Part shown: positions 1 through 64,000 of the stretch, in pieces
Layout: every line of letters begins with the position of its first letter
Position numbering within the stretch: the stretch's first letter is position 1
Assembly: GCA_000388065.2 (NCBI GenBank)
Contig: KB932204.1
Length of the DNA: 64,000 bases
Direction: 5' to 3' (one strand)
Origin: Fonticula alba ATCC 38817
Lineage: Eukaryota; Protista; Nucleariida
The notes under the pieces: generated by a model
The model's input: only the letters and a program-made list of their open reading frames with translations
Database searches by the model: none
What the model was told of the DNA's origin: nothing
Translations under genes and position numbers: made by a program

Positions 1-1919
1 AAGCTGAATGGCCTGCTGATGCGGCATTACTTGGATGTGCTGCTGACTTCGCAGCCATACAAGGAGAAGCCGCTCAAGAGCAGCGGCATCAACATGAAGT
101 TCGAGCGGGAGGCTACCCATGCTCCGGCTTCGGCGACCCTGCTTTTGCGGACCATGTTTGAGGCCCGCGGTCGGGAGATTCGCGCGGTGTCGCGCGAGCA
201 GGCGGCCCCCCTGGTGGCTGGGCTGCTCATTCGCATTGGGTCTACCATGGACCTGGTGCAGGGGAGCTGCTTCGGCCGCGACCTGAACGCGGATACCATC
301 AATGCTCTGGTGGCTCTGTTCGAGTGTCTGCGCGATTCGGTGCTGGATTCCGAAGAGGCCGAGGAGGATCCCGCGGTGCAGGTCCTTCGCGTGGTGGCCG
401 AGGTTCGCGACTCCCTGGGGTCCAAGGATGTGGCCGTGTACACGGAGGCCCTGACGGCCATTGCTCGGACGCTGTTCCTGGCGTACGCCACGAGCCCGCT
501 GCCGGAGGACAATGATCTGGTGGCGCAGCTGGCTCGGGAATTCGCGCCCTTCCTCTCGCGCAATTTCGACCTCCAGCGCATCGCCGCGTCGGCCATCTTT
601 GCGGCCTTCATCGGGGTGTGCCATGATGGGGCCTCTGCCGGGGGCTCGGTCGCCGGGGCCAGCTCGGCCACCATTGACATGGACGGCTCGGGCGCCAGTG
701 AGGCTGGTCTGGCGGCGGCTGCCAAGGCGGCCAAGGCTGCCAAGGCGGCGGCTGCTGCCTCGGCCGCGGCGGCTGCCTCCGGCGGACCTTCGCCCATGGA
801 TGAGCTGCTCGGGGTCCTGATCAATGCGCTACTGGCCCGGCAGGCGGATCACCATCCCAGTGTGCGTGTCCTGGTCCTTCGTGGCCTGGGCAATGTGGCG
901 GAATGCGGCGCGCGCAGTGTCAACACCTATGCCACGACCCTGCTGTCGGCCCTGCTGGCTGGTCTGGACGACCCGGTCAAGCAGACCACCTCCAGCATGA
1001 GCAGCTCCGAGAAGAAGGAGGCCGAGGAGGCCGGGCTACTGATGACCATGAGCGCCATGGAGGGCCTGCGGCAGGTGCTGTCCGTGGTGGACTCCACCTA
1101 CTTCATTCCCATGCTGGTGAATGTGTGCAACCGGCTGCGGCCCTTCTTCGAGAATCCGACGGACCACGTGCGGGCCGCGTCCATCGAGCTGTTCGGTGTA
1201 CTCGGACGCTTTGGTGCCGAGGATAGCCTCTGCTGCAGCATCTTCCTGGCGCAGATCCACATGAACATGATGGCCATGTATCTGCACCTGAGCGATGAGA
1301 GTCCGGAGGTGGTTGCGGCCACCAAGCGCACTCTTGTGAAGTTTGCCCCGCTGCTGCCGGCCGCACCGGTGACCGAGTTCTTCGAGGCGGCCCTGGATGA
1401 GTCGAAGCCGCTGCAGGTGGGCGAGTTCACCCACAAGTTCACCTCGCTGCTGGTACGTCAAAAGAGAGCCAGTCCCTGGGCGGGGGGTTTGCTTGTGTCA
1501 TTCGACACATGTTCCCATTGGGCGGGCGCCATCATGTTTGCCTTTTTTTTTCCTCCCCCTCTTTCTTTCACTCTCCGTCTTCTAACCAGGGCCTTCTTCC
1601 GTGCAACCCCCCCCCCCCTCCCCCTCCCCCACGCACACCATGTACGCTCGTGTCTCAGATCAAGCACTTCCCCACCCACATCAACTCCTACTTGAACGAC
1701 ATCACAAACGCCATGCGCAGCAAGTGGGCCTGGCAGCGCGCTCATGCGGCTCTGTTTGCCGGGTACCTGCTGGGGCAGCTGGCCACCTTCTCGGCGGACC
1801 TGCGCGCCGGGATCAGTGTCGACCATGTTTGCACTGCGCTGGACCACCTGATGAAGGACGATTCGGCTCCGGTCCGTGCCAAGTGCGCTGAGGCCATCTC
1901 CCTGCTTTATGAGTATTGA
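1..1919 (+). CDS. MROH1: Maestro heat-like repeat protein (MROH1/HEATR7A-like), 3' part; 5' end lies outside the window
   Basis: Frame open from base 1 with HEAT repeats (VRVLVLRGLGNV, VRAASIELFGVLGRF). Phase-0 intron 1453-1658 (GTACGT...CAG) joins a last exon ending ...ALDHLMKDDSAPVRAKCAEAISLLYEY*, which resembles the MROH1 C-terminus. Confidence 0.8.
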
Positions 1920-2550
1920 GGGATGTGCCATGTGGCGCATTTTTCCGTGCACCCAGTGCCCATGCGAGGGCGGGGGGCCACGCATTTCCTCTCCCCTCCC
2001 TCCATATTTTCGTGTCCATCCTCCCGTCATGGGGTCCCGCGACCTTCATGTTTGCGCGTTCCCCCCACACCCAAATACACCTTGTGACCTACCGGAAACA
2101 TGTGTGGCCACCCACTGGGCAGCCTCCTCGCGCCCACAAAGCAGGAAGTCCCCAGAGGGATGGCAAAGCTGTGAACAAGACGAGCAAGATTGGTCTTTGT
2201 ATTACACCATGGCGATGGAGGGGGAGAGAGACATGCGTGAGGGCGCGGTGGAACTACTCGCGCTGGCGCGGCTCCCTCCTTCGTCCAAGCACCACCCGGG
2301 CAGCAGGGGGGGGGGGGGGGGGATGAAGTTGAGGCCAAGTAGCATTGTCGCGCATGGCCATGTGCTTTCCTCCTTTCTGGTGTACTCCGCCAGGGAGTGC
2401 ACCCGCTGGCCGGCCGGCCGGCCTGAAGAGGGGGGGGGGGGGTTGAGGGCGGGGCATCTACTTCACAAGTACAGGGAGGGGGAATCGGCTTTGTTTTTTT
2501 TTTGCTTGTTTTTTTTCTCCCCTCAAAAGAGGAGAGAGGCCAACATCCGA

Positions 2551-3418
2551 TCAGTAGCCATCGTCCCCGAGGTCGCGCGAGCGGAAGATCGAGCTACGCA
2601 GGGCATCGCTGGCGGTGGCACCGCCGCGAGTCGACGACCGGGGAGCCTCCTCCATGTCACTCTCAACGGCACGGGCCTGCTTCAGCATCCACTCCATCTC
2701 ATCGACAGTGCGGTTGAGGCCACCGAGGGCCGCGGCACCGACCCACTGGCGGATGGGCTTACCACTGAGGTAGACCATGAGGGTGGGGCACCGGTCGTCC
2801 GGGTAGCCCGGCACCAGGAGAGACCCAATGCCACGGACGAACTTGGTGGCCGGGAACTTCTGAGCCAGCTGAACCAGGTGAGCCGAGGCCAGGCGACAGG
2901 CGGTGGATCCCTGGGCCGTGGTCATCAGCACGACCACCGGCACCCCGGCCGGGGCGTTGGTCACCTCGTTGACGTAGTCCGTCTGGGAGATGTCTTGGAT
3001 GGACCCGTAGCGCGAACGCTGGGCGAGCTCACGCATCTCGGCGATGCGCTTCTGACTGTGAAGGAGGGTGATCGATGGGGAAAGGGCAAATGTGCATGGA
3101 TGCATCCGTGTCAATAGAGGTGGTGTGGAGCTGGATCCGTGTGCGTGTGCATGTGTTTTTCGCATGGCGTGCGACATCTACGCACCGGAACTCCATCAGG
3201 AGAGTCTCCTCAAAGTCATCCTCGACCTCATCCAGCTCATCGAGATTCATGCGCTCCAGACGGGCGGTACCGTCAGCGTGGCGGGCAATGGTGTGGTCCA
3301 GGAGCGCCTCGATGGCGTCCTCGGAAACCTCGAGCTCACCAGCCGAACGCTTGGGGGGGATGATGCCACGCGCACGGAGGATGTCATTGAACTCGGTGTC
3401 CTCGTCGTGGTTGTTCAT
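2551..3418 (-). CDS. PDCL3: Phosducin-like protein 2/3 (PhLP2/Plp2, CCT co-chaperone), 245 aa, 2 exons
   Basis: N-terminal DTEFNDILRARGIIPPK motif and a thioredoxin-like domain (LAQKFPATKFVR, YPDDRCPTLMVY). Exons 3418-3186 and 3055-2551; the GTGCGT...CAG intron restores frame. Confidence 0.92.
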
Positions 3419-4878
3419 GATGACCTGGGGGGGGGGGGGAAGGTTGGGTGTGCTTCTTCTTTCTCGGTCTTCTCGAGATGACGGNNNNNNNNNNNNNNNN
3501 NNNNNNNNNNNNNNNNNNNNNNNNNNNNNNNNNNNNNNNNNNNNNNNNNNNGGGGGGGGGGGGGGGGGGAGAAGTCAGAGCAATTGGCGCTGGCTGTGTC
3601 CGAGAAGAAGGTGCACGGCCGCAATGGACCTGCTCGGGGCCCGGTGCGATTTCACCGGGGGGGGGGGGATCCGTTTGCCGGTCGCGCACCCGTGTATGAT
3701 CCCTCCGCCCGAGGCGGGAAGCACTCATGCCCCCGAGGAGGGGGTGTTTCGGCAGGCCTGCTCGTGGTTCAGACCAACAACAGGGGCTCCGGCATCCGTC
3801 TGCAGTTGGTCCAAAGCCACGACGCTCTCCCCTTTGCCTTCAGCGGAGACAAGGGGAAAACCCCGCCCGGACTCTCTCCCAGCCCCCGCCTCCGCCCCCC
3901 TGCCTCGGAGTCATGGGCGTGCTCCGGTCGCAGCGTGCACCCAACGGCACAACGGGAGATGGGGACCCGGAAGGAAGGAAGGAGAACATCCAGGACCAGC
4001 CCCGAGGACTGGCCAATCTCGTTGATCTCTCTTCGGAGAATGCAATGGTGTTTTGTGTTTGGAATTCGACCCAACATAGCTGCATTCCACAGCGTAGCCC
4101 GGCGCTTGTCGGTGCCCCCTCGCTCGCTGGGCCGAAGATGCCCCCTTTTGTGTGGCGCCTTTTTCTACGGTCACACACAATACCCACGCACATGGCATGG
4201 CCCCTCCCCTCCTACGCGCCCTGCTATGTGGTCTGAGGTGCGGAGCAGGCAGAAGGGGGGTAGCCTCATCGGGAGGTCGGGACCGAGGACCAAGATCCGG
4301 GTCCGATTGGTGACCTCTCGCGCCAAAACAAACAGCAGGATCCGTGCGCAGCGCACTGGTCGCGCTGCTCCTCCCCTCCAGGGTCAGGGCTTGCGATTGC
4401 GACTGCACCTAGCATCGCCTCGCCTCGCCTCGCCTCCCCACTGGCACCCCTTGCGCGCTGTCTCGCCGTCTCCTGGTCGGGATATGTTCAGGTATATTTT
4501 TGGGGGAAGAGAAAAGTGGCGCACGGCTAGGGGAGAGCGCACAGTAGACTGGCACTGCGCGCTGCGGCCGACGTGTAGCATGTGGATCTGGGCACGCAGT
4601 GGGACAACAGGGGGCAGAGCTTCACTTGAGCGACGCGACGACAACATATGCACCAAACAGAAGTCCCGATATGTGCGTACGTATGTACGTGCGCGCGCGC
4701 GCGTGTGTGTGTGTGTGTGTGTGGTTTGGTGGGGAAAGGGGGAAGGAAAAGGCAAGGGGCTGCCAAGGAGGGATCCTCCCCCGCGCCGCTGCTACCTTCC
4801 TGATGTGTGTGTGTGGGGGGGGGGGAGGGCATATGCACGTGCGCGGGATGACACGCGAGGAGGGGTATAGTCGGCTAA

Positions 4879-6168
4879 TTACTTGCCACCAATCTGAGAG
4901 CCGACCTTGTAGAGGGCGATCTTCTCCCAGTCCACGCGGTTACGAGTAATGGGGAGGGCACGACGCAGGGCCTTGAAGGTGGTGTCACCCAGCTGAGAGT
5001 GGGACTGGTTGAGACCCTGCTGGAAGGCCTGCTCGGCGGCAAGGATGGCCTTGACCACAGCGGAGGCGTTCTGTGGGCACGGCCGGGGGGGAAGGGGGGG
5101 GGGGAGGGGGTAGTGGATGGGTGGGCAGCCGAGCGGGCAGGCGGAGGGAGAGAGGACAAAAGTAGCATGATAAACAGCGAATGTTAGAGCGGCAGAAATG
5201 GGGGGGGGGGGGGGGGAGGGCATGGTGGTGGTGGCGGGGGAATGCACTCGACACGTACCTTGGCATCAGCAACATGGACGTCGGCCTTCTTCTTGGTCTG
5301 GAGCTGGACGTTGCCATCCTCGTAGTAGTGGACATGGGCACGCATCTCACCCTTGAGGGAGGAGCCGCTCAGAATCCACTCCGAGCGCCAGCGGCCGTTC
5401 CAGAAGTTGCGCGGGCTGTAGCGATCGCTGGCGAAGCAGATGGCCGCACCATCGCCATGGGGGAAGACAGAGACGGTGGCATGGCCATCCGGGTAGTACT
5501 CGTTGAGGTAGTCCTTGGCGGCACGCTCAAGCTCAGCGAGGAAGCCGGAAATCGGGGCATGAGAGCCGGAGCCAGCGGAAACCTCCTGCAAGAAGGAAAT
5601 GGGCGAGGGGAAGGGAGCACACGGAGGCGGGCGAAATAGGGGGGGGNNNNNNNNNNNNNNNNNNNNNNNNNNNNNNNNNNGAGGGGGGAAGAGTGGGAGG
5701 AAGGCAGGAAGAAGGGACAGAAAGCAGGAGCGGCAAACCAAACGCACATGGGTGAAGTGGTCAAAGGCGAAGGTGGCACCGGTGGTGCTGTCGTAGAAGA
5801 CGTTGTCACCCTCGACGACGTTGAAGCGCGTGACGAGGGACTGAATCCGGGAAATGGGCGGAAGAGACCCATGTCAGTGGGCACCGATGGTGGTGGGGGA
5901 GGGAGTGCGACAGAAAAAAAAAAAGGCCGAGGAGGAGGGCAAAGGGCGAACGGGGCTGAGGGCAGCTGCTACAAACCTTGGCACCAGAGGGGAGGGTGAC
6001 CTGGGTCATCTGGGAGATGTTGTAGGTGGACATGGCCTGGGCAGTGGAGTTGCGCAGGTGGTTGTCATCGTTGACGAGGTGGCGCAGATCGTTGTAGACC
6101 TCATGCAGGCCACCGGGGGGAGCCTGCTGAATGAAGTCGGAGGCGATCTCCATGGTGTGGTGGGACAT
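4879..6168 (-). CDS. CAPZA: F-actin capping protein alpha subunit, 267 aa, 4 exons
   Basis: Exons 6168-5977, 5840-5748, 5585-5259 and 5070-4879, all phase 0. Hallmark motifs FIQQAPPGGLHEVYNDLR, NFWNGRWRSEW, VHYYEDGNVQL and DTTFKALRRALPITRNRVDW. Confidence 0.97.
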
Positions 6169-7063
6169 GATTCTGCCGGGGGAGAGGGGGCGGTGGAGGA
6201 AAGGAAGGAGGCAGTGAGAGCCGGAATAGTGGTCAGTAACCAACGGGACTCGGGTGGTCCGACAGGCAACAAGGACCAAACACGGGTCAGAGGCATATCC
6301 TCCGAAGAGAGGAAGCGGGGGCGCGGAGGGCGGAAGGGAGTGTCGGAGAGGGAACAAAGCAGCACCCCGGGAAAGCAACACCACCATGCAGCATGTTGAA
6401 GGCCACCCGGTAGCTGAGGTAGGAGGGGAGCACAGGCGATGGGGCTCTTTGGGGCAAAGACAGGAGAATGGGGGGGGGGAGGAGGAGGAATGCAAGGGGC
6501 GGCGGGAGAGGGAGGGAATGCAGGCGAAATGGGAGGAGGGGCGGGGCGGGACGGTACAATCGAGGGGCCGTGTGGGGAGGGGCGAGGGGATCAGCCAGGG
6601 GGGGAGTGGGGTGGGGGGAAAAGGACAAAGGGTGCGACGGAGAAGGAGGCACACTAAGTTCTGTAAGGCGCGCCGCCAGGGGGACGCGGCACGGGGGCGG
6701 GGCATCTCTTCAAGCTCGGCCCCGCCCTTTGGGAGGGAAGAAGACCCATAACCAAGCCTGGCTCGAAGGGGCCCCCCCCCCCCCGCCCCCCCGCCCCAGC
6801 GTCTCCCCAGCACCCTTGCTGGAGGACAAGAGGGCGGTCGTGGGGCGTTGATTCGGAGAAGGGGGAAGGAATGCACACAGCAGAGGAGAGTGCCCCCGGC
6901 GGTGGCTGCGCCCCGGTCTTTGTGCCCCAGCGGAGGAGAGCCCCGCCCGCCATTGCTGGCGCCCCCCCCCCCCCCCCGCGGGAAGGGGGGGGGCGGGGCG
7001 TCGAGAAGGGGCAGCCGGGNNNNNNNNNNNNNNNNNNNNNNNNNNNNNNNNNNNNNNNNNNNN

Positions 7064-7116
<53 letters not shown>

Positions 7117-8260
7117 CGAAGAAGCTGGTCCCCTCCCGCATAGAGCTGCACACGCAAAAGGGCCAAGCAGCAGAGTAACACATAGTCCCTGATGCGAATG
7201 ATCGCCTAGCCTCCGCCAGACACGAGGAGCCCCCGACAGAGTACGCGACAACACAGCGACGCCGGGCGGGTGGGGGACATCTCCCCGGAGAGCCACATCG
7301 GAGAGTGGCCGAGGGGGCAAGCGAAAACAAACGCGCGAGCACAAACTAGAGTCCCGCCCAAACTAGTTGCCGGTGTGGCCGGTGGCGGGCTGTGTGGCTG
7401 GGGCCCAGCCTCGCCAGACCCGGGGTGTGGTTGCCTCCCGCCGAATAATCCACTTGTATATAAAAAGGTTATATTACTCGGTGCCCCTCCCCCCTTTCCC
7501 GCGAGCGGTTGGCTCTCTGTCGTTGTTGGTTTTCTCTCGGGAACCGGAGAAAGAGCGGATCCTTGCGGCCGACAAGGTGGTCCGTGGCTGCCGCGCATAA
7601 ACGAGTGCACGTCGCACATACCCCCCCGGCCCTCCGCCTCTAATATAGGGGTGTCGCATTTTTCTTTGTTGCCCATTGCGACGCACCCCCCCCCCCCTGC
7701 ACCTTCTCGGGTGCTTGAATCGACTTCCCAGATTCGTGGGTCTGGCAAAAGGCCCACCGCCTCCGGGACTTCCGATGCTCTTGTCTCGTTCCGTGCTTGG
7801 CTCTCCCCATGTCTGCTGGTATGTGGGCCCCGACTGGCGACGCGGCAGGGCGGTCCGGGCTCGCCCCCCCCCCCCCCCCCCCCGCCCCCCCGCTCTCCCT
7901 ACCGGGCTGACCTGCTACCACGCCCAGGGGCGCGGCCCAGTCAGGATCCCGGGCAAGAACATAAACCGGCATTCGCAAGAATCACATGCGCGGATCACAC
8001 CGCGTGGAATCACACCCGCGCGTAGCTATTCCTGAATATTCCCCGGGCTGGGAATTTGCGGAACGCGATGGGCTCTTTTTTCGAGCTCATTTGTCCACGC
8101 CCCTCTCTGCGGACAGTCAGAGGTCACCATAATGCGCTCTCTTTCTTCCCTCCTCTCTCGTCGTCCCCCTTCGCAGTTCCTCTGCCCCGAAGCGTGGTTA
8201 CCTCCGGGGAATCTATTTTCGCCAAAAGGGGTGAAAGCGCGAGGTGGAGCTATTTGGCGT

Positions 8261-10374
8261 TCAGGCGACGCGTGACTGTTGGGCCGAGGGCGGGGGAGCC
8301 ACCAGCGGCATCAGAGAGTCCGGGTCAAAGCCGAAAGTCGTCAAGTCCTTGCGGGTCTCCTCCGGGTCGGAAAGGGTCTGATTCAGGTAAAACTGGAGGA
8401 ATCCCTCAAGTGGAAGACCGATGCTAGAAGCCCCACCGGCCGGCCGGCCGCGGGCCATCGGGACGCGGGAGCCAGAGCGACCAGCAGCAGGACCACTGCC
8501 GGTGGCCAGGGGTCGGCCATACTGCCGGAGGAGGGCCTGGCACATCATGGACAGATCGCGACTGGAAACTGGGGAGGTGCTGGCTCCGGCGGCAGTAGCC
8601 GTGCGGACGAGCGTCGAGAGCTCCATGACATCAAGGAAACCGTCGCGGTTGCGATCAAATCGCCGGAAAATGGCCTCCATGACGCCCTGCAGCATGGGAG
8701 AAAAGGTGGTCCCCGAAGCATCGAGCCAGGGAGCTGTCACAAACAATGTGTCAATGAGTGGGCTCGCACGTGTGGGGTGGGAGAGAGAGAGGCGAGACTT
8801 GGTGTATGTGCATATGTGCGTACCATCACCCGAGCCGGGTCGCGAGCAACGGTAAAGGCGGTTGCGTGCCCGGAGCGACCGGATGTCATCCACCAGGGCA
8901 CTGCCCATGGCAGGAGGCGTAGCGTTAGAGCTGGAGGCAGCCATTCCGGTGGTGGGCTCTTCATCCTCAAGCAGCCCAACCGCCTCAGCGACAGCCAGGG
9001 CGATACCGATGATCGCCTCGGCCGAGTCGTAGGCGGTGGCCATAAAGCAGATGTATGCGAGTCCATAGAGGGCAGGAATGTGATTCGGGTAGAGATCTAG
9101 TCATGCGTGGGTGCGTATGAGAGAGAGAGAGAGGGAGGGAGGGAGGGAGGGGAGGGAGAACGTGTGAGCGTCAGTGTGAAGGGACACCATGGATTTTTGG
9201 TTCATTGAGGGGGTCAGGGACGCGATATCTCCAGGAGGTCACGAACCAATGATGTGTAGGAGGTTCTCCGCGGCGGGCACGAGCTTTTGAATGCCTGCAG
9301 GAGAGCCAGCCTCGGCAGGATCGGCATCATCATCGGCCACGCTGGTGTGAAATTGGCGTGAGTTGTCGGGAAGAAGGTGCAAACTACCTGAAAGAGCGGA
9401 TGACGAGGGACCGGTCGACAGAGGAAGGCACACGTACGCTTCAAGCAGGGTTTGCGTGGCATTGAAAAGGTCGCAAACCTCCTGGTCGTAATTCCACCAG
9501 ATCTGCGGGAGCTTGTCCTCCGGGAGCATGGCCCCATCGTGATCGACCTCCTCCCGCAGGTGTTGGGTGTATTGTTGGAAGGCCCGCCGGCGGCGACCGG
9601 CCTCGTCAGTCACACGGCGGCGATACTCCTCAAGCCAAGAGGCCGGCTCCGGTCGCGGATTGACTGGGATCGGCGGATCTGGAGACGAGATGAATCGCGC
9701 ATGGGTCAGTATGAAGGGAGGGAGGGGAGGGGGGGGGGGGGCGGATAGAAGGCGGAGACGGGCATCACCACTTGGCGGGGCTCAACATACCAAGGTTACG
9801 CGAGGCCTCATCAAGCATCTCGAGCTCATCCTCGTCGCTGGAGCTGTGGTCATCATCGTCCTCGTCGTCCTCGCTATCCTCGTCGCTCTCGGCCATGTCC
9901 GAGGGGTCGGGATGGGCGTTTCCGGCAGCATCCCCAGTGGCATCATCGGCCAGGGAGATGGTTGCCGCGGCCGAGGTCACATCGGCCATGTCCTGGTCTT
10001 CATCCTGAGCCGGGTCCGGGAGGCCGGAGCGCAGGATGGACACCAGCTCGGACACGCTGCCAAAGGTCCCGTGGCAGATTTGGCGCCAGATTTCATTGGA
10101 GACAGACATCTGCTCCGGAGACAGGGGAGGCAGCGACGAGGTGTCCAGGCGAGCGACCTCTTCGGTAGATCCGGCAAAGATGAACCGGTGCATCTCGCGG
10201 CTGGTCTGCGCGTGGTGGGGAGTCAGACATGATCCGGGACGGGGCTTGGCAGCGGCACGAAGCCAGTACAAGGTCACGTACCTTGGAGAGAGCCAGAATA
10301 TCGGCCACCGGGTCCTCCAGGTGCGAGATGATCGCCGCCCAGGCGCCGGTTGGCAGGAGGGTGAGAGGGTGCAT
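8261..10374 (-). CDS. F-box / TPR-like / EF-hand protein of unknown function, 5-6 exons
   Basis: Exon 10374-10282 plus exon from 10205 gives an F-box (LTLLPTGAWAAIISHLEDPVADILALSK-TSREMHRFI). It is followed by an acidic tract, a TPR-like segment across the 9246/9096 junction (IIDLYPNHIPALYGLAYICF) and an EF-hand (AIFRRFDRNRDGFLDVMEL). The small intron at 9437 is uncertain. Confidence 0.7.
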
Positions 10375-10771
10375 GGCGCGGCAGGGAGGGGGGGGGGGGG
10401 GGGGTGCAAGTGTGTGTGTGTGTGCGTGTGTGAGGAGAGGAGTGCATATTGAGGAGAGGCTGGCAGTGGCCTCGCGTCGGGCTCGCTCTTCTGCCTCTCC
10501 GCGCCCCTCGTCGGTTCCTGCCGGCTTCCAGGGCGTGGGTGGGGGTCGCCCCCTCCCCCGGCCAGCCGCCTGGGCATGCAGTGTGTGTGCGTGCGCGAAA
10601 AAGAGGGAGGAAAGAAGAGCCGCATGTGCCGCGTGCGGGGGCAGATCGCGCATGGCCCGATCTGCCAACTCAAGGCTATTCTGAGGGCGGCAAAAGATAT
10701 CGCGCCTGGTGGGGAATAAGCCCCCAAAGTTAATCCCACCTTCGTGGTTGCCGAACGAAGGATCTTTTTTT

Positions 10772-10928
10772 AACGTACCTACGACTTCCACTCGGTGATC
10801 AACAAGGCCTGGTGGACGGGAGTTAGTACACACATAGCACTCCGTTGTCTGCTAACACCCGCGTCACTCTATCCAGGGTGCCGGGTCGCATATTTTTGGT
10901 GGTTGGGAGTAGACTCGTCTACTCCCGC
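10772..10928 (+). ncRNA. RNU1: U1 spliceosomal snRNA with variant 5' arm (ACGUACCU)
   Basis: 5' arm aACGTACCTa at 10772-10781. Helix H pairs 10782-10787 with 10883-10888. SL I (10787-10816) has the 10-nt loop GATCAACAAG (canonical U1-70K loop GAUCACGAAG). SL II (10818-10860) has the loop ATAGCACTCC (canonical U1A loop AUUGCACUCC). SL III at ~10862-10882. Sm site ATATTTTTGG at 10890-10899. SL IV is GGGAGTAGAC/GTCTACTCCC at 10905-10926. Length ~157 nt. Confidence 0.9.
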
Positions 10929-12372
10929 TTCCCCTTTCCATTTTAATAATTGATGTTGGTGTGAGGGGCACTTCCCGGGTGGGGACGAGAGAGCGCCTCG
11001 CTGGACGACCTCGGCTCGTGGGCCCTCCCATCCTTGTCTCGTCCGGGCGCCCCCCCCCTCTCGCCCGTTCATACATGCTCCTGCGCGTGAACTGCCGGGA
11101 GGGGTGCATCCTGGCCGGGGTGTTTGGACCACATGGCCTGATCACATGGACCATATGCCTTTTGCCAGCGTGCCCCCTTTTTCCAGGGGGATGAGCCCCC
11201 AAGCATGCGGGCCTTCTTGGGGAGAAATTGTGCGCATGCGCTTCCAAGTCGGGGCGGTGCTCTGCGCAGAGGCGCGCATGCGTTCTCGCGTTCCGGAGCT
11301 CTTCGATCGTCGGTGCGAGGGCAGGCAGGGCGCCGTCATGTGCACGCCCCGAGGCAAGGGCGAGGTGCCCACTCTGATGCAGGGGCCCGGCGGATCCCTG
11401 GCCTCGGGCTTGGCCCCGCCGTTTTCTGCTGTTTACGCACGTGCAGTTGCCCTGTGGGAGGCCGGGCATCCCCCCTCATTCCGGCGGCCTCCTGCTTTCT
11501 CCTTCTCAGCCTGGAAGAGGTCGGGGCCAGGGAGTCGGGGGCTCTCTGTCTCCCGGTCCCGGCTCCCAGCCCACGCCTCGTTGGTGCCCGCGCCCGGGTG
11601 GCTCTGTTGCATGTGTGCATGTTCAGCATGGCCCCCGAGCACCTGGTGCCATGCATGACTTGGCGCTTGCCAAGGGCGGCTGGAGACACGTTCCCCCCCC
11701 CCCCCTCCCCGGGACATCGTGTCTAGGGTGTTGCTGGAGTCCCAGCAGCAGATGATCCCAACCCAACTGCCCTCCCTTGTGGCTCTGGGCCTATTTTGTG
11801 GGGCGCGTGCCCCCTTTGCCGCTTTACCGGGGGCAGTTTTCGCCGGGACCTGCTTCCTGTTGTGCAGTCGGACATCCTGGGCCCCCCGCTCCTCGCTGGC
11901 CCGAACCACCCTAAGCGAGGGCCGCACCCCGCTGGCGATGGAGGTGGTCCTGTGCTCGGCCATCATGGCGCGCGATCTCTCCACTCGTCCGAATATTCCG
12001 CGCTGGGGGGGGGGGGGGGGCTGCACGGGGCCTCCTCCCGCTGCTGGGGACAGACACACCCACACCCACCCACCCACATCACCCACGGCGGGACGCCCTG
12101 ATGAAAAAACACCAGTCTCAGGCCGGCAGGGGCCCCACCTGCTCTCCCCCTCCCCCCCCCCGGTCCCTCCCTCGACTGGTACCTCCCTTCCCTTCGGAGG
12201 CATCACGCTATTTCCCTTGCCCCTTTTGCGCACACATCACACATCCACCCCTTTCGCCCTCCTTCTCCCGCTCCTTTGCCCATCCTCACCCCCTCCATCC
12301 TCCATCCTCCTTGCTCCCATCTCCGTCAAATAGCAGCACCCACTCCCCCCCCCCCCCCCCCCCGCAATCAGG

Positions 12373-14058
12373 ATGTCCAGCGTTTCCGCTCCCTCCAGCG
12401 TCCCCACCCCCACCAGTGTCGGGCTGAGCGCCACGCCGGAGTTCATGGCCATGGTGGCCCCGGCTAACTTCGTCAAGAACCTGGCTTGTGGCGGTACTGC
12501 CGGCATGGTGGGCGCCCTGGCCACCTTCCCCATCGACACGGCCAAGACCCGCATGCAGGCCGATGGTGGGCGCATGTACCGCAACATCCCGGACGCCCTT
12601 GTGAAGATCGCCCGTCAGACTGGCCTGCGCTCCCTCTACCGCGGCCTGCCGGTCCAGCTGATTGGTATCATCCCGGAGAAGGCCCTCAAGCTGTCGGTCA
12701 ACGACTCGGCCCGCTACTTCCTCCGGTACGAATCCCCCCCACTTATCCTTGGCGTGGCACTCTGCCCAACCTTCTACTTTTGTCACAATGTGCTCTCTCT
12801 TTCCCCCTCTCGATCTCTTTCTTCTCTCTCCCCTCCCTCGACTTCCAGCACACACACACACACACACGCACTCCCACATACGCATGCAATCCTCACTCCC
12901 CCTGTCCACATGTACCCACACACGCGCTCGCGCGCAATCACCACAGCAATCGCGAGAACAACACCATTCACTGGAGCCGCGAGATGATTGCAGGCGCCAC
13001 GGCCGGTTTCTGCCAGGTGGTCATCACCTCGCCGATGGAGATGTTCAAGATTCGTCTGCAGATGTCCGCGGCGGCGGCCGAGTCCGGTGCCGCTCCCCGG
13101 ACCTCCGCCGTCAACATCATTCGCGATACCATCCGTCAGGGTGGCGTCTTCCGCGGTGCTGGCGCCACTCTCCTGCGTGATGTGACCTTCTCCCTGCTTT
13201 ACTTCCCGATGTTCGCCAACCTCAAGGGCTGGATTGCTGGCCGTGACGCCAACCACCCGGTCTGGAGCACCATGCTCCGCGACCCGGGCCCTGGTGCGTG
13301 CCTCATTTGTCTCCTCCATGCGAATTGCGGCGATGCCCATATCGAGGACTCCCCTCTTGGCGTCTGGGCCTCCGGGTTTTCCATCTAACCTTTTCTCCCG
13401 CCCCTCTTCCTCCCCGCCTTTGGCCCGGTCTTCCTCCCTTCCTGCTCAGCTCCCGCTGGCCACACCGGCCCGCGTGACATCAACTCGCGTGTCAACTTCT
13501 TTGGCACTTTCATGGCTGGTCTGATTTCCGGCAGTGCTGCCGGCTGGCTTGTGACTCCTGCCGATGTCATCAAGACCCGTCTCCAGGTGTGTCCTCCTCT
13601 CCTTCTCCCCCCCTCCCCCTGCCTCCCCTAAAATTTCATCTGATCTCTCGCACCACCTCGCCATTTACTGATTACCGGTCCCATGTCCGTCCTCTACCTG
13701 CCCTATCACTCGGCTGTCTAGGCCGCTGGTGGTGTCGAGAAGTGGAAGAACATCCGCACCTGCGCCAAGATGACTCTCGCTCAGGAGGGCCCGACTGCTT
13801 TCTTCAAGGGTGCGTCCTTTTCTCAATACCCGATCACGCGCAGCCTGCCCCCCCCCCCACACACGATTACTCCTTTTCTCCTCCCTCCCCCCTCCCCCCC
13901 TGACCGTCGCTTACCTCTCCTCCCTTTTCTCGACCCAAACACACACACACACAACCATTACTTCTGCAGGCGCCACTGCTCGTGTCTTCCTGGTCGGCCC
14001 CCTCTTCGGTGTTGTCCTCATGACCTACGAGGTCCTTCCTCGCCTGCTCGGTCTCTAA
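12373..14058 (+). CDS. Mitochondrial carrier (SLC25), glutamate/aspartate-glutamate carrier-like (SLC25A22/AGC1 subfamily), 5 exons
   Basis: Three Px[DE]xxKxR signatures (PIDTAKTR, PMEMFKIR, PADVIKTR) and the PEKALKLSVND subfamily motif. Exons 12373-12725, 12947-13293, 13450-13586, 13722-13809 and 13970-14058 join in frame. Confidence 0.9.
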
Positions 14059-14764
14059 ATGCATCGGCCCTCTCCCATGCACCGTGTGGCAATCTCCCTC
14101 TGGCGCACTCGTGGAGACCCCGGCACAGGCCCTATCCACATGGCTCTATCTGGCATGTGCCGCTCCTTTTTTTGTGCCCAGGCATGCACCCGCGTACCAA
14201 GAGCGCACGGGGACTCGCCGGGCGGGCCGCGTGCCATCCCATCCTCCGCTCCCCCCCTTTTAGCCCCCTCCTGGCGGCGCCCCTTGTGCTTCGTTCCCCA
14301 TTCTTTTACAGCCCTTGTCCTTTCAACGAAAATGTACCATATACAACACGTCATCCGCTGTTTCCACGTCCGGACATGTCTCCCTGCGCGCCAGTTATAG
14401 GCAGGGACGGACAGGCAGCTGAGCGAAACTCCTCTCCCCCCAAGAGTGGGGCAGCTTCCCAGCCATCTGCTTCCGGTGAGAGACGTGTGTGTGTGTGTGT
14501 GTGTGTGCATGCGTGCGCCTCAGCAGGCGCGCAGCCACATTTGCGCGCTACCAAAGGGGAGACTCTTCTTGCCGGCACATGGGGCTGGCAACCAACGGCG
14601 ACCACATGCGGGCGATCGGTGGCATCTCCAGTGCCAACGATTACATCGCGCCGATCGGCCGCCCCTGATCGTCGGGCCTGGGGCTATCAAGGGTGGGTGG
14701 CCGGGCGGCGGGGGCGGGGGCTACCGGCGATCCCCCTCCCACGGGCCTGGCCGAGGGATCCCCA

Positions 14765-14766
<2 letters not shown>

Positions 14767-14819
<53 letters not shown>
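14767..14819 (+). repeat. 53-nt poly-G homopolymer (one of many G/C runs in the window)
   Basis: Seen directly. Similar runs at 7064-7115, 26820-26856 and 61904-61934 and at nearly every N-gap edge. Confidence 0.9.
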
Positions 14820-15251
14820 CGGTTACACCGAGGTGCGGGGGAAGACACGGGCATGAGGGATTCGGGGCAAAAGGCCCGGATCTTGGCCCCTTCCCCTGTT
14901 CAATGAGATCTGGGATTTTTTTCCGCCCAGCCTCGGGCAATTGCTGCACCCTCGCGACAGGGGCATCCTCCATGCATCATCTCGCCACCACTTTCCTGAT
15001 ACCTCCCCCTCCCCCAGCTTCCCTGTCTTTCTTTCTCTTTCATTCCCTCCCTCCCCCCCCTCTTTCTCTCTCTCGTCCCTGTGTTCAGTTCTGCCCAAGA
15101 CTTTGTTCCCGCCCACCGAGGTTACCCACGAGGGACTGTAAAGGTCTCGCGGGGCGATCCTCTCCAACCTCGCTCATCTTCCAAGGCTCGCATTTCCCGC
15201 TCTCTCTCCCCCCCCCCCCCACCCATCTCTCTTTCTGCTTCTCACCGGCAC

Positions 15252-18200
15252 ATGTCCTTTAGCTTTGGGATTGATTTGGCCCTGCTGCCGCCGCTGGTGC
15301 AGCTACTAGATCCAGTTGCCCCATCAGCTGGGGACTTCCGCCAGCAGGCAGCCTTCCGCCATGGCCTGCGAGTTGTCGGGCTCCTGGTGGACTCGGTGCG
15401 GGGTGTGCTGCAATTCCGTCAAGCGCAAGCACACGCTCGCCGGGTAGCACAGCAGCTGGCCACCCACATTCAGCCTCCTGCCGTGTGTGATCAGGCCACC
15501 GACGGCAATGTCCCCTTGACGGATGCCTGGTGGTCCTTCCACCTGTTCATGTCTTCGACTCCGGTGACCGGCGATCGAGTTGGTGCTTTTGACAAAAATG
15601 GCGGTGTCCTCCTCTCGCCAGAGCAAAGTCTGGCGTCCATGCTGCAGACGGCGCGCTCGGCCGCGCCACGGAGTGGCTCAGATCCCTCCTCTGGGAGTGC
15701 CGGCGGGGCCCCGGTTGACGCGGCGAGTTTCTTGGCCACCTTCGACCCTGCGCTTGTTGCTCCACCGCGCGGCCATTTCCCGGTCCAGTCGCCAGAGGAG
15801 GGCCTTGGTCGTCTGGCCGAGTGTCTGGTTAGCGCATTGGAGTTCCTCCTTGCCTCGTGCTGCGCCCGGCCCGGTCTCCCGTCAGACTCCGGTCCCGCGG
15901 TTGAGTACTTCCCCCCGCCGATGGATCACCTCGTCGGTGGAGCCATGCGAGGGCTCCTGGACTGTTGGTCCTGGGATCGCGCCCCGAGCGCCTTGGGACC
16001 ACTGGGCTCTTCAACGGCCCGACAGCCTGGAGCCCGAGTCCGTGCACCTTCTTTGAGCAGTCCAGGTGCGTCCCCCTTTTCTCATGCCGCAAGCCCCTTC
16101 GCCGGGTAGATGTGCCTGCTCACCATGTGGGCTTTTGAAAACCGCCACAGCCCCCACCCGCGCGAGGCCCAGCAGCGATGAGGGGGTGGAATTGGCCACC
16201 GATCTTCCCGAACGCCTGGCATTCGATGGTGCTCGGCTGGCTGGCGAGGCCCGTGGCTGGCAGGACACCGGCTTCGCGGCTGGCACCGCCGCGGCCTTGG
16301 ACACACACCACCGGTTTGTGACGGGGCCCCTGGCCGCGGTGGCCACTGCTTCCGGGCTCGAATGCGGCCAGGAGGCGCTCTTTTCGAATTTCACCCCGGA
16401 GATGGCTGAGCGCGGTGCCATTTACCTCTTGACCTGCCTGCCGCGCACGCTCCAGGATCTGCACCTCTTTTGCCGAGGCATGCCCATCGACTCCGAGGCC
16501 GAGGGGGACGATGCATCTAGAATGCCTTCGCGCCTCTACCGGCGCATGTATCGGGCTTTCCACGAGCCATTTGTGGCAGCCACGCGGGCCCACACATCCG
16601 GGAGCACCAGCGCTGCCGGCAGCCGCGGCACTGGAGGTGATGTCGGCAGTGCACGAGGTGATTGCCATGCTGCAGGCAACATGGCACACCTGGTGGCATC
16701 CCCCGGGTCAGCCTGGCCGGGTCCCGGGTCTCCAGGATTGGGCAGCTGGTCCAGCCTGCTGCAGTGGGAGATGAATGCTCAGCCTGTGGCGGATCCGCTG
16801 GCCCCGCTGGCTGAGAGATTGAATGCGCTGGCCCGTGAAGCGCAGGCACTGGCTGCGGCCCCGGGAGCACGTCTCGGTGCCGACATTTCCAACATGACTA
16901 GCCATGCTGGCAAGGATGACCAGCCGGCGGCCGGAGCGCCGGGGCTTTGGCCGACCCTGGCCAGTCAGCACCTGGCCTTGCATTTTGTGGATCTTTCAGC
17001 CTGGTGTGCGGCGCTTCCGGGAGCCGGGCCCGCTGCCCTGCCCGGTTGGATTTCCAGTGTGGATGGATCGGCCCTGAGCGGCATGGCTCGAGCCTTTCTG
17101 CATGGCTGCCCATCTGCCGGAGGTGCAGTTGGCTTGCATCCTGCCGAGTCTCTCGACTTGGCCGGGCGTCGCGCCGTGCGCCGGCTGTTGGGTAGCTTCA
17201 CTCTCGGCAGCTCGGGCAGTCGCGGGGTCAGCGGGCGATCGACCCCCGGCAGCCGGCTCATCCTTTCCGAGAGCCTGCTCGAGGGGGCAGAGGACCCGCT
17301 GCTCGATCGGTTTTTGAATGACTGGCTCCGGCGGCGAGGTCTTGCCATGGAGGATGAGCTCGAGCCTCCGCGATTGGCTTTGGCGGCTCTCCCGCGGTTA
17401 TTTCAGCTTGCCGCCGCGCATCAAGATATCCAGGTCCTCCCGAGCGGGCTCCCATTGGGCTCAAGCACCAAGGCCAGCACCACGGCCGAGGCCGACATGT
17501 CCTGGCATGTTGGCACGGCGCCGGCCCGCGGCACAAGCGGTCCATGGCTCCGGCGGATTTCAGCGAGGCTGGTCCTCGGGCCGGGGGTGCTCGAGGCCGC
17601 CGGGATGCCGACCAATCACAGCCGGTGGGCGCTGCTTCCGGCGTCCCCCCTTTGTGGAGCCTTTTTGGGCGGGACTGTGGCTGGCGGGCGCCTTGCCCGA
17701 GCATTGGCCGGGACCGATGCACCAAGGGCCCGAGATAAGGACGGGCTGGCTTTGACACTTGTTGGGTTTTTGGATGTCCTATCGGGCCGAGCACGCCTTT
17801 TGAGCATACTGTGCCCGCTGGTGCGCCTCTTCGCATTGGACTCCCTGTCCGAGCTTCAGGTCATCGATGCCGTGTCCAAGCCGGAGGGGGCCCATTCGCC
17901 AGGCACCGGGTTGGGCTTTTCGCCGGCCGACTTGGTTCTTGTGTCTGGATTCCTTGCAAGCACCAGCCGACTGGCGGTCATTCGGCTTGACCTTGCCACG
18001 GTGAACCTGGGGCAGCTGTCTCTCCTTCCCTCTGAGGCAGACTTCGCCGGTGGTTGTCGCCACTGTGGCGCTCCGTTGCCCCTGGCGCCGGGAAACCCGC
18101 CGGCCCCTCAATCACTGCTGTTTGTTCTAGCCCCCTGGCTTGGGGCGGTCAGCCTCCTGCAGCGTGTCCAACTGGAAGCCCTTTGCGATGGGTGTTCTGC

Positions 18201-21200
18201 CGCGCTGCTAGCGGGCTTATGTGGTCCCAGTGCGGCCTACGGCCAGCATGTGGCCAGGGCCCTGGAGAAGTCGATCCACCCGGCTCCGGGCTTCGGACAT
18301 ATCGTGCCCACTGGCGGGTGCGCGGTGGTGGAGCAAGCAGCCCCGGCCGCCAGCGGGCGCTTCCTTCGCCGGTGGTCGGCCCTGCTTCAAGGCCCTCCCA
18401 TGCCGGACCCGGTCGGCTCCGGGCGTGCAGCTGGGTCTCTACTCTCGCAGTGCGTGCTCCCTTTCGCCTCCCCCCCCCCCCACAATACACCGGTTTTCTG
18501 TGGCTGACAGTCGCTTGCCCTCTCAAAATAACAGGCTCGTCGAACCGCAGGCCGTCCTATCCGCAGCGACCGGACGCTGTGGCACCATGGCCGATTATGT
18601 GCAGGATCTTGACTGGGCATACCGGTGTCACACGTATGAGCGCCTGACTCGCGGCAGTGCTACTGACGGTGTCACATCTTCGGCTTCTTCCGCCATTATG
18701 AATGAAGTAGCCGCAGCTTCCTCCGCGACTGGGGATGCCACTGCGGCGGCCACTTCCACGGCTGCCGGGTCGCTGGAGATTGCAGGCCCGGAGGGCCCTG
18801 GGACGGCATGCAGCGATCTCGCCACCGAGGGGGCGCCCCATCTTTTTGGGGATTCACTCGAGCTCATTATTGATCCTCGACTGCCGCCGGAGCTGGACCA
18901 CCTGGCCGGTGATCCGACCCTGCGCCAGTTGCAGATGGCCTACATCGGGCGCCTGTCAGGAGTCGTGGCGGAGACGGTATGTATCTGTATGTGGCTTTCC
19001 CCCCTGCGCTTTGGTGGCTGATTCTAACGGGCCTCCCATGGATGTTTCTGCTGCCGGGTCTCATGCACAGTCGCTGCAAGCTTGTGTCAAGCTGTTGGAG
19101 TCCATCTCGCGCACCTCCTTCGATGTGAACGGCATCCTGCTGATGAGTGAGCCAGCCAGACAGCCAGCCTCCTTCCGGGAAATGCGCCATCGAGTGGCCG
19201 AGCGCCCGTCTCGTGGGGCTGGCGACGCGGCGCCCCTCCCAGCATCTTCCCTGCAAATGGCCCTCGCAGTTCGGTCCATGGTAAGACTGGTGTTGATGCA
19301 AGCCACCGGGGTGGGGTCCACAGTGTCGGCGGTGAGTCTGTCCAACTGGCCGGATTCCAGCCCGGGGCAGGACCACCATGGCATGCCACCGGAGGCGCTG
19401 GCCGCGGCCACCGTCGAGCGGAACCTGAAACGCACGTCGCGCGCCCGACGCCGGGTATGCCAGGCTCCCTCGGTGGCCGAGGCAGTGGAGGCCAAATACC
19501 AGCTGGCTGGCCGTCGAGCGGCCGGCTTTCTGCCGGCTCCGGCCCTGCGGCAAGTTGACCTGCCCCTGGGGCATTTGGTCGCTCCGGCCCTCAGCGCCGA
19601 GGCCACCTGGACTGATGCATCGCTGTGTGGCCGCGGCCTGGCCGAGGGCGGGCCAGTGTACCGACTCGCGCTGGGACCAGCCGACCCTCCCGTGGACTTC
19701 TCTGCAAGCCAAGTTGTAGCCTTGCAGAAGGAGCGCGAGTGCGTGCCTCTCTCGCTGGCTTTTTTTCTCCTCACACCTTTTTCCATGTTATCTTACTCTC
19801 GTCCCCCCCCCCCCCCCCCCTTTTCTCGACTCCATCCTCCCCCCCCCCCGCGTCGGCGTCTCTCCTCTCTAACGATCATTTCAGACTTCAGATCCAAGTT
19901 CTTCTTCACATTCTGGCCATTTCCATCGCTCTGACAATCGACCCCGATTTGGTGCTCGAGCTGCCTGGCGGCCCGGGAGCTCTGGAGGCGGCGACCACGG
20001 CCGCTGCGTCCTTGGCCGAAGGCCTCGGTGGCGGCATCGGTCGAGAGTTTGCTTCCTCATCGCCTCCGTCGGATTTCGGCCCACTCGATCCATTCTCAAT
20101 GGCGGACTCGCCTCCTGTCGGGGGGGCGTTTTCCTTGCCATCCGGGGCATTTGGCAATGGCAGTCATGCTGGCGGTGGGCCTTTGGAAGTCTGCGGCATC
20201 GGAAGCGGCAGCCTCAGCGCCGCCTCCTCATCGCCACCCTCTTCGTTTTTGGTGGATCCCGCAGAGCTGGCCGCCCAGGCGGCCATCCGAGCGGCCAAGC
20301 GCCCCTCTCGTCGACGGACACACGGCCATCCTCTCCCTGGAAGCAACGCTCCCCGGGTGTCCGCTCTGCAGCTCGAGGTGGCTGAAGACTTCCAGCATCT
20401 CTTGCAGCTTCTTGACGCACTGAGTTCCTATGGCCATGAGACCTTTGTCCCGTCGGGGGAAAATTCCTCACGCCCGGTTTCTGGCGGCCTTCCGGGCCCT
20501 GGCGCCGCGGCGGGCCCCTCAACGCCTCCTCCACCAGATGTGGCTGCCGCCGCGGCTGCCGCCACCGCCGCGCTGGCCTCGCTGCCTAATGGCTTCGCCG
20601 GGGGTCTTGCCGGCTTCCTGGACGATGTTCTTCTGCCCCTGCTGGCCCTGTGCCAAGACACGGGGCTCGATCTTGTTGGGCTTCCCCGGTGGCTGTGCGA
20701 TTTGGCCACCACTCTGGGTCCCAGGATGGGGTCCCCGTCCGGCACATTGGCGACCGCCATGGGGCTGGGGTCTTTGGCGTCGGCGTCCGCCTCGGCCTCC
20801 TCGGGGTCCCTCTTGCTGGTGGGATCAGGCTCCTCGACCATGCTCATGGGATCGGCCTCGTCAAGCCTGTCCATTGCGCCGTCATTGTCGTCGTCGTCGA
20901 CGACGACGACGACGACGGTGACGACGATGGCGACGGCGGCGAGTTTGCAAGCTGCACCCGCCGCATCCGATGGCGGGCTGGTCAGCGAATGGGCATCGGT
21001 CCTGCGTGGGACATTGTCTTGCCTGGATCGCGAGGCTTTGCGCCGTCTTTTTGCCGAGCTCTTCCGGTATGTTGGTGCACATAGTCGTCGCTGGCCGGAG
21101 TTGGCCACGGTGGCTAGCGATGAAGAGAGCGACAGTGAGAGTCTCACTCTCATGGACCCACTTGGGGAAGCCCCCTCGACGCCGGTCGGCGCCATGGTAG

Positions 21201-22459
21201 GCCATTTGTCGGGGCCGCAGTTTGCGGGCCCCGAAGCTGCGAGTGGGATCCGCCACCCCGGCGGCGACAGTCACACGGCGGGGACCCCAAGTGGCCTGGT
21301 TCCCGGGCTGGTTCCCGGGCATTCCCCCTTCCACAGCCCGTCAATGTCCCTGACGCGCAGCGTGCTGATGCGCAAGCGCCGAGCCGAGACGCCGTTGTCG
21401 CGTCAGGCCGTGCGCGGGCGTCCTGCTGCCCTGGCGGACTCCGTAACCCCGGTGCCTCGAGCCGCCGGTGTCGGGCTGGGGATCGACAGGTCACCCTCGC
21501 TGCGTGGTGGCTTGCCAGGCCCCACGCCCCGGAAACGAGCCGCCCTACGCACTTCCTCCCTCTGTAACTTGGCTCTGGCGGCCAGTCCCTCGGCTGAGAT
21601 GCTCGTGGCCGAGAGCGAGGCCGAAGGGATGACCCCGCCTGTGGGACCAGGCGCCCGGGGGCTCCTTTTCTCCGGCGCAGCGAGCCACCAACTGCGCTCG
21701 GTTCATGGTGCTGCCGGCGGCAGTGGGCATGGTGAGGGTGTCCTGCCTGGCGACCTCCTGGAAGGATACGACCACCAATCAGCCTTGCTTGTTGGGGAGA
21801 GCTCCCCACCCGGTCTGCCGGACGCCCTGACTGGTATGTAATTCGGCCCTTGGCACCTGGCACTATCTCCTTGACTGACACGGCTCCTGTTGATCGCAGT
21901 CCCGGCATCCCCCGGGACAAGTCCACCGGGAGCAAGTCGCCACACTCGACATGCCTCGGCCGAGGCTCCGGTCGCCTTCACATCGTCGCAGTTGTTGCCC
22001 TCCTGGGGACAACGCCCGGATGGGCCTCCAATGGGAAGTCATTCCTCCTCGACTGGGCCCTCGACCTATCCTCAAACGGGGCCAGGGCATCACCTGCACC
22101 TGGGCCCATCGGCTTTGGGCGAGGAAAGTGAGGAAGGATCTCTTGCCCGGATTTCATCTTCCCCCTCTGCCTCGCTGTGTGTTTCGCTGCACTCAAGTTC
22201 CAGTGTCCACTCCTTGGCCTCGGGGCCCTCCTCGGCAATTTGCTCTTCCTCCTCCTCGACGACCCAGCTTCACGAGATCCAGGTGCGCACATGCCCCCCC
22301 CCCTTGGGCATTGCCCCTAGCACGCTACTGCCCTGCCTCTTCCGTCCGATTGATTGTCACTCATGCTCACTCGCTCATCCCCCCTCCCCCCCCCGGATTT
22401 AGAATGCCTTCATCATGGGCGCTGAATTTGCCAGTTTTGTTGTGCCAGAAACCCCATAG
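15252..22459 (+). CDS. Large (~2200 aa) Treslin/TICRR/Sld3-like replication initiation factor, 7 exons; start uncertain
   Basis: Exons 15252-16065, 16151-18449, 18535-18976, 19071-19738, 19885-21833, 21900-22282 and 22403-22459 total 6612 nt in one frame. The spliced motif KERELQIQVLLHILAI and the later LAGFLDDVLLPLL...LPRWLCDLATTLG resemble the Sld3-Treslin domain. The C-terminal region is rich in S/T-P sites. Confidence 0.6.
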
Positions 22460-23165
22460 AGGCCCAGTGTTGTGCATTTTGCAGCAGAAATATAGATCCA
22501 TTGCCATGTGTGTACATGTGCACCTAGGTTTCGGTGAGTGTATATGCGCATGTGTGGATGTCACTGAATACGCCCACCCACCGACATGTGCATTTCTCCG
22601 ACTCAGGCAGACATCTACATGCACAGTCTATTGGCCACACACATGTAACCATAGAGGGAGAGGGGGGCGGGGGGAAGCATGCCAGACAAAATAAAGGCAA
22701 GAACAAAGAAGGGGGGGGGGGGAGAGATGTGTTTGTTCATCAAGGGCGGAGAAACGGACGGCCCGTCCTTCCGGACTGGAAGACCTGAGGCGCGACCAGT
22801 ACATGGTGATTTCGGCTGCAGGCGAGCGGCCCAAACAGGTTGAAAAAAAGAAGATGTGAAACGGCCACATGTGTGCACATGTGCACACAGCAGTAGGTTC
22901 TTTGATTGCCTCCCTCAAGAGTGTCCCATGCGCGCGCAGGCATGTCTATAAGAGGAGAGTGGGGGGGGGGGGGGAGGAGAGTGGGAGGCATGGCAGCAGG
23001 GAAGCCTCACAGCGAGGGTGGCATGGAAAGGGAGGGGGGGGAGAGGAGGAGGAGAGGGAAAGGAGGGAGCACGGCTGCAATTATGCAAGGCAGGAGCCAC
23101 GGTAGGCCAGGCGGAAGACGGTAAAAGGGTGGCAGGCTTGCGCCCAGCGCGGCCGATCGTGGCCC

Positions 23166-25716
23166 TCACTTGGCAGGCGCCTCGATGGCTGTGAGCTCAT
23201 GGAGGAGAGGCTTGTGAGGCCAGTTGGCAAAGGCGCGCGTCAGCTGGAAGAAGGCCTCAATGGAGATATGCGTCGGTGGCAGGGTCGGATCGATCAGCGG
23301 GCATTGCTCAAGGAGAGCCTCAGCACCGGGGCCAAGAGTACTGAAAGGCAGAACGGTCAGCAATTCGGGCGGGGCTTTGGCCGCGGTACAAGCAGAGAGG
23401 GGCATATGGCTGCACGTACGCAATCGAAAGGAGAATGGGATACGAGCGCTTGACGAAGAGCTGGCGCAGGATGAACTCATACTCGATGATGTTGACTGAG
23501 CGGCTTCGAGGTTAGACAGCATGTCGATGCGGCATGTAGCGCAGGGGCCCGAAGCAGTTGGAAAGTTGCCCCGGGAGGGGGAGAGGGAACGCACGATCGG
23601 TCGGGACATCAGCACGAGGAATCAACCGGATGAGTTCCATATTAACCGAGGCCTATCGGGAGGGAGGGGGGGAGGACGGGGCGGGGCCGGATGGAGGTTG
23701 GCATCAGACAAACAAAAGAGAAGAGGAAAAGACCATGACGTGTGTGTGAGCGGTGTTCTTGCGCACTTTCGAGGGAAGGAAGAAGTCCTGGGGCATGCTC
23801 ATCAGATGGTCGAGATGGAAGAGGGTCTCCATCATGCAGGACATTTTCGAACGGGACCGGTGGCCAATTTGATAGGTAATGCGCTGGAGAAGGGGGAAAG
23901 AGGAAGGGGGAGAGGGAGATGGACAGATGCGCAAGAGCAAATAGCCAATCGGGAGGGAGGCGGAGAGAGGGAGAGAGAGAGAGAGAGAGAGAGAGGGAAT
24001 AGCACGCCATCATGGAAGAATGTCAGTACACATGGAGGCGGTCCGTCCAAGACAGCAGCAGCATCACAGAAGGGCAGGACAAGAGCCAGGTCCAATCGGA
24101 GCCAATCAAAGGGGGTGGCTGTCACGCACCTGGAGTGCAGCCGCCGGAAGCAGGAAGTAGCTCTCCACGCGGCCGAGCTCAAAGTAGAGCGACCGCCAGA
24201 AGATGTTCTGCATCATGTTCGAGAGCAGATGCTCGTGGTGCCGACTGCCTATGGACCCGGTGAAGATGAGCCCCGGGCGACGGCCAGGAGGAGTGACCGA
24301 GGGGACACGCTCATGCATGGTGGTGAACTCGGCCTTGCCGAGAGGGGCACCCGGAGTGCCGGGTTCCGGAGTCACACCGGCCGCCTCGGCCAATCTGGCA
24401 GCCTCAGCCTCGGGCCCGGTGACCAGGTGCGGATACTGCAGGCCCTCGGACCAGGGGACCGGGGCCACCCGAGCCTGGATGCGTGTCAGGAGCACGTCGT
24501 CCAGAAGGCTGCCAGACATCAGATTCTTCGGCGAGATGATGGCCGGCTCGAAGCGCCCCTCGGTGGCCACCTGCATCAGGCGCAAGTCCTCGGCAAAGAG
24601 CTGTTCCTCTTCCACACCATACACCTTTTCCGCGCCGGCGACCAGCAGGGCCTCTGACAGGACGCCCGGGCCGGGGGCAATTTCCACCACAGTGGCTCCA
24701 CGAATGTCCCCCATGAAGGAGACCACCTGCTGCGCGCGCAGTGGGCAGCACAGATACTCGGTGCCGGGAGAGGTGGCCATGTGGATGGCCATGACATATG
24801 CCCGATAGGCCAGGAATTGCCGAAGATGCTGAAGTCCCCGAGAGGCCGTGGAATCGTCGCTCAGGACGATGTTATTGCTGTCGGTGCCTGTCTGGCTGAC
24901 CATCGCCATCTCCCCGGCCTCAAGCTGGTCGACATTCACGTCGAAGAGATGCAGGACGCTTCGCAGGACACGCTTCGACCGGCCGGCAAATGCGCCGGAG
25001 GCTCGGGTCGACTCGCGCGAGATGATGGCCTGGATGATGGAGGATGTGTCCGACAAGTTGGCCAGGCTGGCATTGCGTGTCCGACCAGCCTGGGCCTTGG
25101 TGCGAGTCTCCTCGGCATGGAGAGCCACGCCGGTGGCGGCGGCCTCCGGGTCAAAGGCAAGGCCCCCATTGGCCTCGAGGGCCGTGTTTAGGCTGCTCAT
25201 GGCGGCTTCGGCCTTCTCCGTGGAACCAAGCAGCAGGGCCAGCTGCTGGGACAGGGTTGCCGGATCGGCGCGCGCCAATTCCGGACCCAGGGTCTTCAGC
25301 AGGGCCATGAGGTTCTCGCGGGATTCAGAGTCATCTTCGGCCACAGCGACAGCGACGGCGGTGGCGGCGCCAGTGGCCGCCAGGGTGGCGGTGCTGGTTT
25401 TGGTGCTCTTCTTGGTCGTCTTGCGCGGGGCGCGCGGAGTCTTGGCGGCCTTGGGAGCCTTGGGAGTCTTGGCAGCCTTGGTGGTCTTGGGGGTCTCGGC
25501 CGGGAAGATGGGAGGGTCGACCGGGGCCGGCTCGGCCGTGGAATATTGCCGAGTGGCAAAGAGGGCCGCCGGGCCGGCAAAAACAGGAGTGGGAAGGGTG
25601 CGCATCATCGCCGGCCGGGAGGCGCGAATGGCGGCCGGGACGGCAGAGCCGATGGTGTGGGTCGCCGGCAGCCGCGCCGCCGACGCCGCGCAGGAAGTGA
25701 CCAAGAGACGGAGCAT
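23166..25716 (-). CDS. Mitochondrial transcription factor B / KsgA-Dim1 fold, fungal Mtf1-like, with long N-terminal extension, 5 exons
   Basis: Arg/Ala/Ser-rich N-terminal presequence and a VVEIAPGPGVLSEAL motif-I-like segment. Exons 25716-24130, 23883-23767, 23652-23595, 23495-23420 and 23340-23166. The C-terminus EYEFILRQLFVKRS...LGPGAE...ISIEAFFQLTRAFANWPHKP resembles fungal Mtf1. Confidence 0.8.
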
Positions 25717-27467
25717 GGCCGAGCAGCAGGTCAAGAGTATGTGTGGGACGCGCGGGGGTCGAGATCACCTACCCATAGAAAATGGCTCCTGATGAGACGA
25801 CCAAAATGGATAGGCACGAAGGGGACAGGGACGGTGGGGAAGGGGAGAAGCGGGGGGGGGGGGGNNNNNNNNNNNNNNNNNNNNNNNNNNNNNNNNNNNN
25901 NNNNNNNNNNNNNNNNNNNNNNNNNNNNNNNNNNNNNNNNNNNNNNNNNNNNNNNNNNNNNNNNNNNNNNNNNNNNNNNNNNNNNNNNNNNNNNNNNNNN
26001 NNNNNNNNNNNNNNNNNNNNNNNNNNNNNNNNNNNNNNNNNNNNNNNNNNNNNNNNNNNNNNNNNNNNNNNNNNNNNNNNNNNNNNNNNNNNNNNNNNNN
26101 NNNNNNNNNNNNNNNNNNNNNNNNNNNNNNNNNNNNNNNNNNNNNNNNNNNNNNNNNNNNNNNNNNNNNNNNNNNNNNNNNNNNNNNNNNNNNNNNNNNN
26201 NNNNNNNNNNNNNNNNNNNNNNNNNNNNNNNNNNNNNNNNNNNNNNNNNNNNNNNNNNNNNNNNNNNNNNNNNNNNNNNNNNNNNNNNNNNNNNNNNNNN
26301 NNNNNNNNNNNNNNNNNNNNNNNNNNNNNNNNNNNNNNNNNNNNCCCCCCGGCTCTCCCCTGCTCCCATGTGCCGTTTCCTGCTTCAGGGCAATCCCGAG
26401 GAGCCCACGCGTTGCCCCCCCCCCCCTCCCCGTCCCGTGCGCAGGGGAGAAGACGGCTACCCGCCTTTGACGGCTTTCGCAGCCCGGCCGACCGCGCGGG
26501 GCTGCTTGAGAACCCTGATCTGACCACGCTGGCCAGGGAAGCTGGCAGCAGGATGGGGGCCGCCGATGCAAGAGCCACAAGCGAGCAGAGCACCAGGCCG
26601 GCTGCCACGATGCCCAGGGCGACCCCGGCCTGGTCGAATCACGCGCGTCACGAGACACACGGGAATGTCTACCAGGGGACCTCGATTAAGGCACTCCGGG
26701 CCGAGGGATCTCCTCATACTTATACGGTGGCACATGCGCTGTCAGGAGAGTCGGCATCTCCTCCGGCTGCTTGGGCTGTTTGCTGTTGTCCTGCCGCGGG
26801 TGCTTGACCTGCGTGCGCCCCCCCCCCCCCCCCCCCCCGCCCCCCCCCCCCCCCCCGGGGCGGCTGACTATCAGTTCCCCTGCCCGTTGGCTGGCTGCGC
26901 CGCGCTCGTCTGTTTTTTTTTTGTGATGAGCCGCCCCCCGGGCGACGAACGCACTCTTTGTTAAAAACCCCACCGCCGGTCGGTCCTTGCCGGGGGGGAC
27001 GGTGCTCGGCCCGCGGTGATCGCTGTTCACCAACTACTTCGAGCGGAAGGGAGCGGAGGTGGTTCTGTAAGATCGCCAGAGTGCGTGCTCTGCCCATTTT
27101 TCAGCGACGTGCGAGGCGCCCCTCGACCCACGCGCCGCGTCGCAGGGGGAGGGCGAGCAACCATGCATCTCCCGTGTTCCTCCCCCGCCGCCTCCTCCTC
27201 CTCCTTCTCCGCCGGCCGATCTATCGATCTTCCTCTTTCTTCTGTCCCCCCGGTGCATCTGCACCTGGCCTGCCTCCTCCCCCGTCATTCGTGTTCCGCC
27301 ACTCTCTCTGTCTCTCCCTGTCTCTCCCCCTGCAGCCGTCGTCATCAGGCGTCCTTGCCCACTGGTGCCGTGCACCGCCAAAGGCACACTCGCGGTTCCT
27401 GGCTTCTGCGATTGATTGATCTTGCTGTTGCGGCAGAGGTCCCCCTGCCCCCGCCGCCCGTTCCACC

Positions 27468-30400
27468 ATGTCTTTGGGTCAGGCCCTGGCCATTCGGACT
27501 TCCAAGTATACGGAGTTCATCTCCTGCTTGATGGCGTGCATCGAGCGGCACCGGGATGCGTTTGTAAGCGGCTCGGCGGCCCTCTTCCTGCCAAGTGACG
27601 AGTGCGCCAATTCCCGACTCTTCGCATTAATCCCTGCTCCCCCGCCACTGACGGTCTTGCCGCTTTGCCCACCTGCGGCTCCTCCGCCCGGAATGCTGCG
27701 ACCAAAAAAAGGCTCATTTTCCTGCAGCAGATGTTCATTGTCTTCGATCTCATCCGCCCGTGTGCCTATGACAATGAGACCCTCATCCCCGACTATGAGG
27801 CCGCCAAGCCTCTTCTCAACCCGCGAATTGTGCGCGATCTGACCCCACAGTGAAGCATGCGCCATGTCCCGAATTGTCTCCTGACAATTGTACACTACCC
27901 CCCCCCCACACACACGTATACGCGCACTCGCGCAAACAACCGTTGATGCCATTTCACTTTCGGCCCTCCTCAGAGGGAGGGCGGGGCAATCGTCGAGTTC
28001 TTCCAGCTCTTCTCGCGCCTCTATCAGGTTCGAATCTCTTCGATGAATGGGTGCGTAGCTGAGCTCTTTCTCTCTCTCTCTCTCTCTCTCGTGAGATATT
28101 GCCTGGTCCCCCCCACCTGGGTCTCGCAGCCAGCTGACTGCTCACTGAAACTCGACGTCCGGTCCAGACTTCTCTCCCGGCCTTCCTCGATCAATCTCCT
28201 CCTTTTCCCGAACCTAGCACACCTGGAAATTAGACAGGTGCGCCTTCTCAATGTGGTCCCGTCCTTTGTTTCCCGAATCCCCCTCTCTCCCCCCCCCCCT
28301 CCAGCCGCTCCTAACGCCCGCCTTTGATAGATCTCCCCGGTAGCTCTGCGCGAGTTGGACTCCTATCGTAGTGCTCTCGTGTCGCTCTCCTGCCAGGAGA
28401 GCCTTTCAGCGATCTGTGAATTGCTGATTGGTATGCCTGCTGCCACTCCCATCGCCCATGCGAAAATTCTCGTCCTTTACCTCGCTACCCCTCCTCGCCT
28501 CCCTTGCCCACTGACGGCCCGTTTGGCGCCCCCTTTCTCTTGCCCCTCGCGACAGTGCCCATCCTCGGCGAGCAGGCCCTCCAGGAGGACCCGTCAACCG
28601 GGAATGCGGGGCCATCGCAAAAGGGCACCACAAATCCGGCGAAGGGCTCGCGCTTCCGGAAGTCCACCTCACGCGTCGCCGGTGACTCCATCGGATCAGG
28701 GGGCGCTCCGGTTCCTCGGCATGGGGGGCGCTTTGCCACAATCCCGACGAATGAGGATGGCACCCCGGCCGCGGTGCCGGCCAATGTGCAGCCTCCCCGG
28801 CGACGAGCCCTCTGGCCGCAACTCCGGCGGCTGGATCTCTCGCGCAATGCCATCCGAGCCATCGACCCGGCGCACCTCTTTGCCGAGCATGTGCCGCAAT
28901 TGGAGTTCCTGTCATTGGCATTCAACCGGCTGACCCGAGTGGAGCACTTGTCCGGGCTGCCGCGGCTGTCGATGTTGGACCTGTCACACAATCGCCTTGA
29001 GCGCTTGGGGAACCTGCGTTTGCACCTGGGGAATGTGACGCACTTGTCGCTGCGTCACAATTGCCTGTCGTCCCTTCGAGGTCTGGAGCGTCTGTATCAG
29101 CTGGAGGAGCTGGATGTGCGATTCAACTGCCTTTGGGATTCGGAGGGTGATTTCCGTCTGCTAGCCGGCTTGCCATTGCTGGAGCGTGTCCACTTGGCCG
29201 GCAACCCGCTGTGCTTGGTGGAGGGCTACCGGGCCAAGCTCTTCGCGTGTCTCGGCCCCGGCCGTGCGGAGGACCTGGTGCTCGATGGCCGGCGATTGGA
29301 ATGGGACGAGCGCATTGTGGTCGAAGCACACTGGGCCCAGGGGTCCGAAACGTCGGCCATCCGCGCCACCAGCCGGTCGCTGCCGGCCGTGGTGGATGAC
29401 CGCACTGCGTTGGAGGCCGCAGCCAAGGTGGCCGCGGCCGCGGCCGGCAGTGATCGCCTGCTGGAAACCCTTGGCGATGGCGAGGATGACGTTGGCCTGG
29501 GACTGCGACTGTCTCTCCACGGGGGCGAGGGTATTGGCAGCATGGCCGCCGTGGCGGCAGCTGCCGGGTCCGGCAACACCAGTGGCGACCTTGCCCGGCA
29601 GTACTTGGCGACGGCCCTGTCAGCGACATACTCGGCGCCGGGGCTCCCTTCACCGAATGAGACCTCCGGAATGGCCGCAACCATGATGTCGGCCACGGCT
29701 CCGCTCAGCACGAACCCCATGCTGACGCCGATCGCCGAGGCAGATTGCGCGGTGTACAGCAGCACCCCGCCGGGCCCCATGGGTCTCGGGGCAGTCGAGC
29801 TGGTTGGAGCGACCGCCGTGGCTGCAGGTGCGGCGGCGGCGGCGGCGGCGGCGGCGGCTGCGGCGGCGGCTGCCAGCCCGACTACCGGTCGAACCTGGCG
29901 TCGACCCTCGGATGCGGTGGATCCCGCGGTTCCCGGTGCCATCGGTCGCACCAGTTTCCGGACGTCAACCGCCGTGCCGGCATCTCCGTCGACACCGCGC
30001 CTGCGCCGGCCACGAAAGCCAGTGAGCATTGTCATTGAGGACTCGCCCCTTGAGTCACTACGCTGTGCGTGCCTTCCCCTGGCCGAGCTGCCTCTCATGC
30101 TCTTCCCGATTGATGTCCTCGCTGTTTGTGTTACTTTTTTCTCCCCAATCACCTGCTGACATGCCAGTGGGCCGTGTGCCAAATGTGCCATTGTCTAGCT
30201 CCTGGTCTGCCGCGACCTGGCCAGCTGCTGGCGGATGCTCGCACCGAGAATGACCTCTCGGCCGGGGCATTGGCCGTGTCGCAGGTGTTGCCGGCCGAGG
30301 AGCCGGAGATGCCGGGCCCTGGTGACCTGCCGGAGAGCCCGGTCGGTCCTCTCCCTGCTGGCGGGGAAGCAACTTCCAAGACATCAGTCCCGGTGCGAAA

Positions 30401-33324
30401 TAGCCTCGTTGGCAGTGTGGCCACCGGGCACTTGGAAAAGATGCTGGCCCTACGGCAGCAGGTGGGCGACAATTGGCTGGAGGCATACCGGAATATGTCG
30501 CGCGCGCCTCGTCTCGAGGAGTCCCTGTTGGATGTGGAGCATCGGGCGCAGCTTCTGGAGGAGCAGCCGCATCTGGCCTTGCAGCTTTCATCCTTTGGAT
30601 CTCTGGGAATCGATGCCTTTTCATATGGTCCAGCTGGCCAGCTTGGATCCGGGTCGGGCGAAGCCATTCAACCCCATGAGTTCATGCCGGTGGCTCCTGC
30701 TTCCTCTGGGCGGTATCTGGACCCGGAGGCCGAGCCGGCGGACGCCAGCTCGACGCCGGTCTCGGTGACAGCACCCGACTCGCCGTCGGTGGCCGCGATG
30801 TCGTCGGTGTCGGAGGGCCCGGAAGTTGCCGCCAATCTGGCGGTGGCTGCTGGCAATGTGTCGCCCGGGGGGCTGTCGAGCTCGGCCACCACCGAAGACC
30901 TCGGTTCCTCGGGCAAGCCGCTGGAGGACTCCTCCCCGGCGGCGGAGGTGGATGCCTGGGCGCTGGACTCGGGCCCCTCGTTGGTGGATGAGGCGCTGGA
31001 TGATACGATCCCCATGGCGAGTGGTCCGCCGGGGACGGCGGCTCAGTGCATGCTGTGCTCGCGTCTTTTTGCCTGGACTGATGCCAGTCGGGTATGCTGC
31101 CCGGTTTGTGGGAGTGGCTACTCCGAAGAACCCCCCAATGGGGCTGGGGTCCCGGAGCCGGGTGCCTTTGGCAGGCCCTCGCAGTCGGCGCCGGCGGTTC
31201 CTCCGCCGAGTGTTTCGGCCCGCCTTAGGGCCCATGCCTCTGCCATTGACTTTGTCATGGATGACGCTCTTCAGCTCCAGCTGGAAACCGGGCTCCTCGA
31301 TGACAGCGAGTCGATCAAGTACTTCTTTGCTTCGGGGTATGTCCATGTGGTCTGGGTGTTCCTCCTTTCAGATGGTGGGGGTGTCTCTTTCGCCGAGCCC
31401 CTGTCTACTGCACGACTGCTAACACACACACACACACACACACACACAGTGTCCTTTTCCCGGTGGAAACTACCTCTTCCTTCGCGGCTCTCGGTGCGCT
31501 GGCTCAGTCGGCAATGACCATGTCTTCGGCATCGACGGCGGCGTCGCTGGCTGCATCGGTTGCGCCTCGGCGCAGCCCGCGCTACATTGCGTGCCTTTTC
31601 AGCCAGGCAGCCTTGTACATTCAACCCTTGGGGCTCTTCCGGAAGCCGGAAGCCGAGGCGGTCGATGGGTCGGTGCCAGGATCGCCCAGCGGCACAACGA
31701 CGACCAGCGATTCGGTCTCGGGGTCTGGGGCTGCATCATCGGCGCTGGGCCGTCCAGCAGGCTCGGGCATGGGTGATGCTCTGGGCGGGCACTTCTCGCA
31801 GTATCAGGCGACGGAGTTCCTCGGATCGGTCGGGGATCTGAGTGCGCATGTGGCTCGATTCTCGCTGGAGCGCCTCCGTCGAGTGGAGGTTGGCTTCAAT
31901 TACCAGCAGCTAATCTTGCACTTCGAGAGTGTGGATGCTCAAATCCGCCGAACGGGCAATCGCACTCTTCGCCGGGATCTTCCGGCCATGGAATGCGAGG
32001 AGGAGGAGCGTTTGCTTCTGTTGACGCGGGATGCGCTCTTGACGTCAGACCTGCTGGCATTCGTGCGTGTGCTCCTTCTCATTTCTCTCTCTCTCTCTCT
32101 TTCTTTCTCTCCCGCCCCTCCCCGCTTCTCCTGCTGGGGCTTTTCCTTTCCCTTGACTCCGGTTTGTTTGCTGACGTGTCTCCTTCTGGCCGCCGCCACA
32201 GCTTCTGGCCCAGTCCGACGATCCGGCAAGCCTCCTGGATAATGACCGGACCTGGTGTGTGGACAATGCCAAGCACCAGGCGTTGGCCACCTTCGATCCG
32301 GCGCATGCCGATTCGTCGGACAGCTTCGTGCGGGCCTACTCCTACGCTTTTCTGGCCGGGGTGGCTGGTGGCGGCTTGAGCTCGGTTAGTCCGGAATTCT
32401 TCCAATCCGGCGAAAGCCAGCTTGTCTCGGTGGTGCGACCGATTTTCCCACATGGACCTTGCCCTGCTGCTTCTTTCTTTCATGTCCCTTTCTTTCTTTC
32501 CTCCGCACTCTCCCTGATCAGCGAATTAACTCGTCTCGCTTTCCCCCCTCCCTCATCTTCCTCTCCTTCCTCAGCTCATTTCCGATCACTGCTTCTACCT
32601 GACACTGGAAGATCTGGATGTGTACTTTGACAACCGGAAGATCAATCGCCGCGCCCAGTTCCGGCCCCTGTCGGCCCGGTTGTTGGTGAACCTGGACTCC
32701 ATGGAGACTTGGGAGCCGCGCCTGAACGAGGGCCGCCTGTATTATGTGCGAATGGTCTTCAGTGATGACTCGACCGAGGTGCGTCGGGTCCTATTTTGCT
32801 TCCTGCCGCTGCTGGATCTTGAGGGCGGGTGCATTGCGGGCGGGTGCTGGTGTATCCTAACTCCCCTTGTCGTGCTGGATGGCGCAGCAATTGGATGTGC
32901 CAGAGGCGCTGGCGGAGTTCGAAAGTTTGAACTCGCCACTGCCTGGTCGGCCGTCTGTTTTCCAAGTCTTCGCGCGCAAGAAGAATCCCCCTCGGGGGCT
33001 GAGCTCGTCCAGTGGCCTGGCCTCGCCCGGCGCTGGAAGCATGCGCAACTCCGGATCGGATGAGTCTCTCTTCCCTGGCGGCGGGACTGGCAATACTGTA
33101 CGACTGCTGGGGTTTGGCCGCTCTTCCTGCGAATGGTCCTTTTTCTTTGGCCCTCTCTGATGCTTCGCACTGTGACTGACCTGATCCCTCTTGCGCGGGC
33201 CATGCCTCGAAAGGTGTTCGACTTGGTTTTTACATCTCACACGGCACGCGAGAACTTCATCCAGACTGTCTCCAAGGTATGGACCAACCTCACCATGGTT
33301 CCCTTGGACATTTTCAGATCCTGA
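27468..33324 (+). CDS. STK11IP: STK11IP (LIP1)/nischarin-like leucine-rich repeat protein, multi-exon; boundaries approximate
   Basis: LRR block WPQLRRLDLSRNAI...LGNVTHLSLRHNCL...LERVHLAGNPL...YRAKLF (ORF 28504-30159), then KMLALRQQVGDNWL, a CxxC...CPVCGS zinc motif, LQLETGLL and LERLRRVEVGFNYQQLILHF, in the order I recall for STK11IP. Confidence 0.7.
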
Positions 33325-33574
33325 GGCAGATCACCATGCACGTTGGAGTGCTTGCCCTTTGCCCTTCCCTTGAGATGGCATTGCAACGAATATAGACCTT
33401 GCCCACATTTCATCAAGAGGGTGGTGTGTGCGTGTGTGTGCAAGGCAAAGCATGCGCGAGAAGCGGCAGGAGGAGAATGATTCCGGTCTTGCTCTGAGGA
33501 CAAACATCTCCGCGGCGAAGAGCAGGCAGCCATGGGAAAAGGAGGAAAAGGCAGGAAGAGGCGCGTGTATATAA

Positions 33575-33610
<36 letters not shown>

Positions 33611-33738
33611 ATGTGTGTGCATGTGTGGGAGGAAAAGGCGATAAAGATAGAATTACACACAAGCTGTCACACACACACACACACACACACATAAAAGCAG
33701 GAGTGGCGGGCGGGCGGGGAGGAGGGGCATTCCCCCGC

Positions 33739-35534
33739 CTAGAAGAGACCCATGCGCTTGATGGCCGAATCGTAGATGATGTTGGCCAGGCGGCTGCCAG
33801 GCGGAACGCACTGGGCAAAAACGGCACCCGGAGCGGTGTTGAGGCGGTAAGCCGAGGCCAAGCTGGAGGAGATCTCCTCGCCATTGAGGAAGCACTGGAT
33901 CTTGCCGGTGATTGGGCCACTGGCCGAGGTAACAATCGTGGCTGCGGGGTTGGGGCGGCTGCGGAACTGGGTGATGATGTTCGAGTGGGCCAGCGCATCG
34001 CGGATCATGGCCCGAGCAATCGCAGCAGCCGAGACGCTGGGAACAACAGCTATTCAAGTGGAGCCAGTTTTTTAGACAGCCGTTAGAAATGGTTGATCTC
34101 GGAGGCGGGGAGGGGCATGCGAGGGAGAGAGTGTGTGTGTGTGTGAGAGAGAGGGGAAGAGGAAGCAAACGCACAGACGAGAATGCGCTCGGTCCAGCGG
34201 AGGTGCGAGCCGCGCTGGATGGCACCAGGGCGGAAGATAGAGAGACGCGAAAACCCGGCAGCGCGGAAATAGTCCTCGGCCTAAGGCGTGAAGCAGGCGC
34301 CGCAAGAGGGAGGCTGTTAGCTCGTCCGTCGGACAGGAAAGAAAGGGAATGCCGCCGAGCGAACCCCACATGCCAGAGCAGACATACCTCGCCCTTGGTC
34401 TTGGGGTAGAGGAACCAGCTGCTAGAGCTGGCACCGACACTGGAAAGGAGCCCCATATAGCCGAGATTACCCACAGCCGGGGTAATCAGCCGCTTGGAAA
34501 GGTCGGCAAAGGCATTGTTGGCCGACAGGTCAATGTGACGGAAGGCCTCCTATTATTTGGGAATGGAGTGGCATGGGCGGGGGGGGGGGGGGGAGGGGGG
34601 AGGGTTAGCCCATCATGAGAGGTGGAGAAAGGCGCAAGAGAGGCGCAAGCGCGGCATATGCATGGTTCTGGTTGCCGGAGACGCACAGCGGACCCGGCAT
34701 CACCGCGAGTGGTGCCGAGGCAGGAGAAGAAGTGGTACGTGTACGGGGCGTCGGGGAAGGCTGGCCGGGAGACGGCCACGGCATTCTCATCCTCCTCATA
34801 GATGGTGGGGGCCGGCGGAGCGTCCAGGGCAGCCGGAATGTCGACGGCGTTCAGCCCCTGCAGGGTCTCGAGGATGTCCTTCTCGACCTTGATCTCCACC
34901 AGGCGACCGCGGTTCTTCTCCACCTCGACCTTCGAGTGGTAAGGACCGAAGGGGAAGATGTCGGCATCCTCGCCAGTGTTGGGGGGGATCTGGTACGGAG
35001 ACCGGCCGATCAGGACAACACGCTCATAGCAGGGAGAGTTGAGGAGCTCGGCCACCAGGAACTACGGGCCCGATGGCGAAGGGGGAGAGGGGGGGGGGGG
35101 GGGGGGAGAGGGGGGAAGACCAGTCACCTGGACTCCAGTCACGCCGCACACCGCGATCGCGGGACCACAAAAGCAGGGCCCGATTGGCGGGAGATCGCAG
35201 GTACCAACGATCGGCGGGACGATCGGCGGCATGAGCCCTGGTGCCGGCGGATCGTCGCCCCTGGCGGAGCTCCCTCCACCCTGTCGGGGCCCCCCTCCTG
35301 GGGGAGGGGGAGCACGAATGAATAAATGCGACGAGGAGCAAACACGAGGGGAGGGGGGGGGGGCGGGCGGGCTCGGCGCAGGGCTCGAGCAGCGGCAGGA
35401 GGGAAATGGAAACGCACGCGACCAACGGCACCGGTGCCGCCAATGACGAAGGCGCGAAGCTTGCCACAGACGCCAGTCGTCTCGCTGGGAGGGAAAGGCT
35501 CGGCTTGGGGAACACTGATGGCGGCCTCGGACAT
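33739..35534 (-). CDS. HTATIP2: HTATIP2/TIP30 (CC3) NAD(P)-binding SDR-like protein, ~356 aa, 5 exons
   Basis: Exons 35534-35418, 35061-34687, 34549-34388, 34280-34175 and 34049-33739. Motifs AFVIGGTGAVGR, FSCLGTTRGDAG, LSSVGASSSSWFLYPKTKGE and RLSIFRPG. Confidence 0.88.
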
Positions 35535-36771
35535 TGTGGTGACAGCTGCGGGGTGGGGAGTGCTGGACGGAGACACAGGAGGAGGCAAGGGTCCAGAGAG
35601 GGCGAGGGGCGGAGAAAGAGGCAAAAGAGGCGCGGGAGAGTCGGGCTGCGCGTGTGCTCGTGCGTGCAAAGGGATGGGCAAAAACTGGGGCACTCTACCG
35701 AAAGGGCCCGGCGGGTCCCCCCTCGGCTGGACGCATCCCCTTGGCCTGGAGGTGAAGCCGCCTACAGATCCAGGGCATCCCTTCCGGGCGGAGCAGGGTC
35801 CCCGGGTTGGCAGGGGGCTCGGGGGTCTTGGAGGCCGCCTGTCCGGGCCAGTAACGTTGTTGGATTCCGCCTCGGCATCCAGGCCCCCCTCCCCCCCCCC
35901 CGCCGGTATTGCCGGCGCGGGCAGAAATAAACGATCTCCCAGGAGCCCCGGGCACGATCCACCTGGGCCGATTGCCGTCGTCTTTCCCAGGCCAGGGACG
36001 GGAGCCCGGCTCTCTCTAGACGCTTCGTTGGGTTAGCCCCACACGTGAAATGCCGCACGCATTTCAGGTGCCTGCCTCGCGGCCCACGGCCGATCGGGCC
36101 TGGTCGGGGGTGGGCGCCGTTTGTTGGCAAAAAAAAAAGGGAAAAGAAAAAAGGGGGGCCTGTAGAGCCCGCCCCCACAGGATGGAGTCACCGGCAAGTT
36201 GTGTCTGGATGTGGTGGCGGTCGTGTCATTACTAGCTCATTTTGCCGGGGCCGCCGGGCACGGCGGATTTGCCACCCCGCCTCGGTCCCTCTCCCAGTTC
36301 CTCCGTCCGGCCGCCCCCCCCCCCCCCGGCTGCCCCGAACGCGGGGACCCCCGGGGGAAAAAGAACAACACCCTGCCCCACGCCCTCCACGGCACCGGAA
36401 CAGACCGGCGGGGGGCCTGGTCGGAGGGCCAGTGCCGACGCATCATGCTGCCAGCGCATGCCCATCGCGCAGGGGGCGGTTGTGGGCGATGGGGCAGTTT
36501 GGCTTACGCTGGCAGCTGCTCGGCCAGCCCCCGCCCCTTCCCCCCCCCCGGCCTGGATGTGACGCGCATGGTCTGGTCCGTGAGGGGAGTCCGCGCGTGT
36601 GGGCGGGAGCGCTGGCAAGGGGGCTAGGGGGCGCTTCTGAGCGGTATTTGTTTTTTATTTTTTATCTGTCCCTTCCCCCCCCCCCCCCCGGAGAAGCCGG
36701 CCAGCTAGCCAGCTAGCCAACCAGCCAAGAGGGGGGGGGGGGGGGGGCGGGGCACATGGAGCGATATCCCA

Positions 36772-38530
36772 TTAGGATCCCTTCTCGGCCAGACATACGA
36801 CACAACCAACCGTGGCATTGGCCCCATTGGCCGGGTGCACCCGGCCACACGTGCACGGCTTGACCGGACGTGGGCTGACCGAGTGGCAGGGATTGCAGTA
36901 ATACTTGCCGGAGCACAGGAAAAGGGCCTCGTTGCAGCAGAAAAAGCACTTCCAGATCCAGTTGGACTGCTCGTGCTCGCACTGGGGCTTGTCCAGATCA
37001 CAGAAGGCGCATAGCTGTCCTGCCTCATCCTCGCCAGCCGGCCCGGCGATCTGGCAGTCACGCACGCCCTGGAAGAAGGGATGCTGTGGTTTGGGGATGG
37101 GCAGGAGGGATAGATAGAAAAGAGGAGGGGAGGGGGGGGGGGCGTGAGAACGGTGGGCAGGGAGGCGGGGGAAGAGGCGAAAGAGGGGCTCGGCAGACGC
37201 GGCAAAGGACAGGGTATTTCCCCCCTCGCCCACCCACCCACCCAACAAGAGTGCGCACCTTGCACCGGGTGCAGAGCGAGAAGATGTACCGCGAAAGATA
37301 GTCCGCCACCTCGGTGAGGACCTCCTCGTTGGCTAACTCGGGCCAGGTGTCTTCGGCAGTGGTGTTCTGTTGGTCGGCGGCGATGAAGCGCTCGGGCAGG
37401 GGCTCCCCGGTGTGCTGGAGGTACTTGATGAGAATTTGCATGCTCGGACGAATGTGGTTGCGGAGACAGGACGAGGCCAAGGCCGCCAGGGAGGCCGGAT
37501 CACGGAGGAGATCCACCCCGAGGCCACGCCGGCAGGAGGGACAGCGCAGGCACCCGGCATCGACGCGGCTGCCGGGGTTCATGGAAGCCGTCAACATCTC
37601 CTCCAGGCAGGCAACATGCAACGAATGCAGGCAATTTAATGTGATGATGGGGGTATCAGATGCGGGCCAGCTTTCAGGGTCCAACAGCAGGTGAAGGTAG
37701 GTCCGGTCATCCTCATTCGGGAACAGGTCGTCCAGGGCCTTGGTGAATTCGGCCACCAGGCCCGGGCGCCGGAATGCCGCGGGATCTTGAATTTGAAGGA
37801 AAAGCTCATAGCGACCATCGAAGAGGCGCCGAAGGAGCTCCCGGCTGCGCGCCTCGCCGCCCTCATCGAAGGGATGGAAGTCCATCGGCTGCTCGAGGCA
37901 CACCACGCATTGGGTAAAGCGCTCGACCATTTCGCGATGCTCATTGAAGCGCTGGAGGAGGTCCTGCACAAGGGTATCAAAGAGGATGTCATGCTGGCGG
38001 ACTTCCTGCTCCTCGGCATGGTGGATCTGCCCCAGCAGGGCGTCGGCCGTGGTGGCCAGGCTCCGGCTATTCTGGGTGACGAGCTCCTGCACCCGGCTGA
38101 AGTTGCCGATGAGCCGGTCCTCGGAGGCCAGAGACCGCTCAGCCGGCGACAGGCCGGTCGTGTCAACGGGAGCCGCCACGCTGTGGCAAATGTTCATGTG
38201 TGACAGCTGGGCCGCCACCTGGCCTGTCCAGGCGCCAGTGCGTTCGATACACTGGGCCACTGTCCGGATGGCGGCCAGGCGATCGGTCAGTGAGGGATTG
38301 GCCGCCAGGGATAGAAGGGCCACGGTCATGTCGGAAATGAGCGAGTCCACCGCGAGCGAGGGCTCGACCGCCTGGGCTGGCGGATTCAACAGCTCATCGG
38401 TGGCCGGAGGAGCGGGAGTAACCGACAGCTCGGCCTCCGGAGGGGTGAGCTCCGGCTGGGGATTGGCCTTCATGACATCGAGGGGCGCCGGGTGAGCGGC
38501 GACTGGAGCAACAAGGGCCTCGGCGGACAT
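36772..38530 (-). CDS. Compact MYCBP2/PHR-like RING-Cys-Relay (RCR) E3 ubiquitin ligase, ~527 aa, 2 exons
   Basis: Exons 38530-37259 and 37083-36772. RING-H2 (CVVC...CLHSLHVAC...CPSC) followed by YIFSLCTRCK-HPFFQGVRDC...LCAFC...CEH...WKCFFCCNEALFLCSGKYYCNPCH...HPANGANATVGCVVC, colinear with the MYCBP2 C-terminal RING-TC module. Confidence 0.85.
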
Positions 38531-39635
38531 GACTCGGAGGAGGGGCGAAAGACGAAGCAAGGAGCGAGGAAATCGTGTGTTTGTGGCTGAGTGAACAAAA
38601 GGGACTGGAGACACATGGTTGACATCTCAGGTGGGTGCTGGCTTAAAGGGACATGATCCGGGGTCGGGGAAGCCGCCACAAGAAGAGACCCCGGAGCCAG
38701 GGGACTGCCATTGGTCAGTGCCACGGACCTGCCTCAGGGTGGACCATGAGCACCGGCCCCACGCCACACACACACACACACACGCACATGCGCACAGGGA
38801 CACGCCAGACACACGGGGGGGGGGGGAGGGGGGGCGGGCGGGCGAGAACGAACAGTGGAGGAGGGGGGTGTCCAGCTCGCCTCCGATCACTTGGGACCTT
38901 GGAAATTTAGAGGCGGGGCATGTGCCCGTCCGGGCACCGCGCTCCCTCGGGCAGCTGCCCGATTCGAATGCGTCCCCAACCGGGCCCCCAGTTTGGATGA
39001 GGGGGAAAGGTGCGCGCCTGTCACGAGAACATATCTGTGGGATCAAATTGATGATGGAACACAGCAACGTGACCCTCGGGCTGGGGTCGGCTCGCGTGAG
39101 AGGGTGGCCGTGTGCCTTTCCCGACAAGCAAGGGGAGGGGAAACACACGAAAAGAGGCAGCGACACAACGCCGCGGCGGACCCGAGGCTAAAGAAGGGGG
39201 ACGCGCCTCGGGCGCCTGGAGCTGTGGAGAAATGCAAAGCATTGGCAAACGGCGAGTCACATGGTTGATCAGGTACAGGACCACTACAGCCGCCGCTCCG
39301 GGCTGGGCTCGATCTCCCGGCCTCCTGCCGACATCTGCCGTGAAAAGCCTGAGAAGCGGGCACAGCTCCCGGATGACGCTCCATGGATGAGCCATGCCGC
39401 CCCCCTCGCCTCCGCCCCCTCCCCCCGTGGCCCCTCTCATACATGGGCATCCCCTCACAAGCAGAAGAGAAACGTGCGATCTAAGGAGAAACACATGGGC
39501 GCCATTTCCAAAGGAGACGGGACTGAGGGAAGCAACAGAGACGCTCTTATTTGGAGGGGGAGGAGGAGGAAAAGAAGAAGGAACAGGGAGGGGGGGCAGG
39601 GGCAATGGGCTGACCCGTGCCAAGTCTATCACACC

Positions 39636-40398
39636 TCAGTACCCAGGAGGGCGAATGATCGGCTTGTTTTCATAATCCTCCTGCTCCAAGTCGAGGTGGC
39701 GCTGAAGCTTCTGTTGTACGCCGGTGAGGAGGAAAATGGGTGTCAGAGGCGGGGCAGGGAGGCTGAACAGACAGGAGGCGGAGAGGGAGAGAGAGAGAGA
39801 GAGGGAGGGAGGGGGGGAGCGACGATGGCAGGGGAGGGCCACAGCCACGCACGAAGTACTCCTCCTGGATGTTGAAAACCGGCCGAGGAGCATCCGGATC
39901 TTGAGCCTTGACCTTCTTCCGGGCCTCGGCCGAGGCGAACATGGTCAAAACCTCCGGGTCAATCTGACGACGTGAAGCGCAAATCGGCCGTTAGAAGGGG
40001 GCGGGGCGGGGCGGGGGGATCGGGCCGGAAGGGAGACAGGAAGAGGGACAGCGGGGCGAACTGGGTGGCGGTGGAGAGGTGAAGCAGGCCCGGAGGAGGG
40101 TGTTGTGAGGTGCGCGACGCACCAGGCGATTCCGATCCAGGCGATCCATCTTGGCCTGCATAAAGGTGGACAGCTGGATGGACCCGAGCACAACGAGGAG
40201 GATAAATGGCAGGCCGAAGGAGAGGAAGGGATTCCCCCGAGTAAAAGTGCGCAGACGATCCGTCAGACGCCGGGACTGGCTTTCGCGCATGAACTCCTCC
40301 ATGGCCTCCTGCTGGACCACATGCAGGTACTTGGGCGGCATGGGCAGCGGCTTCTCTTTGGTGGCAAGTCGCCGAAGCCAGTAAAGAGGTCCAGACAT
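39636..40398 (-). CDS. COX16: Cytochrome c oxidase assembly protein COX16, ~153 aa, 3 exons
   Basis: Exons 40398-40123, 39963-39853 and 39710-39636. TM segment PFLSFGLPFILLVVLGSIQLSTF, then FNIQEEYF and DYENKPIIRP. Confidence 0.85.
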
Positions 40399-41030
40399 GG
40401 TGGGCAGCTGTGGTGGATAGGCGGCGAAGGAGGAAAGATGGGGAGGGGCGATTGGCGGGGCGGGNNNNNNNNNNNNNNNNNNNNNNNNNNNNNNNNNNNN
40501 NNNNNNNNNNNNNNNNNNNNNNNNNNNNNNNNNNNNNNNNNNNNNNNNNNNNNNNNNNNNNNNNNNNNNNNNNNNNNNNNNNNNNNNNNNNNNNNNNNNN
40601 NNNNNNNNNNNNNNNNNNNNNNNNNNNNNNNNNNNNNNNNNNNNNNNNNNNNNNNNNNNNNNNNNNNNNNNNNNNNNNNNNNNNNNNNNNNNNNNNNNNC
40701 CCCCCCCCCCCCCCCCCAGCCCCCGGGGGGGGATTCTCCGGCGAGTGTTTGCCCTGGGTGAGGCGCCGATTCGTTGGCACGTGTTGGCTCCCAGCCCGGG
40801 CTCAGTAAGGTCCTTCGTGGATGATCCTGCCAGTGCCGGGACGCACCTCAGCAAGCCATTCATTTGTTCCCACACTCGGGGCCAGACCGGGGCCCGGTCC
40901 TGTGCCACCGCTCCCCCCCCTCTCGCCCCCCCCCTCCTACTGTACTCTCGCCGTCCCCCCCCCCCCCGCTTTTACTTGATCTATCCCCTCCCCATCCACT
41001 CGGCCCCCTGCTCGTACGCCTGCCGATAGA

Positions 41031-42320
41031 ATGACAAACACACCCACCCGCGCCACGGCGCCGGTGTCACTGGTCGTGGTCAGTGGCGCCCTTGGCAGTG
41101 GCAAGACAACCATCATCCTCCATCTGCTGGATGCCCTGTCGCGGCAGGGCTTGCGGATTGCCGTGCTGAAGAATGAATTTGGCGATGCGCAGGTCGATCA
41201 GGCGCTGTATCGCCGCGCGGCCGGGTCGGCCGACTCGAGGGAGTCCTCGGGGTCGGCCGAGCCTGCTGGCGGTGTGACTGAGGTCCGCGAATTGGCCAAC
41301 GGCTGCATGTGCTGCACGCAGGTGGGCCAGATCGAGGATGCCTTGCGGGCCCTGGTGCACTGGCGTCCGACGACGGCCCCGGCCGGGCCGCCGGATTTGG
41401 TCTTCATCGAAACGTCTGGCGATGCGCAGCCCGCCTCGCTGGCTTTGGAGTTGGCACGCATTGCCCAGAAGCCGCTATTGCCTCCCGGGACGCCGGCCGA
41501 CCAGCGAACCGGCGGCATTGAGGTCCGGCTGGATGCCGTTGTGGCCGTGGTGGACTGCTTGAATTTCTTCTCCGGCGCCGGAGCCACCGGACCATTTGCC
41601 GCCGGGCCAGATGGGTCGGCTGGCAGCTGGGTCCCAACACCGAGTGCCCTGCTTCAGGCACGCTTGGTGGATTTGGTCCTCCTGAATCGCATTGAGCCAG
41701 CCCCGGGTGAGACCGAGGCCGATGCCGACCGTCGCCTGGATCTGGTGCGTGATGTTGTGGACAGCCTGTTTGATGAGAAGCCCAAGCTCCGGGCCCCAGG
41801 TGGCCGGGTTGATCCGGCTCTCTTTCGGCTGACAGTGGCGGCGGCGGCGGCGGACACCGCGGCCGCCGCCACCGCGGCCACGGCCAGGCTCGAGGATCCC
41901 TGCGATCCGGGATGCACGTTGGGTACCTGCGACCATGCGGCGGCGCAAGATCCAACCCGGCCGACACATCAGCCTCTCCAGGTCCTGCAGGTTCACTCCC
42001 TCCGAGCAGATGGAGCCCTCCCCCTCGGCCAGGAGGCCTTCGAGGACCTCCTGGGCCGGCTGCCAGCCGAGCAGTGCTTCCGAGTGAAGGGGCACCTGTG
42101 GTTTGCTGACCAGCCAGCTGAGCGGCACATTTACAATGTGGCCTTCGGCCGCCTGGACCACATGAGCCATCAGGCGTATGAACATCGGCCGGGGGACAGT
42201 CAGCCGGGCGACGTGTCTCGACTGGTTGTCATCGGCCTCGATCTGTATATGGTTCTGGGCCTGGTCCGCCGGGCGCTGGGCGCCGCTGATGGGGAGACCT
42301 CCGTGGCACTGGCATCCTAG
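41031..42320 (+). CDS. COG0523/CobW (ZNG1-like) P-loop GTPase metallochaperone, single exon, 429 aa
   Basis: SGALGSGKTT, KNEFGD, ELANGCMCC (CxCC), IETSG and a CobW_C domain (FRVKGHLWF). Confidence 0.92.
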   Translation: MTNTPTRATAPVSLVVVSGALGSGKTTIILHLLDALSRQGLRIAVLKNEFGDAQVDQALYRRAAGSADSRESSGSAEPAGGVTEVRELANGCMCCTQVGQIEDALRALVHWRPTTAPAGPPDLVFIETSGDAQPASLALELARIAQKPLLPPGTPADQRTGGIEVRLDAVVAVVDCLNFFSGAGATGPFAAGPDGSAGSWVPTPSALLQARLVDLVLLNRIEPAPGETEADADRRLDLVRDVVDSLFDEKPKLRAPGGRVDPALFRLTVAAAAADTAAAATAATARLEDPCDPGCTLGTCDHAAAQDPTRPTHQPLQVLQVHSLRADGALPLGQEAFEDLLGRLPAEQCFRVKGHLWFADQPAERHIYNVAFGRLDHMSHQAYEHRPGDSQPGDVSRLVVIGLDLYMVLGLVRRALGAADGETSVALAS

Positions 42321-42675
42321 GGGGAGTTGTGCTCTAGGGTTTGCTTGTTTTTTTTTTCTCGCATCCGTGTGCATTCGTATGCATGTGTAGACCTGCACGA
42401 GCAACAATGTACCAAGGCCAGAAGGCGTGCGGAGGGACCTTGTTGCTGGCGGTGGTGCCGCCGCCTCCGGGGGGGGGGGGGGGGGGTTCTAAATGTAGGT
42501 GTATTCATTGGATCGGGAAGGTATCCTTCCACCGGGGCGACACAATCGTCTGCATGGCCGCCGAGGGGGCGCCGATGGTACATGAGTTGATATGGATATG
42601 TGCATGCGAAAGAGGCGAAGAGGAGAGGCGCATGCATGTGTGGCAAGGTAGGGGAGGACACATTTGGGAAGGGGC

Positions 42676-45600
42676 TTACTGACGGCGGAGGCGATCCAGT
42701 CGCTCCTTAATCGAGGCAAGGTTCGGTCGGGCTGTGCCGGGAGCGACATCGGCTGAGCCGGCAGGCAAAGACGAGGCAGCGGCCGGAGGCGCCGCCGAAG
42801 TCCCGGGAATCAGCGCGGCCGGAGTCAGCAACGGCGACAGCCGGGCGGCACGCTCCTCGGGGGAGTGATGCCCCGAGGTCGATGAGGGAGCCGCCGAATC
42901 GCCGGAAGAGGTGGGCCGGCCGAGGGCCGACGCGCGGCCAGCATCGACTACGGATGAGTTTCGGGGGGCGGGGGGGNNNNNNNNNNNNNNNNNNNNNNNN
43001 NNNNNNNNNNNNNNNNNNNNNNNNNNNNNNNNNNNNNNNNNNNNNNNNNNNNNNNNNNNNNNNNNNNNNNNNNNNNNNNNNNNNNNNNNNNNNNNNNNNN
43101 NNNNNNNNNNNNNNNNNNNNNNNNNNNNNNNNNNNNNNNNNNNNNNNNNNNNNNNNNNNNNNNNNNNNNNNNNNNNNNNNNNNNNNNNNNNNNNNNNNNN
43201 NNNNNNNNNNNNACTTGGTCCGCTCGGTCCCAGCGTCACCGCCAGCGGGGGGGGGGGGGGGAGGGAGAAAAAACCCCGACGCACCGGCATCATGGTAATC
43301 GGCAGCGTCGCCTTCCTCGGCCAGAACCCGATCAAGACCACGCTCAACAAAGCCCTTGACCGCATCTGGCTGCTGGGCCAGGAAGTCCTGGTAGAGGCGC
43401 TCCTCGGCTGGGAAGAACTGCCGGCGGAAGTAGAAGAGCTCGCGCAGACGCTGGCGGGTGTCCTCGTACTCGGAGATCTTCCGGTAGATGGTAGACAGAA
43501 TGTCGATCGGGGGGATGCCGGCCGGGAAGCGGATGCGTGGATCGGCCGGCGGAGCAGCAGGGGCAGCCATGGCGGCCATGGTGGCGACGGCGGCCGCATC
43601 GGCCAGCGGCGTTTGAGGGCTCCACATGGCGGGGCGGCTGCCGGCGGGAATGGGAGTCGTGGCGGCAAAGGACCCGGTCGAGTGGTAACCCGAGGGCAGG
43701 CCGCCGGGAATGGACGAGCGCGAGGGGGTTACCGCGCCGGCGGCTGGGAAGGAACCGGAAAAGGCGCTGGCGGAGTCGGTGGATGCTCCCCAGGCACCGT
43801 GGCTGCTGGGGCCGCCCGGGCCAAAGCTATTAGCTGGTGAGGCTCCAGCCGAAGAGGGCCCCCCAGCCGGCGGGGCGGCCACCGCCACCAGGGCGGCAGC
43901 CGCCCCGGGAGTGGGGAGCTGTGGCGACCCGGGCCCAGCGGCCGCGGCGTTGGCCCGTGCAGCACGGAAGCGCTCCAGGGTCACCTGAATGAGCGGGGCC
44001 AAGGGACTGTTGGTGAAGTCCGGGATCAGCCCCACATAGTTGTAAATGCTCTGATCCTTGGACTGGACAGCTTCGGAGATGAGATTGTTGATGGTCCGGA
44101 GGGGGTGGTCCCCGAGGACGGCCCCCTCGGCCGCGCGGCGCGACAGCATGGCCGGCGGGCAGGCAAGGAGGAAGTCTTTGCAGGAGGTCAGGGAGAAAAG
44201 GCGTTGGCAGAGGGCGAGGCCAGGGCAGAGGNNNNNNNNNNNNNNNNNNNNNNNNNNNNNNNNNNNNNNNNNNNNNNNNNNNNNNNNNNNNNNNNNNNNN
44301 NNNNNNNNNNNNNNNNNNNNNNNNNNNNNNNNNNNNNNNNNNNNNNNNNNNNNNNNNNNNNNNNNNNNNNNNNNNNNNNNNGGGGGGGGGGGCGGGGCGG
44401 GGGGAAACACGCACTGTGTAGGTCCAGGAGGAAGGCGTCCACATTGGAGGCCGGATTGGCCAGCCACCGGTAGAATACCTGGCTGTTCATCATCTTCCAG
44501 ATGCACTTCATAACCAGATCGGCCACCCGCTCGACGGGTGGCTGACGCGGGTCGAGGTCAACTGGCGAGCCAATGCTCAGGATGCCGGCTCCGCGGCCGG
44601 ACAAGCAAGCCCCCAGGATGCCCAGCAGGACGTGAATTGACCGGGACACATCGCCATTCTCCAGAACCCGAGTCATGGCCAAGTTAAAGGCTCGGCTGAG
44701 ATGCTCGCCATTGGGGAAGTGTGACCGAACCCGGGGGTCCAGCAGACGCAGGAGCAGCTCTCGGGCCACCAGCCCCACGGCTTCCGAGCCAACGCTCTGG
44801 GCCAGGATGAAGTCCCCGAACACCAGGACCAGCACACCGACCAGGTGCATGGCCAGACGCCCGACATCGGCCGGGGTGCCTGCTGCATCGGGCTGCTGCC
44901 CGGGCAAGGTGACACCCGTAAAGGAGGCCGAAAGTGACATATGCAGCTGCCGGACCGCGCTCGTGGTGATATGGTCCACTTCACTGACCTTGGCGATTGG
45001 CGACACGGAGAGGAGCTTCTCCAGGCGCTTGAGGGACTCAACATCGGCGAAGCTTGGGAAGGGGGTGGGGGGGGGTGTTAGAGGTCCGGAACAACAGGGT
45101 AATGTGTGAGGATCTCAGGAAACACGTGTGTGTGTGTGTGTGCGTAGGGGAGAAGGCGGTAGTATGGGAAGAGTGCATGGGAGACAGAGAGAGAGAGAGA
45201 GAAGGAGAGAGAAACGCACTTGGTCCGCTCGGTCCCAGCGTCACCGCCAGCCGAAAGAGGCGCATGGGCCACGCTGTCAGACAGCTGGAGGGAGAACCGC
45301 GGAAGCGAGCCTCGGTCAGCACCAAAGCTGCTGGCTGACAGGGGCATCTGGCCAAAGGGCACACTGCTGCCGGCGGGGGCAACCGGAGCGGGGGGCTCCG
45401 CCGCAGCGGGGACTGGCAGGGGTGCGGCGAAGGAGCCGGATCCCGGACGCTCGGCCACGGGAGCAGCAATGGCAGGCTCAGCACCAACCATGGATGGCGG
45501 CTGGGCATTTGCACCACCGGAGATAACCGACGGAGCGGCGCCCGGCTTCAGGTCCTTCTTCAGACGCTCGTCCACCATGCGCCGATGGGCAGCCGGTACA

Positions 45601-48600
45601 TGGCGCAGGATCCCGGCATCCAGCAGGTACAGCTGGCGCAGGAGATTGAGAGCCGTCTGCCGAAGGGCCGATGCTGCCGGCTCGCCGGCGGCCAGGTTGA
45701 GCAGCTGCGGAATAAAGCGCCCCGGGCCACCGGCATCCAGGCGCGGGTCGCTGGCCGCGGGATCGGCCCCAGGCCCGGCGCCACACGCGGCAACCCCCTG
45801 CGTGGTGACCAGACCCGCCAGAATCTCCAGGCCATCAACACGGATTTGGAGCTTCTTGGTCGGGCGCTGGACCGTGTCCCACACCAGGGCAAAGAATCGG
45901 GCCGCCGGATAAACCGCCGGGATGCGCTGGTGGTTGATTTGGCGCAAGGCCCGGCGCACCGGGTCCCGGAGCTCGCCCTGGCGCATGACCAACACAGGGA
46001 CCAGGATTCCGGCATCATAGTCGGCCAATGGACGACGCCGGGCCTCCAGCACACCGAGCATGGCATCCAGCACCGAGGCGGCCTTCATGTTGTTGGCGGT
46101 ATTCGAATCGAACAGCCGCAGCGTCAGGAACTTGTACAGCAAGTCCACATTCGGGTCCAGCAGGGCAAACAGCTCGTCCGGAGACCCGGCCGGGCCGCCA
46201 GGCCCCCCGGGAGCCGTCTGGCCGACCGCCTGCTCGAACAGGTCCAATGCTTGGGCATGGCGCCGGGGGTCGGTCGATGCCACCAGGGCCGCCAGCTCGG
46301 GCGTCAGGTGCCCCTCAACTTGCCCGGCCAAGCTCTGCTGGAATTCCGGCCGAGCTTGGTCAAATTGCCAGCGCAATTCCCGGCGAATGCGCGCCTCGCG
46401 CACCCGGGCATTGGACGGGAGGAAGGCAAAAGGCTCGGCCGGGGCCGGGGCCGGGACCGGGGCCGACGCAGCCGGAGTGACGGCCGACATCGGAGGAGAA
46501 GCTCCCCCACCGGGCGCGGCTCCCGCCGTCGGGGGCAGGGACCGCCCCCCGGCCGTGCCAGCGGCAGGACCAGCAGCAGTAGATGTGACACCCGGCCGCA
46601 TGAGTCCAGGCTTGGCACCACCGGCGGAGGCGGCACCTGGCCTAGAGGCCATGGCGCCTGGCCGAGCCGTGGCAGCGCCCGAAGCGGAGGGGCGCGCCGC
46701 CGGGGCAGCCGCCGCCGCCGCCCCTGCCGCCGCCGCCGCCGCCGCGGTACGGGCCGGCTTGGCGACCACGGTTGCCTTCTCGAAGGCGGCGCGAATCTTC
46801 TCCTGCTTGATCTTGTCCGTGCCCTCGAGGACCCCGGCCATAAAGCGCTCCCCGTGGAGACGCATCTGCGTGCCGAGGATGTCAAAGGCACACTCGCGGA
46901 TGGTCGAATCCGAGTCGTCCATGAGCTACGCAGCGGCAGGGCGGGCGGAGGAGGGTGAGAAGAAGGGCGAGGCAGGGATCCGGAGAAGGAGGCCGGCGCA
47001 TATGTACCTTGGTGGCCTGCTCACGCAGATACCGGGCCTCTGGCTGATCCGGGATGGTCTTGACCTTCTGCAGGTAGCGCAGGCAGGCCAGTGAGGTCTC
47101 CTTGCGAATGCTGGGATTCTTGTGGCCAAGACCGGGGGTAAAGGTCTCGGCATGCTCAAAGATGGTGCACGACAGGAGCGACGCGTCCACGGCCTTGGCG
47201 AGAGCCTCAACCACATTGCGGCGCTTCTCCTTGAACATGTCGATCAGAGCACCGAGATTCTGCCCGATAGAGAGGGAGTGGGGGAGCGAGGGAGAGGGGG
47301 AGCGAGGGAGAGGGGGAGAGGCGAGCGCGAGGCAGGTCAGCTAATGGCGCGCTGGGCACACACACACACACACACACACACACATCCCGGAGGAGGGCAG
47401 AGAGACAAGCAAAAGGGCAAGTGAGAGGGTGATGAGGCCGCACCGCGCTGACAAGCGGCTCGAAGGCCTCGCGCAGGCCGAGTGCCGCCAGCTCGATCAC
47501 TCGCGCGGCAGCCATGGCCACCATGACATTCGTGTCGCCGAGGGACTTCTTCATAAGACGAACGGCGTGCGCCAATGCCGGTGAGGGGGCCAAACGGGGG
47601 AAATCCACAACCTTGATGAGCTCATCGAGAGCCTCCTTGCGGGTTTTCCAGGTCCCGCCAGTCTGTGTCCAGCATGTATGTCAGAAAGGGAGGCCCCAGG
47701 CCAGGTGACACGGGAGGCAGTCGGTAGGGAGAGCGGCAGCAAAGTGCAGGCACACATACAAGCGATTCTTCCAGGTTGTCGGGGATGTTGGATGACACAT
47801 CCTTGGGCTCCAGCAATGAGAAGGGGTCCACCTCGGCCGGCTCTTCCGGGGCATCATCCCCGGCTTCGAGCCCGGCGTCCAGATCGGCGCCGCCGGTGGC
47901 AGCTGCCGGCTTCTCGGCCGCCAGGGCCTGAGCCCGAAGCTGAGCCCGAGTGAAGCGCGTCTGCACGGGGGGATCGGCTGGCTGAGCATCGAACAGGGCT
48001 TTCAGCTCATTTTGCTGAGACGAAAGGCAATCGAGTGGATCAGGCATTCGGTCGTGGCAGGGCAACAAAAAAAAGAAGGAAGAAGAGCAAGCCAATCTGG
48101 GCGGCCTTCACAATGAGGCAGAGGGAAAGAACCAGGCGTGGGGCAGATCTGCACGCACCTGAGCCGGCTTGAGGTTCGACAGGAGAGCTGTCAGCGGCGC
48201 GACACCGATCCAACGCCGGAGGCTGACGGCCAGCTGGGTGCCGGCACTCCGGACGCCGGGGTCCGAATGGGCGAAAATCTTTTCCAAGCACGCAAGCAAT
48301 GGCCGCGGATTGAGGGTTTTGGTGCCAAATTGCCTGGCCATTCAGGTGAACACAAATGGGTCAGCTGTGGGGACATCGTGACGAAGCTCGAGGGGCGGAG
48401 GGACCATCGGTGACCCGGGGAGTATGCCAGCAGGTGGGCCACGTACAGGGCCGCGTCGTTGAGGACAGCAATGACAGCGGCCACCAACTTCGGCAGGCGG
48501 TTGTCGAGGAAGGGAAGTAGCTCTTGAACTACCGGATCCGGCGTGCCGGCGGCCATGATGGCGAGGATGGTGTCATGCGCCTTGCTGCGGGTGATGGAGC

Positions 48601-49044
48601 GCGGCGAAGCCAGCCCCTTGTTCACCAGCCCCGGCAGCACGGCAGCAGGGGCATCACCCACCCGGTCGGCATTCTCGAAGAAGGTGCTGATCGCCACAAA
48701 CCCGGCGTCCAAGGCAATGTTGTTGGTGTCGGCAGACATGCCCTTGAGGAGGGGCTGCCAGCGGTCATATTCGCGCGAATCCGGGTCCAGCGTCCGGAAG
48801 AGAGTAGTCAACTCCTCGTAGCCACTGCGCCGGGCTTTCCAGGACTACAAGCACGTATGTGTGCATGGGGGAGGGGAGGGGCAGAAAGGGAGAAATGAGT
48901 ATGCATGCCCGCAAAGAGGGAAGAGATCCCGGGGGCCGGGAAATGTGCTGAGCTCAGGGGCCAGCGAGGGTGTACCTTGTGCTCGAGGCGAACAGCAAGG
49001 GGAAGGCTCAGCACCTCCTCATCGTTGCCAGCAGCGGCGTCCAT
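42676..49044 (-). CDS. CKAP5: XMAP215/ch-TOG family microtubule polymerase (CKAP5/Stu2/Alp14), multi-exon, interrupted by two N-gaps
   Basis: TOG1 (LPLAVRLEHK-SWKARRSGYEEL) and TOG2 (DTNVMVAMAAA, FKEKRRNVVEAL, HKNPSIRKET). A TOG5-like domain (RWQFDQARPEF, DLLYKFLTLRLFDSN) is followed by a C-terminal helical region ending IKERLDRLRRQ*. Confidence 0.9.
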
Positions 49045-49405
49045 GGTGGGAGAAAGACGGGGGGAGGCAGGGGATGAGGGCGCGAGGAGGGCGGGGAGTG
49101 GTGGGCGGTGCCTGTGGGTCGAGACAAGTCTCTCGAGAGGGGATGTGGCTGGGNNNNNNNNNNNNNGAGGGACAGAGAGCCAGGATGGCAGAGGGAGGAA
49201 TCTGGCGGTGTCTGGTGGCGCGTCAGCTGGGGGGGAGGATATTTGAGTCTCCCCCGGTGGGGAAAGGCGGCGCGGGGACATTCCGCTAGATGCCCTCCTT
49301 GAGCACCGACACGCCATCCCCAGCCACATTTGCGTCGACAGACAAAAACACACAGCTGACCATATAATCCTGGGCGCGCACAACACGAACACACACACAC
49401 ACACG

Positions 49406-49448
<43 letters not shown>

Positions 49449-50029
49449 GGACACACACGAAAGCAATTTCACGGATGTATCCATGCACCTCGGCAGCCTC
49501 ACAGACGTGCGGAGAGCGCCACACTTCCACGGGCTAGTCACGCCCGCCCGCCCGCCCGCCCGGACGAGGCCCAGACAACAGTGCCCCCTCGTCAGTCACC
49601 ATCCCCCGGGCAGGGGGGGATTTTGAAAAATCAAGGCATAACGGCATGACGCCAGGTCCCGACGGACCAGCCCCTCACGGCGGGCATCATGCCCCCGAGG
49701 TCACAGGCATGCACGTGCGAAGTTGCGTTGGCAGCCTCTCTGGTCCGGGTGCGTGCGTGGCCCTCCCACCCCTCCCCCCTTCACCCCCGCCTCGGCAGTG
49801 TCCCGGAGGCGAAGATCGCTGGAGAGGGAGCCACGGGCAGGGCGGCAGCGGCTGGCCTCCCAAACAAGAGGACGGTCTCTGGGTGGCGGTTTGGTGCGTG
49901 CCACTCTCCATGGTGATCCTCCTCTTCCTTCTCCCCCCCCCCCCCCCCCCCGCCTCTCGTCCCCTCCCCCGTTCTTTCACCTCCGCTCGTTTCTGGGCCA
50001 CTTCTTCGCTTCTACTCTCGGGCGCCGTC

Positions 50030-51210
50030 ATGAAGGTCCATCGTGTCAAGTCCAGCCAAAAGCACATCAACTTCTTCCGACACAACTATGGCTTCCGAAG
50101 CCCGATTCAGGTTCTCGGTGCGTCCGGCACTTGTGGCCCCTTCATTTGGTGGGGGGATTTGTTTCGCCATCCCACTCACCCTCTCGCCTTGGATATGACC
50201 CCCCCCCCTCCTCGCCACCTGGCAGTGGATGCTGAGCTCTGCCGGATTGCCCTGCGGGGAAAGATCGACCTCCGTGATCAACTCCCCCAGCACATGGGGC
50301 TACCGGTAAAGCTTCTGACAACAGCCTGTGTGCTGGCCGAGCTGCGCAAATTGGCGGCCGAGTCGGACGCCCACTTGGCCAAGCTGGGTGCCTCGGCGAC
50401 CGATCGCGATCGGAAGGACGCGACCGCCGCGTCTGGTGCCATCTTCGTTGCTCGGCGGTTTGATCAACGGCGGTGCGATCATTCCGAGGGGAATGAGGTT
50501 GACGGGTCCATCTGCATTGCCTCCATCATTGGTATGTCCGTGGCATTTGTTTCACATCCCCCTTTACCTCTCGCCTAACAACAGCAACAACAACAACAAC
50601 AACAACACCCCCTCGATCGGTTGCAAAGGTGATGTCAACCAACATCGGTACATGGTTGCCTGTCAGAACTCCCGCTTGCGCTCTGAATTGCGCATGGTCC
50701 CCGGCGTGCCGCTGGTGTACATTCGCCGTGGCAAGATGCTGATCGAGCCCCCTAGCGAGGCCTCCATGCTCCTGGCTAAGCAGGTACGCTGCCTCGCATG
50801 CTCATGTGCACTTGCTGGCTGGTCTTTCCCCTGTTTGCATCCTCATCGGCTGGATGACTGATATTGCTCCTCCCACCTGCCTGTGTGTGTGTCTCGCTCT
50901 CTTTGTGCAAGAGCAGTCTTCCGAGCAGCGCCTCCTTCCCTCGGAACGGGAGAAGGCTCTGCTCAACCGTGCCGCCGACAATGCTGAAAAGATTGCCTCG
51001 CGAAAGCGCAAGAAGAGCGAGCCCAACCCCCTGTCAGTCAAGCGACCGAAGGTGGAGTCGACAACGACGACGACGAAGACGACTGGCCCTGCCCCGGCCA
51101 AGTCCCCCGCCTCGAGCCAGGCGACAACGTCGGCCGATGACAGCAATGCCAAGAAGCCCAAGCGTCGCAAGCGTAGCCGCGGCGGCAAGGCCGACTCTGG
51201 CGATCAATAG
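50030..51210 (+). CDS. UTP23: rRNA-processing protein UTP23 (PIN domain), 4 exons
   Basis: MKVHRVKSSQKHINFFRHNYGFRSPIQVL, TTACVLAELRKL, RYMVACQNSRLRSELRMVPGVPLVYI and KKSEPNPLSVKRPK. Donors at 50118, 50532 and 50784. Confidence 0.92.
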
Positions 51211-51497
51211 AGTATGATGCATTTTTGTGTACAGCGGTGCCAATAGAACAGGAAAACCGTGTGCTTTCTTCGTCTAAATGAAGGGGGGAAGGACAGAGGG
51301 ACTGGGAGGAAAGAAAGAAAGGGAGATGGATAGTGGCGCTTAACGACCGGGTTCGTGGGGGATTTGTTGTGATTGAATGAGGCTCTTCGCCGGAGAAAGA
51401 GAGAGGGAGAGAGAGAAAGAAAGAAAGAAAGAAAGGAAGACAGAGGGAGACAGAGGAGGAGGGCGAATGCCGCACTTTTCAGACACTCATGTTGCCT

Positions 51498-52428
51498 CTA
51501 GAAGGAGGTCCGGCGACCGCGGGCATCAGCGGCCTTGGCACCAGCCATCATGGCCAGGAAATCTTCCTCAGAATCACCGCCCTTGTCAAGGGTATCCTGC
51601 TCGGACGCCACCGGCGCGGTATCGGCTTCGGGCACGGCGGGCATGATGCCGCTGTTAAGCCACATCTCAACCTGCGACTCGAGGCCACCCTCTTCTGGCA
51701 GCTGGCGTGTCTTGTCCTTCAACTGGGTGAAGTACGTGTCGACATCTTGGATGAATGCGGAACGAGTGAAAAGAGACACGTCGATGGAGACCTTCACACG
51801 AGTCAGGAACAGCAACCGACGAGCCGGGTGCTGAAAAGCAAGGGCATAAATTTCCCCGCCGCCAATGACGAAGGATGACCCAACAGCCACGGGCCCGGCA
51901 TCAGTGAGCAGGGGGCCGGCCCTCCGGAGTTCCTGGACCAAGTTCAGGGCACAATCAAGCGAGCCCACCTTCCGAACCAGTGGATGATCGGGGATGTTGG
52001 CGCTATTTCCACTGCTCGACCATGCAGCGGGCAGCACCAGGGAGGCGCAAAGACCACATGCCAGTCGTGAGTCACCGAGAGACAGGAGGAGCCAATCAAC
52101 ATGCATGCGCGGCATATGCCCATGCGCAGGGGGGTACATACCGAGTAAGGACAATGTTCAGTCGTCCAGGAAGAGGGCGAAACTTGTCCGGCAGCGACTG
52201 GTAGGTGATTCGGCCCATGATGACCACATTCACGAAAGGCGTCGAGTCGGGGACGAAGCTGGGTCTCGCGGTGGTTACCCGGCGGAAGTGCGCGAGATCC
52301 GACTTCAAAGTCCAGGGGATGTAGCTGTCGCCACCGATGAAGTTGTTGGTGCTGGCGGCGACCACCAGGTCGAATTGTCCACATGGAGGCGGGCAATCAA
52401 TCTCGGGAAACATGATTGGCGGAGACAT
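51498..52428 (-). CDS. DHFR: Dihydrofolate reductase, monofunctional, 2 exons
   Basis: IGGDSYIPWTLKSDLAHFRRVTT, NVVIMGRITYQSLPDKFRPLPGRLNIVLTR, FVIGGGEIY and LFLTRV. Intron 52141-52012. No thymidylate synthase domain follows. Confidence 0.93.
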
Positions 52429-52978
52429 GATCGAGAGAGAGGCGAAGGAGGATCGGCGAGAGAAGGGGGGGGGGAGGCGGAGGGCTAACCGTTTCGTGCA
52501 CATGCCGCCGGGGAGATTCCTTCAAAAGGTAGCTGCGTTGGCAGCCAATCGAAATGTGGATCGCTCCACGAGAGTAGGGGCTGCCGGAGTTTTAGGGCGG
52601 AGGGGACCGGCCGCCGGTGCCATCTTCTCACCAACCCCTGCAATCGGCCGTGGCTTTGCCTTTCTCCTTGTTCCTCTGCCCTCCTTCCCCTTCTGCCTTT
52701 GGCTCGGGCCTCCCGCTCGCTCCCCCCCCCCCCCCCCCTTTCTCCCTCGCTTTGCCCATCTCCTTTCCCCTCTCTCGTTGTTCCCATTCCCACACCCTCC
52801 CGCTCGGGCGCACGTCACCCTCTCTCGTCCCTTCTACCTCTCCTTGTGTCAACATGTTACCGGTTGAGTCGAGCATCCAGCAACGAAGGGTACGCGCCGC
52901 CTTTGGACCGCTCGTTGGGCATTCCCAATGGACTAATCCCGTCTGTGTATCTGCCCTCCCGGAAGGACGCACTGCTAG

Positions 52979-53888
52979 ATCGCATGGTGGCTGCCCTCGT
53001 ACGTAGCTATGCCCGGGAGCCCAATGCTCCATCGGCCGGATCCGTGGCCCATGATGCGCTTGAGTCCTGTGCGTATCTCGAAAGCTCCCTGACCGACGTC
53101 TGGCCCTTCCCGGTACTGACACCGGCTTCGCCTTTTGCTTGCAAGTTTCCGCCTGGAATCGGAAGCGCGCCCTGCGTGCTCTCAATTCGCCGATAGCCCG
53201 GGAGAATCTGTGGTCTCTCATGAAGGCAAGGAATCTTGCTCTCCGGCACCGGGCGATGACAAATCAGGCCCACTCTCGGGGGCCGGCGTCGGGCGGGAGC
53301 TCCGCCCAGGCAACCACGGGGGATACGCCGACTGATGGATCGGCGCCGATCGATTTGAACCTGGCTCGTGAGTGCGTACTCGATGACAAGTGGCGTATTC
53401 TTGAGATGGAATCTGACCTCGTGGGCACCCTTCGGGTGGGGCTGGGCGCATCTTGGCATCTACAGGTACATTGCCCTCCGGCGGCGAGTTCTTATTCGTG
53501 GCCGGCTGTTGGCCCACACGGAGGCCACCCTCCGGCGGACGCGCGGGTGTATTGCCACGGCCGAGCTCCTGGCTGACGAGTGTGATGCCGGCACCTTTGT
53601 CCGTTTGCCGACCGGTGGTGCGCTCTCTCCGCCAGAAACACGTCCACCGAGGTGTGTGGCTGGCTTTCTGACGGTACATATCACCCCCCCCCCCCCCCCC
53701 CACACACACACACATGCACATACGTACGCACGCGCCTCATGGCAGGGCGCACCAGTGGTGGACCCGTCACCACAGATGCCAGGCTGGATTTGGTCGCAGA
53801 TGCAGAGTCCACCGGATACCTGTTGGCTGTGGCACAAGACCAGCAGACATCGCACAACTCCACATCCGGAGCAGACCAAGAACCCTGA
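52979..53888 (+). CDS. Hypothetical multi-exon gene transcribed divergently from DHFR; structure unresolved
   Basis: Coding-like segments (RENLWSLMKARNLALRH, ECVLDDKWRILEMESDL, YIALRRRVLIRGRLLAH) lie between C/T-rich intron-like tracts with GTGCGT/GTACGC donors. I could not build a clean start or name a family. Confidence 0.35.
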
Positions 53889-54249
53889 GCCGATCCTGGG
53901 AGGCCAAAATACAGACAACCATCCAGAACGTGTCACCCTTTGTGCCCTTTTTTTCCCCCGCCCGCCAGAGGGCTGAGACTCTTTCTCATAGGTGCATCCG
54001 TTGGCATCTGGGCCGTATCGCGGTGCGTCTAGCTTGGTCGGCCTGGACAGTGGATGGGCGGCCTCGAGCTCGGGGGGGGAGGGGAGTACCCAAGCAACAG
54101 ATGTGGAGATCACTCCGCCGAGCGGGGCCCACGCAATGGGGGCTCTTTTTTATTGGCCGGACAACGATCATCGCAGGTCTCCACTGCATGAAGAGCAGCC
54201 TCCGGGTTCCCTTGTCGAGCGAAGAACCTCCCATCACCTCCTTCGCTCT

Positions 54250-54282
<33 letters not shown>

Positions 54283-54396
54283 GCTATTTCCCCTTGCTTC
54301 CCTCTCCCCCTCTTTGCCTCCTCTTCCCACGCTAAGCCCTGCTCTGTGGGCTCTCTCTCTCTGTCACACTCCTACGCCCTCGTCTCCCGGTGAACC

Positions 54397-55345
54397 ATGT
54401 CCGGGGATAAACGCCAGGCGCCTGGGGTCCAGTCTAACCATGACACCGGGAAAGACCAGCCGGAGCCTCCGGTGCGCTTGCCTCACCCAATTGTCCCCCT
54501 TCCTGGCATCCGGCCCTAACCCCTTTGCTCCGGCCATTGGCTCCTACACCATGCCCGCATGGCCACATAGCCCTCCTGTCGCCTGTTTGTTGCTGGCCTC
54601 GATCCTCGAATCACAGAGTGCGTCCCTCCGGCTGACGCCCTTTCGCCCATGACTCCACCTCTTCCCCGGGGGTGTTAACCTACCATCGTTTCACAGGAAG
54701 GAGTTGATCATAGTGTTCAATCGCATCGGCGGCCTCAAGCAGGTGACCATTCCCCACCATAAGGAAGGACCGCGCATCGGCCAGCGCCGGGATTTTGCCT
54801 TCGTCGAGATGGAGTCGGAAACGGTGCGCATCATCGACATGCCCGATTGTGGCCCGCTCTCTTTGTCTCCCTTTGCTCTTCCTTCCTCGCATGCTTGGCA
54901 CTTGCACCGCTAACTCACCATGTGCACGCAGGATGCCATGTCGGCCAAAACCCGCCTCGACGGCTTGCTCCTGGGCCATCGACGCCTGGTGGTCCGCTTC
55001 GCATCGGCGAAAGTGCGCCCGCCTGTGTATGCCCTTTTGGTATCTTGCGCCGGGCACATGCTAACCCCCTCATGTGTGGCTCCGCCCACTGTCGCCCCAG
55101 ACCCATGATGGCTTCCGCGGCCGGTCGGATTCCTCAACCGGCTTCCAGGCCATGGTGGACCCGGTTACCGGGCGAATCGTGGCTTCCACTCAGGAGGCAG
55201 TCCTTGGGGTGGATGAGCACGGGCGCGCGGTCACCGCATCCAAGGCAGCCTCTCAGGCCAAACGGGCTCAGGCCCTGTCGGAACAGCTTGTGCAGTGCGT
55301 GCACAAACACCCTATTCCCTCGCCTGCATTTCCCACTCCCCCCCC

Positions 55346-55419
<74 letters not shown>

Positions 55420-55730
55420 GCGCTACCACTATCATCACACCAAGCCCTTCGGGCTGCCTGCCCATCATCCGCTCGCCCTGTTTGACATGAGATGGCTGAC
55501 ACATGATATGCCGCTGGTGTAGAACCACGACCCCGGGAGCCAGGATTGCCCTGTTGCGGGATCGCCTTCGTCGGATCAACCGGGTCACCTCGGATGCCGA
55601 CCGGCAGGATCGGCTGCGAACTACACGCGCCGAGCGCGCCTCCTCCTCAGCAGGGGATGCCTCTCCCTCGCCCTCGCCGTCGCCGTCGCCCTCGCCCTCG
55701 CCGTCGCCCTCTGGAAGGGAGAATCCCTGA
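54397..55730 (+). CDS. RBM18: RNA-binding protein 18-like (single RRM), 6 exons
   Basis: Exons 54397-54471, 54571-54617, 54697-54823, 54932-55012, ~55101-55294 and ~55521-55730 give RLFVAGLDPRITE, HHKEGPRIGQRRDFAFVEM, LLGHRRLVVRFASAK and ARIALLRDRLRRI. Confidence 0.82.
55348..55423. repeat. Compound (CA)n(CG)n microsatellite in an RBM18 intron
   Basis: About 76 nt of uninterrupted alternating purine-pyrimidine sequence, seen directly. Confidence 0.95.
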
Positions 55731-55951
55731 TGTGAAGTCGCCCGACCCTCTGGCAATGAAGAAATCATAAACAAAAGTCCTCGAGATGCTCTTTTTATTG
55801 GGCCCAATGGCACAATGTGTCCAAGCTATGGGAAGGGACCGGGTCAAGGGGGGGAGGGATGGCCATACATGCTCGGCAGAACACTCCAAAGGGAATACAT
55901 CAGGGAGGCGGGCAAAGGGGGGGGGGGGGCCACATTGTGTAGACGCCGCTT

Positions 55952-56355
55952 TTAGAAGCGCTTGCGGTGACCGCCAGTGACGGCGCGCGCCGCCAGGACA
56001 ATGATGACAACGGCAATCGAGCCGAAGGCAAACATGAAGATCCAGTTGAGCGGGCTCAGGCTGGAAGACACCTTGTTGCCGGAGGTGCCGGTGGCCTTGT
56101 TGGCGCCGCGGTTCGGCCGGCGACGGTTGTGGCTCGGCTTGGGGGGCAGATGCTCGCGACCCTGGTTGGCCCCGCCGGCGGGGCGGCCAGTGTCCTCCGG
56201 CACCGGGGCAGTATCCTCCTGGGGGCTGTTGTTGTTGTTGTTGTTGCGAGAAGGCGGAGTGTAGGGAGGGGGCTGGCCCTGCTGGTTGTTGTTATGCTGC
56301 TGTTGCTGCTGCTGGGAATGGCCACCGGTATGAGCGCCGCCGTATGGAGGGGGCG

Positions 56356-56386
<31 letters not shown>

Positions 56387-57563
56387 GTTGTTATTGTTGT
56401 TGACGTTATTGCGATGGGTGGGGTTGCGGTTGGCCTGGTTCTGACCATAGTCCGGCTGCTGCTGACGAGGGGGAACGCCGGCCTGCTGCTGGCGATTGCC
56501 AGGCTGGTTAAGGTGGTTGCGACGAGGCGGCACGGCAACGGGCTTGCTCATCGAGGTGGTGATCGAGATAATATCATGCTCATCGGACACATCGCCGGTC
56601 ATGGCGGTGAATCCCAGGAAGTACCGGTCCGGAAGGGTGATGTCCTCCACACTGAAGCAGGTCTCGAAGGTGTTGTCACCACGAATGTCAAGGTCCAGGG
56701 AGAAGACGCCGTCCTTGTAGACAGCGCGCGCGCGGGTCGGGTGCGTTGGCCGGCGGAAGCGGGCCTCGCAGCCGGCCGCCTGGTTGGACTCGTTGTCATC
56801 ATCGCCGGAGTACGTGCGCGAACCGTCATTGACCATGAGCGAGACATAGGGGAACATATACTGAGGCAAGGAGGTCGGTGAGTCGAGGGGGGGGGGGGCA
56901 ACAGGCAGAAAACAGGGGCCAAGGAGGGGTGCACATACCGGGTGACGGGTGTTGGCGAAGGTGTCAAAGAAGACGGCCAAGCCATTGAACTGGGTCGGGC
57001 CGCCAAGCGCCTCGCCAGCTGGGAGACCGGGAGACCGGGAGGGTGTCAGAGGAGAAGGAAGAACGGAGCAAAGGTAGGTGGAGAAAGAGATGGGGGGGGG
57101 GGGAGGAAGAAGGAATGCACTGGTGGAAAAATAGGGCGCAAGGGAAGACAGTGAAGGACACGCACTGGCAACATGGCGCTCGCTGGTCATCCAGAGGGCG
57201 AAGCCGTCGCCGAAAACGCGCGAGGCCTTGCCATCAACACGGAACTCGAATTCGACCGTAAAATCGCCAGCAGGCATCGGCTGAAAGGGGAAAGGCCATG
57301 AGACAGCAGACCGGAGGAGCATGCGAGTGAGTGTGCGTGCATGTGCGTGCGCGCTGGGAGAGGGGGAAAGGGATGTCAAAGGGGCGGAGGGCCGTCAATT
57401 GGCGTACCTCCTTCGACCAGAGCCACCCGCGACGGGAGGGCCGGTCGGGGGTCAAGCGAATGTACTTGTTGTTGTGGACAACGGTGCTGCCACCGAAGTC
57501 CCAGTAGCGGTTTTCCAGGTTGGAATCTGCGCAAGGAGGGCGGTCGCAAAAGAGGGGAGTGTC

Positions 57564-57609
<46 letters not shown>

Positions 57610-57873
57610 AGAAAAGCAAAAGGTAGCGAGGCGGTGGCCAGTCTGGCTGGGGGGGAAAGGTTGGCCACACGAACCGACATAGGGGCTGCGGAGGCTGTGA
57701 CTGCGAACGTTGATCTCGCGAGTCGGCGGCGCCTGATTCGTGCGGGCCTGAGTAGGGGTGCGCTGGCCGGCGACCAGGCCGACGCAAAGCAGCGACAGGG
57801 CCAGGACCGCCAGGAGCACCGAAAGGATGCGCAGCGAGCGGAGAGGCCCGGCAGCCGCGGCGGAAGATGCCAT
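55952..57873 (-). CDS. LMAN2: L-type lectin cargo receptor (VIP36/LMAN2/ERGIC-53 family), type I membrane protein, 5 exons
   Basis: Signal peptide, HSLRSPY, YWDFGGSTVV...IRLTPDRPSRRGWLWS, GDGFALW, GLAVFFDTFAN and YFLGFTAMTGDVSDEHDII. TM helix followed by cytosolic tail GHRKRF*. Confidence 0.93.
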
Positions 57874-59800
57874 GGCGTTGGGGGCGTTGGTGAAGGGGGG
57901 GGGAGAGGGAGAGGAAGGGAGAGGGGCTTTAGGGGGGGGGAGAGCGTGGGGTTCAGAAGTCGGCGGGGCATCGAGGTCTTTTCGCTTGTTTTTTTCTCGC
58001 TGCACGCTGGCGCTGGCGGAGATCCCCCCCACCGGGCGGGCACACAGAGCGGCCTGCCTCGAGCTACATCTGCCCTCGGCCCAGAGGGTAACAGTATATT
58101 GTTGCTGGCCTTGGCAAGCGAAAGTGCCTGTCCCCAGCCCCCCTCGATTCTTTGGGACTTTCAGTGATGAATGCGCCCAGGGGGGGGGGGGGGGGGGCAG
58201 AGTGTCGGAGAGTGGGGGGCCGGCCACCTTCCAGAACGGTATGACGCGGGCTGATGATTGGGGCCCGTTCACGCTCCCGGGAACAGCCCCGGGCGCGCCC
58301 CCCCCCCCCCACCTTCTAGATAAAGGCAGCCCATGTCAAACGAGGTCTCGCGACAGCCATGGCGAGCGGGGGAGCTCGAGGGCAGAGCTGAGTCCACGGG
58401 GAGGGGGGGGGGGGGGGGGACGGGTGCGATAGGCAGACGCTCTTGGCATTCGGTCAGGTCGAGGTATCCGGTCTCGGGCGAGGCGAGGCGATGTGCGTGG
58501 GCATTTACAGATTCCAGCCAGCCGGTGCTTGCTTTCTAGAACTGACATGGTGTCTCTCGGTATATGACTCGTGCGCCGATCGCCGTGCTTGGCCGGGGGT
58601 CTGCAGGACGAGGTATGTTGAGCGTCCGGAGAGTGGAACAAAGTGCGGGAACCAGGGGGGGGGGGGGGGGGAGGGACAAGCCACGGGCCGGGGAGCCGGC
58701 TGGGGCAACGTGCCACCGGGTGAATCTTGGGCATGTGGCTTTCTCGTGATGCCCCTTATCGGGCGTGATCTGGTTTTCCGGCCTCCGTGTTCGGCTCTGC
58801 GCGGAGTTCGCCCGGGGTCCCCAAATTAGGCGCGCAAAACGCCTCGGCCAGCGGCACCTGCATTGGCATCATCCGCGGGAGAGTCCGGAGGGGAGGAAAG
58901 AAAGGGAGAAAATTGAATCGGCCCTCTTCTTGGCTGCGGAAAAGAGCTCGGAGAGGGCTCGCGGTTCCGTCGGACCGCTCTCGAGTCCCTCCCTCGGGGG
59001 GAGGCCGGCGAGGCCCACGGAGGCCGAGGCGAGGGGGGAGGCCTTGTACGCACCACACACGCACAAATACACACGCCAGGAAAGCAAATGGTCTTCCCAA
59101 GGATGAGACCAAAGGCTCGGGGGTCGCCTGTGGCAGGGTGGCTTGGTGCATCCTTGTGAAAGCCTTGGGACTCTCACAGGCACAGGGGGCGCGGCAGCCG
59201 GTCAACCGCCAGGCCAGGAGGGAGGAAAGTCGTCTGCGATACCGAGAACACCTTCTTTATGGCGGAGGGGCGCAGGCCGCGGCCCTCCCGGCGGGAGGGG
59301 CAGACGGGGCAACGGCCTCTGGGATGGCAGCCGGCGGCTGCGGACAGCCGCCGGCCTGTGCCGGAACACCGCGGCAGGCCTTCCTCTGGCGGTGGCGGGC
59401 CGGCCGGCTGGCACATGGGCCCGGCCGAAAAGAGAGGCCCCCGAGCGCAGTGTGTCTCGGAGGAGGAATGTGCTGACATCACTTTTGCCCATATCGGGGC
59501 CCCTTTCCCCGGCCACCCTCACCGACGCAGGTCTCGCGGCTGCAGCGCTGTGCTGTCTCGCGCGGGGTGTCTGCTGTGCGTTCGCAAAGAACGGTGGTCC
59601 GCTGGCGCTCGCGCTTGCTCTTGCCAAGCTGATGGTTGGCGTGGGCGCCTTATTGGCCCCCGGAGGGGGGAGGGGGGGGGGATGATGAGCGCCCGGCCCG
59701 GTCCGTGGAGGGCGACAAATTTTCCCGCCTCCGAGGGGGTGAGGGTTGAGCCACGACATCGGGTAGTCAACCATCAGCACTGGCGTCTGCGCCTTGGGCA

Positions 59801-61901
59801 GGCGCGCCTTTCATGACCGCGTCTCTGTGGCGGGGGATCTGGGGCGACTGGGGCGCGCTCCCGGGGGGGGGNNNNNNNNNNNNNNNNNNNNNNNNNNNNN
59901 NNNNNNNNNNNNNNNNNNNNNNNNNNNNNNNNNNNNNNNNNNNNNNNNNNNNNNNNNNNNNNNNNNNNNNNNNNNNNNNNNNNNNNNNNNNNNNNNNNNN
60001 NNNNNNNNAAGCCAGGCAATGGACACTGGGACACCAGCGCGAGTGTGCCAATGCTCTTCGGGGCAGCCCACCAAGACGGAGCGGGCCTGGCCCCCGGTCA
60101 CATTTGACCCGGGCGGCGTTGTCAAGCCGCACGGCCTCGCGGGTTTTCCGGGCGCCCGTCCATCCCCATGGGGGCGGCGGGGGTGGCATCAAAGGGCTCG
60201 AACAGGCACGTTGGGCGAGGGCGCGGGAAGGGGGGGGGGGGCGGGGGGCCGGAGGCCCAGCCAGCCCTTGTTCCCGGGGCTCGCGCCCACAGGGGGCGGG
60301 GGCCAGGACCCGATCGCTGGCGGTCTTGGCGCGGCCGCGCCGCTCTCCCCGGCCCCCGCGCGCGAGCCACGACGGCCCGCCGACGACACGGCCCTGGCTG
60401 CGCGTCGAAGGCGGCAACAGCGTCGCGGCGTCCCCCCTCGAGCGAGCCTTGGTGCCAGGCCGGGCACGCGGCGTGGCGGCACTGCGCGCCCAACTGGAGT
60501 GTTCCCCCCCCCTCCCGCCCCCGGAGCCCCTGCTGGCGACCGAGACGGCGGACGGGCGGGGAATTCCTCACGCGGCAGCCCCTGGCCGGCCGGCTGGCCG
60601 GGCCGTTCGCTCGCCGTCCGGGCGGGCGGGACTCGGACCGGCTAGAGCGGGCGAGCGTCAAGGCAACTGGCGGCGGCGACCGAGACGATGACTAATGTGC
60701 TTGGTCTCCTGCCCTTCCCCCGGTCTGATCTCTCCCGCCCCCCCCCCCCCCGGGTGGGGGCGAGGCCCCGTTGGGGTGGCCGGGCCCGGTGGCCAGGCGC
60801 AGACAGGGGGAGGGGTCGATTACCAGACGGAGGGGCGCCGCCGAATGGGCCACTACGCGCTTTCACACACATGCACACTCACACGCACACACACTTACAC
60901 ACTTACACACACACATGCACACGCACATACACAGTCGTACACACACAGACACAAGTACCAATATACGGGGACACCGCATGGGAGGGATGGATATAAATTG
61001 GCCTTTTTCCGGGGGTTTGAAGCAGTCTGGTAGGTAGCACCCGAGCGCCTGGGAAACTCCCCCGCCGCCGGGGGGGGAGGGGGGGCTGATGACGGCCGGA
61101 GTGGGATGGGTCCCGTCTTGTCCCCTGGCCGGGGCTCCCCGGGCGGGCGCAGGGTGCCTCGCCGGACACTCTCCCGGTCCTTGAGCGGGGGCCCTGCGTC
61201 GCCGCGAGTGGTTGTCTTTCGATCCAAAGTCCTGGCCAGGCGCTTGCCCCTGTTTGCCGGTGCCATTGGGGGCGGTGTTCGTGCGTGAGTGCGCGCGTGG
61301 GTGGAATGTGATCCCCTCGACTGGCCCGTCCCAGCGGGCCCGCGCATGGGGACACACATGCGCCAGCGACGCATACACACACACACACACACACGTTGGA
61401 GGTCGCGCGGATGTGCGTGCCCGCGATCGCTGACCACGTATCCGCCGTGCCCCGGCGCCCCCCCCCCCCGGATGCGGGGCGTAAGCGCCCCCGCGTCCGG
61501 TAGGCAAGCAGTGAAGCATCTGTTTGCATTTCCGCCTGTGCTCGCGCGCGCGCTCTCTTCGCTTGCGCACGGAGCGCGACGCACCTGCAGTCGAGCAAGA
61601 GTCTCCCCGACCCGTCGTGCCCCTATGTCTGTCGCCAGGAGGGTGCGCCGGGGGGGAGGGGGGGACCGCGAGATCCCGACCTTTCCGCCCCCCCCCCCCC
61701 CCCGGCCCCCGGCCCCCGGGCCCCTTCCCTGGGCCCCCCGCTCGGGGCCCGTTTTTTTCGGCCACTGGTGTGGGGGGGGGGGGGCGCGGGTGCGCGTGTG
61801 GGCGAAAATACCCGTGGGGGCAGCCCCTTCCCCGGGGGGGGGAGCCCTGTTTTCCCCGGGGCCCCGGAAAAACAATTGGGCCCCCCCCCCGGGGCCCCCC
61901 C

Positions 61902-61934
<33 letters not shown>

Positions 61935-64000
61935 TGTGTCTCGTTTCCCGGGGGCCCCTGGGGGGGGGGGGGGGGGGGGGGCCGGCTGTCTGTCGGCCTG
62001 CAGCGTGAAGGGGTCTGCCTCGGCACCCTCCGCTGTTGCTGTGCTCGTCCGATCCGCGCACGCCTCCCTCCCACTTCGCAAGGGCTCGAGGGCGGGGGGG
62101 GGGCGGACGGCGGGGCGGACGGCGGGGCGGACGGCGGGGGTGGGATTGTCCAAGGGCAGCACGGTGTGCCGAACTTGCGCACGCCCGCCCCCGCCCCCGC
62201 CCCCCCCCCCTCCCCGCGCGGGGTACACAAAGGGGGCCGCTGCCGGAACCGGCCCATCCCCGGCCGCGGCCGATTCTTTTCTCCCCCGTCCCCCTCGGGG
62301 GAGTGAGGGGCGGGCGACGGAGCGGGAGGGCGGGGGCGGGGGCAAGAGAGGGGGCACGCGCGCGCGACGGACCGCCCCTCCTCCCCCAGGTGCCGAATAT
62401 TTCCCTTCCCGGGAAATGGTCCCCGGCCGAGGAAGCATAGGCGCCGGACCGGGAGGCGCGCGCGCGCCCCTCCTGGCCGACCCCCGGGGCATAGAGCCGG
62501 AAACAGGGCGCCCGTGTCCCTGCCAGAATAGGACATGGGCGAGAGGGGCGGGGGCACCGGGGGGGGGGGGGGCACCGGGGGTAGGGGGACAGAGCTTGGC
62601 GGGAGGACCAGCGGCGGCCGGGCGAGACGCTTAGGCCATTCCCCCGCCCCGTGCTCCCCCCCCCGGACCTCTCTGTGCTTGTCTTCTCCCTGTCCTCCGG
62701 AGGGGGGGCGGCTCCGCGTGCAGGCGTGCCGGTGTGCCTGTGCGCCTGGCGCGCCCGGCCGCAAGCCGGGGGAGGGACATGACAGGGGACATGCTGCCCC
62801 AGCAGGCCCACCACAGGGGCTGCCATAATCCGGCGGACACCACGTACCACGCAGCAGGCACGTTTCGAGGGAGTAGNNNNNNNNNNGGCGCGCCTTTCAT
62901 GACCGCGTCTCTGTGGCGGGGGGTCTGGGGGGGCTGGGGCGCGCTCCCGGGGGGGGGGGGGGGGGGGGGGGCGTTGGGAGAGGAAAGGAGGGGGCCTTTC
63001 GGTCGGGGGGCCCGGGGCACCGGGGGGGGGGGGGGTGGCAGCATTGGGACCTTCATCAAGGATATTGGGCGGTCTGGGAGTCTGTCAAACAGCCGGGCCG
63101 CGGACGGCGCGGGAACAACTCCGCCTGCGAGCCTACTGTGCGCCAGAAGTGTCGAGGACGCACCCAAGAGAGAACCCGAACCCATGGACATTGGGTGAGG
63201 AGAGCGAGGGCCGGCCTCTGCCGGCCGACGCATGCGCAGGGGGCGAGACACAAGAAGGGAGGGCAAGAGGCACAGAGAGAGAGAGAGAGAGACTCGGGGA
63301 GCTTGAGGCAGCCAGAGGAGCCGCGAGGCCCAAACAAAGGGGCGGCCCCCAGGGGGTGCCCCGCATTCCCGGAGCCCGGGGGGGGGGGGGCGCGGGCGGC
63401 GGCCCGCCGCTGCACGCACAGGGCTGACAGCGCGGCCCACTGGGGGGGGGGGGGGGGGGGGACGCACGGCAAAAACAAAGCGAACAAGAGAGGAAGAAAA
63501 CAAAGCGGAAAGGGGGGGGGGGGGGGGGGGGGGGGAGCCGCCTGGCTTCCTCGAGAGCCAGAAGCCGGCAAGAAAAGACACGGTTACCTGGGGGCCGGCC
63601 GATTGACCACTCCAAGGTGTATGCCACATTTTTCCGGTTCGCCACCGGGCTGCGGCCCTGGGACCGTTCCCCCCAGGGTAGAGGGCCATCCTCCTGAGGG
63701 ACGCGTTGGCGCCCCTGGGCGCGCCACGGCGTGCGAGACGCCCGAGGCCGGGGCGAGGGGCAGAGACCTGGCGCGCCGGGCAATCACCGGGGCCCAGTGC
63801 ACGGAGAGGCTGACAGTTTGCGCGGCCAACGGGCCCGGCAGCCCGCGCCAGTGCAAGCAGCGCACACAAGGCCGGAGGGCCGGAACCGAGCAAGCGATCG
63901 GACGGGGGGCGGGGGGGGGGGGGGGGGGGGGAGGGGGGGGAGGAAATACCCGCCGGAAGGAAGAGAAGCCAGGCAATGGACACTGGGACACCAGCGCGAG
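59801..64000. repeat. Dispersed duplication: 59801-59871 ~ 62887-62955 and 60009-60043 = 63966-64000
   Basis: ggcgcgcctttcatgaccgcgtctctgtggcgggg... occurs twice with a few G-biased differences. aagccaggcaatggacactgggacaccagcgcgag (35 nt) occurs twice identically. Confidence 0.85.

Follow-up and report, generated by a model that had tools for sequence, protein, structure and literature searches.

A compact, divergent member of the RING-Cys-Relay (RCR) family encoded by H696_02984 of Fonticula alba

The C-terminal 330 residues of protein H696_02984 from Fonticula alba (residues 198–527) constitute a RING-Cys-Relay (RCR) module, built of RING, linker, and TC, that is a divergent copy of the two-cysteine ubiquitin-ligase module in MYCBP2, a giant neuronal protein of animals. 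The protein adds a divergent member to the known RCR family, which is more widely spread than the open-access literature suggests. F. alba, an amoeba placed in Rotosphaerida (Opisthokonta), lies on the fungal side of the opisthokonts and has a fruiting stage formed by aggregation. The gene (assembly GCA_000388065.2, scaffold KB932204.1) occupies positions 36772–38530 on the minus strand of the window, that is, the whole 64,000-nucleotide stretch of DNA that was analysed; it comprises two exons and encodes 527 aa. Its spliced product agrees residue for residue with database entry H696_02984, which is called no more than 'hypothetical protein' or 'RING-type domain-containing protein'. Pfam returned weak RING matches only for this protein; RCC1, PHR, and DOC domains were not found in it by Pfam, and no Pfam model matched the TC domain in Fonticula or in nine relatives. 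For the N-terminal region (aa 1–197), neither Pfam nor a word-index search gave a family match. The protein is laid out as follows.

37940–38530, minus strand: N-terminal region, aa 1–197; the first ~60 aa are Pro/Ala-rich and the remainder is predicted to be helical
37532–37909, minus strand: RING-H2 finger, aa 208–333, with ligands C208, C211, C300, H302, H305, C308, C330, and C333 (alignment columns, weak Pfam RING match)
37661–37885, minus strand: 75-aa RING insert, aa 216–290, between the first CxxC and the CxH (alignment, AlphaFold)
37286–37519, minus strand: helical linker between RING and TC, aa 338–415 (helices in the AF2 model; colinear with the MYCBP2 linker)
36775–37285, minus strand: tandem-cysteine (TC) zinc domain, aa 416–527, split by the intron (alignments; ligands inferred from conservation)
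37054–37056, minus strand: C434, the upstream, mediator-loop catalytic Cys, equivalent to MYCBP2 C4520 (gap-free alignment; Cys in 94 of 94 modules)
36913–36915, minus strand: C481, the downstream catalytic Cys, equivalent to MYCBP2 C4572 (alignment; Cys in 91 of 94 modules)
36883–36885, minus strand: H491 of CNPCH, equivalent to the general-base His4583 (alignment; His in 90 of 94 modules)

MYCBP2 is the only significant PDB match of the Fonticula module, both by sequence and by fold. When residues 215–527 were searched with phmmer against all PDB chain sequences, MYCBP2 alone was returned (5O6C and 6T7F; E 4.7e-9), in three colinear blocks: the latter half of the RING, a stretch from the beginning of the TC domain to CNxCH, and the final HP.NG...GC..C motif. 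C434, C481, and H491 align with positions 143, 195, and 206 of 5O6C chain A (263 residues), which we take to cover MYCBP2 4378–4640, such that chain index plus 4377 gives MYCBP2 numbering. This offset yields C4520, C4572, and H4583, and so reproduces the two cysteine numbers assigned in an earlier sequence-only reading of the window. The codons named there were also exact: 37056–37054 encodes C434 within GVRDC and 36915–36913 encodes C481 within ALFLC, and the general-base His of CNxCH, said to be kept, is H491 (36885–36883). At the family level, a profile built from alignment A1, which holds 94 RCR modules including that of Fonticula, matched 5O6C with E 6.3e-90 over chain residues 4–261, with ordinary RING domains at 1e-6 or worse. 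The profile built without Fonticula scored the Fonticula module at 139.7 bits (E 1e-42). HMMER, run exhaustively against 1.84 billion representatives, recovered 207 proteins at E ≤ 1e-3; among the 150 matches listed, RING and TC are colinear in nearly all, and most of the modules end no more than a few residues from the C-terminus. For practical purposes, the homology of the Fonticula module to RCR is certain.

The predicted structure leads to the same protein. A single-sequence AlphaFold model had a pLDDT of 40 and was set aside; with alignment A1, residues 198–527 were modeled with a mean pLDDT of 76.9. In a Foldseek search of the PDB with this model, 6T7F_A (E 6e-10) and 5O6C (E 4.4e-9) were matched with probability 1.00, and the remaining matches had E ≥ 0.85 and covered the RING only. 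VIA-align gave its best alignment (Z 9.3, 179 residues aligned, rmsd 7.8) between model residues 1–318 and residues 4380–4629 of 5O6C; a second MYCBP2 chain followed (Z 9.0, 140 residues, rmsd 3.7), and the next chain was APC11 (Z 5.2). RING structures align over model residues 1–147, and linker helices are predicted at model residues 148–177, 183–191, and 205–216. The TM-scores of the model against MYCBP2 entries are 0.33–0.40, with a high global rmsd, values that would fit a flexible multi-domain module carrying an insert; the match is thus best read as one of the module and not as a rigid superposition. Colinearity of the C-terminal region with the MYCBP2 RING-linker-TC, as the sequence-only reading had it, is therefore found by phmmer, profile, Foldseek, and VIA alike.

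Within the RING, the 75-aa insert is unique to Fonticula among the 94 modules. Shorter insertions at this position, of 16 and 24 aa, occur in no more than two of the others. The insert is not an unspliced intron, because it is continuous in the transcript contigs described below. In the AlphaFold model it forms a small bundle of four short helices (model residues 26–50, 53–57, 61–72, and 76–86; pLDDT ~57–79). The first RING loop, where the insert lies, contributes to the E2-binding face, and the insert could, speculatively, modulate E2 binding for this reason.

Many of the residues on which RCR function would depend are kept. The eight RING-H2 ligands of Fonticula occupy invariant or near-invariant columns across the 94 modules. 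Its RING also has Val after the first Cys, a CPxC, and Arg after the last Cys, residues that usually contact the E2. In the TC domain, 16 conserved Cys/His positions are occupied (C420, C423, C449, C452, C459, H461, C470, C473, C474, C487, C490, C501, C503, H507, C518, and C521). These 16 remain after removal of the two catalytic cysteines and the base histidine, and would thus make up four zinc sites; the ligand assignment reflects conservation across modules and not crystal coordinates. The PxF[FY]xG motif ahead of C434 is kept, and the loop from C434 to the next zinc ligand is 14 residues long, compared with 16 in MYCBP2. The equivalents of MYCBP2 C4520, C4572, and H4583 are all present together with the full set of putative zinc ligands; a general-base role for MYCBP2 H4583 is stated in a review.

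Since both non-structural cysteines and the histidine survive in so divergent a sequence, a working relay is the most likely reading. On the strength of these alignments, we propose that H696_02984, a free-standing, transcribed member of the RCR E3 family, probably relays ubiquitin from E2~Ub to C434, from C434 to C481, and from there to the substrate. By homology, the RING-H2 finger (aa 208–333) would bind the ubiquitin-charged E2, and ubiquitin would then move as a thioester to C434 in the flexible loop with which the TC domain begins. From C434 it would pass to C481 within the same molecule, and H491 would activate the substrate nucleophile that finally receives it. Binding of a substrate or partner, in place of the RCC1, PHR, and DOC domains of animal MYCBP2, may fall to the helical N-terminus (~200 aa) and perhaps to the 75-aa insert as well.

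Turning to the positions that have changed, we take the threonine-pocket phenylalanines of MYCBP2 to be residues 4573, 4578, and 4586; the corresponding residues in Fonticula are Ser482, Tyr486, and Ser494, so that the three Phe are absent. A review describes a hydrophobic pocket formed by three Phe as the source of threonine selectivity in MYCBP2, and because the pocket residues differ, the acceptor in Fonticula is probably not threonine-selective as in MYCBP2. The change in this pocket bears on acceptor preference and not on family membership. A Cys-His-Glu triad, with E4534 as the acid, is likewise stated for MYCBP2 in a review. The E4534 column holds Gly446 in Fonticula, which lacks the triad Glu, and Glu or Asp in 66 of the 94 modules; E442, D443, and E444, which lie 2–4 positions upstream of Gly446, might provide a stand-in acid. 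The His4577 column holds Tyr485, and Tyr is found there in 13 of the 94 modules (12 besides Fonticula). Finally, a CxC arrangement shortens the stretch that leads from the CH motif to the last zinc site, a form shared with 18 of the 94 modules. The Thr/Ser esterification envisaged in the sequence-only reading is thus not inferable, given the Gly at the triad-Glu column and Ser at two of the three presumed Phe positions.

These same substitutions lend some weight to the main alternative, which we consider improbable: a degenerate or repurposed RCR that has kept the fold while the relay or esterification was lost or changed, leaving an ordinary RING E3 with a zinc-rich binding domain at its C-terminus, or a non-catalytic scaffold. 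In its favor are the substitutions at the triad-Glu column (Gly), the presumed Phe positions (Ser/Tyr/Ser), and the His4577 column (Tyr), as well as the large, unique RING-loop insert and a profile score below those of all other modules compared. However, the retention of C434, C481, and H491 at 23–33% identity points to selection on these residues. The changes at the Glu and His4577 columns are variants that the family tolerates, since about 30% of its members lack an acid at the former and 13 of the 94 modules have Tyr at the latter. The gene is also transcribed and correctly spliced. Relaxed constraint could also underlie the position of this module as the most divergent of the set. A further reading, which we hold to be doubtful, is that H696_02984 is an active RCR ligase whose remodeled acceptor site, with Ser/Tyr/Ser at the presumed Phe positions and no acid at the triad-Glu column, departs from the threonine preference of MYCBP2 and is directed, for example, at serine, other hydroxyls, or non-protein nucleophiles, with the insert acting as an E2-selecting or autoinhibitory element.

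The structure of the gene is defined by the following features.

36755–38635, minus strand: spliced transcript contigs, ~1.7 kb (contig ends, not mapped RNA ends)
38627–38629, minus strand: in-frame TGA, 99 nt 5' of the ATG, closing the frame (inside the contigs of runs X1–X3)
37259–38530, minus strand: coding exon 1, aa 1–424, with the ATG at 38530–38528 (open reading frame, contiguous in transcript contigs)
37084–37258, minus strand: intron of 175 nt, donor GTGCGC, acceptor ...CCACAG (joint 37083|37259 in transcript contigs)
36772–37083, minus strand: coding exon 2, aa 425–527, with the TAA stop at 36774–36772 (open reading frame, database model, transcript contigs)

H696_02984 is formed by joining two long minus-strand open reading frames, 37058–38614 and 36772–37248. 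Transcript data came from four 2012 runs representing two samples of one study, whose record type could only be guessed as RNA; the four runs contain 83–86% of the sampled words of the window. Each run (X1–X4) yielded one H696_02984 contig of 1662–1706 nt from which exactly the 175-nt GT..AG intron is missing, with blocks running from 38635, 38630, 38631, and 38591, respectively, to 37259 and then from 37083 to 36755 or 36754. Because the contigs are precisely spliced, we infer that the runs contain RNA and that H696_02984 is transcribed. An alternative acceptor at 37068, 15 nt further downstream and giving a 522-aa product, was ruled out, as the transcript contigs and the database model both use 37083. 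The HPFFQ segment gained with the 37083 acceptor aligns gap-free to KAYFG of MYCBP2. The two-exon gene of about 527 aa at 36772–38530 that had been predicted from the sequence is exact, as the database protein and the spliced contigs agree.

From ~105 nt 5' of the ATG down to the stop codon, the contigs follow the genome with no joint other than that of the intron. Annotation places COX16 upstream in the same orientation, and downstream a 356-aa gene that is unrelated. There is practically no likelihood that H696_02984 is a gene-model artefact, namely the 3' end of a larger PHR-type gene with missed upstream exons: nothing was found in its favor beyond an assembly gap (a run of N) ~1.9 kb upstream of the gene, whereas the colinear contigs contain the in-frame TGA at 38629–38627, COX16 is the next gene upstream, and there is no RCC1, PHR, or DOC match. 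The upstream exons of a giant PHR protein, which the sequence-only reading had set as a test, were thus looked for and none were seen, and Pfam, transcripts, and neighbors together bear out its description of a stand-alone, non-animal protein without RCC1, PHR, and DOC. The probability that a cysteine-rich RING protein resembles MYCBP2 by chance is negligible: although either exon searched singly against the PDB ranks MYCBP2 first at an E of only about 0.03, and cysteine-rich sequences inflate scores, this reading is refuted by the phmmer match of the whole module in three colinear blocks, the family-profile match, and the specificity of the fold search for MYCBP2.

Comparison with human MYCBP2 (PAM/Phr1; Highwire, RPM-1) places the Fonticula protein as a much smaller relative with the same catalytic layout. 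Both have an RCR module with RING-H2, helical linker, and TC zinc domain in the same order. The Fonticula protein has 527 aa and lacks the RCC1-like, PHR, and DOC domains, whereas MYCBP2 has ~4600 aa and also contains regions that bind RAE1, F-box protein, and Myc, and the two are only ~21–24% identical in structural alignments. Unlike MYCBP2, the Fonticula module contains the 75-aa RING insert, Gly at the E4534 column, Ser/Tyr/Ser at the presumed Phe positions, and the shorter CxC segment. RBR ligases (Parkin, HOIP, ARIH) resemble it in pairing an E2~Ub-binding RING with a downstream zinc domain whose catalytic Cys accepts ubiquitin as a thioester; they differ in having one catalytic Cys in RING2/Rcat and an IBR, and in lacking a TC domain or second relay Cys. 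In VIA, the model gave weak matches to the RING1 side of RBR proteins (RNF216, Z 4.6; HOIP, Z 3.5), which involved the RING and helix part only.

H696_02984 is not a singular find. Small RCR proteins of ~400–900 aa are present in amoebozoans, ciliates, metamonads, diplonemids, CRuMs, cryptists, and algae, and some have been automatically named MYCBP2, highwire, or RCR-type. Examples are as follows.

Palpitomonas bilix: 456 aa
Rhodelphis marinus: 628 aa
Anaeramoeba flamelloides: 646 and 735 aa, named 'e3 ubiquitin-protein ligase mycbp2'; KAJ3440543 (646 aa) is 'RCR-type E3 ubiquitin transferase' in UniRef
Diplonema ambulator: 728 aa
Diphylleia rotans: 533 aa
Heterostelium album PPL_02410: 614 aa
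Polysphondylium violaceum CYY_007838: 757 aa, 'RCR-type E3 ubiquitin transf...' in UniRef
Acytostelium subglobosum: 756 aa
Balamuthia mandrillaris: 629 aa, 'E3 ubiquitin-protein ligase highwire' at NCBI
Stentor coeruleus: 580 and 578 aa
Paramecium species: 574 and 537 aa
Bryopsis sp. (green alga): 605 aa

The family was recovered by the exhaustive HMMER search and by a search from a typical member. Word-index searches returned the Fonticula protein alone for exon 1 and three proteins for the A1 profile, and these results have no bearing on absence. The ESM Atlas adds ciliate and diatom RCR clusters, the diatom ones with an FBA domain. Like the Fonticula protein, the small protist RCR proteins usually carry the module a few residues from the C-terminus, preceded by N-termini that vary among SPRY, IBR, F5/8 type C, FBA, or nothing recognizable. 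Many have an upstream IBR-type or Cys-rich region, SPRY, F5/8-C, or FBA, whereas the Fonticula N-terminus is unrelated and predicted to be helical. The RCR cassette is present across most eukaryotic supergroups with varied N-terminal domains, and some of these proteins are already recognized by annotation pipelines. In the open-access literature, we found no paper on non-animal RCR proteins or MYCBP2 relatives, nor biochemistry on any of them.

Within this family the Fonticula module stands apart. Other small protist RCR modules are close to the human one, whereas that of Fonticula is distant from all. At 139.7 bits it scores lower against the family profile than any of the other 93 modules, whose inclusion in that profile flatters the median of 252; the human module, which lies outside the profile and offers a fairer comparison, scores 305 bits. 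Identity between Fonticula and any relative is 23–33%, while typical protist members share 40–58% with each other. The low score and low identity indicate that the Fonticula module is derived and fast-evolving and not a proxy for the ancestor. Small size and the lack of accessory domains are traits that it has in common with many relatives. The description 'minimal, possibly ancestral', offered from the sequence, does not hold for the most divergent of 94 modules (140 bits, against 305 for human) with a lineage-specific 75-aa insert.

The open-access literature presents RCR through one example, the giant animal MYCBP2, and mainly for its role in axon degeneration. As a divergent outlier, the Fonticula copy is informative on which residues are dispensable and is not the best model of the ancestral state. 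Studies of the relay mechanism and of acceptor specificity in ester-linked ubiquitination may profit from compact RCR proteins, whose expression could prove easier. The spread of small RCR proteins suggests that RCR originated well before animals and neurons. If the Fonticula enzyme is indeed active with an acceptor chemistry different from that of MYCBP2, this, together with the pan-eukaryotic spread, would mean that relay-type non-lysine ubiquitination is ancient and that its chemistry has diversified.

The locus of H696_02984, a minus-strand gene of two exons (38530-37259 and 37083-36772) encoding a 527-aa protein with a C-terminal RING-linker-TC (RCR) module, and its upstream neighbour carry the following features.

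36729-36752 and about 38815-38842: two C/G homopolymer tracts, at which every transcript contig breaks
37254-37258, minus strand: intron donor of H696_02984, GTGCGC, with C at +4
38470-38625, minus strand: uORF of about 52 codons, opened by two upstream ATGs (38625 and 38616) in the same frame
about 40100-40900, minus strand: COX16 gene (153 aa, Pfam COX16), the upstream neighbour

The uORF overlaps the main ATG of H696_02984 (38530) out of frame; both of its ATGs lie within transcript contigs, but only some 10-20 nt from the contig ends. At the two homopolymer tracts, many tiny contigs pile up and give rise to spurious joints (38833 to 36730), which we rejected as splicing and regard as low-complexity artefacts. 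Further upstream, an assembly gap (a run of N near 40400-40720) lies inside or beside the COX16 gene model.

Turning to the RCR module itself, the column of MYCBP2 His4577, part of the GTTHFC motif that adjoins the second catalytic Cys, holds an otherwise conserved His that is replaced by Tyr in 13 of the 94 aligned modules, that of Fonticula included. Tyr at this position is a recurrent variant among RCR modules. The top-scoring relative of the Fonticula module is P0003, a protein of 416 aa with 32% identity; it is encoded on an 8.3-kb Logan contig (L002, from SRR33270664), where it adjoins a histone-deacetylase gene.

Other RCR relatives differ in architecture. Two are large metagenomic proteins: P0007 (2288 aa), in which the RCR module occupies residues 544-802, within the N-terminal third, and a weak F5/8 type C match lies close to the C-terminus, and P0031 (2434 aa), in which a SPRY domain is N-terminal and the RCR module C-terminal. 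In many protist RCR proteins, including P0020, P0081, P0072, P0073, and many of the relatives found by the search started from a typical protist member, an IBR-type half-RING finger lies upstream of the RING and TC domains. We found no description of this arrangement in the open-access literature; it is a mixture of RBR-like and RCR parts.
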